Below are positions 1 to 64,000 of a DNA stretch of 64,000 nucleotides, one piece after another. Under the pieces are notes generated by a model that worked only from the letters and a program-made list of their open reading frames with translations, made no database searches and was not told where the DNA came from. Made by a program: the position numbers and the translations under genes. Location of the stretch: NCBI GenBank assembly GCA_964427185.1, contig CAYRSN010000003.1:307-64306 (forward strand), in the 5' to 3' direction. Positions within the stretch are counted from its first letter, which is position 1. Every line of letters begins with the position of its first letter. This stretch comes from an uncultured Piscirickettsiaceae bacterium. Lineage in GTDB: Bacteria; Pseudomonadota; Gammaproteobacteria; Thiomicrospirales; Thiomicrospiraceae.

Positions 1-1
1 G

Positions 2-1036
2 GATGCTACCCAGTTTGCTAGTACCTATGGTGAAAACCAAGTTAAACGAGCCGCACTGGAAGCACAGATTGCCCGTTTACGGGCAGAAGCCAATGGCACA
101 CCTCTGGAGCTGAGTGTGCCTGACAATGCACCCAGGCTGAAAGCGATTTTCAATAATGAGATTGCGCTTTATCACAAACAACAGCAACAGCTGGAGACAG
201 AGCAACACATCCTCAAGGCTCAGATTCAACAAAAAAATCTGGAACTGCAAGATACGCGGGCACAGTTAAAAGAGTTAAAAAAAGGCTATGAACTGATTAG
301 AAAAGAGATTCAGATTAACGAAAAACTGGTACGCCGCGGCTATGCTTCAGAGGTCGATTTGCTCAAATTGAAGCGAGAAGCCAGCCAGATGCGTAGCCAA
401 ATCACAACCCTCGAAAATGCCATTCCCAAACTGGAATCTGAAATCCAAGAAGCACAAGCCAAGTTACGTGCCAGCCAACAGGAGTTCAGCAATAAGGCAC
501 ATGAACAGCTCACACGCGCACTGTCTGAGCTAGCTGCACTTCAACAAACCCAAGCCGCACTGGCAGATCGTGTCAAGCGCACCGCACTTAAAAGTCCCGT
601 CAACGGTATTGTCAAACGGGTGCTGATCAATACTGTCGGCGGAGTAATCAAACCGGGAGACCCGGTGGTTGAAATTGTACCGGAAGATGATGCGCTGATT
701 ATCGAAGCACAGGTTGCCCCTAAAGATATCGGCTTCTTACGCCCTGGGCAAAAAGCGAAAGTCAAATTCACTGCCTACGACTATGCCATCTACGGCGGAC
801 TGGAAGGTATAGTCAAACGCATCAGTGCTGACACCATTACTGATGAAGAGGGAAACAGCTACTACATCGTGCACATTTACACAGATCGAAACTTTTTGGG
901 CAGCCCGGAGCGACCACTTCCCCTGGTGCCCGGCATGATCGCAAAAGTAGATATCATCACCGGAAAACACAGCGTGATGCACTATCTGCTCAAACCCATT
1001 ATCCGCGCTAAAAATTACGCATTAACTGAAGGATGA
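2..1036 (+). CDS. HlyD-family type I secretion membrane-fusion (periplasmic adaptor) protein, C-terminal part; the 5' end lies outside the window
   Basis: The frame is open from nt 2, with no stop before the listed start at 116. A long Q/E/L-rich coiled coil (QQQQLETEQHILKAQIQQKNLELQDTRAQLKEL) is followed by a beta-rich segment (KSPVNGIVKRV, GMIAKVDIITGKHSVMHYLLKPI), as in HlyD/LapC adaptors. The stop overlaps the next start (ATGA). Confidence 0.8.
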   Translation, partial: DATQFASTYGENQVKRAALEAQIARLRAEANGTPLELSVPDNAPRLKAIFNNEIALYHKQQQQLETEQHILKAQIQQKNLELQDTRAQLKELKKGYELIRKEIQINEKLVRRGYASEVDLLKLKREASQMRSQITTLENAIPKLESEIQEAQAKLRASQQEFSNKAHEQLTRALSELAALQQTQAALADRVKRTALKSPVNGIVKRVLINTVGGVIKPGDPVVEIVPEDDALIIEAQVAPKDIGFLRPGQKAKVKFTAYDYAIYGGLEGIVKRISADTITDEEGNSYYIVHIYTDRNFLGSPERPLPLVPGMIAKVDIITGKHSVMHYLLKPIIRAKNYALTEG

Positions 1037-1662
1037 GCATCATGGTATTGTTAGAGCATCTCTCCCAGCCTCAAATCAAAGCATACTGGTACAGTGCTTT
1101 ACAAAGTGCACTACGGCCATGGCAACCTGATGATAAGCCCACAGAAACGCCTTATATTCTGATTATGGATGCTCATGCCGGTGATGCCGAGCTCAGTGCC
1201 TTCAAGCATTTTCCCTGCCTGCAATCGGATCATAACTGCCTACTGATGGTCGTCAGCCCTATGCCCAATGCCGCACAAGGGCTGAGTGCCGTCAGACTCG
1301 GCGCACACGGCTACATGCATGCCTATGCTCACCCACAGCGTATTCAGCAAGCACTGGAAGCTATTGAGAACGGACAGGTTTGGTTAAGCCATGAAGTCAT
1401 TCAAGCTATGAGCCAGCAGCTCGCCTCTACCGTCCAGAGTGATGCCTGGAAAGCGCGACTGACCCAACGAGAAGTTGACATTGTCGAAGCCCTGATGCAA
1501 GGTATGAGCAACCGAGAAATCGCTCAGGCGCTGCATATCAGCGAACCGACTGTAAAAACCCATCTGAAACACATTTTTGAAAAATTCCAGGTCAAAGACA
1601 GGCTGGCACTGGTACTGGCCATAAAAAATGATCATCCAGCCAAGGAGGTGCAACATGGGTAA
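1033..1662 (+). CDS. LuxR/FixJ-family transcription regulator with a receiver-like but degenerate N-domain and a C-terminal LuxR HTH
   Basis: The C-terminus LTQREVDIVEALMQGMSNREIAQALHISEPTVKTHLKHIFEKFQVKDRLALV is a textbook LuxR-type HTH. The N-terminal 130 aa have a receiver-like alternation (ILIMDAHAGD, LLMVVSP, GAHGYM). The gene overlaps both neighbours (ATGA at 1033, 8 nt at 1655-1662). Confidence 0.75.
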   Translation: MSIMVLLEHLSQPQIKAYWYSALQSALRPWQPDDKPTETPYILIMDAHAGDAELSAFKHFPCLQSDHNCLLMVVSPMPNAAQGLSAVRLGAHGYMHAYAHPQRIQQALEAIENGQVWLSHEVIQAMSQQLASTVQSDAWKARLTQREVDIVEALMQGMSNREIAQALHISEPTVKTHLKHIFEKFQVKDRLALVLAIKNDHPAKEVQHG

Positions 1663-2980
1663 ACCCTCCAAACTTCTGGCTATACTTACGCTCTGTCTGA
1701 CATGCAGCTTCAGTGCCACCGCAGAAACATTACAGCATGTGGTTCAGGAAGTGGTTCTCACCAACCCCGAAGTTCGCAAAGAAGTCGCTTTATGGCGTAG
1801 CTACCAGTTTGACATCCGTGAAGGCAAGGCTGCCTTTTTGCCCCGTATTGATCTGACCGCTGGCATTGGCTACGAAGAAGTCAGAAACGGCACCGCCAAC
1901 ACGCTTGGAGACGGCCTGACCAGACGTGAGCTTTCCATCCAGCTGACACAAAACCTATTTAATGGCTGGCAGGATCAAGAAAACCTTAACCGCCTGAAAG
2001 CACGCTCGGATGCCCAAGCCCTGCGGGTACGTGCTGCCCTAAACCAAACACTACTCAATGCCACACAGGCCTACCTGGAAGTATTACGAACCCAGGATCT
2101 AATCAATATCGCAGAGCTGAATGTCAAAACACACAAAAACATTCTGCAACAAATCAAACTGCGCTTCGACAGTGGGCTTAGTGATGAAGTAGAACTCGAT
2201 CAGGCTAAAGCCCGTTTAGCTTTGGCAGAATCTAACTTGATTGCTCAGACTTCCAAGCTGGCAGATGCCCGGGCACGCTATCACCGCATGGTCGGGCATG
2301 AAGCACCGGATACACTCAGCATGCCTAACTTCTCTTCCGGTATACTGCCGCCGGATCTGGAAACTGCGCTTTCCATCGCCCTGTTGGAGCATCCATTGCT
2401 ACGTTCCGCATATGCCGATGTAGCGGAAGCCAAAGCTCAACAGCGCGCCAGCCGGAGTGCCTTTCTCCCCCAAGTAGATGCAGAGTTACGCCGCAGCTGG
2501 AATGAAAACATCAACGGTATTACAGGGCCTAACGAAGATTTGCAGGCCATGCTCCGGCTGCGCTATAACTTGTATCGAGGCGGAGGCGACCAAGCACGCT
2601 CACAGAGCACGACCTCCCTTTATCAACAGGCCATGGAAATTCGCAATAATACCCGTCGCCAGGTGATGGAAAACCTACGCTTTGCATGGAACGCCATGGT
2701 CATGGCACAAAACCAGATGGCTTATCTGGACAAACATATCAAGCTCACGCGTAGAACACTTCTCGGCTACCGCAAACAGTTTGCTCTGGGGCGCCGCTCC
2801 TTGCTGGATATCCTCAACACAGAAAACGAATACAACGCGGCCTTAACCGAAATGAGTAATGCCAGGTTCGACCTGCTGACTGCACACTACCATCTTTTGG
2901 AAGCACTCGGTCGCATTGATACAGCACTGGGTATCCAGTTTAATCTGGCAAAAAACGATAAAGATTATCACCATGAGTGA
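1655..2980 (+). CDS. TolC-family outer-membrane channel (type I secretion outer-membrane component)
   Basis: The signal peptide is MGKPSKLLAILTLCLTCSFSATA. Two repeated alpha-helical/beta halves carry the TolC pattern (LQHVVQEVVLTNPEV, LTAGIGYEE, second half LPQVDAELRRSW). The ATG at 1655 lies 6 nt after a strong AAGGAGG, so I prefer it to the upstream ATG at 1628. Confidence 0.85.
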   Translation: MGKPSKLLAILTLCLTCSFSATAETLQHVVQEVVLTNPEVRKEVALWRSYQFDIREGKAAFLPRIDLTAGIGYEEVRNGTANTLGDGLTRRELSIQLTQNLFNGWQDQENLNRLKARSDAQALRVRAALNQTLLNATQAYLEVLRTQDLINIAELNVKTHKNILQQIKLRFDSGLSDEVELDQAKARLALAESNLIAQTSKLADARARYHRMVGHEAPDTLSMPNFSSGILPPDLETALSIALLEHPLLRSAYADVAEAKAQQRASRSAFLPQVDAELRRSWNENINGITGPNEDLQAMLRLRYNLYRGGGDQARSQSTTSLYQQAMEIRNNTRRQVMENLRFAWNAMVMAQNQMAYLDKHIKLTRRTLLGYRKQFALGRRSLLDILNTENEYNAALTEMSNARFDLLTAHYHLLEALGRIDTALGIQFNLAKNDKDYHHE

Positions 2981-3050
2981 TTGCCATCTTTACAAACCCT
3001 TTGAAGCAACATAATTTGCGCTTTTTCAACGCAAATGCGCTTTTCCAAAA

Positions 3051-3080
3051 AGAGGGGAGACCCTTTTCCTCTTGTGTCTT
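3051..3080 (+). terminator. Weak terminator-like hairpin after the secretion operon
   Basis: AGAGGGG-aga-CCCTTTT forms a 7-bp stem including two G-U pairs, followed by the T-rich tail CCTCTTGTGTCTTTCTT. It sits 70 nt after the TolC stop. Confidence 0.3.
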
Positions 3081-3125
3081 TCTTATAATACCTTTCTTTA
3101 TTAAAAACCGGATCTGACCGTTATC

Positions 3126-5945
3126 ATGCTTGATAAGATCATCCTGCGCGGTGCGCGTACCCATAACCTGAAAAATATCAATCTCGAACTGCCTCGGGAT
3201 AAGCTGATCGTCATCACCGGTCTATCTGGGTCAGGCAAGTCATCCCTCGCCTTTGATACGATTTATGCCGAAGGACAACGGCGTTATGTAGAAAGCCTCT
3301 CTGCCTATGCCCGCCAGTTTCTCTCCGTCATGGATAAACCGGATGTGGATCATATAGAGGGCTTATCACCGGCCATCTCAATTGAACAAAAAGCAACCAG
3401 CCATAATCCGCGCTCTACGGTGGGCACGGTTACTGAAATCTACGACTACCTGCGCCTTTTATTCGCCCGCGCCGGCACCCCCCGATGCCCCAAACATGGC
3501 TGTACGCTCAGTGCACAAACAATCAGCCAAATGGTAGATACTGTGCTCAGCTTGCCTGAGGGCAGCAAAGCGATGTTATTGGCGCCTGTCATTCGTGAAC
3601 GAAAAGGCGCACATCAACAGTTATTACAGGAGTTAAGTGCACAAGGTTATCTACGCGCACGTATTGACGGCGAAATTGTCGAGCTATCCTCTCCGCTCAC
3701 TTTGGATAAAAATAAAAAACACACCATTGAAGTGGTCGTGGATCGCTTCAAGATACGTGCCGAGCTGGCGCAACGCCTGGCCGAATCATTTGAAACCGCA
3801 TTAAGGCTTTCTGGCGGTACTGCTATTGTCGCTCCCATGGAGGCCGAAGCCTTTTCTCCTCGGCTTTTTTCGGATCAGTACAGCTGCCCGCACTGCGGAT
3901 ATGCTATTACAGAGCTGGAGCCTCGCCTTTTTTCTTTTAATAGCCCGCAAGGTGCCTGCCCTCACTGTGATGGTTTGGGACAGCAAGAGCAGTTTGACCC
4001 GGAAAAAATCATTGTCCATCCAGAACTCAGCTTAGCGGGTGGCGCCATCCGCGGCTGGGATCGTCGCCATAAATACTACTACGATATTCTCAAAGCGGTT
4101 GCTGACCATTACGGCTTCGATATGGAAACGCCTTGGGAGCAACTTTCACCAACACACCAGCAGGTGATTTTATACGGCTCCGGAGAAGAAAAGCTCCCCT
4201 TACCTCACGGCCGCTATGCAGATATCAGGCGCTTTGAAGGAGTCATCCCTAATATGACTCGCCGCTATCAGGAAAGCACCAGCAGCTCTTTGCGAGAAGA
4301 GCTGAATAAATACCGTACCACAACTCCTTGCCCCAGCTGCCAGGGAACACGCCTGAATGAGACAGCCAGAAACGTATTTATTGCCGACTGTAATCTACCC
4401 GACTTAACGGCACGCCCTATTGGTGAGCTACTTACCTTTTTCAATACACTGACGCTTCCGGGCACGAAAGGTCAAATCGCTGAACGTATTTTGAAAGAGA
4501 TTCGAGCGCGCCTGCAGTTTCTTGTCAATGTGGGACTGGACTATCTCACCTTAGACCGTACCGCAGACACGCTCTCGGGCGGAGAAGCTCAGCGCATTCG
4601 CCTGGCCAGCCAGATTGGCGCCGGCCTGGTTGGTGTCATGTACGTTTTGGATGAACCTTCCATTGGTTTACATCAGCGGGACAATGACCGATTGATCAGC
4701 ACCCTGACGCACCTGCGCGACTTGGGCAATACGGTGATTGTAGTTGAACATGACGAGGATGCGATTCGTGCTGCCGATCACGTGGTGGATATTGGGCCGG
4801 GCGCCGGCATTCATGGTGGACGGATTATGGCGCAAGGCACACCTCAGGAAGTGGCCGATAATCCCCACTCGCTCACAGGACAGTATCTGAGCGGCAAACG
4901 CCGCATCCCCCTCCCTGAGCAACGTCGTACACCTGAAGATAAGTGGCTACAGATTGAAGGTGCACGCGGTAATAACCTTAAACAGGTCAATCTGAAACTT
5001 CCTGTCGGTTGCTTTATCTGTATTACTGGTGTGTCTGGATCTGGAAAATCCACTCTGATTAACGAAACCCTGTACAAAATTGCAGCCAATAAACTCAACG
5101 GCGCACAATTAACACCAGCACCATATGAGAAGGTTAGCGGTTTAGAGCATTTCGATAAAGTGGTTAATATTGACCAAAGCCCCATCGGACGCACACCACG
5201 CTCCAACCCTGCCACCTACACTGGACTTTTCACCCCGATCAGAGAGTTATTTGCCAATGTGCCGGAAGCCAGAACCCGTGGCTATACCCCGGGACGCTTC
5301 AGCTTTAATGTCAAAGGCGGACGATGTGAAGCCTGTCAGGGTGAAGGGCTGATTAAAGTAGAAATGCATTTTTTGGCAGATATCTACGTCCCCTGCGATG
5401 TATGTCACGGTACGCGCTATAACCGCGAAACCCTGCAAATCCGTTACAAAGGCAAAACCATCGCTGATGTCCTCGATATGACCGTAGAAGATGCTCGCGC
5501 CTTTTTTGATGCGATTCCCGTATTAGCCCGTAAGTTGCAAACTCTGATAGATGTAGGGCTGGGCTACATTACTCTGGGACAAAGCGCCACCACCCTTTCA
5601 GGTGGAGAAGCCCAGCGAATCAAACTGGCGCGCGAACTATCAAAACGCGATACCGGACGCACTCTGTATATTCTGGATGAGCCCACCACAGGACTACACT
5701 TTTATGACATCGAACAACTTTTAAAAGTACTGTTCACCTTACGTGCACGCGGCAATACCATCATTGTCATTGAGCACAACCTTGATGTCATTAAAACTGC
5801 AGACTGGATCATTGATTTAGGGCCTGAAGGGGGTGCAGGTGGCGGACAAATTATTGCCAGCGGTCCACCCGAAAGTATCGTGCAGGCTGAAAACTCCCAC
5901 ACAGGTCGCTATTTACGCGCCTATCTCGATCATGCCAAACACTAA
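3126..5945 (+). CDS. uvrA: Excinuclease ABC subunit A
   Basis: 939 aa. Two ABC ATPase modules are present ([14 protein letters not shown] and [14 protein letters not shown] Walker A; LSGGEAQR signature twice), plus CxxC zinc modules (CPHCGY, CPHCDG, CPSCQG, CEACQG, CDVCHG). Confidence 0.97.
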
Positions 5946-6147
5946 CCAGCAGCGTTTATTCTGGTTCATCATGGGTTGCCTCCTAAATAAACTGGACACC
6001 TATTTGGTCGTAGAATGGGAATGATAGGAGGTAACCCACAGACAAGAAACTCTTTCGCCTCTGGATAAGCTGTTTCTGTAGATTCTTTACAACCCAAGCT
6101 TAAAGCCTGGTAGGACATTCAAACCGTACGCCCACATATCCAGCGTA

Positions 6148-6888
6148 TTATTCAGCGCCTGCTGCAGCAACCAAGTGCTTAACCACTTCACCTGCCAATA
6201 CCAGCCCAAAAAGCCCCGGCATATAACTGACAGTGCCATTGACTACTCGCCCTCTTGCCTGCTCAATGGTCTCCAACGGCCCGGGCGCACAGGGTGATTC
6301 CGTAGAAAAAACCACTCGAATGCCTTTGCCAACGCCTCGTTTACGTAAACGCTGTCGTAACTGCCGTGCAAGCCCACACCCATGTGTATTCATCAAATCA
6401 TCCACCTTGATTTGCGTTGGATCAAAACGCCGGCCTGCCCCCATACTACTGAAAACGGGCACTTTTGCCTGCCAAGCAGCTTCTAACAAAGCCACCTTAC
6501 AGTTCAAACTATCAATGGCATCCACAACAACATCAAAGCCTTCTTGTATCAAATCCGGCATTTCATCAGGGACAAGAAAGTGTGCACGGGCATCCACCTG
6601 AATTAAAGGATGAATATCCAGCATGCGCTGTTTCATGACCTCAACCTTTAGCTGCCCCAAAGTACTATGCAACGCAACCAACTGGCGGTTTAGATTAGAA
6701 GGCGTAACACGATCATGATCAACCAGCACGACTTCTCCCACACCGACACGCGCCAGTGCTTCTGCTACAAAACCTCCTACACCACCTACGCCTGCAATCA
6801 ACACACGAGCATGCATCAGGCGTGTAAGTTGCTCATTAGAAAAAATCCACCGCGTGCGCTCAAAAAGAGGGGTATCAAGCGTTTCCAT
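6148..6888 (-). CDS. tcdA: tRNA threonylcarbamoyladenosine dehydratase (ThiF/E1-like, TcdA/CsdL type)
   Basis: RVLIAGVGGVGGFVAEALARVGVGEVVLVDHDRVTPSNLNRQL is an E1-like Rossmann motif. The approx 250-aa length and the lack of C-terminal CxxC pairs fit TcdA better than MoeB/ThiF. Overlaps tatD by 14 nt. Confidence 0.7.
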   Translation of the reverse strand: METLDTPLFERTRWIFSNEQLTRLMHARVLIAGVGGVGGFVAEALARVGVGEVVLVDHDRVTPSNLNRQLVALHSTLGQLKVEVMKQRMLDIHPLIQVDARAHFLVPDEMPDLIQEGFDVVVDAIDSLNCKVALLEAAWQAKVPVFSSMGAGRRFDPTQIKVDDLMNTHGCGLARQLRQRLRKRGVGKGIRVVFSTESPCAPGPLETIEQARGRVVNGTVSYMPGLFGLVLAGEVVKHLVAAAGAE

Positions 6889-7633
6889 TCTGCAAAATAC
6901 TCATCGCATTTTTATAAGTGACACTTTTCACTGTTTCCACCGGCTGATGCAATAATGTAGCCACCGCCTTACCGATGCGCTCAATATCTGATTGCTCAAA
7001 AGAATCAGCATCGGGACAACGACCAAAAGGCCCATCAGTCTCAACCACCAAACTCTCAAGCCCCACATACCGTACCAAAGCATGGTAACGCCGCGCATTC
7101 GCCCGGCAAAGCACACCATTGACCCCTATTTTAAAGTTTCCTAAAGGTAAAAGGCGCTCTGCCCAGTGCACACCACCACTGAAACCATGCAAAAAACCTT
7201 TCACACCCGCATATTGCTTCAATAAATGCTCAAACTCAACGAAACAATGGCGCAAATGCAAACTAATCGGCCGCTCAAAACGCTGTGCTAATGCTAAACA
7301 GCCTTCTAAAAAATACAGCTGCATAGAATGTGGCGCTGCCGTTCTGGGATCAAAGTCCAATCCCACTTCTCCAATCGCTAATGCAGGTGTCTTCGATAAG
7401 CGTTGTTCCATCTCTTGCAAGACAGCATGCAAAGCCTGCTTATCACTATAAAGTGCCCATGGATGCAGTCCAATGGCAGCATAACACTGTGACGAAGGAT
7501 GGCTTGATATGAGCTGAATAAGATCTGCCCAATCATCCGGACTAATGGCCACAGCCAGAGCAGCATAGCGTTCAAGATAAGATTCTGGAAAATCGAGACA
7601 AGTCAAATGAATATGTGTATCAAACCACATCAT
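6875..7633 (-). CDS. TatD-family metal-dependent hydrolase
   Basis: The N-terminal WFDTHIHL motif, internal EVGLD and the later HLRH/FHGFSG and ETDGP motifs match the TatD/YjjV amidohydrolase-fold pattern. Confidence 0.8.
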   Translation of the reverse strand: MMWFDTHIHLTCLDFPESYLERYAALAVAISPDDWADLIQLISSHPSSQCYAAIGLHPWALYSDKQALHAVLQEMEQRLSKTPALAIGEVGLDFDPRTAAPHSMQLYFLEGCLALAQRFERPISLHLRHCFVEFEHLLKQYAGVKGFLHGFSGGVHWAERLLPLGNFKIGVNGVLCRANARRYHALVRYVGLESLVVETDGPFGRCPDADSFEQSDIERIGKAVATLLHQPVETVKSVTYKNAMSILQNGNA

Positions 7634-7641
7634 CGTGATAC

Positions 7642-7667
7642 AAAAAAGCCGGCTTTAAGCCGGCTTT
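7642..7667 (-). terminator. Rho-independent terminator ending the alpha operon
   Basis: The minus strand reads AAAGCCGGC-TTAAA-GCCGGCTTTTTTG, a 9-bp stem plus T-run, 8 nt after the rplQ stop. Confidence 0.75.
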
Positions 7668-7674
7668 CTCTAAC

Positions 7675-8085
7675 TTACTCTGCAGTTTGTTCAGCTGTTT
7701 CTTCATCCGCTGGGAGAGGACGATCCACAAGCTCAACATAAGCCATGGGCGCATTATCCCCAGGGCGTGTTCCGCACTTCAGAATACGCAGATAGCCACC
7801 CGGACGGGTTTGATAACGTGGACCCAGCTCTTCAAAAAGCTTGGTTACAATTGCACGCGCACGATGGTTATTTCCCAAGCGCGCAAATGCCAATCGACGA
7901 TTGGCTACCGTATCTTCCTTTGCCAAAGTAATCAGAGGCTCTGCATGACGGCGTAGCTCTTTTGCTTTTGGCAAAGTCGTTTTAATAATTTCATGCTCAA
8001 ATAATGAAGCAGACATGTTACGAAACATTGCCTTACGATGCGCACTGTTCCGATTAAATTTACGACCACTCTTACGATGACGCAT
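7675..8085 (-). CDS. rplQ: 50S ribosomal protein L17
   Basis: Starts [24 protein letters not shown]. It is the last gene of the alpha operon, after rpoA. Confidence 0.97.
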
Positions 8086-8102
8086 AGTTAAATTCCTTCC
8101 GA

Positions 8103-9095
8103 TTAAGCAGGCTCTTTGTTAGCGTTTGCCAGACTGGCTGGCGGCCAATTTTCTAATTTCGTACCCAAGCTCAAGCCACGCTGCGCCAGCACATCTTTGA
8201 TTTCTTGCAAAGATTTTTTCCCAAGATTCGGGGTTTTAAGCAGCGCTTGCTCGGTACGCTGAACCAAATCTCCAATATAAAAGATATGTTCTGCTTTTAA
8301 GCAATTCGCAGAACGCACTGTCAACTCCAAATCATCCACAGGCTGCAGATAAATCGGATCAATATTCGGCTCCTCAACCGGTTGCGCCTCTTCTTTCTTC
8401 TGTAGACGCATATCAACAAACGCATTCAACTGGTGACTCAAAATAGTCGCAGCCAGTTTAATTGCATCTTCCGGATCAATAGTGCCGTTTGATTCAACAT
8501 CAATGATCAGCTTATCCAAGTCTGTTCTCTGTTCGACCCGCGCAGACTCAACTTCATAGCTAACTGTCACAATAGGACTAAATGTTGCATCTAAACGCAA
8601 TACGCCAATTTGCGCATCAGCAGCTTGTTCGGCCTGCCGATACCCCACGCCTTTTTCAACCTTAAGGCGCATGTTCAAATTAGCGCCTTCACTCAAATGC
8701 GCAATCACATGATCTGGATTGACAACTTCCACATCATGATCCAACTGAATGTCACCGGCTGTAACAACACCTGGACCAGACTTGGAAAGTGTCAATTCTG
8801 CCGTGTCTTTACTATTGAGTTTGATTGCCACATCCTTCAAATTAAGAAGGATTTCCAATACATCCTCACGCACACCTTCTAGCGAAGAGTACTCATGCAA
8901 GACACCATCAATTTGTACTTCCGTAATTGCAGCTCCCGGCATGGAGGATAAAAGAATACGGCGCAATGCATTCCCCAAAGTGTGACCGTAGCCTCGCTCC
9001 ATTGGCTCCAACACCACTCGACTACGCGTTGGCGTATAGCGTTTAACATCCACAAGATTGGGGGTTAACATTTGCTCTAAAAACTGTTGCATCAA
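8103..9095 (-). CDS. rpoA: DNA-directed RNA polymerase subunit alpha
   Basis: 330 aa. The N-terminal domain carries [15 protein letters not shown]. The C-terminal domain carries [14 protein letters not shown]...IGDLV...[16 protein letters not shown]. Confidence 0.97.
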
Positions 9096-9113
9096 ACTGT
9101 CTCCATTTAAGGA

Positions 9114-9734
9114 TTACTTGGAGTAAAGCTCCACAATCAAGTTCTCATGGATGTCAGCAGACAAGTCGGAACGATCTGGCACTTGCTTAAATACACCTTC
9201 AAACTGCTTGGCATCAACCTCAACCCAGTGAGGCAGTCCACGCTGCTGATGAATCTCCATGGCTGTAGCAATACGCTCTTGTTTTTTTGCTTTCTCACGG
9301 ACAGCCACAACATCACCTGGCTTCACCTGATAAGAAGGAACATTTACAGTTTTGCCATTCACACTAATTGCCTTATGGGAAACCAGCTGACGTGCTTCAG
9401 CACGTGTTGCCGCAAATCCCATACGATAAACGACATTATCCAATCGTGTTTCCAACAACTGAAGCAAGTTAACGCCGGTAGAACCTTTTCGACGATCAGC
9501 CTCTTTATAATAACGACGGAACTGCTTTTCCAGCACACCGTAAATGCGGCGTACTTTCTGCTTCTCTCGCAACTGCATACCGTATTCGGTAACACGGCCG
9601 CGACGAGCACCATGCACACCAGGTGGCTGATCAATCTTACACTTTGTTTCCAAAGCGCGAATTCCGCTTTTCAGGAACAAATCTGTTCCTTCGCGACGCA
9701 TCAACTTACATTTTGGACCAATATATCTTGCCAT
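9114..9734 (-). CDS. rpsD: 30S ribosomal protein S4
   Basis: Starts [24 protein letters not shown] and contains the S4 domain [12 protein letters not shown]. Confidence 0.97.
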
Positions 9735-9745
9735 TTCCGTATTCC

Positions 9746-10138
9746 TTACACTCTGCGTTTCTTAGGAGGACGACAACCGTTATGCGGAATAGGAGTCACA
9801 TCCGCAATTGCAGTAATCTTGAAGCCTGCAGAATGTAACCCGCGCACGGCTGACTCTCGACCTGGACCTGGGCCTTTTACTTTAACTTCCAGATTTTTCA
9901 TGCCGTATTCCTTGGCCATTTCGCCCGCTCTTTCAGCAGCAACCTGTGCTGCAAAAGGGGTGCTCTTTCTGGAACCACGGAAGCCACTACCGCCGGCAGT
10001 TGCCCAGCACAAAGTATTTCCAGAACGATCTGTAATGGTCACAATGGTGTTATTAAAAGAAGCATGCACATGTGCAACACCATCAGTCACAACCTGTTTA
10101 ACTTTTTTCTTAGGGGCGTTTTTCTTACCTTTTGCCAT
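9746..10138 (-). CDS. rpsK: 30S ribosomal protein S11
   Basis: Contains [22 protein letters not shown] and [18 protein letters not shown]. Confidence 0.97.
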
Positions 10139-10156
10139 AACTCAACTCACACTCAC

Positions 10157-10513
10157 TTATCTTTTAATAGGCTTGCGTGGACCTTTACGGGTACGCGCAT
10201 TTGTTTTAGTACGCTGACCGCGAACAGGCAAGCTACGACGATGGCGGATACCACGATAGCAGCCCATATCCATCAGCCGCTTAATATTCATAGAAATTTC
10301 ACGGCGCAAATCCCCTTCTACAGGATATTTGCTGATTTCCTCACGAAGCGCTGCCAGCTGAGTTTCATCCAGCTCACGCACTTTTGTAGTGGGATCTAAA
10401 TTAATTGCTTCACAAATCTTTTTAGAACGTGTCGGCCCAATTCCATATATGGCTTGCAGACCAATCACGACATGCTTGTTAAGGGGCAAGTTAACGCCGG
10501 CTATACGAGCCAT
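10157..10513 (-). CDS. rpsM: 30S ribosomal protein S13
   Basis: Starts [26 protein letters not shown] and contains [28 protein letters not shown]. Confidence 0.97.
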
Positions 10514-10553
10514 CTTGTCACTCTCCTACTAATAAAACTTTAGGAAACATGCA

Positions 10554-10583
10554 ATTATACTTTAACTAATTGCACTCCACCAA
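10554..10583 (-). promoter_or_regulatory. Putative sigma70 promoter upstream of rpsM (alpha operon)
   Basis: The minus strand reads TTGGTG, an 18-nt spacer, then a perfect TATAAT. The -10 is embedded in an 8-bp inverted repeat, TGCAATTA...TAATTGCA. Hexamer reading only. Confidence 0.3.
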
Positions 10584-10597
10584 CTAAAACAGTATTT

Positions 10598-11914
10598 TCA
10601 CTTATTTAGCTTTGCTTTCTTCATCATACTTTCATACTGACTGCTCATTAGCTGGGCTTGAACCTGAGTCATAAAGTCCATCACCACAATCACAATAATG
10701 AGCAAGGACGTCCCTCCAAAATAGAAAGGAACATTCCAATAGAGAATCAAGAACTCAGGCAGCAAACAAACAGCTGTTATATACAGTGCTCCTGCCAGTG
10801 TCAGACGCTCCATAATTTTGTTAATATACCGGGCAGTCGCTTGACCCGGACGGATGCCTGGAATAAAAGCACCCGATTTTCTTAAGTTTTCTGCTGTCTC
10901 TCTCGGATCAAAAACAATCGCCGTATAGAAAAAACAAAAGAAAATAATCGCTAATGCATAAAGCAACACATACAGTGGCTGCCCCGGCGATAGCGTTGTG
11001 GCCAAGTCCTTAAGCCAGCCCATGCCTTCCGCACTACCGAACCACCCTGCAATAGTTGCAGGAAACAGGATAATGCTGGAAGCAAAAATAGGAGGAATCA
11101 CACCCGCCATATTGATTTTCAATGGCAGAAAACCTTCTTGGCCACCAAACATCTTCCTGCCACGCATCTGTTGCGCATACTGAATAGGAATACGACGTTG
11201 TGCACGTTCCACAAAAGCCACAAAAGCCGTTACAGCAATCACAAGCGCTAGCAGAACAAAGACCGTAATAGCATGGATACTGCCTGTTCGCACCTGCTCC
11301 AGGGTTCCGCCTAAAGCAGCCGGCAATCCAGCGACAATCCCGGCAAAAATAATGATAGAGATACCATTCCCCAGCCCTCGCTCGGTGATCTGCTCCCCTA
11401 ACCACATCAGGAAAACAGTTCCAGCAACCAATGTTGAGACAGCAATCACTTTAAAAGTAAAGCCGGGGTCAATGACCACACCGTGGCCACCGATATTTTG
11501 AGACTCAAGGGCTACCGCAATACCCAAGCCTTGAAAAGTCGCCAAAACCACAGTGCCCAGTCGGGTATATTTGGTTAACTTACGCTTACCAGCCTCACCT
11601 TCCTTGCGCCACTGTGACATCACAGGCGAAATATGACTAAGCAACTGAACAATAATCGCTGCTGAAATATAAGGCATGATCCCGAGCGCAAATACGGAAA
11701 GACGCTCTAAGGCACCCCCTGAAAACATATTGAACATGTCCAGAATGGTGCCTTTTTGCTGTTCAAACATTGCCGCCAATGCTTCCGGATCAATGCCTGG
11801 AACAGGCACATGGGCACCCAAGCGAAAAACGATGATCGCACCCAGTACAAACCAGATGCGCTTCATCAATTCGCTCATTGCTTTCGCCTGACCTGAGTCA
11901 ATCGCTGGATTCAT
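10598..11914 (-). CDS. secY: Preprotein translocase subunit SecY
   Basis: 438 aa with 10 hydrophobic segments and conserved motifs ([40 protein letters not shown]). Sits in the canonical position after rplO. Confidence 0.97.
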
Positions 11915-11918
11915 AGTC

Positions 11919-12353
11919 TTAAACTTCTACACTACCACCAGCAGCCTCAATTGCAGCTTTCGCACCTTTCGTACAAGGAATACCTACAACTTTTACAGGC
12001 TTGCTGAGTTCACCAGAAAGGATGATTTTGACAAACAACACATTCTCATTCACAACGTTCGCCGCTTTCAAGGCTGCCAAGTCGATCACTTCCGCATCTA
12101 CGCGATTCAGTTCATCCAGACGAACCTCGTCACGACGCTGGGATTTCAGTGATTTAAAACCAAACTTGGGCAGACGACGCTGGATAGGCATTTGCCCACC
12201 CTCAAAGCCAACTTTATGGTATCCGCCAGAACGTGACTTCTGGCCTTTGTGACCGCGGCCACCCATTTTACCCAAGCCTGAACCTGGTCCGCGTCCTACA
12301 CGCTTTTTAGCCTTTTTGGCGCCTTCAGCAGGTTTCAGAGTATTCAAACGCAT
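11919..12353 (-). CDS. rplO: 50S ribosomal protein L15
   Basis: Starts [43 protein letters not shown]. Confidence 0.97.
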
Positions 12354-12354
12354 C

Positions 12355-12540
12355 TTAAGCTTCCTCTACTTTTAGAAGGTAGGCTACTTTATTGATCATG
12401 CCTCGATTTTCAGGCGTATCAATCACCTCAACAGTCTGATGCATTTTGCGCAGACCTAAACCTTTCACACATGCTTTATGCTTAGGCAAACGTCCAATCA
12501 GACTTTTAATCAATGTTACTTTGATTTTTTTATCTGCCAT
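12355..12540 (-). CDS. rpmD: 50S ribosomal protein L30
   Basis: 61 aa. Reads [35 protein letters not shown]. Confidence 0.95.
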
Positions 12541-12542
12541 GA

Positions 12543-13052
12543 TTATTCACCTACAATTTCATCAACGCTCTTACCGCGTTTTGCCGCAACAGCTTCGGGA
12601 CTACTCATAGAGGCCAGTGCATCTGCCGTTGCACGCACCACATTCACAGGGCGAGTCGTGCCCACGCATTTTGCCAATACATTCTTCACGCCTGCTGCTT
12701 CCAATACTGCACGCATCGCACCACCGGCGATAACACCTGTACCCTCCGAAGCAGGTAACATGATAATCTGAGCTGCCCCTTGCTTATAGTTAATGGGGTA
12801 ATATACCGTCCCATCATTCAAGCTTACTTTGCGCATGTTACGACGCGCTTTTTCCATTGCTTTTTTGATGGCAACCGGCACCTCTGCAGCTTTGGCATTG
12901 GCATAACCAACTCGTCCATTACCATCCCCTACCACGCACAAGGCTGAGAAGCCGAACACGCGACCGCCTTTTACTACTTTTGCAACGCGCCGGACAGAAA
13001 CAAGCTTCTCAATCAACTGTTCCTGATTTTCTTTCATTTCATGTGAAGCCAT
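12543..13052 (-). CDS. rpsE: 30S ribosomal protein S5
   Basis: Contains [42 protein letters not shown]. Confidence 0.97.
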
Positions 13053-13063
13053 ATCACACCCTT

Positions 13064-13417
13064 TTAAAATTCGAGTCCGTTTGCACGCGCAGCATCCGCT
13101 AACGCTTGCACACGACCATGATACTTAAATCCTGAGCGATCAAATGCAACCTTCGTTACACCCGCAGCCCGCGCCTTTTCCGCAATCGCCTTACCAACGA
13201 CTTCTGCCGCTGCTTTATTGCCCGTGGCCTGAAGATCACTCTTCAGGGTCTTATCCAGCGTTGAAGCAGATGCAAGTACTGTTGCACCATCCGCAGCAAT
13301 AACCTGTGCATAGATATGACGCGGGGTGCGATGCACACTTAAACGCGGCATGCCAAGGCGTTTAATATGACCGCGAGTTTTCCGCGCTCTACGCAAACGC
13401 GCTTTTCTCTTATCCAT
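13064..13417 (-). CDS. rplR: 50S ribosomal protein L18
   Basis: Contains [16 protein letters not shown]...[28 protein letters not shown]. Confidence 0.97.
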
Positions 13418-13430
13418 TTCAATCCCTCAA

Positions 13431-13964
13431 TTATTTTTTCTTGGCTTCTTTACGCAGAATATATTCATCGGCATATCGAACACCTTTACCCTTATAAGGC
13501 TCTGGTGGACGATAAGCACGGATCTCTGCTGCAACCTGACCAACCAGCTGCTTATCAGCACCTTTCAGTACAATCTCTGTTTGGCTTGGTGTTTCTGCGG
13601 TCACACCTTCTGGCAACTCATGCACAACAGGGTGTGAAAAACCAAGTGTCAGGTTAAGTTTATTACCCTGAGCTTGTGCACGGTAACCCACACCTACCAG
13701 CTGAAGCTTCTTTTCAAAGCCGCTTGTCACACCAATGATCATGTTATTAACAATTGAGCGTGCAGTTCCAGCCTGAGCCCAGCCATTGCTATAGCCTTCT
13801 TTAGGCGCAAAAATCACTTTATTTTCTTCTACACTAATGGCAACGGCGTCATTGAAGCGTTTGGTCATTGTGGCTTTAGGACCTTTAACAGTCACTGTTT
13901 GCCCATCAAGCTTAACCTCAACACCTGCTGGAATTGCGACAGGAGATTTTGCTATACGTGACAT
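13431..13964 (-). CDS. rplF: 50S ribosomal protein L6
   Basis: Starts [31 protein letters not shown] and contains LVGVGYRA and [12 protein letters not shown]. Confidence 0.97.
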
Positions 13965-13974
13965 ACCTTACTCC

Positions 13975-14370
13975 TTACGCAACAGTGCAGACAACTTCAC
14001 CACCCAGCCCCTGTTTGCGGGCTTCATGGTCAGTCATCACACCTTTTGAGGTTGAAACAATTGCGATTCCCAAGCCACCCATCACTTTTGGCAGCTCATC
14101 CTTTTTCTTATAAACGCGCAATCCAGGGCGGCTTACTCGTTTCACTTCCTCAATCACAGGCTTACCTTGATAATACTTAAGCTTCACAATCAGCTCAGGC
14201 TTACCTGCATTATCAGAAACTTCATAGCCCTCAATATAGCCCTCTTTATGCATTACATCCAGAAGGGCTTTTTTAAGCTTGGAGCTTGCGACCTTAACTT
14301 TGTCATGACCAGCCATTTGCGCATTGCGAATGCGGGTCAACATATCTGCAATCGGATCAGACATACTCAT
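13975..14370 (-). CDS. rpsH: 30S ribosomal protein S8
   Basis: Starts [22 protein letters not shown] and ends [11 protein letters not shown]. Confidence 0.97.
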
Positions 14371-14382
14371 AGTTTTATATCC

Positions 14383-14688
14383 TTACCAGCTCGCTTTCTT
14401 CAGACCAGGAATATCGCCCTGCATTCCGTGCAGACGAATCATATTCCGAGAAAGACCAAATTTTCTATAAACAGCATGTGGACGCCCAGTCAAACGGCAA
14501 CGACGCTGCACACGCACAGGAGAGGCATTACGTGGAAGCTTATTTAACGCTTCCAAGGCTGCCATCCGCTCTTCAAAGGGCAAACTCATATCATTCGCGA
14601 TTGCCTTTAACTTCGCACGTTTTTCAGCGTACTTTTGCACAGTTTTCATACGCTTGAGCTCACGCGCAATCATGGATTTCTTCGCCAT
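14383..14688 (-). CDS. rpsN: 30S ribosomal protein S14 (long, non-zinc form)
   Basis: Starts [20 protein letters not shown] and ends [39 protein letters not shown]. 101 aa. Confidence 0.97.
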
Positions 14689-14696
14689 ATCGCACC

Positions 14697-15239
14697 TTAT
14701 TGCTTTTTAAATGGGAAATTAAACGCTTCCAAAAGCGCTTTTGCTTCTTCGTCAGATTTCGCTGTCGTAGAGATGCTGATATCCATCCCACGGATTGCAT
14801 CCACTTTCTCGAACTCAATCTCCGGAAAGATAATCTGCTCTTTAATGCCCATGTTGTAATTTCCACGTCCATCAAAAGACTTGGGGCTTACACCACGAAA
14901 ATCTCGAACACGAGGCAGCGCAATATTGATCAAACGATCTAAAAACTCGTACATGCGCTCACCACGCAATGTCACTTTACAACCGATCGGCCAACCTTCA
15001 CGAAGCTTAAAACCTGCCACAGATTTACGCGCAAGTGTTTTAATTGGCTTCTGGCCAGCAATCAACGCCATATCCGCCATCGCATGCTCCAGAAACTTTT
15101 TATCTCCCAGCGCTTCACCCACACCCATATTCAGAGTAATTTTGGTTACTTTTGGCACTTCCATTGGTGACTTGTAACCAAACTTCTCCATCAGTTTTGG
15201 CAGCACTTCTTCACGATATACTTTTTTTAATCTAGCCAT
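14697..15239 (-). CDS. rplE: 50S ribosomal protein L5
   Basis: Starts [43 protein letters not shown] and contains [17 protein letters not shown]. Confidence 0.97.
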
Positions 15240-15250
15240 CCCATCAACCC

Positions 15251-15565
15251 TTATGCATCCACGGTCTTGCCGGTTGATTTAAAATAACGAACCTTTTTAT
15301 CCCCTTCAAGACGGTAACCAACACGGTCTCCCTTCCCTGTCTCAGGGTTAAATAACATGACATTGGAAGCATGAATAGGCATCTCTTTAGAAATGATGCC
15401 TCCCTGCTCTCCCGTCATAGGGTTCGGCTTAACATGTTTCTTTACAAGGTTAATGCCATCCACCAGGACACGACCATTTGCCAACACTTTGGAAACAGAG
15501 CCTCGCTTTCCTTTGTCCTTGCCGGCAATCACAATGACTTCGTCACCTTTCTTTAATCGATTCAT
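15251..15565 (-). CDS. rplX: 50S ribosomal protein L24
   Basis: Starts [24 protein letters not shown]. The ATG at 15565 sits about 8 nt after GGA. The listed ORF start at 15571 is a TTG two codons upstream. Confidence 0.95.
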
Positions 15566-15575
15566 GATCAAATCC

Positions 15576-15944
15576 TTATAGTACTTCTGGCGCCAGAGAA
15601 ACGATTTTCATAAATTTATCATTTCTCAACTCACGCGTAACAGGACCGAAAATACGTGTGCCAATTGGCTCAAGCTTTTGGTTAAGCAGCACCGCTGCAT
15701 TTCCATCAAACTTGATCAATGAGCCATCTGGGCGACGAATGCCTTTAGCTGTTCTCACAACCACTGCATTGTAAACATCACCCTTTTTAACACGCCCTCG
15801 CGGCGTTGCTTCTTTGACAGAAACTTTAATAACATCACCAACAGACGCATAACGGCGCTTTGAACCGCCCAGCACCTTAATACACTGAACTTTTTTTGCA
15901 CCACTGTTGTCGGCAACATCAAGAACTGTTTGCATTTGAATCAT
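15576..15944 (-). CDS. rplN: 50S ribosomal protein L14
   Basis: Starts [33 protein letters not shown]. Confidence 0.97.
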
Positions 15945-15981
15945 AGCGGCACTCCACTTTCAACCGCAGGTTAAAAAAACA

Positions 15982-16010
15982 ATAATACACCAAAACCGCT
16001 AATTTGGCCA
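15982..16010 (-). promoter_or_regulatory. Putative spc-operon promoter in the 123-nt rpsQ-rplN gap
   Basis: The minus strand reads TGGCCA, a 17-nt spacer, then TATTAT, about 35 nt upstream of the rplN ATG. Hexamer reading only. Confidence 0.3.
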
Positions 16011-16067
16011 GTCCCTGAAAAACAGGCTTAACCAAAGAAGCGGGCAATGAATTAAATTATCTATTAT

Positions 16068-16328
16068 TTATCGAGCAGCGCGCTGATCGATACTAACTAA
16101 TTTCCAAGTCTTATGCTTAGAGATCGGACGACTTTCTACAACCGTAACCGTATCTCCTACCTGACACTCATTATTTTCATCATGCGCCATTATTTTAGTC
16201 GATTTGCGCACAAACTTCTTGTATTTAGGGTGTTTTACATAACGGTCAACACGCACAACAATGGATTTGTCCATTCCATTGGAAACAACCACACCCTTTG
16301 CTGTATGGGCTTGCTTTTGCTCACTCAT
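16068..16328 (-). CDS. rpsQ: 30S ribosomal protein S17
   Basis: Starts [40 protein letters not shown]. The ATG at 16328 begins right after the rpmC stop. The listed start at 16337 is an upstream GTG inside rpmC. Confidence 0.95.
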
Positions 16329-16329
16329 C

Positions 16330-16521
16330 TTATGCACCTACCTTTCCACAAATCAAGGTCTTTACGCGAGCAATATCACGACGCACCTTACGCAGTTCAG
16401 CCGTATTTTTCAGCTGACCTGTTGCATGCTGCATTCTCAGGTTAAACTGATTTTTACGCAGATCACTCAGCACCTCGTTCAGCTCACTTACCGATTTTTC
16501 ACGCAATGTTTTGATATCCAT
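16330..16521 (-). CDS. rpmC: 50S ribosomal protein L29
   Basis: 63 aa. Reads [35 protein letters not shown]. Confidence 0.95.
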
Positions 16522-16522
16522 C

Positions 16523-16936
16523 TTACATCACCGATCTAATTACAAATTGCGTTTTAACAGGTAGCTTTGCTGCCGCCAGTTCAAAAGCACGACGTGCTAC
16601 AGACTCATCCACTCCCTGCATTTCGAACAGGACACGGCCAGGCTGAACTTCTGCAACCCAATATTCAACGCTACCTTTACCTTTACCCATTCGCACTTCC
16701 AAAGGCTTCTGAGTAATGGGCTTGTCCGGAAAAATCCGAATCCAAATTTTAGCACCACGTCTAACATGACGCGTCATTGCACGACGAGCAGCTTCGATTT
16801 GACGCGAAGTGATCCGGCCACGCTCTAGGGACTTAAGCCCAAACTCTCCAAAGCTAACTTTATTTCCAGCCTGTGCCAGCCCTCTATTACGGCCTTTCTG
16901 CACTTTTCTATATTTTGTTCTCTTAGGCATCAACAT
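16523..16936 (-). CDS. rplP: 50S ribosomal protein L16
   Basis: [19 protein letters not shown] aligns with the E. coli start MLQPKRTKFRK. The listed ORF starts two codons earlier, at 16942. Confidence 0.96.
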
Positions 16937-16948
16937 AGCCAATTCCCC

Positions 16949-17656
16949 TTATCTACGACCCTTGCGGCCTTTTTGTTCACGGCGCCCACCTTTTTTATCT
17001 TCTGGCTTATGAAGATTAAGAGGGAGTTTTCCTAGCCGTTCACCTTTAAAGATCCATACCTTAATACCAATCTTGCCATAAGTGGTATCCGCCTCTGACG
17101 TTGCATAATCTATATCAGCGCGGAAGGTATGCAGGGGAACACGACCTTCTCTATACCATTCAGTCCGTGCAATCTCTGCCCCGTTCAAGCGCCCTGAAAC
17201 CATCACCTTGATGCCTTCAGCGCCCAAGCGCATGGCATTACCCACTGCTCGCTTCATGGCTCGACGAAACATTATGCGCTTTTCAAGCTGCTCAGCAATG
17301 CTATCTGCAACCAACTTTGCATCCAGCTCCGGCTTTTTGATTTCATAAATATCAATATTAACTGGCAAGCCAGTTTTTGCGACAAGATCACCTTTCAAGC
17401 GCTCAATATCTTCACCCTTTTTGCCAATCACAACACCAGGGCGAGCCGTAAAGATCGTCAATCTCAAGCCATTAGCAACCCGCTCAATATGAACCTTGCT
17501 CACGCTGGCTTGCGCCAAGCGCTTCATAATATAGTTGCGGATCTCAATATCACTCAGCAAATAATCAGAAAAACTTTTGCTGTCGGCAAACCAACGCGCA
17601 TTCCAGTCCTTAGTAATGCCTAAACGAATGCCGACCGGATGTACTTTTTGTCCCAT
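16949..17656 (-). CDS. rpsC: 30S ribosomal protein S3
   Basis: Starts [24 protein letters not shown], has the KH domain, and ends in a basic C-terminal tail. Confidence 0.97.
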
Positions 17657-17667
17657 TTCAATACTCC

Positions 17668-18009
17668 TTACTTGTCACCAACTGTGACAGTCAAATGACT
17701 GGTACGCTTCAAAATCCGGTTTGCACGCCCTTTGGCGCGCGCGCGCAAACGTTTAAGACGAGGGCCTTCATTGACATAAGCGGAAGTCACCTTAAGCTCA
17801 TCAATATCCGCACCTTCATTGTTTTCCGCATTGGAGATCGCACTCTGCAGTACCTTATAAAAAAGCTTGGCAGCCTTTTGATCACTGAAGGCTAAGATAT
17901 TAACTGCTTCCTCCGCACTCTTTCCGCGAATAAGGTCTGCAACCAGACGAGCCTTTTGCGGAGAGATGCGGGCAAAACGATGTGTTGCACTTACTTGCAT
18001 AGTCATCAC
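17668..18009 (-). CDS. rplV: 50S ribosomal protein L22
   Basis: Contains [23 protein letters not shown]. The start is ambiguous between 18009 and 18000 (MMTM). Confidence 0.95.
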
Positions 18010-18012
18010 TCC

Positions 18013-18291
18013 TTAACACTTCTTGGCTTTCTTATCGGCTGCATGACCACGGAAAGTACGCGTCATGGAAAACTCACCGAGTTTGTGGCCAACCATATTT
18101 TCTGAAATATAAACCGGCACATGCTCCCGGCCATTATGAACAGCGATGGTCAGACCAATCATTTCTGGAATAATCATTGAACGACGAGACCAGGTCTTGA
18201 TTGGACGCTTATCGCCAGATTCTTGTGCCTGCATCACTTTTTTCATTAAGTGATGATCTATAAATGGACCTTTTTTAACTGAACGTGGCAT
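18013..18291 (-). CDS. rpsS: 30S ribosomal protein S19
   Basis: Starts [19 protein letters not shown] and contains [17 protein letters not shown]. Confidence 0.97.
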
Positions 18292-18302
18292 AGTGTCCTT
18301 CC

Positions 18303-19133
18303 TTACTTAGCATTGCGACGGCGAACAATCATCTTGTCCGTACGCTTATTCTTACGAGTTTTCTTGCCTTTTGTCGGCACACCCCAAGGTGTAACAGGAT
18401 GACGGCCACCAGAGGTGCGCCCTTCACCACCACCATGCGGGTGATCAACCGGGTTCATTGCAACACCGCGTACCGTTGGGCGGATGCCACGCCAACGACT
18501 TGCACCGGCCTTCCCAAGTTTACGCAAGTTATGCTCAGAGTTACCAACTTCGCCAATCGTGGCTCGACACTCTGCAAGCACCTTACGCATCTCACCGGAA
18601 CGCAGACGCACCAGTACATACTTACCTTCCTTACCCACCAACTGCGCAGAAGCCCCGGCACTACGTGCAATCTGGGCACCTTTACCCGGACGTAACTCAA
18701 TAGCATGAATAACAGTACCTACAGGAATATTGCGCAATGGCAAGGTGTTGCCCACTTTAATCGGCGCATCATCACCCGAAACCACTTGATCACCGGCTTT
18801 CAGATTCTTCGCCGCCAAAATATAACGACGCTCACCATCTGCATACTTAATCAATGCAATATGCGCTGTACGGTTTGGATCATACTCCAAACGTTCTACA
18901 ACTCCCGGCACACCATCTTTATTCCGCTTAAAGTCAATAATTCGATACTGCTGTTTATGACCGCCACCATGATGTCGCACGGTAATACGACCATAGTTAT
19001 TGCGACCGCCTTTTTTTGTTTTCTTCTCCAACAAAGGCGCATAAGGTTTACCTTTGTGCAAGCTAGGCTCTACAACACTAACAACAAAACGGCGACCCGG
19101 GGAGGTAGGCTTTGCTTTTTTAATAATTGCCAT
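18303..19133 (-). CDS. rplB: 50S ribosomal protein L2
   Basis: Contains [30 protein letters not shown] and [12 protein letters not shown]. Confidence 0.97.
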
Positions 19134-19144
19134 CTGATTACTCC

Positions 19145-19441
19145 TTACTCTCCGCCAATCACATCAATTTCCTGCCCAGGCATCAGACGAATCACAGCTT
19201 TTCTAATGCCTGAACGACGACCTGGGCGGCCACGGAAAAATTTCTGCTTACCCTTAATGTTAATCACATTAACCGACTTCACCTTCACATCAAACAGTGC
19301 CTCTACTGCTTCTTTAATTTCAGGCTTTGTCGCTGAGGGCGCCACTTTAAATACATACTGATCTGCCTTTTCCGCCAGCAGGGCACTTTTTTCTGAGATA
19401 TGAGGCGCTAGCAAAATCTGATAGACTTTCTCTCTTTTCAT
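19145..19441 (-). CDS. rplW: 50S ribosomal protein L23
   Basis: Contains [24 protein letters not shown] and VNVINIKGK. Overlaps rplD by 4 nt. Confidence 0.96.
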
Positions 19442-20058
19442 GCGAGCTTCTCCTCAAGCTGTTTCAATGCACCCTGCGTCATCACAACGGTTTCATAACC
19501 AATCAGACTTACAGGATCTACACCTTCAACGTCAGTGGCAGCAGCATTGTAGAGGTTGCGAGACGCCAAAAAAACATTCTCATCAAAGGCCTCTGTCACC
19601 ACCAGCACATCCTTCACCCCCAACTGCTTCATTTTTTCAACAAACTGCTTAGTTTTAGGGGCTTCCAATTTAAAATCATCTACCACTTTAAGACGATCGT
19701 TACGCGCCAACTCAGACAAAATGGCACGCATCGCTGCACGATACATCTTTTTATTAACTTTCTGAGCATAACTTCTCGGCTTATTAGGAAAGGCTCGCCC
19801 GCCCCCTACCCAAATAGGGCTACGAATCGTACCTGCACGCGCACGTCCTGTTCCTTTCTGACGCCACGGCTTTGCTCCTCCACCGCTGACTTCAGAGCGA
19901 TTCTTTTGAGCTTTAGTGCCCGCACGCGCTTTGGCCATATAAGCCGTTACAACCTGGTGCACCAGAGGCTCATTAAAGGTTGCCGCAAACACCGCATCAT
20001 TAACACTTAAAGCTTCAGAAGCCTCACCTGTATTAGAGTTAATTACCTTAATATCCAT
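19438..20058 (-). CDS. rplD: 50S ribosomal protein L4
   Basis: Contains [42 protein letters not shown]. Confidence 0.97.
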
Positions 20059-20064
20059 AATCGC

Positions 20065-20706
20065 TTACCCCTTGATCGCTTTACGCACGACAACCATGCT
20101 GCCATTCGCACCAGGGACTGCACCTTTAACGAGAACCAAACCATCTTCCACATCCACCTTAACAACTTTAAGGTTCAGTGTAGTTTGACGCTCATTTCCC
20201 ATATGACCAGCCATTTTCTTACCTTTAAAAACACGCCCGGGCGTTTGGTTCTGCCCAATGGAACCTGGTGCACGGTGCGACAAGGAGTTACCATGTGTAG
20301 CATCCTGAGTACGGAAGTTATGACGCTTTACGCCGCCCTGAAAGCCCTTCCCTTTCGTGACACCTGTCACATCAACCTTTTCCACTTCAGCCAGCTTTTC
20401 AACTGTCAGCTCCGACCCAAGCTCAAGCCCTTCCAGTTCCGCTTCTGTCTCAACACGGAACTCCCATAGACCCACACCTGCTTCGGTGCCAGCCTTGGCA
20501 TAATGACCAGAAAGCGGCTTATTTACGCGACCCGGATGTTTTTTTCCTGTGGTGACCTGAACAGCTGCGTAACCATCTACTTCAGGCGTCTTAATCTGTG
20601 TAACACGATTAGGCTCAACCTGAATCACCGTAACAGGCACAGAAATACCGTCCTCGTCAAACACGCGGGTCATGCCGATTTTCTTACCGACAACACCAAT
20701 TGCCAT
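20065..20706 (-). CDS. rplC: 50S ribosomal protein L3
   Basis: Starts [25 protein letters not shown] lies 9 nt before the ATG at 20706. The listed ORF starts two codons earlier. Confidence 0.96.
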
Positions 20707-20775
20707 AACCATTCATCCTCATTGTTATTTTTGGCCAGTCATTACGATTGATGACTGACACAACATGCACTTAAA

Positions 20776-21087
20776 TCAGTGCAACTCAATTTTCACATCG
20801 ACACCAGCAGCCAAATCCAACTTCATTAACGCATCAACCGTTTTGTCTGTCGGATCAACGATATCTAAAAGACGCTTATGCGTACGAATCTCATATTGAT
20901 CACGCGCATCCTTATTGACGTGAGGAGAGATCAGTACCGTATAGCGCTCTTTACGGGTTGGCAAAGGAATCGGACCATGCACTTGAGCCCCAGTCCGCTT
21001 TGCTGTTTCCGCAATCTCTTTGGCTGACTGATCAATCAGTCGATGATCAAAAGCCTTTAAACGAATACGTATATTTTGTGCAGCCAT
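20776..21087 (-). CDS. rpsJ: 30S ribosomal protein S10
   Basis: Starts [25 protein letters not shown] and contains RTHKRLLDI. Confidence 0.97.
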
Positions 21088-21110
21088 ACCACAACTCTTA
21101 AGTTTGTGAA

Positions 21111-21137
21111 AACAAAAGCAGCGGCCAAGCCGCTGCT
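21111..21137 (-). terminator. Intrinsic-terminator hairpin in the S10 leader (attenuator-type)
   Basis: The minus strand reads GCAGCGGC-TTG-GCCGCTGC, an 8-bp GC-rich stem, followed by TTTTGTTTT. It ends 24 nt before the rpsJ ATG and lies downstream of the promoter at 21152-21180. Confidence 0.6.
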
Positions 21138-21151
21138 ATTCAGGGTTGCGA

Positions 21152-21180
21152 ATTATAACTCAGCGTTTACGCCTTTTCAA
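21152..21180 (-). promoter_or_regulatory. Putative S10-operon sigma70 promoter
   Basis: The minus strand reads TTGAAA, a 17-nt spacer, then a perfect TATAAT, between the tuf stop and the S10 leader hairpin. Confidence 0.5.
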
Positions 21181-21210
21181 TAACAACCCGTTGTTTTTGT
21201 TAAAAAATGA

Positions 21211-22401
21211 TCACTCGATCACTTTAGCAACAACACCTGCGCCAACGGTGCGACCGCCTTCACGGATCGCAAAACGCAGACCTTCGTCCATCGCGATTGG
21301 AGCAATCAGCTCTACTGACATCTGAACGTTGTCACCAGGCATGACCATTTCTACACCTTCTGGTAGTTGACATGCACCGGTTACGTCTGTTGTACGGAAG
21401 TAGAACTGTGGACGGTAGCCATTGAAGAATGGGGTGTGACGACCACCTTCTTCTTTGGTCAGCACGTATACTTCTGCTTCGAATTTGGTGTGTGGATTGA
21501 TGGTGCCTGGCTGTGCCAGTACCTGGCCACGCTCTACTTCTTCACGCTTGGTGCCACGCAGTAGCACACCTACGTTATCACCCGCCACGCCTTCGTCCAG
21601 AAGTTTACGGAACATTTCTACACCGGTTACGGTGGTCTTTTGTGTTGGACGAATACCTACGATTTCTACTTCGTCACCTACACGAACGATACCGGTTTCA
21701 ATACGACCGGTTACTACGGTACCACGTCCCTGGATGGAGAATACGTCTTCAATCGGCATCAAGAACGGCTTGTCTGTGTCACGCTCTGGGGTCGGGATGT
21801 ATTCGTCCATGGCGTTAACCAGACGCTCAATGGAGGGCTCTCCAATCTCTGAGGTGTCACCTTCAATGGCTTTCAGGGCTGAACCTGTAATAACAGGAAC
21901 ATCGTCTCCGGGGAAGTCGTATTCGCTCAGTAGTTCACGCACTTCCATTTCAACCAGTTCGAGCAGCTCTTCGTCGTCTACCATGTCTGCTTTGTTGAGG
22001 TATACGACGATGTAAGGTACACCTACCTGACGAGATAGCAGGATGTGTTCACGGGTCTGTGGCATAGGACCATCTGCTGCTGACACAACCAGGATGGCAC
22101 CATCCATCTGGGCTGCACCTGTGATCATGTTTTTGACGTAGTCGGCGTGACCCGGACAGTCTACGTGGGCGTAGTGACGATTCTCTGATTCGTATTCTAC
22201 GTGTGCTGTAGAGATGGTAATACCACGCGCACGCTCTTCCGGTGCGTTGTCAATCTGGTCGTATGCTTTGGTTTCACCACCAAATTTCTTGCCCTGAACA
22301 ATGGTCAGTGCCGCTGTCAGTGTGGTCTTGCCGTGGTCTACGTGACCAATTGTGCCCACGTTTACGTGGGGTTTCGTACGCTCAAACTTTTCCTTTGCCA
22401 T
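21211..22401 (-). CDS. tuf: Elongation factor Tu (copy downstream of fusA)
   Basis: 396 aa. Starts [27 protein letters not shown] and contains DCPGH and NKAD. TGA stop. Confidence 0.98.
21214..22401 (-). repeat. 1188-nt segment that appears nucleotide-identical to 37610..38797 (tuf coding sequence only)
   Basis: The proteins are identical. All overlapping alternative-frame ORF translations are identical between the two loci. Visual comparison of both ends and the middle found no mismatch. Identity stops at the start codon and at the stop codon. Confidence 0.85.
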
Positions 22402-22438
22402 AGCTTATTACCTCTTTTAGCAAAAATTAAATTTAAAA

Positions 22439-24544
22439 TTAAGCACCTTTTTTAGACTTGGCGATAATTTCTTCCTGAACATTTGAAGGCGCTTCAGCAT
22501 ATTTTTCAAACTGCATAGAGTAGCTCGCACGCCCTTGTGTCAAGGAGCGCAGTTGCGTTGCATACCCAAACATTTCAGCCAAAGGCACTTCTGCTTTAAC
22601 CAACTTACCAACAGGCGCATCCTCCATGCTCTGCACCATACCGCGACGACGGTTCAAGTCACCAATCACATCCCCCATATACTCTTCTGGCGTTACAACC
22701 TCTACCGCCATAATAGGCTCAAGAATAGCTGGGTTAGCACGCGTTACGCCATCTTTTACTGCCATACCGGCAGCAACGCGGAAGGCTGTTTCATTGGAGT
22801 CCACCTCATGATATGAACCATCATAAAGCGTCGCTTTAACGTCAACAACCGGATAACCTGCCAGCACACCCGCTTCCAGCTGATCACGAATACCCTTTTC
22901 AACTGCAGGAATATAGTCTTTTGGAACCACGCCTCCCACAATTGCATTTTCAAACTCAAACCCTGACCCCTGTGGCAGCGGCTCAAACTTAACTTTGACG
23001 TGACCATACTGTCCGCGACCACCTGACTGGCGCACAAATTTCCCTTCAGCATCCACAGGTGTACGAATTGCTTCGCGGTAGGAAACCTGAGGGGCACCCA
23101 CATTAGCTTCCACTTTAAATTCCCGCTTCATACGGTCCACGATGATATCCAAGTGCAGCTCACCCATACCGGAGATAATGGTTTGACCCGTCTCCTCATC
23201 GGTATGCACACGGAAGGAAGGATCCTCCTGAGCCAATTTCTGCAAAGCAATCCCCATTTTTTCCTGGTCAGCTTTGGTTTTAGGCTCTACTGCAACAGAG
23301 ATTACTGGCTCCGGGAATTCCATACGCTCCAAGATAATCTTATGTTCCGGATCACACAAAGTATCCCCGGTTGTCACATCCTTCAAACCCACAGCACAGG
23401 CAATATCACCTGCACGTACCTCCTTAATCTCTTCTCGACTGTTTGCATGCATTTGCAACAAACGACCTACACGCTCTCGCTTCTGCTTAGTAGAGTTCCA
23501 TACTGGCTGTCCAGCATTCACCACACCAGAGTAAGCTCTAAAGAAAGTCAACGTACCCACAAAAGGATCCGTCATAATCTTGAACGCAAGCGCAGAGAAC
23601 GGCTCATCATCTGAAGCATGGCGAACTTCAGCTTCTTCTGTTTCAGGATTGATACCTTCTACAGGAGGAATATCCACCGGGGAAGGCAAATATTCAACCA
23701 TGCCATCTAAAACAGCCTGCACCCCTTTGTTTTTAAAGGCTGAACCACAGAACATTGGCACAACCTCATTCGCGATACAACGCTGACGCAAGCCCTGCTT
23801 GATTTCTTCCTCGGTAAGCTCCCCACCCTCAAGGTATTTATTCATCAAGTCTTCATTCGCTTCAGCTGCCGCTTCCACCAAGAGCTCCCGATATTCCTCG
23901 CATAGCTCAACCATGTCTGCTGGAATATCACCATACTCAAATGTAGTGCCCATGTCTGCTTCATTCCAGACAATGGCTTTCATTTTGATGAGATCCACAA
24001 CTCCTTCGAAAGCATCTTCAGCCCCGATTGGCAACTGAACAGGCACCGGATTCGCACCCAAGCGTGTCTTCACCTGCTCAACCACACGCAAAAAATCAGC
24101 CCCCGCACGATCCATCTTATTCACAAAGGCCATTCTGGGCACGCCATACTTATTTGCCTGACGCCATACCGTCTCAGACTGAGGCTCCACCCCGCCTACG
24201 GCACAAAATACAGCCACCGCACCATCCAGTACTCGCAACGAGCGCTCTACTTCAATCGTAAAGTCTACGTGCCCCGGGGTATCAATAATGTTGATACGGT
24301 GCTGAGGAAACTGATTTGCCATACCTGACCAAAAACAGGTGGTCGCAGCAGACGTGATCGTAATGCCACGCTCCTGTTCTTGCTTCATCCAGTCCATGGT
24401 AGCAGCACCATCATGTACCTCACCAATCTTGTGCGACACACCCGTATAAAACAAAATGCGTTCAGTTGTTGTTGTTTTACCAGCGTCAATATGAGCCATG
24501 ATGCCCACATTACGATAACGCTCAATTGGAGTTGTTCTAGCCAC
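22439..24544 (-). CDS. fusA: Elongation factor G
   Basis: 701 aa. Contains [34 protein letters not shown] and NKMDR. Confidence 0.98.
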
Positions 24545-24584
24545 GGTTACACCTTTTTATTTTACTTTCCGTCACAAACAGGAA

Positions 24585-24602
24585 ATGCCCCAAGCGGGGC
24601 AT
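24585..24602 (-). promoter_or_regulatory. Hairpin in the rpsG-fusA spacer (possible attenuator or processing signal)
   Basis: The minus strand reads ATGCCCC-GCTT-GGGGCAT, followed by TTCCTGTTTGT. The U-tract is interrupted, so termination is uncertain. Confidence 0.3.
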
Positions 24603-24633
24603 CACCTAAAATCTACCTACTATCATACACGCA

Positions 24634-25107
24634 TTACCAGCGGAAATGAGAGAAAGCCTTATTCGCCTCAGCCATGCGGTGCGTATCTTCTTTTTTCTTC
24701 ACCGCAGCACCACGATTTTCAAGCGCATCTCCAAGCTCACCCGCCAAACGAAGCATCATACCTTTCTCACCTCGTTTACGCGCAGCATCCACAATCCAGC
24801 GCATCGCCAATGCCATACGGCGATCAGAGCGCACTTCAACAGGCACCTGATAGGTCGCACCCCCTACACGCCGAGACTTAACTTCCACCATAGGCCCCAC
24901 ATTCTCCAGCGCCTCTTTCAGGATCGCCACTCTATCTTCGCGCTTTTTACGCTCAGAAACCGTATCCAATGCACCATATACAATTTTTTCCGCAATGGAT
25001 TTTTTACCGTCTTTCATCACAATGTTTACAAACTTTGCCAGCGTAACATCTCCAAATTTAGGATCTGGCAATACCCGTCTCTTTTCAGCTCTTTTTCTAC
25101 GTGCCAT
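24634..25107 (-). CDS. rpsG: 30S ribosomal protein S7
   Basis: Starts [20 protein letters not shown] and contains [19 protein letters not shown]. Confidence 0.97.
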
Positions 25108-25157
25108 TCTTAATCTTCCGGTTATTTAATTAATAAGTTGCTAGCGTATATTTAAGG

Positions 25158-25532
25158 TCACCCTTTAGGACGCTTAGCACCGTACTTGGAACGGCCCTGT
25201 CTACGCTTCTCTACACCTGCACAATCCAATGCACCACGAATCGTGTGATAGCGAACACCTGGCAAATCCTTAACACGACCACCGCGAATCAGGATCACAC
25301 TGTGCTCCTGAAGATTGTGACCTTCACCACCGATATAAGTAGTTACCTCAAACCCGCTCGTCAAGCGCACACGCGCAACTTTACGCAAGGCTGAGTTAGG
25401 CTTTTTAGGGGTTGTCGTGTAAACACGCGTACATACACCACGACGCTGTGGACATGCCTGCAACGCAGGCACTTTTGACTTTGCTTTCTTCTGCTTGCGT
25501 GGCTTACGCACAAGCTGATTAATTGTTGCCAT
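25158..25532 (-). CDS. rpsL: 30S ribosomal protein S12
   Basis: Starts [13 protein letters not shown] and contains [18 protein letters not shown] and [16 protein letters not shown]. Confidence 0.97.
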
Positions 25533-25618
25533 TCAACTTCTCCATTAGGTTAACCCCCATATTGGGGAGGATACTCAGGCTTAGACTACCTGTTTCCAGC
25601 ATACTCTAAGAGGCATGA

Positions 25619-25648
25619 ATTTTAGCCACCCTTATATGCTCAAGTCAA
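25619..25648 (-). promoter_or_regulatory. Putative str-operon (rpsL) sigma70 promoter
   Basis: The minus strand reads TTGACT, an 18-nt spacer, then TAAAAT. It starts 17 nt after the rpoC stop and lies about 85 nt upstream of the rpsL ATG. Confidence 0.45.
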
Positions 25649-25664
25649 GCCTAAACCCTTGTTT

Positions 25665-28600
25665 TTATTCAGACGTAACAACTTCTTCAGTATCCGCCAG
25701 TGCATCTTCTATTTCTAATTCATCCGCGTCTTCAACATCAAACTGTCGCTGCATAAAAAGCTTAATCTCCTCTTCAGCGCGCTTAGCCGCTGCGCGACGC
25801 AACTTATGATAAGTAAAGCCTGTACCAGCTGGAATGAGCCGGCCTACAATTACATTTTCTTTTAGTCCAACCAACTGATCACGCTTTCCACTGACGGCAG
25901 CTTCCGTCAGAACACGGGTCGTCTCCTGGAAAGAGGCCGCAGAAATGAAAGATTCTGTGGCCAAAGCCGCTTTTGTAATCCCAAGCAATACACGCTGATA
26001 ACGTGCCGGCTGCTTTCCATCCGCCTCAAGCTTCGCATTGACTTCAACAACGCGATGGTATTCGACCTGATCTCCTTTGATCAGCTCAGAGTCCCCAGGT
26101 TCAACGATTTCCACTTTGCGCAGCATCTGACGCACAATGGTTTCAATATGCTTATCGTTAATCTTTACCCCTTGAAGACGGTAAACATCTTGCACTTCAT
26201 TAACGATATATTGTGTTAATGCTTCCACACCTTTTAGGCGCAAGATATCATGCGGATTCGGCGCACCATCGACAAGAATGTCACCTTTTTCAACACGCTC
26301 ACCTTCAAAAACACTGATCGTACGCCATTTAGGTACTAGAATCTCAAACGGTTCAGCACCATCATCCGGCGTAATCACAATCCGGTTTTTACCTTTTGTT
26401 TCCTTACCAAAAGATACTACACCTGAAATTTCCGCCATCACAGCCGCTTCTTTAGGCTGACGCGCTTCGAAAAGGTCTGCCACACGTGGAAGACCACCGG
26501 TAATGTCCCTTGTTTTTGAAGTTTCCTGTGGAATACGCGCCAAAATATCCCCACTACCTACTTGCTGCCCTTCCTGTACAGTAATGGTAGCGTTTTCTGG
26601 CAAGAAATAAATCGCAGGTGAAGTCGTGCCTGGAAAGTTCACAGCCTCCCCGTCTTCTCCCACTAAACGCACATAGGGGCGATCATCTTTATTCATGCGG
26701 TCTTTTACAGGCTTAACGACTCGCATAGTCAACCCAGTCAACTCGTCTGTGCGCTCTTCAACAGCTCCCTCAAAATTACCAAACTCAACCGTTCCTTCTA
26801 CTTCGGTAATAATAGGGTGGGTGTGTGGATCCCACTGAGCGATGATTCGCCCTGACTCCACAGACTCTCCTTCCTTCACCTCCAGCACAGCACCATAAGG
26901 GATTTTATAGCGTTCCTTCTCACGCCCTGCCTCATCAATAATGACAACCTCTCCAGAGCGTGTTGTCACCATAACCTGGCCTTCAGTATTGGTAACTGTC
27001 TTCAAGGCATTGAACTTAACTGTCCCTTTTTGCTTCACTTCAACATGGCTCTGAGCAGCTGCTTTAGAAGCCGTCCCTCCGATATGGAACGTTCGCATCG
27101 TCAACTGTGTACCTGGCTCACCAATAGACTGCGCCGCCATTACTCCAACGGCTTCCCCCAAGTTCACCAAATGACCGCGCGCAAGGTCTCGTCCATAACA
27201 CTTACGACACACTCCGACTTTCGCCTGACAGGTAATGGGAGAACGCACTTTAAGGCTATCAATACCATGCTCATCAATCAGCTTTGCAAGCTTTTCATCA
27301 ATCAGGGCATTTTTCTCAATCAAAACCGTACCATCTGCCAGATGCACTTCTTCAGCACTGACGCGACCCAATACGCGATCTTTCAGAGATTCAACAACAT
27401 CACCGCCTTCGATCAGTGCATGCATTGTGATTGCACCTTCCGTTCCGCAGTCATCTTCTGTCACGACAACATCCTGCGACACATCTACCAAACGACGTGT
27501 CAGATAACCAGAGTTGGCCGTTTTCAAAGCGGTATCGGCCAGTCCTTTACGAGCTCCATGCGTAGAGATAAAGTACTGAAGCACGCTCAGGCCTTCACGG
27601 AAGTTCGCCGTAATAGGTGTTTCAATGATGGAGCCATCTGGCTTCGCCATCAAACCACGCATACCGCCAAGCTGGCGCATTTGCGCGACACTTCCCCGTG
27701 CTCCCGAATCTGCCATCATAAAAATAGAGTTAAATGAAAGCTGACGAACTTCATTACCTTCTGGATCCTTAATTGTCTCCCACTGGATTTCATCCATCAT
27801 CGCCTTGGTAACCAGCTCGTTAGCATGAGACCAGATATCGATGACCTTGTTATAACGCTCTCCTTCAGTCACCAAGCCCTGCTCATACTGCCGCTGAATT
27901 TCTTTTACCTGCTCTTCAGCCTTTTTAAGAATCTCCGCTTTTTCATGGGGAATAACCATGTCATCGACAGCAAAAGAAAGCCCCGCCAAAGTGGAGTGGC
28001 GGAACCCGGCATACATTAGCTGATCCGCAAATACAACCGTCTCTTTAGGCCCCAGTAGACGATAACAGGCATCAAGCAGCTTGGAAATGTTCTTCTTGGT
28101 AAGGTTGGTATTTAATAGATCAAAGCTCAACCCTTCAGGCAGAATCTTCTTCAACAGTGCACGCCCGGCCGTCGTATCCACAATACGCGTTCTTTCTTCC
28201 GTCGAACCATCTTCATTTTTAAGCACTTCATGTACACGTAATTTAATACGTGAGTGCAAGGTGATCACACCCGCTTCTAGTGCACGCTCAACATCTTTCC
28301 ACGAAGCAAAATACTTCCCTTCACCTGGTGCATACAACTTTTCGCGGCTCATATAGTAAAGCCCTAACACCACATCCTGTGAAGGCACAATAATCGGATC
28401 ACCATTAGCAGGTGACAGTAGGTTATTCGTTGACATCATCAGCGTGCGTGCTTCCAGCTGCGCCTCCAAAGAAAGGGGCACATGCACCGCCATCTGGTCA
28501 CCATCAAAATCAGCATTGAAAGCTGCACATACCAGAGGGTGCAACTGAATCGCTTTACCCTCAATCAAAACCGGCTCAAAAGCCTGAATACCTAAGCGGT

Positions 28601-29900
28601 GAAGTGTAGGGGCACGGTTTAGCAAAACCGGATGCTCACGAATAACGCTATCCAGCGCTTCCCAAACTTCCGGTTCCTCGTTTTCGACCATTTTTTTCGC
28701 TTGCTTGATAGTCGCTGCATACCCTTGCTTCAACAGCTTGCTATAGATGAAAGGCTTAAACAGTTCCAGTGCCATCAGCTTAGGCAGACCACACTGATGA
28801 AGCTTCAATGTTGGTCCAACCACAATCACGGAACGCCCAGAATAGTCGACACGCTTACCCAGTAGATTTTGACGGAAACGCCCTTGCTTACCTTTAATCA
28901 TATCCGCAAGAGACTTTAACTGACGCTTATTCGAGCCGGTTACCGCGCGCCCTCGACGCCCGTTATCCAACAGAGAATCTACGGCTTCCTGCAACATACG
29001 CTTCTCATTGCGCACGATAATATCTGGTGCCATCAGATCCAGCAGTCGTTTCAGTCTATTATTACGGTTAATTACGCGACGGTACAGGTCATTCAGATCC
29101 GATGTAGCAAAACGCCCTCCATCCAGAGGCACCAGCGGACGTAAATCAGGTGGCAGTACAGGCAGAACCTCCAGAATCATCCATTCCGGGCGATTACCAG
29201 ACTGCAAAAAAGCCTCAATAAGCTTCAGACGCTTAGCAATTTTTTTCTGCTTCGTCTGAGAGTTAGTTTCCTGCATCTCCTGACGCAGCTTTTCAGCTTC
29301 TTCCTGTAGGTTAATCGCTTCAAGGCGGCGTTTGATCGCTTCTGCCCCCATCAAAGCTTCAAACTCATCCCCATATTCTTCCAGGGCATCCAGATACTCT
29401 TCCTCACTCAGAAGTTGCCACTGCTCAAGCGGTGTCAACCCCGGATCTACAACCATAAAGGCTTCAAAATATAAAACAGCCTCAATTTCTTTTAATGTCT
29501 TATCCAGCATTAAGCCGATGCGCGAGGGCAAAGACTTCAAAAACCAAATATGGGCAACAGGCGCTGCCAACTCAATATGCCCCATTCTTTCTCGACGAAC
29601 TTTGGCTTGTGTAACTTCGACACCGCATTTCTCACAAATAACATCGCAATGTTTTAAACGCTTATACTTACTATACTTACCGCACAAACACTCATAGTCT
29701 CGAATGGGTCCAAAAATTTTGGCGCAAAACAAACCATCACGTTCCGGTTTAAAAGTACGGTAGTTGATCGTTTCGGGCTTTTTAACTTCACCATAAGACC
29801 ATGAGCGAATTTTTTCGGGTGAAGCAAGGCTGACCCGGATCGCGTCAAAGTCATTCGTGCTGCTTTTTTGGCTTTTGAGGAATCCGATCAATTCTTTCAT
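25665..29900 (-). CDS. rpoC: DNA-directed RNA polymerase subunit beta'
   Basis: 1411 aa. Contains the catalytic [14 protein letters not shown], the N-terminal zinc element CLCGKY...CEKCGVEV, and the C-terminal [10 protein letters not shown]. The ATG overlaps the rpoB stop (ATGA). Confidence 0.98.
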
Positions 29901-32900
29901 TTCTCTTGCTCCAATTCAATGTCGATACCCAAGGCACGGATTTCTTTACGCAGTACACTGAAAGACTCCGGCATGCCTGGCTCCATATATTGATCTCCAT
30001 CTACGATATTTTTGTACATACGTGTGCGGCCATTCAGGTCATCTGACTTCACTGTTAGCATTTCCTGCAAAGTAAAGGCAGCACCATAGGCCTCAAGCGC
30101 CCATACTTCCATCTCACCAAAACGCTGTCCACCAAATTGAGCTTTACCACCCAGTGGCTGCTGCGTTACCAAACTGTAAGGCCCTGTTGAGCGCGCATGC
30201 ATTTTGTCATCAACCAGATGATTTAGTTTCAACATATACATATAGCCCACCGTCACAGGCCGATCGAACTTCTCACCCGTGCGACCATCAAATAAGGTCA
30301 TCTGACCACTTTCGGGTAAATCCGCCAGTTTCAACTGCTTTTTGATCTGCGCCTCTGATGCACCATCAAAAACAGGTGTTGCCATCGGTACACCATTTTT
30401 CAAATTGTGTGCCAACTCAAGAACTTCTTCATCAGTGAAACTGTCCAAATCTGCAGGCTGACCCTCAGTTTCGTTATAGATTTTTTTCATAAATGCTCGC
30501 AGCTCTTCAAGAGCGCGTTGCTGCTCCAGCATTTCGTTAATCTTGTCCCCCAAACCTTTTGCTGCCAGCCCCAAATGCGTTTCAAGAATCTGCCCCACAT
30601 TCATTCGGGACGGAACCCCCAGAGGGTTCAAGCAGATATCAACCGGCTGACCATTCTCATCATAGGGCATATCTTCAACCGGCGCGATACGTGAAATCAC
30701 ACCCTTGTTACCATGACGACCCGCCATCTTGTCACCTGGCTGAATACGGCGCTTCATGGCAACATATACTTTCACCATCTTGGAAACACCTGGAGGCAAC
30801 TCATCTCCTTGGCTCAATTTTTTACGTTTTTCTTCGTAGAACTGTTCCAGCTCTTCTTTTTTCTGTACAAGCTGCTGCTGCAATACTTCCAACTGACGCA
30901 CCAGGTCTTCATTGGACAGCTCCAACTCAAACCATTTTTCTCGAGGCGTCTCTTTCAGTAAAGTTTTCGTAACCTTCTTCCCGTTATTCAGCTGTTTATT
31001 GAGCAACAGCTTTTCCAAACGGTCGTAAACATCATCCTCCAGAATCTTGTACTGCACATTAATGTCAGCACGAATCTTGGCAAGCTGCTCTTCTCGAATC
31101 GCCTTGGCACGAGCATCCAGTTTTACACCTTCACGCGTATAAACCTGAACATCAATAACTGTCCCTTCAACACCTTTAGGTACCCGCAAAGAGGTATCCT
31201 TCACATCAGAGGCTTTCTCGCCAAAAATCGCCCGCAAGAGTTTTTCTTCTGGAGAAAGCTGCTGTTCACCTTTAGGAGTTACCTTACCAACCAAAATGTC
31301 ACCTTGCTTCACCTGTGCACCGATAAAAATCACGCCAGTTTCATCTAGTTTTGCAAGCGCAGACTCACTGACATTTGGAATATCTGCCGTAATTTCTTCA
31401 GGCCCTAATTTAGTATCACGCGCAAGGCAGGTCATTTCTTCAATATGAATAGTGGTATATCGATCCTGCTCAACAACACGCTCAGAAATAAGAATGGAGT
31501 CTTCAAAGTTATATCCATTCCAGGGCACAAAGGCGACTCGCATGTTTTGCCCCAGCGCCAACTCACCCAAATCGGTAGAAGGACCATCTGCCAGCACATC
31601 GCCTTTGGCTATCACATCTCCTGCTTTCACAATCGGGCGCTGGTTCATACAGGTATTCTGGTTTGAGCGCTGGTATTTCACCAGGTTATAAATATCAACC
31701 CCTGTTTCACACTCCTGGATTTCCTCCTCATTCACACGCACAACAATCCGTTGCGCATCTGATGAAACAACCACTCCCCCACGGTGAGCAACAACCGTAA
31801 CACCTGAGTCAATGGCTACTTTACGCTCCATGCCTGTGCCTACCAATGGCTTATCCGCCTTCACGGTAGGTACGGCCTGACGTTGCATGTTAGACCCCAT
31901 CAGGGCACGGTTTGCATCATCATGCTCCAAAAATGGAATCAGAGAAGCAGCCACAGAAACAATTTGTTGCGGCGCAATATCCATATAGTTCACATCTTTT
32001 GCTGAAGCCAATGTGAACTCATTTTTATGGCGTGCTGAAACCAAGTCTTCTTTGATTTTTCCGGTTTCATCCACCTCAACATTGGCCTGAGCAATCACAT
32101 ACTGTGCCTCATCAATGGCCGAAATATAATGCACTTCATCTGTCACACGGCCATCCACCACCTTGCGATAAGGGGTTTCCAGGAATCCATACTGATTGGT
32201 ACGCGCATAAACCGCCAATGTATTGATCAACCCGATATTGGGGCCTTCCGGTGTTTCAATAGGGCACAGACGCCCATAATGCGTAGGATGCACATCTCGT
32301 ACTTCAAAGCCTGCCCGCTCACGGGTTAAGCCACCCGGCCCCAGTGCCGACACACGACGCTTATGAGTGATTTCAGATAAAGGGTTGACCTGATCCATAA
32401 ACTGAGAAAGCTGACTGGAGCCGAAAAACTCCTTAATCGCCGCTGCAACCGGTTTAGCATTCACTAAGTCTTGGGGCATCAAACCATCCGTTTCAGCGTT
32501 ATTCAGTCGCTCCTTAACTGCCCGCTCAACTCGCACCAGACCAACACGGAAAGCATTCTCTGCCATCTCTCCCACTGCACGAATACGACGGTTGCCCAAC
32601 GTATCTATATCGTCTGTCGTACTCTTGCCATTACGGATATTGATCAACTCTTTAACAACATCAACAATATCATCATTGGTTAAAACACGAGGCCCTTCGT
32701 CTGTTTCACGCCCAAGACGGCGGTTAAGTTTCATGCGCCCAACAACCGTCAGATCATAACGTTCTTCCGAGAAGAAAAGGTCATTGAACAATTGCTCAGC
32801 CGTTTCTTTTGTAGGTGGCTCACCTGGACGCATCATGCGGTAAATTTCCACTTGAGCTTCCATCTGACTGGTAGTGTGATCGGCAGCCATCGTGCGGGAA

Positions 32901-33964
32901 ATATAATCCCCAGCTTCCAGCTCATCAACATAAAGCACTTTAAATACCAGAGCATTTTGCTTAGACAGCTGCTCGGCTATTTCAGGCGTAATGACACTAT
33001 TTGCCTGAACCAGAATCTCTCCGGTTTCTGTGTCAACAACATCTTCACCAGCCACTTTACCGATAACATACTCTTCCGGCACGTCCAACCACTCAACACC
33101 AGCCTCTTTAAACTGCTTGATTGTACGGCTGGTAATTTTCTTGCCTGCTTTCACCAACACTTTGTCACCGGCCACAATATCAAAAGTAGCTGTTTGCCCT
33201 TTCAAGTGCTCCGGGTTAACTTTGATTTTGAAATGACCTTTTTCCACTTTAATATCGGTCATCTCAAAGAACATTTCTAAAATCTGCTGGTTGTCATATC
33301 CCATTGCTCTAAGCAAAACGGTCACAGGCAGTTTGCGGCGACGGTCAATGCGAGCATAAACCAGGTCATTCTGGTCAAATTCAAAATCTAGCCATGAGCC
33401 TCTATATGGAATAATGCGTGCATTAAACAGCACCTTGCCTGAGCTACTTGACTTACCTTTATCACTGTCAAACACCACACCCGGAGACCGGTGTAGCTGA
33501 GTGACGATAACCCGTTCAGTACCATTGATCACAAAGGTACCTGTTTCTGTCATCAAAGGAACATCTCCCAGATAGACAACCTGCTCTTTGACATCCTTTA
33601 TTTTCTTTTTCTTATTTGCACCGACAGTATCTTTGTCGTACAGCACAACTCGCATCTTGACACGCAAAGGCGCATCATAAGTCACTCCGCGAAGCTTACA
33701 TTCACGCACATCAAACTCTGGCTGCCCAACTTCATAGCTTACGAACTCAAGGTCTGCTGTGCCAGCTACACCATGAATAGGGAAAATGGACTTAAATGCA
33801 GCCTGCAAACCAACTTCTTTGCGTTTTTCAGGCGAAACATCCAGCTGAAGAAACTCAGCGTAAGAGCTTTTCTGTAAAGATAGAAGATAGGGCACATCCA
33901 AAATAGATGGACGTTTAGCGAAATTCTTACGTACGCGTTTTTTTTCTGTCAGAGAGTAGGCCAT
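29897..33964 (-). CDS. rpoB: DNA-directed RNA polymerase subunit beta
   Basis: 1355 aa. Contains [33 protein letters not shown] (the rifampicin cluster region), GRHGNKGV, and [13 protein letters not shown]. Confidence 0.98.
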
Positions 33965-34050
33965 TTTTACCTCGAGGACTCACTATAATGGTTGAAAAGT
34001 GTGGTTTCCCCACTTCCCCATGCAGATATCAAGAGCCATCTGCGTGCTCA

Positions 34051-34099
34051 CTAAACTTATAGGCTTTAATGTGGTAATAACTAAAGCCCATAAGTTTAG
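34051..34099 (-). promoter_or_regulatory. Long stem-loop in the rplL-rpoB spacer (RNase III-type processing-site candidate)
   Basis: An 18-bp stem (34051-34068 pairing with 34082-34099) encloses a 13-nt loop. The single non-Watson-Crick position is a G-U pair on the minus-strand transcript but an A-C mismatch on the plus strand. Confidence 0.5.
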
Positions 34100-34114
34100 C
34101 TGGCAGAAAGCACG

Positions 34115-34140
34115 AAAAGGCCGGTGGAAATCCACCAGCC
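34115..34140 (-). terminator. Attenuator-type intrinsic terminator between rplL and rpoB
   Basis: The minus strand reads GGCTGGTGGA-TT-TCCACCGGCC, a 10-bp stem with one G-U pair on this strand, followed by TTTTCGTGCTTTC. It starts about 40 nt after the rplL stop. Confidence 0.6.
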
Positions 34141-34179
34141 TTATCATGCTGCTACAAAGCGCAGCTTATACAGAAGCGA

Positions 34180-34563
34180 TTACTTAACTTCAGCTTCTGC
34201 ACCTGCTTCTTCAAGCTGCTTCTTAATTTCTTCAGCTTCTTCCTTAGAAACACCTTCTTTCAGAACGGTTGGCGCAGATTCTACAGCTTCCTTAGCTTCT
34301 TTCAGACCCAGGCCTGTAATCGCACGTACTGCTTTAATCGCAGCAACCTTGTTACCGCCTGCAGACTTCAGTACAACATCAAACTCAGTCTTCTCTTCAG
34401 CACCGCCAGCATCACCACCTGCTGCAGGTGCAGCAACAGCAACAGCCGCAGCAGCAGCTGAAACGCCGAACTTTTCTTCCATTGCTTCAACCAGCTCAAC
34501 AACTTCCATTACGGACATGTTGGCAATCGCTTCCAAAATATCGTCTTTAGTCAAATCTGCCAT
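34180..34563 (-). CDS. rplL: 50S ribosomal protein L7/L12
   Basis: Starts [34 protein letters not shown], followed by an Ala-rich hinge and [16 protein letters not shown]. The listed ORF starts 5 codons earlier. Confidence 0.96.
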
Positions 34564-34612
34564 GTTGATTTCTCCCAACTAATAAGTGAAATGTAAAATT
34601 TTATTAAGTAAA

Positions 34613-35140
34613 TTATGCTGCTTCTTTTTTGTCCTTGATCGCTGCAACCGTGCGAACAAGCTTGCCAGGAACCTCGTTGAGCGTCTTCGCCAACTGCTCC
34701 ACTGGCGCTTTCATCACGAACATCAGCTTACTCAAGGCCTCGTCATAAGTCGGCAACGAAGCAACCGCATCAAGCTCACTACCAGGCATTGCACCATTAC
34801 CAATGGACAACACTTTAGGTTCCAGCGCAGGCACTTCCTTACGGAAAGCCTTCACAATACGCGCGGCAGAACCCGGGTCTTCCATTGAGATAACCAGCAC
34901 AAGTGGCCCAACCAGTTTGTCTCCAATATCTTCAAACTGAGTGCCTTGTAAAGCACGACGCGTCAGCGTATTTTTAACAACACGCACGACCACGCCTGCT
35001 TCCCGCGCCTGGCGACGCAATGCGGTCATCTGCTCCACTGTCAACCCGCGATATTCAGCAGCCACAATCGAATAAGCGCTCTCTGCAAGAGCATGCACTT
35101 CTTCGACAATGCGCTTTTTATCTTCGAGCTTCAGAGCCAT
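34613..35140 (-). CDS. rplJ: 50S ribosomal protein L10
   Basis: Starts MALKLEDKKRIVEEVHALAESAYSIVAAEYRGLTVEQMTALR. Confidence 0.97.
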   Translation of the reverse strand: MALKLEDKKRIVEEVHALAESAYSIVAAEYRGLTVEQMTALRRQAREAGVVVRVVKNTLTRRALQGTQFEDIGDKLVGPLVLVISMEDPGSAARIVKAFRKEVPALEPKVLSIGNGAMPGSELDAVASLPTYDEALSKLMFVMKAPVEQLAKTLNEVPGKLVRTVAAIKDKKEAA

Positions 35141-35311
35141 ATAACCTCCAATCTAAGGCTTGCGCCTCCTCCATCTACATAGGCGAATTTTAAGCCTCGA
35201 CCATCGAGACACCTATGGTCTGCGATGGGTTTCACCATAGTCGGAGAAATCCCAATCGCACTGACGGCTTACGCCGCTGGGCAAGCGCCCAAATGCCTCA
35301 TCTTAAAAAGA
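35141..35311 (-). promoter_or_regulatory. rplJ (L10) leader region, expected site of L10-(L12)4 autoregulation
   Basis: A 171-nt untranslated spacer between rplA and rplJ contains several hairpins, for example CTATGGT...ACCATAG on the minus strand. The assignment rests on conserved position only; no covariance model was run. Confidence 0.4.
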
Positions 35312-36007
35312 TCAAGCATCCAAACTTGCTGTATCCACAGTAATACCAGGACCCATCGTGCTACTTACCGCAACTTTCTTCAGATAAACACCTTTTGCGG
35401 AAGAGGGTCTTAGTTTTTGAAGATCACTTAACAAAGCTTCCAAGTTTTCTTTCAGTTGCTCAGGCGTAAAGCTGGCTTTACCGATTGGCGCATGAACGAT
35501 ACCTGCCTTATCTACCCGGTAACGCACTTGACCTGCTTTAGCATTTTTAACAGCCTCTGCCACATTCGGCGTGACCGTGCCTGTTTTAGGATTAGGCATT
35601 AAGCCGCGTGGCCCCAGAATCTGACCTAACTGCCCCACAACACGCATCGCATCAGGACTTGCAACTACCACGTCAAAATCCATCATGCCTTTTTTAATCT
35701 CTTCCGCCAGGTCTTCCATGCCTACATAGTCGGCACCCGCAGCCTTTGCTGCTTCAGCTTGCGCCTCACCTGTAAACACCGCAACCTTAACGTTTTTACC
35801 CGTGCCATGTGGCAGCACTGTAGCACCCCGAACAACCTGATCTGATTTACGAGGATCCACACCCAAACGAATCGCAGCATCCACAGACTCATCAAATTTG
35901 GCGGTCGCAAACTCTTTCACCAAATTAAAGGCATCTTCTGCACTATAAACCTTGGTGGTATCCAGCTTTTCCTTGATCAATTTTTGCTTTTTTGTCAGCT
36001 TTGCCAT
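35312..36007 (-). CDS. rplA: 50S ribosomal protein L1
   Basis: Starts [16 protein letters not shown] and contains [14 protein letters not shown] and [15 protein letters not shown]. Confidence 0.97.
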
Positions 36008-36010
36008 CTA

Positions 36011-36442
36011 TCAACCCTCCACCACATCGATGCCCATGCTGCGCGCAGAGCCTTCGATAATCTTCATCGCAGCATCAATATCATTTGCATTCAAGTCCGG
36101 CATCTTCAGCTCAGCAATTTCTTTAATCTGAGCTTTTGTTACCTTGCCCACCTTGTCCAAGTTAGGCACGCTGCTTCCTTTCTGGACACCGGCTGCTTTT
36201 TTCAACAGGAATGATGCTGGCGGAGTCTTAACAACAAAGCTAAATGAACGGTCGTTATATACCGTGATAATAACAGGCACTGGCATGCCTTTGTCCATGC
36301 TCTGCGTTTGTGCATTAAATGCCTTACAGAACTCCATAATATTTACACCGTGCTGACCCAAAGCAGGACCAACCGGTGGTGAAGGGTTTGCACTGCCTGC
36401 AGGCACTTGCAGCTTAATATAGGCTTCTACTTTTTTCGCCAT
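36011..36442 (-). CDS. rplK: 50S ribosomal protein L11
   Basis: Starts [43 protein letters not shown]. Confidence 0.97.
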
Positions 36443-36496
36443 AACGTTCTCCTTTAATGGGTTAAAACGCCTCTCGGCTCCCCAAGCTTTTCAAAA

Positions 36497-37030
36497 CTAG
36501 AGCTTCTCAACCTGAGAGAAGTCCAGCTCAACAGGCGTGGAACGCCCAAAAATCAACACCGACACCTGAAGCTTGCTTTTGTCATAATCCACCCCCTCGA
36601 CAACAGCTTCAAAGTCAGTAAAGGGTCCATCAATTACTCGAACCATTTCTCCAGGTTCGAATAACACTTTAGGACGCGGCTTATCAACCACCTCCTCCAC
36701 CTTCTGGAGAATGCGATCCACTTCTTTCTGCGTAATTGGCGCCGGACGCTCTGGTGTGCCGCCAATAAACCCCATCACCTGAGGCACACTTTTCACCAGA
36801 TGCCAGCTATCCTCGTTCATGTCCATCTCTACCAGGACATATCCTGGAAAAAACTTTCGCTCACTCTTGCGCTTTTTGCCATCCTTGACTTCAACCACCT
36901 CTTCCGAGGGCACAAGAATTCGCCCAAAGCAGTCATCAAGCCCTGCACGCTCAATATATTCCTGCAACGCTTTTTTTACCTTATTCTCATACCCAGAATA
37001 AGCATGAACCACATACCATCGTTTTGCCAT
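36497..37030 (-). CDS. nusG: Transcription termination/antitermination factor NusG
   Basis: Starts [22 protein letters not shown], with FPGYVLVEM and a KOW region [18 protein letters not shown]. Confidence 0.96.
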
Positions 37031-37031
37031 T

Positions 37032-37421
37032 TCAGCCTCCGCGCCCTGTTAGCCACTGGATGGCCCACAAGAAAAACATATCCACCAACCAAAGAAAAAT
37101 ACCCATTACAATCACCACGATCACTATCATAAGCGTGGTTTGCAATGTTTCCTTTCGGGTTGGCCATACCACAAGACGCAGCTCTTTGCGTGTTTCTTGC
37201 AACCCCCCCCACCAGCGCTGCCCAAGCGGTGCCAAATAAAACAGGTATCCTCCCACACCCAGAGCCAACAACAAAACCCCTGCCCTTACAGCGAGATGTT
37301 GATCTCCAAGCATGTAATACGCAATGACACCAGACAGAACTATAACAATAGATACGATCAGCTTTACCTGACCCTGCGAACTGACTTGATCTGTCTCTAC
37401 CGTATGATGACGCTTACTCAT
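37032..37421 (-). CDS. secE: Preprotein translocase subunit SecE
   Basis: Three hydrophobic segments and the conserved [21 protein letters not shown] motif. I prefer the start at MSKRHH (37421). The listed ORF extends 12 codons further. Confidence 0.9.
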
Positions 37422-37469
37422 GACCGCCTTCAATAAAAACGACCTGCCTAAAGGCAAGTCGTAGAAATA

Positions 37470-37546
37470 TGGCAGGGGCAGTAGGATTCGAACCTACAAC
37501 CTGCGGATTTGGAATCCGCTGCTCTACCAATTAGAGCTATACCCCT
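37470..37546 (-). tRNA. tRNA-Trp (anticodon CCA)
   Basis: The reverse complement folds as a cloverleaf: acceptor AGGGGUA/UGCCCCU, anticodon arm GCGGA-UUCCAAA-UCCGC, T-arm GUAGG-UUCGAAU-CCUAC, encoded CCA. It sits in the canonical slot between tuf and secE. Confidence 0.95.
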
Positions 37547-37560
37547 ATAATGAAATAATG

Positions 37561-37586
37561 AAAAAGGGGGACTATACCATCCCCCT
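37561..37586 (-). terminator. Terminator-like hairpin after the upstream tuf copy
   Basis: The minus strand reads AGGGGGA-TGGTATAG-TCCCCCT followed by TTTT, 20 nt after the tuf TAA stop. Confidence 0.5.
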
Positions 37587-37599
37587 CACAAGTTTTCAA
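37571..37599 (-). promoter_or_regulatory. Putative promoter for tRNA-Trp-secE-nusG, overlapping the hairpin
   Basis: The minus strand reads TTGAAA, a 17-nt spacer, then TATAGT. The -10 hexamer lies in the loop of the 37561-37586 hairpin, about 25 nt upstream of the tRNA-Trp 5' end. Confidence 0.35.
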
Positions 37600-37606
37600 G
37601 AACCGC

Positions 37607-38797
37607 TTACTCGATCACTTTAGCAACAACACCTGCGCCAACGGTGCGACCGCCTTCACGGATCGCAAAACGCAGACCTTCGTCCATCGCGATTGGAGCA
37701 ATCAGCTCTACTGACATCTGAACGTTGTCACCAGGCATGACCATTTCTACACCTTCTGGTAGTTGACATGCACCGGTTACGTCTGTTGTACGGAAGTAGA
37801 ACTGTGGACGGTAGCCATTGAAGAATGGGGTGTGACGACCACCTTCTTCTTTGGTCAGCACGTATACTTCTGCTTCGAATTTGGTGTGTGGATTGATGGT
37901 GCCTGGCTGTGCCAGTACCTGGCCACGCTCTACTTCTTCACGCTTGGTGCCACGCAGTAGCACACCTACGTTATCACCCGCCACGCCTTCGTCCAGAAGT
38001 TTACGGAACATTTCTACACCGGTTACGGTGGTCTTTTGTGTTGGACGAATACCTACGATTTCTACTTCGTCACCTACACGAACGATACCGGTTTCAATAC
38101 GACCGGTTACTACGGTACCACGTCCCTGGATGGAGAATACGTCTTCAATCGGCATCAAGAACGGCTTGTCTGTGTCACGCTCTGGGGTCGGGATGTATTC
38201 GTCCATGGCGTTAACCAGACGCTCAATGGAGGGCTCTCCAATCTCTGAGGTGTCACCTTCAATGGCTTTCAGGGCTGAACCTGTAATAACAGGAACATCG
38301 TCTCCGGGGAAGTCGTATTCGCTCAGTAGTTCACGCACTTCCATTTCAACCAGTTCGAGCAGCTCTTCGTCGTCTACCATGTCTGCTTTGTTGAGGTATA
38401 CGACGATGTAAGGTACACCTACCTGACGAGATAGCAGGATGTGTTCACGGGTCTGTGGCATAGGACCATCTGCTGCTGACACAACCAGGATGGCACCATC
38501 CATCTGGGCTGCACCTGTGATCATGTTTTTGACGTAGTCGGCGTGACCCGGACAGTCTACGTGGGCGTAGTGACGATTCTCTGATTCGTATTCTACGTGT
38601 GCTGTAGAGATGGTAATACCACGCGCACGCTCTTCCGGTGCGTTGTCAATCTGGTCGTATGCTTTGGTTTCACCACCAAATTTCTTGCCCTGAACAATGG
38701 TCAGTGCCGCTGTCAGTGTGGTCTTGCCGTGGTCTACGTGACCAATTGTGCCCACGTTTACGTGGGGTTTCGTACGCTCAAACTTTTCCTTTGCCAT
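37607..38797 (-). CDS. tuf: Elongation factor Tu (copy downstream of the tRNA-Tyr-Gly-Thr cluster)
   Basis: The 396-aa product is identical to the 21211..22401 product. TAA stop. Confidence 0.98.
37610..38797 (-). repeat. Second copy of the 1188-nt tuf repeat (partner 21214..22401)
   Basis: Same evidence as for the partner. The flanks diverge immediately outside the start and stop codons. Confidence 0.85.
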
Positions 38798-38855
38798 GTC
38801 AAAGACCCTGTTTTATAAACTTAAACAACCGGCACGATGACCGGCTTCGAAAATC

Positions 38856-38931
38856 TGGAGCTCCCGACCAGGATCGAACTGGTGACCTCATCCTTACCAT
38901 GGATGCGCTCTACCAACTGAGCTACGGGAGC
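38856..38931 (-). tRNA. tRNA-Thr (anticodon GGU)
   Basis: Cloverleaf with acceptor GCUCCCG/CGGGAGC, anticodon arm CAUCC-AUGGUAA-GGAUG, T-arm ACCAG-UUCGAUC-CUGGU, encoded CCA. Confidence 0.95.
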
Positions 38932-38934
38932 AAA

Positions 38935-39009
38935 TGGAGCGGGCGATGGGAATCGAACCCACGTCATCGGCTTGGAAGGCCGAGGTAATAGCCACTATAC
39001 GACGCCCGC
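38935..39009 (-). tRNA. tRNA-Gly (anticodon UCC)
   Basis: Acceptor GCGGGCG/CGCCCGC and anticodon loop CUUCCAA. Nearly colinear with E. coli glyT. Encoded CCA. Confidence 0.95.
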
Positions 39010-39014
39010 GAAAA

Positions 39015-39099
39015 TGGTGGAGGGTGGTGGATTCGAACCACCGAAGGCTGAGCCAGCAGATTTACAGTCTGCCCCCTTTGACCGCTCGGGAAACCCTCC
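39015..39099 (-). tRNA. tRNA-Tyr (anticodon GUA)
   Basis: Acceptor GGAGGGU/ACCCUCC, anticodon arm GCAGA-CUGUAAA-UCUGC, a long variable arm, encoded CCA. 85 nt. Confidence 0.95.
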
Positions 39100-39113
39100 G
39101 AAATTTCGAGCGT

Positions 39114-39141
39114 ATTTTAGAGGTTATCGAGCACATGTCAA
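39114..39141 (-). promoter_or_regulatory. Strong sigma70 promoter for the tRNA-Tyr-Gly-Thr-tuf transcription unit
   Basis: The minus strand reads a perfect TTGACA, a 16-nt spacer, then TAAAAT. The -10 ends 14 nt before the tRNA-Tyr 5' end. An A/T-rich UP-like tract (ATAAAAAATAAATTTTAAG) lies upstream, and the GC-rich CGCTCG follows the -10. Confidence 0.55.
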
Positions 39142-39178
39142 GTCATTTCAGCTTAAAATTTATTTTTTATTACATAGT

Positions 39179-40477
39179 ATGGCCACAACCATGATCAATA
39201 TCACCTACGACCAACAACATATCTGGCACCCCTATAGCTGCATCCCCCCCTCCCATCCACCACTTCCCGTTGCTGCAACTGAAGGTTGTGAAATCATCCT
39301 TGAAGACGGACGAAGGCTTATAGACGGCATGAGCTCCTGGTGGGCGGCTATCCATGGCTACAACCACCCCAAGTTACTTGCTGCAGCAGCAAGACAACTG
39401 AAGACCATGCCGCATATTATGTTTGGCGGCCTGACTCATGAGCCTGCCATTGACCTTGCCGAGCACCTGGTCACACTCTCCCCTGCCCCCCTAAAAAAGG
39501 TCTTTTTTGCAGACAGTGGCTCAGTGGCGGTAGAGGTAGCACTTAAAATCGCTTTGCAATACTGGATAGCGCGGCGAAAACCTGAGAAAAATCGTTTTCT
39601 AACTGTACATGCAGGCTATCATGGTGACACCTTTGGCGCCATGAGCGTCACCGACCCAATCGGCGGCATGCACAGCCTGTTTGCCGGTATTCTGCCAAAA
39701 CACTTTTTTGCCCCCTCACCCACAATGGGGTTTACACACCACCCTACAGAGCCCGCAGAAGACATTCAGGCCTTGGCAAGCATTCTGCAGACACATCACC
39801 ATAAAATTGCCGCCATTATTATCGAGCCTATTGTGCAAGGTGCTGGTGGTATGCGCTTCTACCGCCCTGCCTATCTGCGTCAATTACGTGCCCTTGCGGA
39901 TGACCATGATGTATTACTGATTTTTGATGAAATAGCCACCGGGTTCGGACGTACCGGTAAACTGTTTGCCAGCGAATGGAGCGGTATCAGCCCGGATATT
40001 ATGACACTGGGCAAAGCGCTGACGGGAGGCATGATGACGCTGGCTGCCACATTAACAACAGAAAACATCGCTTTTACACTCTGCAGCAATCCACCTCACG
40101 CGCTCATGCATGGGCCAACCTTTATGGCCAACCCTACTGCATGCGCTGTCGCCAACGCCAGCATAAAACTTTTATTGGAAACACCCTGGAAAACCTACGT
40201 CCACCATATTGAACAAACGCTTCAACACGGCTTTAGCCCATTGAACCATCACCCCGGCGTAAAAGATGTGCGCACACTTGGTGCAATCGGCGTTATTGAA
40301 CTTATTCGAGATGATTTAGCGCAACCCATCCAAGACGCTTGTGTACGACACGGCATCTGGCTACGTCCTTTTGGGCGTTTAGTCTATACCATGCCGCCTT
40401 TTATTATTTCAGATACACAATTATCCCAGCTGATCGATGGCATGGTTAACGCTGTTCAAGAAGTCGTTCCAGCTTAG
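39179..40477 (+). CDS. bioA: Adenosylmethionine-8-amino-7-oxononanoate aminotransferase
   Basis: HIWHPYS, GMSSWWAAIHGYNHP, DSGSVAVEVALKIALQYW, EPIVQGAGGMR, DEIATGFGRTGKLFA and LGKALTGG are colinear with E. coli BioA. The listed ORF start at 38972 runs through the tRNA genes, so I reject it. Confidence 0.93.
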   Translation: MATTMINITYDQQHIWHPYSCIPPSHPPLPVAATEGCEIILEDGRRLIDGMSSWWAAIHGYNHPKLLAAAARQLKTMPHIMFGGLTHEPAIDLAEHLVTLSPAPLKKVFFADSGSVAVEVALKIALQYWIARRKPEKNRFLTVHAGYHGDTFGAMSVTDPIGGMHSLFAGILPKHFFAPSPTMGFTHHPTEPAEDIQALASILQTHHHKIAAIIIEPIVQGAGGMRFYRPAYLRQLRALADDHDVLLIFDEIATGFGRTGKLFASEWSGISPDIMTLGKALTGGMMTLAATLTTENIAFTLCSNPPHALMHGPTFMANPTACAVANASIKLLLETPWKTYVHHIEQTLQHGFSPLNHHPGVKDVRTLGAIGVIELIRDDLAQPIQDACVRHGIWLRPFGRLVYTMPPFIISDTQLSQLIDGMVNAVQEVVPA

Positions 40478-40510
40478 GGCTTTGCTTTAATGCCCCTTTA
40501 TGTTTACCCG

Positions 40511-41602
40511 CTACACGTTAAAGCGAAAGTGCATGATATCTCCATCCTGCACGATATATTCCTTGCCTTCCAGGCGCATCTTCCCTGCCTCTTTTGCCCC
40601 CTGCTCTCCACCACAACGGATAAAGTCCTCGTAAGCAATGACCTCTGCACGAATAAAGCCTTTTTGGAAGTCCGTATGAATAACACCGGCCGCTTCAGGT
40701 GCTGTTGCACCTTGCTTAACCGTCCAAGCACGCACCTCTTTTTCGCCTGCAGTAAAGTAAGTCTGCAACCCCAACAACTCATAACCTGCACGAATAACTC
40801 GATTAAGACCCGGCTCATCCAGCCCCATTTCCTGAAGAAAATCTGCCTTTTCCTCCTCTTCCAGCTCAGCAATTTCTGCTTCAATCGCAGCACACACCGG
40901 CACAACCGGTGCACCTTCTGCTTCTGCATAGGCACACAGCGCTTCTAAATGCGGATTTCCCTCAAAACCGTCTTCATTTACGTTGGCGATATACATCATG
41001 GGCTTGATTGTCAGCAAGTGCAGATCATATAAAGCTGCATACTCTTCTTCCGACAACCCCAAAGAGCGAATCAGCTTACCCTGCTCCAGACCTGCCAGCA
41101 CTTTTTCAAACAGCTCAAGCTGCGCTTTAGCCTCCTTATCACCGGATTTTGCTTTACGCTGCACTTTGGCAATTGCCTTTTCCAAAGACTCCATATCCGC
41201 CAACATGAGCTCAGTGTTAATTACCTCAATATCCGAACGCGGATCCACCTTGCCAGCCACATGCACGATATCATCATTCTCGAAGCAGCGTACAACTTGG
41301 GCAATCGCATCGGTCTCTCGAATATTAGCCAGAAACTTATTACCCAACCCTTCGCCTTTGGAAGCACCTTCCACCAATCCCGCAATATCCACAAACTCCA
41401 TGGTGGTATATAGCGTTCGCTGCGGCTTCACAATCTCTGCAATCTTATCGGCACGAGGATCCGGTACCGGCACCACCCCCACATTTGGCTCAATGGTACA
41501 AAACGGGTAGTTCGCCGATTCAATACCTGCATTTGTCAAAGCATTAAACAGCGTGGACTTCCCAACATTCGGCAAACCAACAATACCGCACTTAAACCCC
41601 AT
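40511..41602 (-). CDS. ychF: Ribosome-binding ATPase YchF
   Basis: Starts [23 protein letters not shown]. 363 aa. The C-terminal TGS-like region carries [31 protein letters not shown]. Confidence 0.96.
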
Positions 41603-41611
41603 ACTTCACCT

Positions 41612-42190
41612 TTAAGTTTTACTGTGTAAATGATTCATTACCACGGCCCAATCGCCCCGTACGATTTCCGGCAGATAACGGATGGCCTCATCCATCGCAC
41701 TTTCAATTGACACACGCTCTGCCTTAGCCGGTGCTTTCAATACATAATCCACTACCTGATTGCGATCTCCCGGGTGGTCGATACCAATCCGCAGACGCGC
41801 AAAGTCACGACTTCCCAAGGCCTTTATAATATCTTTCAGGCCATTATGCCCTCCATGCCCCCCTCCTCTTTTCAAACGCGCTACACCCGCAGGCAAATCC
41901 AGCTCATCATGTACAACCAGAATGGATTCAGGTGGCAACTTATAAAACCTCGCTAACGCAGAAACACTCTGACCGCTGCGGTTCATAAAAGTACCAGGCT
42001 TCAACAGCCATACATCCTGACCTGCTACCTGTATACGCACCGTCTCTCCCAAGAATTTAGCCTCTGGACGCAGTACGCTACCATATTGACGCGCTACTTC
42101 GTCCACAAACCAAAAACCGGCGTTGTGCCGGGTTTGCGAATATTTGGCACCGGGATTTCCCAGTCCAACAATCAGCTTCACCTTGCACAT
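41612..42190 (-). CDS. pth: Peptidyl-tRNA hydrolase
   Basis: Contains LIVGLGNPGAKYSQTRHNAGFW, and HDELDLPAGVARLKRGGGHGGHNGLKDI. Confidence 0.96.
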   Translation of the reverse strand: MCKVKLIVGLGNPGAKYSQTRHNAGFWFVDEVARQYGSVLRPEAKFLGETVRIQVAGQDVWLLKPGTFMNRSGQSVSALARFYKLPPESILVVHDELDLPAGVARLKRGGGHGGHNGLKDIIKALGSRDFARLRIGIDHPGDRNQVVDYVLKAPAKAERVSIESAMDEAIRYLPEIVRGDWAVVMNHLHSKT

Positions 42191-42224
42191 ACGCCGGTCT
42201 CGATCGTATCGCGCTTAAAAACGC

Positions 42225-42821
42225 TTATTTTTTAATTTTTGGCTTCGATACAGCTACAACGGCCTGATCATACTCTGGCTTACCATGTAGTAGCGCTGTC
42301 AACTCCACGCCTTCTGGCAAAACCAGGTCTGACAGACGTTTGGTTGTACCCGGACCCATATCTGCCACATCCACAACAATTTCAGTAGGCAGATCTTTCG
42401 GATAACAACGAATTTCTACAGAAGACAGGAAGAAAGTCATAAAGCCACCCATTTTTACGCCAGGCGCTTTATCCTGTCCTTCAAAACGAAGGGGCACACG
42501 TTTTTTAATTTTGCGGCTCTCATCAATTCGCTGAAAATCCACATGGGTAACACGACCATTTACCTGATGACGCTGAACCTCTTTCAGCACAGCCGTCTCT
42601 TTTTCTCCACCTTCCACTTCGATCTCAATAATCGTGTTGTACACTCGTGGATCTTCAATGGTATGCTCGATAAAGTTACTTTCGATGGTAATCAGCACCG
42701 GAGCTTTATCCGCACCATAAATGACACCCGGCACCTTACCCTGATGACGAAGGCGGCGGCTCGCACCTTTCCCTTCATCTGTGCGCTTTTGCACTTTCCA
42801 AACCGTGTTATATCCAGACAT
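42225..42821 (-). CDS. rplY: 50S ribosomal protein L25 / general stress protein Ctc (long form)
   Basis: Contains GKGASRRLRHQGKVPGVIYG and VLKEVQRHQVNGRVTHVDFQRI. 198 aa. Sits in the canonical prs-ctc-pth-ychF order. Confidence 0.93.
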   Translation of the reverse strand: MSGYNTVWKVQKRTDEGKGASRRLRHQGKVPGVIYGADKAPVLITIESNFIEHTIEDPRVYNTIIEIEVEGGEKETAVLKEVQRHQVNGRVTHVDFQRIDESRKIKKRVPLRFEGQDKAPGVKMGGFMTFFLSSVEIRCYPKDLPTEIVVDVADMGPGTTKRLSDLVLPEGVELTALLHGKPEYDQAVVAVSKPKIKK

Positions 42822-42937
42822 AAGTCTTCTCCTAATTCAGTTCAAATAGTACCGACTTGACACGCGACCATGCCCGACGGCACCCTCTCCTTATCACAAA
42901 GGAGAGCGGCATTATACTGATTTCAAAAGAAAACGCC

Positions 42938-42965
42938 ACAAAAACGCCCGCATAAGCGGGCGTTT
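42938..42965 (-). terminator. Rho-independent terminator after prs
   Basis: The minus strand reads AAACGCCCGC-TTAT-GCGGGCGTTT, a perfect 10-bp stem running into TTTTTGTGGCGTTTTC, 28 nt after the prs stop. Confidence 0.75.
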
Positions 42966-42992
42966 AAATGAGAGCACATCCAGCCAAGAAGC

Positions 42993-43958
42993 TTATCCAC
43001 GCCATCCCATCAAGGCAGTCACAGACTCTTCTTGATTCACACGACGAATTGCCTCGCCCAAAATCTGGGAAATGCTAATCTGACGAATTTTCTCACAGTT
43101 TTTAGCCGTTACATCCAGCAGAATCGTATCGGTTACCACCAGCTCTGTCAGCACAGAGTTTTTAATATTCTCAACCGCAGGCCCGGAAAGCACAGGATGC
43201 GTCACATAGGCTGAGACAGTTTTAGCGCCATGCTCCATCAAAGCGGCTGCTCCTTTACACAAGGTGCCAGCCGTATCAACCATATCATCAATAATAATAC
43301 AGTCACGCCCTTCAATATCACCAATGATATTCATCACCTCAGACACATTTGCTTTGGGGCGACGTTTATCAATAATTGCCAAATCCACATTAACTGCCTT
43401 GGCAACTGCACGGGCACGCACAACCCCACCTACATCAGGGGAAACGATGACCACATTGTCCAACGCCTTGGTTTCATACATATCCTGAACCAAGCGGGTT
43501 GAGCCATAAATGTTATCCACCGGAATATCAAAAAACCCCTGGATCTGATCGGCGTGCAAATCAACCGTAATCACACGGTCAGCACCCGCCACTGTAATAA
43601 AGTCAGCCGCCAAACGTGCGGTAATCGGCACACGGGAAGAGTGTGGCCGCCGATCCTGACGCGCAAAACCATAATAAGGTATTACAGCTGTAATGCGTTT
43701 AGCTGAGGCGCGGCGTAGCGCATCCATCATGCAACACAGCTCCATCAGGTTTGCCGCCGGCTGAGGGGAGCAGGTGGGCTGAAGTACGTACACGTCACGA
43801 CCGCGCACGGATTCCTCAATTTCCACCATGACCTCACCATCACTGAAACGACCAACTTTAGCCTTCCCAAGAGGTAGATCAAGATAAGAGGCAATATGTT
43901 CGGCAAGCGGAATATTCGCATTGCCAGCAAAAAGCGTAACGGAAGAATTCTGTGCCAT
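42993..43958 (-). CDS. prs: Ribose-phosphate pyrophosphokinase
   Basis: Contains [43 protein letters not shown], and the PRPP loop [12 protein letters not shown]. Confidence 0.97.
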
Positions 43959-43997
43959 TAAAGGCTGTCTCCTAAGGCAAGGATGCTTTAAGGAAGA

Positions 43998-44072
43998 TGG
44001 CTGGGCCGGGAGGATTCGAACCTCCGCATGGCAGGATCAAAACCTGCTGCCTTACCGCTTGGCGACGGCCCA
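43998..44072 (-). tRNA. tRNA-Gln (anticodon UUG)
   Basis: Acceptor UGGGCCG/CGGCCCA, D-arm CGCCAAGCGGUAAGGC, anticodon arm GCAGG-UUUUGAU-CCUGC, T-arm GGAGG-UUCGAAU-CCUCC, ending GCCA. 75 nt, colinear with E. coli tRNA-Gln. Confidence 0.93.
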
Positions 44073-44094
44073 GCAGAGCAACGAGACAGGTGCG

Positions 44095-44122
44095 TATTAT
44101 GCCAATCAGAAAACAAAAATCA
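44095..44122 (-). promoter_or_regulatory. Putative promoter for tRNA-Gln / prs
   Basis: The minus strand reads TTGATT, a 16-nt spacer, then CATAAT, about 22 nt upstream of the tRNA 5' end. Hexamer reading only. Confidence 0.3.
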
Positions 44123-44136
44123 AGTCTCATTTTCAC

Positions 44137-45894
44137 TTAATTTTTACTTTTTTCGCCATGGCCACGCCACTGACTCATTTCACGTACTATTTTACGCCAC
44201 AACACGCGTAATGTCTCTGATGTGCTCAGCAAATCTGCATATTTTTTTTCCAGTGCATACAGCCCCGCCTGATCTTTCTTAGCGGCCAGCACCTGCATCA
44301 GGTGCGCCAACACCTCTTCATCTTTCCGCTGTGCCAGCGCTTTGCGCAACCAGGCTTCCGCCTCATTCAGCTTACCTAAACGAAAATAAAGCCACCCAAT
44401 CGAGTCCTGAATATAAAACGCATCCGGTTTGAGCTGAATAGCCTTTTCTAACAAACGCTTCGCCTCATCCAGATCACGCTGTTGCTCCACCAGAAAATAT
44501 CCCAATGCATTGAGCGCATCTGGATTTTCCGGACTCAGGCTCAATACCTGACGCATAACGCGCTCATAAGCGGATGCGTCTCCCAAGGCATAGTACACAC
44601 CCGCCAGCTGCATTAGGCCATCCGGATCCGTTTGCAAACGCTGCTCCAGCTGCTGCGCAACCTGTTTGGCTTCAACCCGCTTACCAGCCTGCTGATAAAG
44701 ACTGGCGCGCAACAGCATCAGCCTTACCTGCGCCGATGCATGGTCCACTTTAAGCGCATCCAGAATCTTCAGTGCCTCATCCAATCCACGCTGGTGATAA
44801 ACAATCTGCACCAGTCGCATCAGAGCATCCAGCTGATACTTTGAGTGTCTCACCTGCAGATAGTGCACCATCGCCGTTTCCCAGTCACCACGCTGCTCTG
44901 CCATGCGCCCCAAGTAATAATGCGCTACCGGTGCTGTCACTGGGTTATCCAGCAGCTGCTCAAAGTGCTGTTTAGCCACCTCCTGCTTACCCTGTTCAAA
45001 CAACAACAGACTCAGCGCCAAACGCACCACATCTGCATCCGGCGCAATTTCCAACACATCCTTAAAGCGTTGCGCCGCACCCGACAAATCACCTGCCTCA
45101 ATCTGCAGACGTCCATACTCTGCCTGAAGACGCCAGTTTTCCGGGTGGGTGTCCACATAAGATGCCAAACGCGCCATCCCTGCCTTCACCTGCTTGGCCT
45201 GCAAATAGGCGCGCGCCAAATAAGGATAGATCAGAGCCTTTTCTCCCTGAGCGGCAAGCGCCCGGTCAAAAGCTCCAATAGCTTTTAACGGTTGTTGCTT
45301 TTCCAACCAAAATATCCCCAGACCAAAATCCGCTTCCCAGCACTGTTGACATGCTTGACGCAGTTGCTGGAAAAAAGCCAGCGCTTTCTGCTGCGTGACT
45401 GCATCCACCATCCGCTCAGCCGCCTGACGCACATCTTCTGCCAAAGCCACCGGCGTGACTCGCTGATACTGCTCAAAATATTGCACCGCCTGTGGCACTG
45501 TTTCCTGACGCAATGCAACCAGCCACAGTGCATTCAACGGCTCTGGACGTTCAGGCGCTAACGTGTGCCACAGCTGTGCTGCCTGATGAATATTTCCCAC
45601 ATCATATGTGCGCATGGCAAGCGCAAAGAGTCTTTCAGCCAGCGCCACATCACGCACCTGCTCAGCCAGAGGCAGTAACAGCTTATAAGCCCCTTCATAG
45701 GTGCCTCGCGCAGCCATCATTTCCGCAAGCATATATTGATACATTTGCTCTGGCGTTAATTGAGGTGTCTCAGCCTGCTGCCTGGTATGCGCTTCAAGCT
45801 GTAACCGTTGTTCCAATTGCGCACACCCACTCAACCCGCTGACCAAGATCAGTGCCAGCAGCACAACCTGCAGTTTCATTATTTGTATATCCAT
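44137..45894 (-). CDS. Tetratricopeptide-repeat lipoprotein
   Basis: The signal plus lipobox is MKLQVVLLALILVSGLSGC. The rest is an array of TPR-like 34-aa repeats (repeated A..Y..LG...A...A/L patterns). The start is ambiguous among 45966, 45894 and 45879. It sits where Pseudomonas has a TPR gene divergent from hemA. Confidence 0.8.
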   Translation of the reverse strand: MDIQIMKLQVVLLALILVSGLSGCAQLEQRLQLEAHTRQQAETPQLTPEQMYQYMLAEMMAARGTYEGAYKLLLPLAEQVRDVALAERLFALAMRTYDVGNIHQAAQLWHTLAPERPEPLNALWLVALRQETVPQAVQYFEQYQRVTPVALAEDVRQAAERMVDAVTQQKALAFFQQLRQACQQCWEADFGLGIFWLEKQQPLKAIGAFDRALAAQGEKALIYPYLARAYLQAKQVKAGMARLASYVDTHPENWRLQAEYGRLQIEAGDLSGAAQRFKDVLEIAPDADVVRLALSLLLFEQGKQEVAKQHFEQLLDNPVTAPVAHYYLGRMAEQRGDWETAMVHYLQVRHSKYQLDALMRLVQIVYHQRGLDEALKILDALKVDHASAQVRLMLLRASLYQQAGKRVEAKQVAQQLEQRLQTDPDGLMQLAGVYYALGDASAYERVMRQVLSLSPENPDALNALGYFLVEQQRDLDEAKRLLEKAIQLKPDAFYIQDSIGWLYFRLGKLNEAEAWLRKALAQRKDEEVLAHLMQVLAAKKDQAGLYALEKKYADLLSTSETLRVLWRKIVREMSQWRGHGEKSKN

Positions 45895-45982
45895 ACTCAC
45901 TTCAAATTCTGTCCGCATAATACCTGCTTTTGCTATTTGACGCACCCTTGCACGATCGTATCTCAAGCCTTTCAGACGAGGG

Positions 45983-45991
45983 TGTTATAAT
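45983..45991 (+). promoter_or_regulatory. Putative extended -10 promoter of the hemA operon
   Basis: TGtTATAAT, about 36 nt upstream of the hemA ATG. There is no good -35, which is consistent with an extended -10 type. Confidence 0.35.
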
Positions 45992-46026
45992 TCCCTCTTT
46001 TCTCACCAGGGTAAAGCGTTCACACA

Positions 46027-47301
46027 ATGAATCTACTGGTCACCGGGCTCAATCATACTTCCGCCCCCGTAGAAATCCGGGAAAAGGTGGCCTTTTCCGA
46101 CACTCAACTGCCAGATGCCCTGCAGGATTTACACCGCTTACCCAATGTGCGGGCTTGCATGATTCTCTCCACCTGCAACCGCACGGAGCTCTACAGCATA
46201 CTGGAAACACCCAATCCACATCAGATCACCGATTGGCTGCATCACTACTTTGCACTCCCGGAAAATACCCTGGATACACATCTGTATCATCACCAAGGGC
46301 AACAAGCCATTGAACACATCATGCAAGTTGCCGCAGGGCTGAACTCTCTGGTATTGGGGGAGCCCCAAATTCTCGGGCAGTTAAAAACAGCCTATCAACA
46401 GGCGCGCAAACATGGCACCTTATCTCAGACTTTAGATCTGCTCATGCAACAGGTGTTTGCTACAGCCAAAAGAGTCCGTTCCGAAACGGCTATCGGTCAA
46501 AATCCCGTTTCCGTAGCATTTGCAGCCGTCAGCCTGGCTAAACAGTTTTATGGTGCCCTGCATGATTACACCGCCGTGCTGCTCGGTGCTGGAGAAACCA
46601 TCGAGCTGGTTGCTCACCACCTCAAAGAAGCAGATATCGGGCACCTGATTATTGCCAACCGCACCTATGAAAAAGCGCATCAGTTGGCGCAACACTTTGG
46701 CGGCTATGCCATTGGGCTGGATGAACTTGAAACGCACTTGATCGATGCGGATCTATTGATCACCTCAACTGCCGCCCCCACCTTGCTCATTGACAAACCC
46801 ATGCTGAAAACCGCCCTGAAACAGCGCCGTTACCGTCCTATTTTTGCCGTAGATATCGCCGTACCCCGAGATATCGCACCCGAAGCGGGTACACTGGACG
46901 GCGTTTACCTTTACAGTGTCGACGACTTAAAAACCCTCATTGACAACAATAAAGAAAAACGGGGAGCTGCTGCACAACAGGCACGAGAGCTGATTGCGCT
47001 CCAAGCAGAAAAAGTCATGGCACGTTTTCGCACCATGGCACAGGCCGCTCCTTTAATCACTGCATTTCGTCAACGCGCAGAAACCTTGAAAGAACAAGTG
47101 CTCGCCCAAGCCTTGCATAAACTGGAAGCAGGCCAAGACCCTCAGGCAGTGCTGACTCAGCTGGCCAATCAACTGACACATAAACTTATTCACGCCCCCA
47201 CCGTCTATCTGCGCAAAGTAGGCGAGACGGGAGATGAACACCGCCTACAGGTTTCTGCGGAGCTGCTGGGTCTCAACCAAGCGGAGGACAAACGACCATG
47301 A
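46027..47301 (+). CDS. hemA: Glutamyl-tRNA reductase
   Basis: Contains [41 protein letters not shown], and the NADPH-site [13 protein letters not shown]. Confidence 0.96.
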
Positions 47302-48389
47302 AGCCAACCCTACGCACCAAGCTGAATCAGTTGCAGGAACGTTTGGAAGAGCTTAACGCCCTGCTCTCCGATCCGGAAACCATCAGCGACCAGAAAAAGT
47401 TTATGGCACTCTCCAAAGAACATGCGCAGCTAACGCCTGTTGTAGAAAGCTGGTTAGCTTATCAACAGGCAGAAACAGACTTGGCAGAAACCGAAGCACT
47501 GCTGCAATCCGATGACCCCGACATGGTCGCCCTGGCCAAAGAGGAGCGTCCTGCGCTTAAAGCACAACTCGAAGCGCTGACTCAGCAACTTAATGTACAC
47601 CTGCTACCTAAAGACCCTCATGACAGCGCCAATGTCTTTCTGGAAGTCCGCGCCGGCACCGGTGGCGATGAAGCAGCAATTTTTGCCGGCGATCTGTTTC
47701 GCATGTACAGCCGCTATGCGGAAGCCAAAGGCTGGCAGGTGGAAATTCTCAACGAACAGCCCGGTGAGCATGGCGGTTTTAAAGAGATTATCGCGCGCAT
47801 CCAAGGAGAAGAAGTGTATGCACACCTGAAATTTGAATCAGGTGCCCACCGCGTGCAGCGCGTGCCAGAAACAGAAACTCAGGGGCGCATTCACACCTCT
47901 GCCGCCACCGTCGCTGTCATGCCCGAAGCTGAGGAAAACGATGAAATCGAAATCAGCAAAGCCGATGTCCGTGAAGACACCTTCCGTGCTTCCGGCGCAG
48001 GCGGCCAGCATGTCAACAAAACCGATTCCGCCATTCGTCTGACCCACCTGCCCACCGGAGTCGTCGTAGAATGTCAGGACGAACGCTCACAGCATAAAAA
48101 CCGCGCCCGTGCCTGGTCCCTATTACGTGCCCGCCTGGCAGAAATGGCGCGGCAAAAACGGGAAGCAGAGCAAGCCGCTACCCGAAAGTCTCTGGTAGGG
48201 AGCGGTGATCGCTCCGAACGGATCCGTACCTATAACTACCCGCAAGGACGGGTAACAGACCACCGTATCAACCTCACCCTTTATAAACTGGATAGCATTA
48301 TGGAAGGTGATCTGGATCCTGTTATCACCCCCTTACGCCAGGAACACCAAACACAACAGCTGGCCGAGTTGAATGAATCAAGTGGATGA
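47298..48389 (+). CDS. prfA: Peptide chain release factor 1
   Basis: Contains the GGQ motif [19 protein letters not shown] and the PxT recognition loop [17 protein letters not shown]. The start overlaps the hemA stop (ATGA). Confidence 0.96.
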
Positions 48390-49311
48390 AGCTCTGCGCT
48401 GGGCTTACACACAGCTGGCTCACAGTGACACACCTCAGCTGGATGCACAGCTTCTACTCTGCCATGTGCTGCAACGTCCTCGCAGCTGGCTGTTCGCCCA
48501 CCACGACGCACCTTTGTGCACCACACACTGGCAACAGTTTCAAACACTCATCCAGCAGCGTAGCGAAGGGCAACCTGTCGCCTACCTGCTCGGCGAGCAG
48601 GAGTTTTACGGTTTAAAGCTCAAACTTACCCAAGATGTACTTATTCCCCGCCCAGAGACCGAACTTTTAGTGGATTTAGCACTAAAAATCAGTAAAAATC
48701 CAGCATTTTCACAAAAAATCGCGTTCGAAAAAAAAGGGGGAGACCCCCTTCAGAGGACGGAGGACAGAGGACAGAAGACAGAAAGCACAAACAAGAGAAT
48801 AGACAACAATACTATTTCCATCGTCGACCTGGGCACTGGTAGCGGTGCCATTGCCCTGGCGCTTAAACACTATCAGCCTGAATGGAATGTATATGCCAGT
48901 GATCAAAGCCCGGAGGCTCTTCAAGTTGCCAAAGAAAATAGTCAGCGCCTTGGACTTGAAGTCCATTTCCGCCAGGGCAACTGGCTTGCACCTTTTTCAG
49001 GTGAGTCCTTTCACCTGATTATTAGCAACCCTCCCTACATTGCCCCTGATGATCCACATCTGCAGGGAGATATCCGCCATGAGCCCCATACGGCACTGGT
49101 ATCAGCACAGACAGGATTGAAAGACTTGTTTCATATTATTGACCAATCCCCTGAATACCTGCATGAAGGTGGCTGGCTGCTACTGGAACATGGGTATAAT
49201 CAGGCAGAGACTGTATGCCAGCGGCTCAAGGCACGTGGCTTTGAGCAGGTGCATACGGAGTTTGACTTTGCGGGTAATCCAAGAGTGAGTTTAGGCCAAT
49301 GGAACAACTAA
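48373..49311 (+). CDS. prmC: Release-factor glutamine N5-methyltransferase PrmC (HemK), with an approx 35-40-aa insert in the interdomain linker
   Basis: Contains [14 protein letters not shown], the SAM motif [13 protein letters not shown], and the catalytic NPPY. 312 aa against about 277 in E. coli. Confidence 0.93.
48734..48806 (+). repeat. Perfect hairpin followed by a decaying heptanucleotide tandem array, inside prmC
   Basis: AAGGGGG-AGA-CCCCCTT at 48734-48750 is followed by CAGAGGA CGGAGGA CAGAGGA CAGAAGA CAGAAAG CACAAAC AAGAGAA TAGACAA at 48751-48806. Confidence 0.7.
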
Positions 49312-50051
49312 CCCAAGAGCAGTTCAAACGCTATAGCCGTCAGATCATGCTGATGGAATTCGGGCTGGCACAGCAGACGCGCCTGCACAACAGCCATGCC
49401 GTGATCTTCGGTCTTGGTGGCCTGGGCTCTCCCGCCAGCATTTACCTGACAGCGGCCGGAGTGGGCACTTTGACGCTGGTAGATTTCGACACCGTCGATG
49501 AAAGTAATCTGCAGCGGCAGATCGTGCACCGGGAAGACAGTGTGGGACAAAGCAAGGTGACTTCTGCCAAAGCCACCTTACAGGCACTCAACCGCTGGAC
49601 ACAAATCAACACTTTTGAAAAAAAGCCGGATGAACACGCCCTGCTTACACTGATTCAACATGCGGATGTAGTGCTGGACTGTACTGACAACTTTGATGCC
49701 CGCTTTGCAATTAACGCCACCTGTGCCCAGGCTCATGTTCCCCTGGTCTCCGCTGCTGCCATCCGCTGGGAGGGGCAACTCAGCGTCTTTGACTTTCGCG
49801 ACCCTGAGTGCGCGTGTTACCAATGTCTGTATAAGGATGCCAACATGGAAGGCATGAGCTGTGCAGAAAGCGGCATCATGTCCCCTGTGGTGGGCATGAT
49901 AGGTAGCATGCAGGCATTAGAGGCGGTTAAGCTCCTCACAGGCCTGCCCACATTGAAAAATAAACTTCTGCTGGCAGATGGGCTCAGTATGCAGTTTCGC
50001 ACCCTGAATCTACCTAAAGACCCCGCCTGCCCAATCTGTCAGACACTTTAG
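49299..50051 (+). CDS. moeB: Molybdopterin-synthase adenylyltransferase (MoeB/ThiF family)
   Basis: Contains YSRQIML..FG, VIFGLGGLGSPASIYLTAAGVGTLTLVDFDTVDESNLQRQ, and the zinc pairs CYQC and CPIC. It follows prmC, as moeB does in Pseudomonas. I cannot fully exclude ThiF. Confidence 0.65.
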   Translation: MEQLTQEQFKRYSRQIMLMEFGLAQQTRLHNSHAVIFGLGGLGSPASIYLTAAGVGTLTLVDFDTVDESNLQRQIVHREDSVGQSKVTSAKATLQALNRWTQINTFEKKPDEHALLTLIQHADVVLDCTDNFDARFAINATCAQAHVPLVSAAAIRWEGQLSVFDFRDPECACYQCLYKDANMEGMSCAESGIMSPVVGMIGSMQALEAVKLLTGLPTLKNKLLLADGLSMQFRTLNLPKDPACPICQTL

Positions 50052-50052
50052 C

Positions 50053-51201
50053 TCACAGCCGGGTGCGGTACTGCTGGTAACTGCTTGCCACTTTTTTCAA
50101 GTAACGACGGGTTTCGTCATAGGGCAAATGTTGCAGCAAATGCTGATACACCTGCTCAGGGGTCATGTTATTGATTTTTTGTGCCGCACGGCGAATATTC
50201 GTACTACCTGTAAAACTTCTCGCCACATTGCCCGCACCAGTGTTATAAGCTGCAATAACACAGTAACGGCGGCTTTTCGGATCTTGGATGTGCTTTAAGT
50301 AACGATAGTTCAGAATATGTAAATAAGCGACACCTGTCTGAATATTTTTCTCTGGCGTATAAAGGTAACTGGGACTCAACACCTTAGGTTGCCCAAACAG
50401 ATACTGCGTCGCATCCTTCCCCGCAGAAGTGGGCACAATCTGCATCAGGCCATAAGCGGGCACATGGGAAGTCGCCAAAGGATTAAAACTGCTTTCATGC
50501 TTAATAATAGCCAACACCAGTGCCGGCTCGACCTTGTGCTGTTGCGCCTGCTGCAAGACAGACGGCAACACAGCTTTTACCCGATCCTGTACATCATTCT
50601 CTTGCAGGCGATAACGCAGCTGCACCAGTTGCTGATCTGGCTTTATCTCAAAACGGGCAGTCGCCAGATTGGCATTTTGCGCCAATATGGGCACACGCTT
50701 TTTGGGGATCTGCGCCTGTTTCCGCCAGGCTGGCGGCACTTTGGCCTGAATTGCCTTTTCCAGCGATACACTGGGCTGATCCTGCTTAAATGCTGCGGCA
50801 TAGTCCATCTTCTTTAATGCCTCAAGCCTCAAAGCAAGTTTACGCTTCAAAGCCTCAAGCTGCATAGGGGACGGATTTTCGGGCAATTTCTGCGCCACTA
50901 TCACTTCTTGCTTGTCGAAATCCACCACCGTGCGCTGTTTAAACTGATCCGAATAGCTCACCCAGCGCTTGGGCGAGCTGACCAATGCCTCCGGCCATTG
51001 TTTGAGAATCCCCTTTTTATACTGCTCAAATGCCTGTGCATAGGCCTGTTTGTAAAGTTTGAAAGCCTCCTGCTGACTTTTCACATACTGGTCATAGGCC
51101 TGCAACTGCTGTTGGCGGTATTGCTCAAAGGCCTGAGCATCCGTCTGTGCCCAGACATTCAGCGACAAAAGGCATGCGCTTAAAAACAGGGCGTTTTTCA
51201 C
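50053..51201 (-). CDS. mltC: Membrane-bound lytic murein transglycosylase, MltC-like lipoprotein
   Basis: The C-terminal half is colinear with E. coli MltC (LAIIKHESSFNP, YGLMQIVPTSAGKD, AAYNTGAGNV, RRYLKKV). An upstream DUF3393-like segment reads WVSYSDQFKQRTVVDFD. The lipobox is FLSAC. I prefer the GTG at 51201, 4 nt after the upstream stop. The listed ATG at 51255 would overlap the upstream gene by 50 nt. Confidence 0.8.
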   Translation of the reverse strand: MKNALFLSACLLSLNVWAQTDAQAFEQYRQQQLQAYDQYVKSQQEAFKLYKQAYAQAFEQYKKGILKQWPEALVSSPKRWVSYSDQFKQRTVVDFDKQEVIVAQKLPENPSPMQLEALKRKLALRLEALKKMDYAAAFKQDQPSVSLEKAIQAKVPPAWRKQAQIPKKRVPILAQNANLATARFEIKPDQQLVQLRYRLQENDVQDRVKAVLPSVLQQAQQHKVEPALVLAIIKHESSFNPLATSHVPAYGLMQIVPTSAGKDATQYLFGQPKVLSPSYLYTPEKNIQTGVAYLHILNYRYLKHIQDPKSRRYCVIAAYNTGAGNVARSFTGSTNIRRAAQKINNMTPEQVYQHLLQHLPYDETRRYLKKVASSYQQYRTRL

Positions 51202-51205
51202 TGTC

Positions 51206-52333
51206 TTAACCCTCAAAGTCCGTTTTGGAAACAAGCACACGCAAGGCTTTTTCAAGCCGGCGACCTACTGCCTGCTGCAGCATTTGCGTATCATTAGCAT
51301 AACTTGTCACCTGCAGCTGGGTTCTAAGACGCTTCAGGCGCCGCTGCCCCTTGTAAAACGCCAGAGACAACTGCACCTGATGACGAACGAACTCATCCAC
51401 CCGCACCACCTGATCCTGCATATCTACTTTTAAAGTGACCGCAGCCTTCAGTGCCAATACAAACCCCAAAGTAGCCAACCAATCCTGCCATTGCGCCTCA
51501 GAGATAAACGCAAGCTTTGGAGAAACCTCAAGCGCTATCGGCATCGCTACCCGCTCTGGGATCCAATCCACCGTCTGCTCGATACGCTGCCCTGCATGCA
51601 CCTGCAAAATGCCCTCTACCGGCTGATAACCCTCGCTTTCTATCCGATAGTCATGACGACCGGGCGGCAGAAAAATTGGCGCTTGAGTGGAGATCCTGCG
51701 CCCATCAATATGGAGTGTGACCGGCTTGCCCTGCAGGTTCAGCACCCAAAGGGCATGGGTCTGGCGCAGCTCCAACCAACGCAGCTTTTGCTCAACTTCA
51801 GTCAGGTCTTTCTGATATTTTGCCTGCAGAGACTTGGGGAGCGCCAGCAAAATCGCCTGCAGCATGCGCGCCTTTTCTTGTAATCGAGGCACTGCCGCCA
51901 AAGAAAGGCTTTCAGGTTTGAAGGCTGTCGCAGCTTGTAAATAACGCACCGTCTGCGCCACAGCCTCCTCATCCATCATCGCCACCACCCGGACATGCCC
52001 AGGTGTTTGCTCAAGCACACGATATCGCACCCCTTTTAACAGCACATGAGAATGCACCTGCCGTGCAGTTTTGGCAAAACGGCTTAACTGGCCATCACGA
52101 TCCTCTACCGTCTGGGAGACTTCTGTTTTGACTTCCGCCAAAATCTGTTGGCTTAACATGGACAGCGCCTGCGCTTTGGCTGAAGACAGGTCTTCTCCTA
52201 TGCCCTCCGCTTCAAAAACCACAAAGCTCGCCCTTCCCACCCTGGATAAAGGCAGCAGGGATATGCCTAAGGCACACTTCAAGCAGTGACGGCGGCTAAG
52301 ACTAATCAAGCTGCATTTCTCCTGTACTGTCAT
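51206..52333 (-). CDS. Uncharacterised exported protein with a Tat-like signal, an LPP20-like N-domain and a PEGA-like domain
   Basis: SRRHCLK, then the hydrophobic CALGISLLPL, then SRVGRA resembles a twin-arginine signal. FVVFEAEGIGEDLSSAKAQALSMLSQQILAEV is LPP20-like. VTLHIDGRRISTQAPIFLPPGRHDYRIESEGYQPVEGILQV matches the PEGA-domain pattern. The start overlaps the upstream gene by 32 nt. Confidence 0.6.
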   Translation of the reverse strand: MTVQEKCSLISLSRRHCLKCALGISLLPLSRVGRASFVVFEAEGIGEDLSSAKAQALSMLSQQILAEVKTEVSQTVEDRDGQLSRFAKTARQVHSHVLLKGVRYRVLEQTPGHVRVVAMMDEEAVAQTVRYLQAATAFKPESLSLAAVPRLQEKARMLQAILLALPKSLQAKYQKDLTEVEQKLRWLELRQTHALWVLNLQGKPVTLHIDGRRISTQAPIFLPPGRHDYRIESEGYQPVEGILQVHAGQRIEQTVDWIPERVAMPIALEVSPKLAFISEAQWQDWLATLGFVLALKAAVTLKVDMQDQVVRVDEFVRHQVQLSLAFYKGQRRLKRLRTQLQVTSYANDTQMLQQAVGRRLEKALRVLVSKTDFEG

Positions 52334-53510
52334 CCAAACGCAGAATCAACAGACGGCCGGATTCCAGCTCTCGCTTCAACTGACCTGCGCCCACATAATG
52401 CTGCTTTAGCGCATAATACAAAGAGGTCGCATCCGGCATCCCTTTGAGGCGTACTAAATAACTGACTGACCGCTCACCTGCTTTCAGACGCTTGAGCTGG
52501 GTCGGTTTAAGAGCTCGCAAGGCCTGATACAGCTGCATCTCCTGCGCCTCTGCCTGCTGAGGATTCAGGCTGGCTACCAATTTATACCAGATACCCTGTG
52601 TCGCTTGTTGCTGCCACACCTTTAGCAACCGGGCGGTTAAGACACTGGCTGCATCATTCGCTGCCTCCTGCACCAAAGCTTCACTGGCCGTCCCTACACG
52701 CTTGGGTGAGTAGCCCGTAGCACTGCCCAATAGCTGAGCGGATGCCGTCTCATAAGCACGTGCCTGTACACTGGCCTGTGCACCTTCTACCCCCTTGTCA
52801 CGAAAATGCTGCACCGATGCCTTAACTTCCACATAAACATCCGCACCCGTTTTAGAAGCCAATAAAAACATGGGATCCACCTGACCGTTCAGCCGAGCCA
52901 CCTTTTCAATCAGATGGGTGTTTTTATCGCTGGTGTTTTTATCCACCAGAGAAAACCCCTGATTGACCAACTGCTGTTCCAGCACATTAGCAGCAGCCTT
53001 CGCCTCAGGTGACACGGAAAGCACTACCACACTGGGCAGGCCAATCTCACTATTTAATTGGGCATTGTCGGCCAATACGCCATCTGATTGAAGCTGCTCT
53101 TGAAGCAATTGTGTGTCAATAGCTACTCTAAATTTCAAGTGCACACGGCCTTGTTCATCCACTTGTTTGGAAAGAGGGCTGGACAAATAACGCACATATT
53201 CATCCACCTGACGGTAATATTTTTTAGCTAAGGATTTAAAACGTGCTCTGGCCTCAGGTGTGTTCAATAATCTTTGCTGACCCGCATGGAGAGCCGCCCA
53301 AAGCGCAGCTTTTTTGGCATCCTGGCGGGCTTGAGTAATGTTTTCACCCACTCCCCATACTTCATAAAGAAGACGCCCTGCTGCAGAGACCTCTACCAGC
53401 AGTGCTTGCTTACTTTGGGGGGTAACCGGCTGCTCCCTAACCGTCTGTGAAGCACACCCGGACAAACCCAGCAAAACCAATAGCACAAAACGCAATAGGT
53501 AATGATTCAT
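52302..53510 (-). CDS. Uncharacterised 402-aa lipoprotein
   Basis: The signal plus lipobox is MNHYLLRFVLLVLLGLSGC. AGGTGA lies about 7 nt before the ATG. Ala/Gln-rich alpha/beta segments (EVSAAGRLLYEVWGVGENITQARQDAKKAALWAAL) recall LPP20/FlgT-type folds, but I recognise no defining motif. Confidence 0.6.
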   Translation of the reverse strand: MNHYLLRFVLLVLLGLSGCASQTVREQPVTPQSKQALLVEVSAAGRLLYEVWGVGENITQARQDAKKAALWAALHAGQQRLLNTPEARARFKSLAKKYYRQVDEYVRYLSSPLSKQVDEQGRVHLKFRVAIDTQLLQEQLQSDGVLADNAQLNSEIGLPSVVVLSVSPEAKAAANVLEQQLVNQGFSLVDKNTSDKNTHLIEKVARLNGQVDPMFLLASKTGADVYVEVKASVQHFRDKGVEGAQASVQARAYETASAQLLGSATGYSPKRVGTASEALVQEAANDAASVLTARLLKVWQQQATQGIWYKLVASLNPQQAEAQEMQLYQALRALKPTQLKRLKAGERSVSYLVRLKGMPDATSLYYALKQHYVGAGQLKRELESGRLLILRLDDSTGEMQLD

Positions 53511-53525
53511 CCACTCACCTGACTG

Positions 53526-55295
53526 TTATTGTTTGAAAAAACGGTGCAAAAAGCCCAATGTAGAGAAAGTATGCTGATACCCTACCCCCACGGTCAGACC
53601 TGGAGTGATGGTGGCATCCACTTCAATATCACCTATTCTGGCCTGATTTAACAAGCTGACAGGATATCCCACATATAACCCTAATTGATGTTGGGGACTC
53701 ACAAGGTAGATCAATTCCAACCTGCCCATCAAATCCAGGCTGACATAACCGAATTCATCGCCATTTTCCAGTGATGAGTTTGCAGCAAGGTAATAACCTG
53801 TCACGCCAAAGCCATAGCCTGCGCTCCAGCCACGACCGAGCGTGTTGTGATTGATAAAGTCCATACCCAGCTTAATCCCAATTGGGGTGTCCCAGGACTG
53901 ACTCGACAGCGTTGTTTTTAAATCACCGTCGCCCACGCCAAAAGCCGCATACATAGACAGCCAGCTTTCGCTTAACTCAGGATCATTCTCAAAATAGCCT
54001 CGATCGAAGCGTGCTTGCCAACGCAGCCAGTTGATCTTTTGCTCAGGCTTTAATACGGTAGCGCCATTGATGCTATCAAAGGTGAAGTCCTGAGAAAATA
54101 GATCAACCCCCCAATAGGCTCCCGTCCAAGGCACTTCAGAAAGCCGATCATAAATCTCCGCCTCACCTTTTATAACAATCCACTCCGAAACAGGCTGCTC
54201 GTTCTCCTTAGGTGCAGGAGCCACCTTACGCACTTTGGCCAACCCGACGGTTTGCAACACCCCGTTAATCGAGCGCTGAATGCGATACATTGCATCCATG
54301 CGCAAATCATCCTGCTCGGAAAGCAGTGCGGTAATCGTGCGCCAATCCACAGACTGAACCGTCTGCGCCATATTAAACTGCGGCACTGCTTTTAACTTGT
54401 GAACCAGCTGAATCAGACTGGCGCGCCATGCGCTTTGCAACGCACGCTCAAACAGTTTGTGCAAATCCTGATTGGAAGGAAATGACCGGGTTTTAAGCGA
54501 AGCGCCGATTTCACCGGACTCCCCTTCCAACACCTTAAATAATTTGAAACCGGCAGCAGCACTATCATAGCGGTAAATATAGAGCTTATTACGCAGATCA
54601 AAATCCATATCGCTATCGTAATAACTCCGCTCACCCTGAGGTTTCACATAGGTAATGGTTAACTCGCCCCGTATTGCCGGTTGATACATGGCCATGACAA
54701 ACTGACTGTCCAATAATGTAGAGACCACCTTCATGGGGATCCCTAAAGACTTTGCCTGCGTGCGGATAAAAGTCGCCCGTTCCTGTTCCGACTGTTCACG
54801 ATAGCGTTGCGCCAGAGCGGCTTTTTGCAGTGGCAAAATAAAAGGTGCCAACTGACGGCTTAAGTAGTTTTCCACAGCCTTCTGCCAGGCGGTTTCCGAC
54901 ATTGGTGGCGTGTGCAATGCTTTTAAAGCAGGTGCTGGAATAGCTTTGCTGGCTGATCTTGTCACAATCTTCAACTGCCCAGCTTCCAGCCGAACCACAT
55001 CAAAGCGTTTTTGATACAGCCACTGCATAGCCTGATCACCCAATTGAGTACGCAACGCAGGTGAAAGCGTAAAAACCTGCCCTTTACGCTCGCGACACTT
55101 GCCGTGGCACATCTTTACGCGCACTGGCACACGCGCACTTTCCAAACCAACCTGTGGCAACACCATCACAGCCTGACGCTGATACACACGCTGGGAATCA
55201 TCGGTTTGTTCCACCTTATCTATGGCAGCAGCGGGAAAACTGCCCAATAGATAGCCACATATAGCGATTAACCCCGCCACAATCGTTTTTTTCAT
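53526..55295 (-). CDS. Uncharacterised 589-aa secreted protein with a beta-barrel-like C-terminal third
   Basis: The Sec signal is MKKTIVAGLIAICGYLLGSFPAAA. The last 200 aa or so show alternating aromatic/Gly strands (GWSAGYGFGVTGYYLA, LGLYVGYPV, GLTVGVGYQHTF), as in outer-membrane barrels. GGAAGG lies 6 nt before the ATG. Confidence 0.6.
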   Translation of the reverse strand: MKKTIVAGLIAICGYLLGSFPAAAIDKVEQTDDSQRVYQRQAVMVLPQVGLESARVPVRVKMCHGKCRERKGQVFTLSPALRTQLGDQAMQWLYQKRFDVVRLEAGQLKIVTRSASKAIPAPALKALHTPPMSETAWQKAVENYLSRQLAPFILPLQKAALAQRYREQSEQERATFIRTQAKSLGIPMKVVSTLLDSQFVMAMYQPAIRGELTITYVKPQGERSYYDSDMDFDLRNKLYIYRYDSAAAGFKLFKVLEGESGEIGASLKTRSFPSNQDLHKLFERALQSAWRASLIQLVHKLKAVPQFNMAQTVQSVDWRTITALLSEQDDLRMDAMYRIQRSINGVLQTVGLAKVRKVAPAPKENEQPVSEWIVIKGEAEIYDRLSEVPWTGAYWGVDLFSQDFTFDSINGATVLKPEQKINWLRWQARFDRGYFENDPELSESWLSMYAAFGVGDGDLKTTLSSQSWDTPIGIKLGMDFINHNTLGRGWSAGYGFGVTGYYLAANSSLENGDEFGYVSLDLMGRLELIYLVSPQHQLGLYVGYPVSLLNQARIGDIEVDATITPGLTVGVGYQHTFSTLGFLHRFFKQ

Positions 55296-55328
55296 TATTG
55301 CCTTCCAAAACCCGTTTTAATCAGATAT

Positions 55329-55359
55329 AAAAAAGCCTCTTATCCAATAAGAGGCTTTT
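55329..55359 (-). terminator. Strong rho-independent terminator between the LPP20 gene and the 589-aa gene
   Basis: The minus strand reads AAAAGCCTCTTA-TTGGA-TAAGAGGCTTTT, a perfect 12-bp stem running into TTTTTT. It lies 20 nt after the LPP20 stop and 34 nt before the next ATG. Confidence 0.7.
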
Positions 55360-55379
55360 CATACTCCGAGTCGCAGAAC

Positions 55380-55994
55380 CTACTGCCCTTCACTCATCTG
55401 CTTTGCAATTTCTGCCGCCATTTCATCGAAACTTTGTTTGGCCTTAAACTGTTGCCAAAGTGCACGATCATTGTTATACGAAGTTTTCAATGCCTGCTCA
55501 GTAATCTTTTTGACATCTTCAGGCGTTATGCCAACCAGTACATACATCCGCCCATTCGACCCCACACGGGTTTTGTAAACTTTAGAGCCGACCAGTGTCT
55601 GTGCTGTGATACTTTTCGCCGTACTGCTGGCAACAGCATCTACCGTCTCATCATCATGCATACCTGTGGTACCCAGATACTGCTTTACCATTTTCTGAAC
55701 TTGAACCTTCATCTGCTCAGCCAGCTGACCACGGGCATCCAGCACCGCCTGATCACGCATAAAACTAAGCCCTGCCTTGGATTTTTCAGCGATCCCTACG
55801 GCACTGACCGCAAGCCCCGGTACAGGTTCACTACAAATCCAGCCCGGCGCAGGGGTATTGGTTTCAGGAAATACGCAATCTACCACCGGCTCAGGCGCAG
55901 GTTGAGGTTTTGCTGGTGCCTGCTTTACCTCGCTTGATCCACATCCACTCAATAATGCCGCTGAAACAGCAGAAATCCAAAAAGCTTTTTTCAT
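55380..55994 (-). CDS. LPP20-family lipoprotein (FlgP/Lpp20-like)
   Basis: The lipobox is AALLSGC. APGWI...VSAVGIAEKSKAGLSFMRDQAVLDARGQLAEQMKVQVQ...GSKVYKTRVGSNGRMYVLVGI follows the H. pylori Lpp20 pattern (APDWV ... A.A.A.LA ... VFVLVG). Confidence 0.7.
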   Translation of the reverse strand: MKKAFWISAVSAALLSGCGSSEVKQAPAKPQPAPEPVVDCVFPETNTPAPGWICSEPVPGLAVSAVGIAEKSKAGLSFMRDQAVLDARGQLAEQMKVQVQKMVKQYLGTTGMHDDETVDAVASSTAKSITAQTLVGSKVYKTRVGSNGRMYVLVGITPEDVKKITEQALKTSYNNDRALWQQFKAKQSFDEMAAEIAKQMSEGQ

Positions 55995-56019
55995 TTTTAT
56001 CTCCCGTGAACAAGTCTAA

Positions 56020-56068
56020 AGGCACCTCCGCAAAACCCTGAATTATTCAGGGTTTTGCGGAGGTGCCT
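56020..56068. repeat. 49-nt perfect palindrome (24-bp arms) in the motB-LPP20 spacer
   Basis: AGGCACCTCCGCAAAACCCTGAAT t ATTCAGGGTTTTGCGGAGGTGCCT. I checked every arm position base by base. No U-tract follows on either strand. Confidence 0.9.
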
Positions 56069-56137
56069 AACACAAAGTAACCTTAACAGTAACTTGCCAC
56101 CCTTTCTATTCAAGGTTTTAATTACACACGATAAAGA

Positions 56138-56872
56138 TCACATATTAACCTGCTTAAACTGTCCAGTGACGGGATCAAAACGACGTGTCTTGTCAATTTC
56201 TATCACCACTCTGCGGTTCATTGCACGACCAAACCGGGTGTCATTGGGAGCAACCGGGTCATTGTCTGCACGCCCTTGGACAGTAATCAGCCGCTTATTA
56301 ATATCCATATCCAGAAAAACCCGCGCGACACTGGCTGCACGCGCAGCGGAAAGCTCCCAGTTAGACGGAAACTGTAAGTTATGAATGGGAATATTATCCG
56401 TGTAGCCGGTGATAATAATGGGATAAGGTCGCCCATAAAGCAATTCCGCCACCTGCTCCAGCTCTGCACGTGCCTGATCAGACAGGCTGGCACGCCCAGA
56501 CTCAAAAAAGTGATCGGACTTCAAGACAATGGTGATTTTTTCCGGCGTTTCGCTGATTTCTACGTTTTTGGAGTTTTTCAGCGCTTCTTGAATCTCCTCA
56601 AGGCTTGGGGGAGGTTTGGCCTCTATCACCGAAATAGGAGAGGGAGCCGGCGGAGAAGTATCCTTGCTTTCAATGAGTGTTTCCTGTGGATTGGCACCAT
56701 TTAAATTTTGTAGCGCCGCGGCAAACTCCTGACGTTTGCCAGGCTCTACAATACTTGCCAACCACATAACCAAAAAAAAGGCCATCAATACGGTCATCAT
56801 ATCAGCCAGCGCGATTTTCCACGCTCCGCCATGTGCTTCCTCTTCGGATGGTAAGTTTCGCCTGCGCGCCAT
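56138..56872 (-). CDS. motB: MotB-type stator protein (proton-channel plug/TM plus OmpA-like peptidoglycan-binding domain)
   Basis: [24 protein letters not shown] is colinear with E. coli MotB [23 protein letters not shown] and includes the essential Asp. A Pro-rich linker follows. The OmpA-like C-domain reads GYTDNIP...[13 protein letters not shown]...NRRVVIEI. Confidence 0.85.
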   Translation of the reverse strand: [244 protein letters not shown]

Positions 56873-56873
56873 A

Positions 56874-57716
56874 TCAGTCTGCCTCTGGTTTTCGCATGGC
56901 AGGCGGAATCAAGCGGTCACCCAGTTCACGCAGGAGCTTGGGAGAAACCCCCTGATAAATTGCATCAATCAAGGAAGCCGCCAGTTCAAATACCCCTCTT
57001 TCCTGACGAATCATCACCTCCACCGCATGAGTAAAGGGACCGACCACCGCAAAGGCAAAAAACACCCCTGTCAAAGTACCTACCAGTGCTGCACCAATGG
57101 CTTCACCGATTTTCGCCACATCCATATCTCCACCCAGCAGCCCCATAGCAAGAATAACACCCAGTACCGCCGCCACAATTCCAAAACCGGGCAACCAGTC
57201 TGCCACCTTACCACTGGCGCGCGGCACTTCTTTCAAGGTCTCCATATATTGGTCAATCTGTTGATGCAGCAGCTCTTCAAGACGCTCACCTTTAGGCGGG
57301 TTCAGCAAAATATAGCTGAGATTTTGCGCAATAAACTGTTGTAATTCCGGATAAGCTTGAATAGCTGGGTAATCATTAAAAATTGGGCTGTTATCCGGAT
57401 CAACCAGATGCCGGTCTAACGACAGTATGCCTTCAGAGCGGGCGAGGCGAGCAAGATCATAGAGCAAGTCTCTCGTTTCGTAATACAGCTCACTGCCGAC
57501 CTTCTCACCAGCAAAATAACGCCCTAAAAATACAAAGGTTTTTTTCCAGACACTAATCGGCGTGGCCGCCATCCAGGCACCCAGCGACATCCCTAAAATA
57601 ATCAACAGCTCAGAAGGGTGAAAAAGGCTGGCAATATGCCCTCCGGCGATTAAAAAACCGCCGATCAAAGACGCAAAAACAATTAAGATGGCAATCAGCT
57701 TTGCCGCAATATTCAT
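56874..57716 (-). CDS. motA: MotA-type stator protein (MotA/TolQ/ExbB proton-channel family, MotA architecture)
   Basis: 280 aa. GGFLIAGGHIASLFHPSELLIILG, LPGFGIVAAVLGV and ALVGTLTGVFFAFAVVGP are colinear with E. coli MotA TM1-2, TM3 and TM4. A large cytoplasmic loop lies between TM2 and TM3. The stop is 1 nt from the motB ATG. Confidence 0.85.
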   Translation of the reverse strand: MNIAAKLIAILIVFASLIGGFLIAGGHIASLFHPSELLIILGMSLGAWMAATPISVWKKTFVFLGRYFAGEKVGSELYYETRDLLYDLARLARSEGILSLDRHLVDPDNSPIFNDYPAIQAYPELQQFIAQNLSYILLNPPKGERLEELLHQQIDQYMETLKEVPRASGKVADWLPGFGIVAAVLGVILAMGLLGGDMDVAKIGEAIGAALVGTLTGVFFAFAVVGPFTHAVEVMIRQERGVFELAASLIDAIYQGVSPKLLRELGDRLIPPAMRKPEAD

Positions 57717-57766
57717 GAAAATCCCTTCAGCACCCTTACTTGCTCACCTTCGAGGTAAAGCAACCC

Positions 57767-60016
57767 TCATGCCATATTGGTCTTACAGTCTGTAAAGACT
57801 GTAAGGGTCGAACGTAATGTACGCGGCAGCTTCATTCCTCGTTTACCCCGCTCTGCCATAGCCTCTTCCAGCGCGGCACCTGTCAAAGTTTTGGCATAGG
57901 CTTTTTCTGTCCTGAATGTCAGCCGACATCTCGGCTGCCAGCTGCCCAACGCCTGAATAGACACTTTTTCAGGCAACTGCATCAGCTTGACACCCTTGCC
58001 TCGCGCCAGCTGCGGAAGCTGAATGGCGGGAAACAGTAATAGCCTGGGCTCGGTTGAGACCACAGCGACCCAGTCGTCTTTCGGGCTTAATTTCATCGGA
58101 GATAAAGGGCGAGCATCTGCCGAACAGACCAATGCAGACTTACCATTTCGAGTCTTACTGATCAGGCGTTTAGCCTGCGCCACAAACCCTTGATTAGCCG
58201 TACTGGCAAGCAGTACATAATCATCTGGGTTGACCAGTACCACGCCCACAGGTTGCGCGCCTTCCGGCAAAGTCAACCACTTGGTCACAGGCTCGCCGTG
58301 ACTGCGCGCCGAGGGAAGTTCATGAGTAGGTAAGGCATACACACGCCCGGTGCTGTCCAGCAGCAATGTTGCCATACGGCTGTGACCACTGCTCTGAGCC
58401 AGGAAGCTGTCCCCTGCTTTGTAACTGAGCTTTTCACCTTCCACTTCGGCACCTTTCGCAGCGCGAATCCAGCCATTACGAGATAGCACGACCGTTACTG
58501 GTTCGGCAGGCAGCAATTGCTCTGCACCTAAAGGCTCGGCAGGTGCACGCTCCACTAACGGTGAACGCCGTGCATCTCCATAGGTTTTTCGCACTGCCAG
58601 CAATTCTTTTTTCACCAGTGTTTTTAGACGGCGCGCCGAGCTGAGGGTTTTTTCCAACCTGTCCCGCTCCTGCGCCAGCTCTGCTTGCTCTGTGCGAATT
58701 TTCATCTCCTCCAGCCGTGCCAGATGACGCAGTTTCAGTTCTAATATGGCTTCTGCCTGTGTATCCGTGAGTCCAAAGGTTGTCATCAGTACAGGCTTAG
58801 GCCGCTCTTCTTCACGAATAATGCGAATTACTTCATCAATATTCAAAAAAGCTATCAACAAGCCATCGAGAATATGCAAACGAGCCTTAACCTTATCCAA
58901 GCGGTGCTGAAGGCGGCGACGCACCGTCTCCAGGCGAAAGCACAGCCACTCATTCAGCAGCTGGTTCAGTGGCTTCACCTGAGGTTTACCATTTAGCCCG
59001 ATCACATTCAGGTTGACTCTATAGCTACGCTCCAAATCGGTCGTGGCAAATAGATGACGCATCAACGCTTCGATATCGACCCGCTTGTTTTTTACTTCTA
59101 GTACCAAGCGCACAGGGGCAGTGTGATCAGATTCATCCCGCAAATCCACTACCATGGGTAACTTTTTCGCTCGCATCTGCTCTGCAATTTGTGTCAACAC
59201 CTTGCTGGCTGCCGTCTGAAACGGTAGCGCTTCAATGACAATGTTGACACCCTCTTCTACCTGATAGCGGGCTCGCTGACGCAGGGTACCGTTGCCTTTT
59301 TCATACAGCGCCTCCAGCTGCTCGCGAGGCGTGATAATTTCCGCACCGGTGGGATAATCCGGCCCGGGCAAATAAGCCATTAAATCCGCCACACTGAGAT
59401 CCGGCTGTTCAATCAGTGCCACACAGGCATCAATCACTTCAGTCAGATTATGAGGAGGAATATCCGTAGCCATTCCTACGGCAATGCCGGAGGTACCATT
59501 CAGCAATACATGAGGCACCTGTGCCGGCAGTATGGCCGGTTCCTTCAAAGTGCCGTCAAAGTTGGGCACCCAGTCCACTGTGCCCTGCCCTACCTCCTCC
59601 AGCAGCAACTGAGCAAATGGCGAAAGGCGTGCTTCGGTATAACGCATGGCAGCAAAGGATTTGGGGTCATCAATGGAGCCCCAGTTTCCCTGCCCGTCAA
59701 TCAGTGGATAACGAAAGGAAAAGGGCTGCGCCATCAGCACCATGGCTTCATAGCAGGCGGAATCCCCATGGGGGTGAAATTTTCCCAGCACATCTCCCAC
59801 GGTGCGAGCAGATTTTTTATATTTGGCGCTGGCTTTCAGCCCCAGCTCACTCATAGCATAAATAATACGCCGCTGTACTGGCTTCAGGCCGTCACCAATA
59901 TGCGGCAGCGCCCGATCCAGAATGACATACATGGCATAGTCCAAATAAGCGCGCTCTGCAAATGCGCCTACGGCACGCTGCTCGACCCCTTCGTGATTGA
60001 TGCGCTCCTGTGTCAT
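57767..60016 (-). CDS. parC: DNA topoisomerase IV subunit A
   Basis: 749 aa, colinear with E. coli ParC ([73 protein letters not shown]). The length and C-terminal domain fit ParC rather than GyrA. Confidence 0.93.
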
Positions 60017-60018
60017 GC

Positions 60019-60303
60019 TTACTCCTTATCCAGGCGTCCTACGGCACAGCTGACAAAAGACTTGGCCTTCGCCCCCATGGCCTTTAACCCTTCAACACTG
60101 CCGGTTTCCGGATAGCCCATGGCAGCAAGCTTTTCCACCACTTGCCTGCGTGAGTGCTCATCTCCCGACACCTGCACACAACCCTCCTCAATATCTACGG
60201 CAACATCTTCAACCCCTTCAAGCGCCATCAGTGTTTTACGGATACTGTTGGCACATCCGCCGCATTTGATATTGTCAACCTTTACCGTATAAGGCATACT
60301 CAT
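60019..60303 (-). CDS. Heavy-metal-associated (HMA/CopZ-like) domain protein with a C-terminal extension
   Basis: The ferredoxin-like pattern [43 protein letters not shown] carries a CxxC metal loop. 94 aa. The stop abuts the parC ATG. Confidence 0.7.
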
Positions 60304-60333
60304 ACCCTCCCATTGATTTAAAAGGTCATTATA

Positions 60334-60708
60334 GTGGCAGAAAAGCTTCCGCCTATACGAGTAGAAACAGACCGCACCGTGCAGATCACTGGTGGAAACC
60401 GTAGCGTTAAAGGTAAACTTCTGGAACTTTCCCTCACAGACGCCCTGATTAACAGTCCGGCCAATGCAAAAGCCGGTACAAAGTTACGGTTAAAGTTTGA
60501 TATTCCCGCCGGTGATCGCTTTGCGGAGGTGACCGTATTTGGCAAAGTGACCCGTGCCTCAAACTTCCAAGGGCGTTATTTACTCAATATTCAGTTCGAT
60601 ACCTTACCCACCCGGGCACAAAAAGATATTCAAGCATTCATCGACTTCAAACAAAGACTGAAAAAAATGAGTGTACGCCCCGGCGGCAGTAGCTATGCTT
60701 CAGAGTAG
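60334..60708 (+). CDS. PilZ-like domain protein (degenerate motifs)
   Basis: 124 aa with a GTG start. The beta-barrel-like pattern reads RVETDR...GKLLELSLTDALI...AEVTVFGKVTR...YLLNIQFDTL. The c-di-GMP motifs RxxxR and D/NxSxxG are only approximated. Confidence 0.5.
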   Translation: MAEKLPPIRVETDRTVQITGGNRSVKGKLLELSLTDALINSPANAKAGTKLRLKFDIPAGDRFAEVTVFGKVTRASNFQGRYLLNIQFDTLPTRAQKDIQAFIDFKQRLKKMSVRPGGSSYASE

Positions 60709-61766
60709 GCATAAGGCTCAGGTAAAACTGTCGTCTCCTGCCCCAGCAACATATCCCGCAACAGCTGTGCAGACGCAATAGAAGTCACAACACCATTACG
60801 AAAGTGACCCGTATTAACCCAAAGATGATCATGCGGCACCGCTGCACCGATCACTGGAATACTGTTCGCTTTTCCCGGGCGCAAACCTGCCCAATGATGC
60901 ACGACACCAAACATTTCAAGTTCCGGATAGTGAGACAAAGCAAACTGTATCAATGCTTCACGCTCGCTACTCGTCGGTGTTTTATCAAACCCAACCTCCT
61001 CCAATGTGGAGCCCACCACCACTAACCCGTCTCGTCGGGGAATCAGATAACGCCCCTGCTCCATCACCATATGCTTTAAAAAGCCGGGCGGTGCATCAAA
61101 AGCGATCATCTGACCTTTCACGGGCTTCACTGGCAAAGGGAGTAGCGCGCCACTCCATGCACCAGCAGCCAGCACTGCATCCTGTGCTTGCCAGCGTACC
61201 GAAGGCGTATGAATGATCGGCCGCGCACCTTTGAACTCAATGGCCTCAACAGGCGTATGCTCCATAATATCAACCCCCTTAAGCAGCAAGGCCTTTTTCA
61301 AGGCCTTCATCAACCGAGGGTTACGCAGGCTTGCAATCTCCGGCATCCACAGCCCAAGCCTGCGCGTCGTCTGCAAACGCGGCTCAAACAGCGCAAGCTC
61401 GCGGTCAGTCAGGATATCCAGCCGATATCCCCATTTTTCACACCACTGCTGTGCAGTTTCCCACTGCTCACTATCGAGCATCAGCATGCCCGTAGGGAAA
61501 TACTCCGGATCAATACCGGTCAGTTCAAACAACTCTGCAGATAAAGCTTCAAACTGCGACTGACTGACCTGCGCCAACATATTGACCGCATCCGGATATT
61601 GCCATGGATACATGGGCGACAGAATACCGCCTCCTGCCCATGAAGCTTCACGGCCACAGACGTGACGCTCCAACACGGTAACATGACGACCTGCCTGCTG
61701 CAAAAACCAGGCACTCATCAAGCCGCTGATACCGCCACCGATAATCAGCACATCCGCCTGCTTCAC
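60693..61766 (-). CDS. thiO: FAD-dependent oxidoreductase, glycine oxidase ThiO-like
   Basis: The dinucleotide fold is DVLIIGGGISGLMSAWFLQQAGRHVTVLE. It is followed by EASWAGGGILSP, as in the DAO/ThiO family. The GTG start overlaps the lspA stop (GTGA). Confidence 0.5.
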   Translation of the reverse strand: MKQADVLIIGGGISGLMSAWFLQQAGRHVTVLERHVCGREASWAGGGILSPMYPWQYPDAVNMLAQVSQSQFEALSAELFELTGIDPEYFPTGMLMLDSEQWETAQQWCEKWGYRLDILTDRELALFEPRLQTTRRLGLWMPEIASLRNPRLMKALKKALLLKGVDIMEHTPVEAIEFKGARPIIHTPSVRWQAQDAVLAAGAWSGALLPLPVKPVKGQMIAFDAPPGFLKHMVMEQGRYLIPRRDGLVVVGSTLEEVGFDKTPTSSEREALIQFALSHYPELEMFGVVHHWAGLRPGKANSIPVIGAAVPHDHLWVNTGHFRNGVVTSIASAQLLRDMLLGQETTVLPEPYAYSEA

Positions 61767-62281
61767 GCCTTAGGCTCCGTGCGCTTTTTCAATACGAACT
61801 CTTGCAAAATCAGACAAAATGCCCCCACGCTGATGGCCACATCTGCCACATTAAAAGTAGCGTAGTGCCAGCTACCCCAGTAAAAGTCAAAAAAATCTGT
61901 TACCCGTCCATCCAGCAGGCGCTCAATCAGGTTACCCAAAGCGCCACCAATAACCAGCCACAGCGCGCCACTTTCACAATTCAACCGTGGAGGAAGCTTA
62001 CGCAGCCACCAGAGCATACCTGCCACCATGACAACACCCAGCACCACGAATGCCCAGCGCTGCCAACCTCCCGCATCCGCCAAAAAGCTAAAAGCTGCAC
62101 CAGTGTTGTAGTTAAGCATCAGGTTAAAATGTGGCAATACGGCTACCGGCTGCATAAAGGTCAAATAGGTGTTCGCCGCCCATTTACTGAGCAGATCCAG
62201 CACCAGTGCCGCCATGCCCAGCCACCAGTATTTAAGTGCAGAGTTATGCAAAGCGACGAACCTCGCCTTCACCAGATACAT
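61763..62281 (-). CDS. lspA: Lipoprotein signal peptidase (signal peptidase II)
   Basis: Contains [25 protein letters not shown] and [12 protein letters not shown], with four TM segments. It follows ileS, as is canonical. The start may be the TTG at 62251 rather than the ATG at 62281, which overlaps ileS by 38 nt. Confidence 0.9.
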
Positions 62282-64000
62282 TCGTCACACAACGGCTGCA
62301 CAGGTCAGGGTAATCCGCATCAGCACCTACATCGGCACGGTGATGCCAGCAACGCACACACTTGGGCTTATCCGTGGGGCTGGCTACAATCCATAATCCG
62401 GCAATGCCTTCAGCCGCCTGCGCCACCTCTGGCCGATCCTCTGCCGGAAACACCTTCGCATCGGAAGTGATCATAACAAAACGTAGTTCATCCCCCAGGC
62501 GCATCAGGTCTTCATAAAGCGGGGGTTCAACATAGAGCGTAATTTCCGCTGTTAGAGAACCTTTAATCTCTCCGGCATTACGCATCGCCTCCAACTGCTT
62601 ATTGACCGCTTTACGCACCGACAATAAACATGTCCAGTAAGCACTGTTCAATGCCTGATCTTCATCCAGATGCACCAAGCCGTCATACCACTCTTCGGTA
62701 AAAATAGTTTCCTCTCGCTGACCCGGCATATAGCGCCAGATTTCCTCAGCCGTAAAACTCAAAATTGGAGCTATCCAACGTACCAAGGCCTCCAGTACAT
62801 GATACAGTGCCGTCTGTGCCGAACGCCGTGGCTGAGAGTCAGCCTGTGTGGTGTACTGCCGATCCTTAATAATATCCAGGTAGAATGCACCTAAGTCTTC
62901 CGAACAGAAGTTATGCACCAGCTGACTGATACGATGAAAGTTATAATCGGCATAAGCCTGTTTGATTTCCGTCTGCAAGGTATGTGCGCGACCGATGACC
63001 CACTGATCCAATGGCAGCAACTGCTCATATGCTAAAGCATTCTGCCCTGGTTCAAAGCCATGCAGGTTAGCCAGCATGAAACGTGCCGTATTACGAATGC
63101 GACGATAAGCATCTGCAGTACGTTTGATAATTTCATCCGACACGCTCATCTCATAACGGTAATCCGCACCCGCAATCCACAGCCGCAAAATATCTGCACC
63201 GTATTTGTTCATGATCTCCTGAGGTGCGACCACATTCCCCAGCGACTTTGACATCTTGCGTCCTTGGGCATCCACGGTAAAACCATGGGTCAGCACTTGC
63301 TTATAAGGTGCCTGCCCATCCATCGCCAAAGCAGTCAGCAGGCTAGACTGGAACCAGCCGCGATGCTGGTCAGACCCTTCCAGATACAGATCTGCCGGAC
63401 GTGTCAACTCTGCACGCTGGGCACAAACTGTATAATGCGTAACACCAGAGTCAAACCACACATCCAGAATATCAGTGACTTTCTCATAATCCGCCGCCTC
63501 ATCTCCGATCAGCTCAGCCAGATCAAGGTCATACCAGGCATCAATGGAACCCTGCTCAATACGCTGCGCAATCGGTTCTATCAATTCGGCCATACGCGGG
63601 TGCAGCTCACCGGTTTCTTTGTGCACAACAAAGGTAATGGGCACGCCCCAGTGGCGCTGGCGGGAGATACACCAGTCCGGCCGCCCTTCAATCATTTTTT
63701 CAATACGGTTGCGCCCCCACTCCGGCACCCACTGCACCTGCGGGATAGCTTCCAGTGCCTGCTGACGCAGATTTTGACAATCCATGCTGATAAACCACTG
63801 GGAAGTAGTGCGGAAAATAAGAGGGGTTTTAGTACGCCAGCAATGCGGGTAGCTATGGGTGATTTTTTCATGGTGTACCAGTGCCCCCTTTTCTTCAAGC
63901 AGATCAATAACTTGTTGATCCGCCTTATGCACATGCACACCTTCAAAGCCGGGCGCCTCTTTGGTAAATACACCGCGACCGTCCACTGGACAAAGCACTT
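62244..64000 (-). CDS. ileS: Isoleucyl-tRNA synthetase, C-terminal approx 585 aa; the 5' end lies outside the window
   Basis: Contains the KMSKS loop ([12 protein letters not shown]), an anticodon-binding region, and the C-terminal zinc motif KCVRCWHH...LCSRC. The frame is open to the window edge. Confidence 0.95.

Follow-up and report, generated by a model that had tools for sequence, protein, structure and literature searches.

A recurrent envelope gene module downstream of motAB in an uncultured Piscirickettsiaceae bacterium: a candidate outer-membrane-anchored periplasmic scaffold

Introduction

The question raised by this locus is whether a MotA/MotB stator pair and the five envelope-protein genes that follow it on the same strand belong to one undescribed system, and what such a system may do. 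A preliminary description of the window, by which we mean the whole 64-kb stretch of DNA analyzed here, had proposed a single seven-gene envelope system, either a periplasmic scaffold for the flagellar stator or a non-flagellar proton-driven machine. We name the three central proteins F589, F402 and F375 (collectively the triad), and use the term module for the triad together with the Lpp20-type and MltC-like genes.

Results

The seven minus-strand ORFs are all present in the window (Table 1), and the junction lengths described earlier are correct: from motA to F375 they are, in gene order, 1, 143, 84 and 15 nt and a 32-nt overlap, while the 4 nt between F375 and the MltC-like gene holds only if the latter starts with the GTG at 51201. 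The run does not begin at motA as had been supposed; on the same strand parC lies ahead of motA, ending 50 nt short of it, and is itself preceded by an HMA gene. The remaining genes of the window are of the housekeeping type (ribosomal operons, rpoA, secY, uvrA, hemA, prfA, parC and ileS), and the inventory agrees with the earlier statement that flagellar, che, tol and exb genes are absent from the 64 kb.

Table 1. Features of the motAB-module region (positions in the window)
Feature	Position	Strand	Annotation
motA	56874-57716	-	flagellar-type stator A subunit; MotA_N + MotA_ExbB
motB	56138-56872	-	flagellar-type stator B subunit; MotB_plug + OmpA
Lpp20-type gene, 204 aa	55380-55994	-	LPP20 match
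F589, 589 aa	53526-55295	-	triad member 1; no Pfam/NCBIfam family
F402, 402 aa	52302-53510	-	triad member 2; DUF6175 lipoprotein
F375, 375 aa	51206-52333	-	triad member 3; LPP20-like N-domain + PEGA
MltC-like gene	50053-51201 (GTG start) or 50053-51255 (TTG start)	-	SLT + Mltc_N
Divergent allelic cassette	50450-55200		MAFFT alignment to L001, 300-nt bins
Palindrome, 24+24 nt	56020-56068		repeat search; motB-Lpp20 spacer

MotA and MotB bear every hallmark of a flagellar stator that we tested. Alignment confirmed the channel Asp and the two conserved prolines noticed previously: MotA retains the equivalents of R90, E98, P173 and P222, its FliG-contacting charges being R93 and D101; MotB, when aligned with E. 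coli MotB, retains channel Asp24, a normal plug (MotB_plug, 7e-17) and an OmpA-like peptidoglycan-binding domain (OmpA, 8e-17). In these features and in domain architecture the pair agrees with MotAB/MotCD stators, but it differs from them in having no flagellar genes within the 64 kb and in staying under the equivalog cut-offs: TIGR03818 matches MotA at 2e-68 and MotD, the top NCBIfam model for MotB, matches at 5e-54, both under cut-off, and the scores are 231 versus 304 bits for MotA1 and 184 versus 283 bits for MotD. By these scores, the pair is a divergent member of the stator family. The motB-Lpp20 spacer contains a perfect palindrome, which is found in the window and in the near-identical relative L002, is missing from the other such relative, L001, with respect to which it is an insertion, and has no further copy in the window. 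The spacer is predicted to fold at -60.8 kcal/mol (z = -7.3), and between motAB and the module the palindrome could terminate transcription or, as a hairpin, affect RNA stability.

A HMMER profile search gave 83 cluster representatives homologous to F589, most of about 600 aa and 51 with E<=1e-30, and through these homologues we reached the 12 lineages (Gammaproteobacteria, Aquificota and others) on which the synteny counts are based. The triad is clustered in nine of the 12, with the Lpp20-type gene in seven and the MltC-like gene in five, and homology of the partners across loci was established for each module protein. F589 and F402 are clustered in L001, L002, L004, L006, L007, L009, L010, L011, L016, L018, L021-L024, L026 and L027; F402 lies downstream of F589 in every cluster with both, immediately adjacent except in L011, and F375 accompanies them in nearly all loci holding both. 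Among the carriers are the cultured Desulfurobacterium atlanticum (L011) and MAGs with the labels Gammaproteobacteria, Desulfurobacteriaceae and Aquificaceae. Solitary homologues of F589 (L003, L008 and L028) and of F402 (L017) demonstrate that these two proteins can exist without the full set. Neither an inner-membrane nor an ATPase component belongs to the module core in the surveyed loci.

The proposal of an undescribed conserved envelope gene set has thus stood, with the five genes or the triad syntenic in many distant genomes and no published description of the set found. The inclusion of MotA and MotB has not, and it fails the synteny test that the preliminary description itself set: motAB adjoins the module in one of the 12 lineages, the window's own (including L001 and L002), and is absent beside it in the other 11. 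The clustering of the five genes exceeds chance, as shown by their recurrence together elsewhere, whereas their link to motAB does not.

The surroundings of the module vary. In L009 a true flgT, with an LPP20-like gene beside it, is found at a distance of about 5 kb; in D. atlanticum tonB-exbD-exbB is convergent with the module right after F402; in L018 and L027 the other strand carries a tol-pal cluster about 3 kb from the module; and polysaccharide genes occur sporadically nearby (L006 and L009).

Comparison with the sister genome L001, whose DNA is about 95% identical to the window, revealed a cassette of about 4.7 kb with sharp edges, which has 57–69% DNA identity versus 91–98% in the flanks, its boundaries being approximate within 300-nt bins. 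The cassette contains the N-terminal part of the MltC-like gene, F375, F402 and F589 minus about its first 45 codons. The triad proteins are 60–68% identical to those of L001, while MotA, MotB and the Lpp20-type protein are 96–99% identical (97–99% for MotAB, with MotA at 98.6%, and 96% for the Lpp20-type protein, whose gene is outside the cassette); the MltC-like protein, measured per 50 aa, has 42–80% identity in its N-terminal part and 92–100% in the SLT domain. MotAB and the triad differ widely in identity and are not evolving as a single unit.

F589 is Sec-exported, and its AF2 model (37 sequences; pLDDT 90.5, pTM 0.85) has a predicted periplasmic region of three FlgT-like domains (about residues 40–390) followed by a predicted 8-stranded OmpA/OmpW-like outer-membrane barrel (about residues 393–576), which matches OmpW, NspA and OmpA in Foldseek with target-normalised TM of 0.6–0.73 and agrees with the beta-barrel-like tail noticed previously. 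F402 (lipobox LSGC, invariant Cys19; AF2 model from 14 sequences, pLDDT 84.7) has three predicted alpha/beta domains, of FlgT/PelC/LptE type. It matches Pfam DUF6175 (PF19672) at 1.7e-7 with 31 bits against a cut-off of 23, and its homologues carry the NCBI name 'DUF6175 family protein'; the earlier view that none of the three central proteins has a family therefore holds for F589 and F375, which lack a curated one, but not for F402, albeit its family is a DUF only. The best PDB matches of both F589 and F402 are 8z5n_0, a chain of an 'LPHT ring' entry (1.9e-6 and 7e-9, respectively), and FlgT 3w1e (8e-6 and 1.3e-8), which are Foldseek local alignments of 310–397 columns with low global TM-scores of 0.14–0.28. 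For F402, PelC, LptE, GNA1162 and CsgG follow, with single-domain target-normalised TM of 0.4–0.54. Comparison of both profiles with true FlgT by hhalign gave a probability below 1%, and hence no sequence-level backing.

F375 is exported; a helical linker joins its LPP20-like N-domain to a PEGA beta-sandwich, which is followed at the C-terminus by an alpha/beta domain. The PEGA match is weak in the window protein (0.009), while in the family PEGA is found in five of eight members (best 2.9e-9) and LPP20 in three of eight; hhalign to LPP20 gave a probability of 57% over 141 columns, and BLASTP detected a 363-aa partner in L004 (8e-33) and a 668-aa PEGA protein in L006 (7e-19). Of the two features described earlier, the PEGA-like domain and a Tat-like signal, both are present, but the twin-arginine motif (SRRHCLK in the window and TRRASLK in L001) is confined to the window's lineage, and the homologues from elsewhere carry an ordinary Sec signal or a lipoprotein signal. 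Neither the F402 nor the F375 profile has a sequence-level match among PDB chains.

The 204-aa lipoprotein (PF02169 at 3e-10; lipobox LSGC) is 56–64% identical to its partners in gammaproteobacterial loci, and H. pylori Lpp20 (5OK8) is matched along its full length by the family profile at 1.4e-9. The MltC-like protein has SLT (7e-27; motifs ES, GLMQ and AYNTG) and Mltc_N (2.6e-6), scores 202 bits against the 375-bit cut-off of the NCBIfam MltC model, and is 41% identical to the module-adjoining SLT gene product in L007 (2e-91). With the GTG start its N-terminus resembles a Sec signal ending VWA/Q, and its lipobox is ambiguous; those of the 204-aa protein and F402 are the two that stand among the three noted before.

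Discussion

We consider it most likely, with a probability of about one half, that the five genes form a self-contained envelope module, a triad core with frequent Lpp20-type and MltC-like accessories, whose products build an outer-membrane-anchored periplasmic scaffold independent of MotAB. The predicted folds suggest the FlgT/LPP20/PelC class of outer-membrane-associated ring formers, a class known to build rings under the outer membrane (bioRxiv 10.64898/2025.12.02.691832), and on account of these folds the idea of a periplasmic scaffold is reasonable. We infer that F589 would be inserted in the outer membrane via its barrel with the three FlgT-like domains projecting into the periplasm, that F402 and the Lpp20-type protein would be anchored by lipid in the inner leaflet of the same membrane, and that F375 would join these three through its LPP20-like and PEGA domains. 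The proteins may co-assemble into an oligomeric scaffold beneath the outer membrane, probably ring- or disk-like as in FlgT, FlgP, PelC and CsgG, to which the MltC-like enzyme would be recruited through its N-terminal domain, opening the peptidoglycan locally for room.

The H. pylori Lpp20 operon (HP1456/Lpp20, HP1454) offers a partial parallel in its lipoprotein, matched by our profile, and in the secreted partner HP1454, which has three domains, the first Lpp20-like (PMC11756786), and recalls F375 and F402. In that operon, however, neither an F589-type barrel protein nor an MltC-like gene is described, and sequence-level matches to the PDB are lacking for F402 and F375.

A tentative alternative is a flagellar motor accessory, namely an outer-membrane-anchored disk or ring round the basal body, like the Vibrio H-ring (FlgT/FlgO/FlgP) or the Campylobacter/Helicobacter basal disk (FlgP), which would steady the bushing or scaffold MotAB stators while the MltC-like enzyme clears peptidoglycan for a wide structure. 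FlgT-type entries are the top PDB matches of F589 and F402, the set includes an LPP20-family lipoprotein as the H-ring includes FlgP, and the Lpp20 fold is common to FlgP and FlgT according to work cited in PMC11756786. As in the H-ring, all parts are predicted to be outer-membrane-anchored or periplasmic. In the window's lineage a canonical stator directly precedes the module, in L009 flgT is nearby, the type species of Desulfurobacterium, a genus including one carrier, has polar flagella (PMC3368423), and unknown disk components must exist in general, since peripheral H-ring densities in the V. cholerae in-situ structure are still unassigned (bioRxiv 10.64898/2025.12.02.691832). However, no flagellar gene occurs within 10 kb of the module in the other 10 lineages, motX/motY are not linked to it, and F589 and F402 have neither FlgT_N/M/C Pfam signatures nor a sequence-level relation to FlgT, from which they also differ in the fused barrel of F589 and the lipidation of F402. 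The H-ring has nothing that corresponds to F375 or to the MltC-like partner, and because L009 has a true FlgT besides the module, the module is not a FlgT replacement there. Divergence of the triad beside near-identical MotAB is unusual for parts docking on a conserved motor, and the closest solved relative of the lipoprotein, H. pylori Lpp20 (hp1456), co-precipitates with FapH and FlgP, yet its deletion leaves motility and motor structure as in the wild type (PMC11756786).

It is improbable that the module is an outer-membrane export or assembly conduit, in which PelC/CsgG/LptE-like domains form a periplasmic funnel or plug that delivers polymers or proteins to the outer membrane. PelC serves PelB and LptE serves LptD, plugging its barrel, while CsgG acts alone; PelC and CsgG are ring formers. 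Single F402 domains superpose on these proteins and on GNA1162, known proteins that are lipid-anchored in the outer membrane, all components of the module are outer-membrane or periplasmic, and, like many trans-envelope systems, the set has a lytic transglycosylase of its own. F402 differs from them in having three such domains per chain, pel, lpt and csg partner genes are absent, the sole barrel (OmpA-, OmpW- or NspA-like) is too small for polymer export with its eight strands, no conserved neighbor of the module is a substrate, polymerase, ATPase or inner-membrane partner, and polysaccharide genes are only sporadic neighbors.

A non-flagellar machine with the five proteins energized by MotAB or by a different 5:2 motor is very unlikely because of the failed motor synteny and the unequal divergence, and a MotAB-driven one is not supported: although motAB is close and on the same strand in the window's lineage and an exb (L011) or tol-pal (L018/L027) motor is near the module in two further lineages, these are three kinds of motor in three arrangements, the two non-flagellar ones resembling standard housekeeping clusters, L006 and L010, close relatives of D. 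atlanticum, have no exb neighbor, MotA R93/D101 and the plug and peptidoglycan-binding domain of MotB are retained, in the window a perfect palindrome stands between motB and the module, and the conserved module has no TonB/TolA-like or MotB-interacting signature.

MotAB is most likely an ordinary flagellar stator that by chance lies upstream of the module in the window's lineage, and the scaffold proposed here would neither require MotAB nor travel with it. The same-strand position after motAB, conserved in that lineage, and the flgT near the module in L009 are a hint that the module may not be flagellum-independent. As a gene set, the module is rare, is found repeatedly in two bacterial phyla and has an inheritance independent of that of the stator genes.

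Gene organization of the region

The seven minus-strand genes claimed in the preliminary description are all present, and the junctions it gave (1, 143, 84 and 15 nt, and a 32-nt overlap) were correct; its last junction comes to 4 nt when GTG 51201 is taken as the start of the MltC-like gene. The seven do form a same-strand run, but this run extends upstream of motA: the end of parC and motA are 50 nt apart, and beyond parC comes an HMA gene, both genes being on the motAB strand. The products of 589, 402 and 375 aa are called F589, F402 and F375 (together the triad), and the triad with the Lpp20-type lipoprotein and the MltC-like gene is called the module. L001 is a sister genome whose DNA is about 95% identical to the window, L002 is a near-identical relative, and the other L numbers denote further contigs or loci with module genes.

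Features of the window and of other loci with module genes; identities are those of the proteins to L001
Feature	Locus	Coordinates	Strand	Family matches	Identity to L001
motA	window	56874-57716	-	MotA_N, MotA_ExbB	98.6%
motB	window	56138-56872	-	MotB_plug, OmpA	97.1%
Lpp20-type lipoprotein (204 aa)	window	55380-55994	-	LPP20	95.6%
F589	window	53526-55295	-	OMP_b-brl, sub-threshold, C-terminus only (Pfam/NCBIfam)	62.6% (first 50 residues 92%)
F402	window	52302-53510	-	DUF6175 (PF19672), above cut-off	68.2%
F375	window	51206-52333	-	PEGA and LPP20, weak (Pfam/NCBIfam)	60.1%
MltC-like gene	window	50053-51201 or 50053-51255	-	SLT, Mltc_N	79% overall; N-terminal part 42-80% per 50 aa; SLT domain 92-100%
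Neighbouring genes, ileS to hemA, prmC excepted	window				96-99%
Divergent block	window	~50,450-55,200			
Divergent patch (prmC)	window	48,600-49,200			70%
Palindrome, 24+24 nt	window	56020-56068			
PilZ gene	window	60334-60708	+	PilZ	
F375 homologue	L001	12995-14110			
flgT region	L009	19477-21356	opposite to module	FlgT_N, FlgT_M, FlgT_C (weak)	
PilZ gene	L009	19147-19455		PilZ, weak	
HD-GYP-like gene	L027	14305-15465			
GGDEF gene	L004	976-2460		GGDEF	
tonB-exbD-exbB	L011	13818-15508	convergent		
tolQRAB-pal-cpoB	L027	16249-21045	opposite to module		
tolQRAB-pal-cpoB	L018	8510-12876	opposite to module		
Additional genes of Aquificota modules	L006	1088-7971			
Additional genes of Aquificota modules	L010	7772-8812			
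Additional genes of Aquificota modules	L011	1921-5550, 7577-8659, 11860-12582			

The reported lack of flagellar, che, tol and exb genes was borne out across the 64 kb, where no fliG, fliM or flg gene was found, and the remaining genes of the window are housekeeping genes. In scans for promoters and terminators, shuffled sequence yielded more sites than the real one. The PilZ gene is divergent from HMA-parC-motAB, likewise in L001. Other genes related to c-di-GMP lie near the module elsewhere, such as the weak PilZ gene of L009, the HD-GYP-like gene directly 3' of the triad in L027 and the GGDEF gene of L004; this repeated occurrence may be a coincidence.

The stator domains of MotA and MotB are well supported by Pfam (5.6e-21 and 1.1e-11 for MotA_N and MotA_ExbB; 7.4e-17 and 8.2e-17 for MotB_plug and the OmpA-like anchor, both retained in MotB). 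When aligned with the E. coli proteins, MotA has R93 and D101 (conservative) at R90 and E98, which contact FliG, and P176 and P227 at P173 and P222, and MotB has D24 at the proton-binding D32, confirming the earlier reading that the channel Asp and both conserved prolines are retained. Because their scores fall under the NCBIfam equivalog cut-offs (MotA, TIGR03818, 230.6 against 303.8 bits; MotB, MotD PRK09038, 183.6 against 283 bits), the two proteins are divergent; judged from sequence, they are flagellar-type by every hallmark tested.

A perfect palindrome lies in the motB-Lpp20 spacer, whose predicted folding energy is -60.8 kcal/mol (z = -7.3). L002 shares the palindrome with the window, and its absence from L001 led us to reject the 143-nt spacer as a conserved terminator; no second copy was found in the window, and Rfam gave spurious miRNA matches only.

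Distribution and synteny of the module

F589 is rare: apart from the window allele, a word-indexed protein search with it gave a single allele, of 63% identity, and such searches with F402 and with a 37-sequence F589 alignment returned only the window and sister alleles. An exhaustive HMMER profile search with F589 gave 83 cluster representatives, 51 of them at E<=1e-30, mostly full-length at about 600 aa and titled "hypothetical" or "porin family protein" in their sources. A scan of a genome collection with a narrowed F589 alignment gave one short Aquificaceae contig; when metagenomes were scanned with F402 as seed, L022 was added, with its genes in the order of L007, along with several shorter contigs on which the neighbours are the same. 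Organism labels of the lineages are taken from NCBI protein titles only.

Gene order at loci with module genes
Loci	Order
Window, L001, L002	motA-motB-Lpp20-F589-F402-F375-MltC
L004/L005 (gammaproteobacterial MAG)	F589-F402-Lpp20-F375
L009 (gammaproteobacterial MAG)	F589-F402-Lpp20-F375
L007	MltC-F589-F402-Lpp20-F375
L006, L010 (Aquificota type), L011 (Desulfurobacterium atlanticum)	MltC, Lpp20, F375-like PEGA protein, F589, F402 and additional genes
L026	F589-F402-F375
L027	F589-F402-F375
L003, L008, L028	F589 alone

Among the 12 lineages found via F589 homologues, the triad is present in nine, the Lpp20-type gene in seven, the MltC-like gene in five and motAB in one. On these counts the proposed conserved linkage stands for the five downstream genes, whose adjacency by chance is ruled out by synteny, but fails for motAB. 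Homology of the partners was checked across loci: F375 matches its L004 partner at 8e-33 and the L006 PEGA protein at 7e-19, the Lpp20 partners share 56% identity, and the MltC-like partners share 41% (2e-91). All-locus alignments and HMM searches are concordant with these matches. The F589 homologue of L028 (P0060) is an orphan on a 13-kb contig. In the Aquificota modules, Lpp20 and the F375 homologue are separated by a 346-363-aa protein without a family assignment, and nearby lies a 1209-1324-aa protein with CarboxypepD_reg domains; in D. atlanticum a 240-aa FecR-like protein lies between F589 and F402.

A divergent cassette within near-identical genomes

A block of about 4.7 kb has 57-69% DNA identity to L001, with sharp edges against flanks of 91-98%. 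Within it lie F375, F402, the N-terminal part of the MltC-like gene and all of F589 but roughly its first 45 codons. On the basis of this identity block, the triad and the MltC N-domain behave as one exchangeable or fast-evolving unit. We read the shared divergence as evidence that these four parts interact, and likewise as evidence that motAB and Lpp20 are not locked to them. The cassette probably arose by block replacement through recombination or by diversifying selection. The smaller divergent patch at prmC, whose neighbours keep 96-99% identity, is due to a central, variable insert in PrmC.

Predicted structures and family relationships

The AF2 model of F589, built from 37 sequences (pLDDT 90.5, pTM 0.85), has a signal peptide, a periplasmic region with two alpha/beta domains separated by a helical segment and followed by a small beta domain, and a C-terminal barrel of eight strands, in agreement with the beta-barrel-like tail suspected earlier in this Sec-exported protein. 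For the barrel, Foldseek ranks OmpW, NspA and OmpA best (target-normalised TM-scores 0.6-0.73). Against the PDB, rank 1 for the periplasmic part went to 8z5n_0, a chain of the "LPHT ring" entry (1.9e-6), and rank 3 to 3W1E, a crystal structure of FlgT (8e-6). The same two FlgT-type entries lead for F402 (7e-9 and 1.3e-8; model from 14 sequences, pLDDT 84.7), which has further single-domain matches to PelC, CT253, LptE, HpaA, GNA1162, Cj1090c and CsgG.

The matches of F589 and F402 to FlgT have Foldseek probability 1.0 and E-values of 1e-6 to 1e-8 over 310-397 columns, with low global TM-scores of 0.14-0.28 and rmsd of 14-22 A: single domains match the three-domain FlgT fold, and the domain arrangement differs. 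FlgT Pfam signatures were found in neither protein, and hhalign against the true FlgT of L009, a reference that matches the FlgT_N and FlgT_M models, gave probabilities of 0.2% for F589 and 0.5% for F402. Judging from the models, the FlgT likeness is at the fold level only. By hhalign nothing was found between F589 and F402, and LPP20 and F402 aligned at their signal peptides only; profiles of F589, F402 and F375 against PDB sequences gave nothing meaningful.

The view that the three central proteins belong to no named family holds for F589 but not for F402, which exceeds the DUF6175 cut-off (31.1 against 23 bits, residues 167-306 only) and whose homologues are titled "DUF6175 family protein" at NCBI. 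The literature searched contained no mention of DUF6175, and nothing related came from a query on FlgT homologues or FlgT-like proteins.

The 204-aa protein scores 40.8 against a 25.9-bit cut-off for LPP20 (PF02169; Lpp20, FlgP), and a profile of its family aligns full-length with H. pylori Lpp20 (5OK8) at 1.4e-9; since the match is to Lpp20 and not to FlgP chains, we rejected FlgP proper. Of the lipoboxes claimed, that of this protein (LLSGC) is present and that of the MltC-like protein ambiguous. The domain picture of F375, obtained from Pfam and hhalign, includes PEGA in five of eight family members, in keeping with the PEGA-like domain proposed for it, and LPP20 in three; its N-domain matches the Lpp20 family at 57% hhalign probability, and the L021 gene in the F375 slot has a clear LPP20 domain (4e-13). 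The Tat-like signal proposed for F375 was seen as a twin-arginine-type motif (consensus S/T-R-R-x-F-L-K) in the window (SRRHCLK) and L001 (TRRASLK) but is missing from the six other aligned homologues, and is thus confined to the window lineage; homologues have Sec signals in Gammaproteobacteria and lipoboxes in L006 and L011. The MltC-like protein has Mltc_N and SLT with the motifs HESSFNP, which includes the catalytic ES, GLMQI and AYNTGAGN. At 202 against a 375-bit cut-off for MltC NF008670, it is classed on sequence as an MltC-like paralogue rather than an equivalog.

Because of these fold and profile matches, F589, F402, the Lpp20-type protein and F375 appear to be built from a common class of outer-membrane-associated alpha/beta modules. 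FlgT, FlgP, PelC and CsgG belong to the same fold class and form rings beneath the outer membrane; LptE, also of this class, plugs the LptD barrel. A periplasmic FlgT/PelC-class part fused to an outer-membrane barrel would be, to our knowledge, a new anchoring mode. The H-ring beneath the outer membrane has been described (bioRxiv 10.64898/2025.12.02.691832).

Functional interpretation

From its parts we predict that the module builds a large assembly beneath the outer membrane. With a probability of about 0.5, we consider it an autonomous scaffold that would be anchored in the outer membrane and reach into the periplasm, with MotAB as an unrelated flagellar neighbour. Assembly of this scaffold would be aided by the module's own lytic transglycosylase.

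A tentative alternative, which we hold to be less probable, is an accessory of the flagellum, a third and independently evolved outer-membrane disk scaffolding proton-type stators. The FlgT-like and Lpp20-like folds, the adjoining motAB of the window and the polar flagella of the Desulfurobacterium type species (PMC3368423) are in its favour, as is the true flgT of L009, which adjoins a 239-aa LPP20-like gene some 5 kb downstream from the module. Because of this flgT, L009 has a Vibrio-type H-ring gene besides the module, and the module as the Vibrio-type H-ring itself was rejected. Such proximity to motAB and to flgT is seen in one lineage of 12 each, however, the other lineages have no flagellar genes near the module, and the cassette has diverged beside a near-invariant MotAB. 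We know of no in-situ images of motors in such carriers. A result from H. pylori also counts against the accessory: FapH and FlgP come down with Lpp20 and HP1454 in co-precipitation, but deletion of lpp20 leaves motility and motor structure unchanged (PMC11756786).

An export conduit at the outer membrane, as would be suggested by PelC, CsgG and LptE, is improbable: such systems are expected to have a cognate large barrel or channel, whereas the modelled barrel has eight strands, substrate genes are missing, and no pel, csg or lpt gene was found in any module locus examined.

Three lineages have three different 5:2 motors near the module: MotAB in the window, ExbBD-TonB in L011, immediately after F402, and TolQR in L018 and L027, in standard clusters about 3 kb off. 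The exb neighbour is missing from L006 and L010, which are closely related to D. atlanticum. An energised machine, in which an outer-membrane-anchored ring of FlgT/Lpp20 folds couples to the adjacent 5:2 motor, is very unlikely; if true, proton-motive force would drive outer-membrane work in a setting other than the flagellar, Ton, Tol, gliding and Zorya systems known so far. Least probable of all is the non-flagellar proton-driven MotAB machine of the preliminary description, weakened by the linkage of motAB in a single lineage and by nearby motors that differ in arrangement, two of whose clusters are non-flagellar, look housekeeping and are missing from close relatives.

Significance

A rare and phylogenetically scattered envelope module, whose members have been annotated so far only as "hypothetical", "porin family" or "DUF6175", now has its gene set defined, with high-confidence structural models of F589 and F402. 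Its parts share a fold class with the building blocks of flagellar H-rings and basal disks, PelC rings and CsgG channels, and by predicted fold the module is classed with the LPP20/FlgT/PelC-class outer-membrane ring systems; its composition, with a barrel-fused FlgT-like protein, DUF6175, a PEGA protein and an MltC-like enzyme, is distinctive. The eye-catching motAB neighbour is lineage-specific, which is a caution for neighbourhood-based inference. That the cassette diverges so sharply between genomes otherwise almost identical identifies the triad as a co-evolving unit and suggests exposure of the module to phage, predators or hosts. If docked on the flagellum, the module would scaffold stators or the bushing in a new way; if not, it would be an uncharacterised structure of the outer membrane and periplasm with its own peptidoglycan-cutting enzyme.
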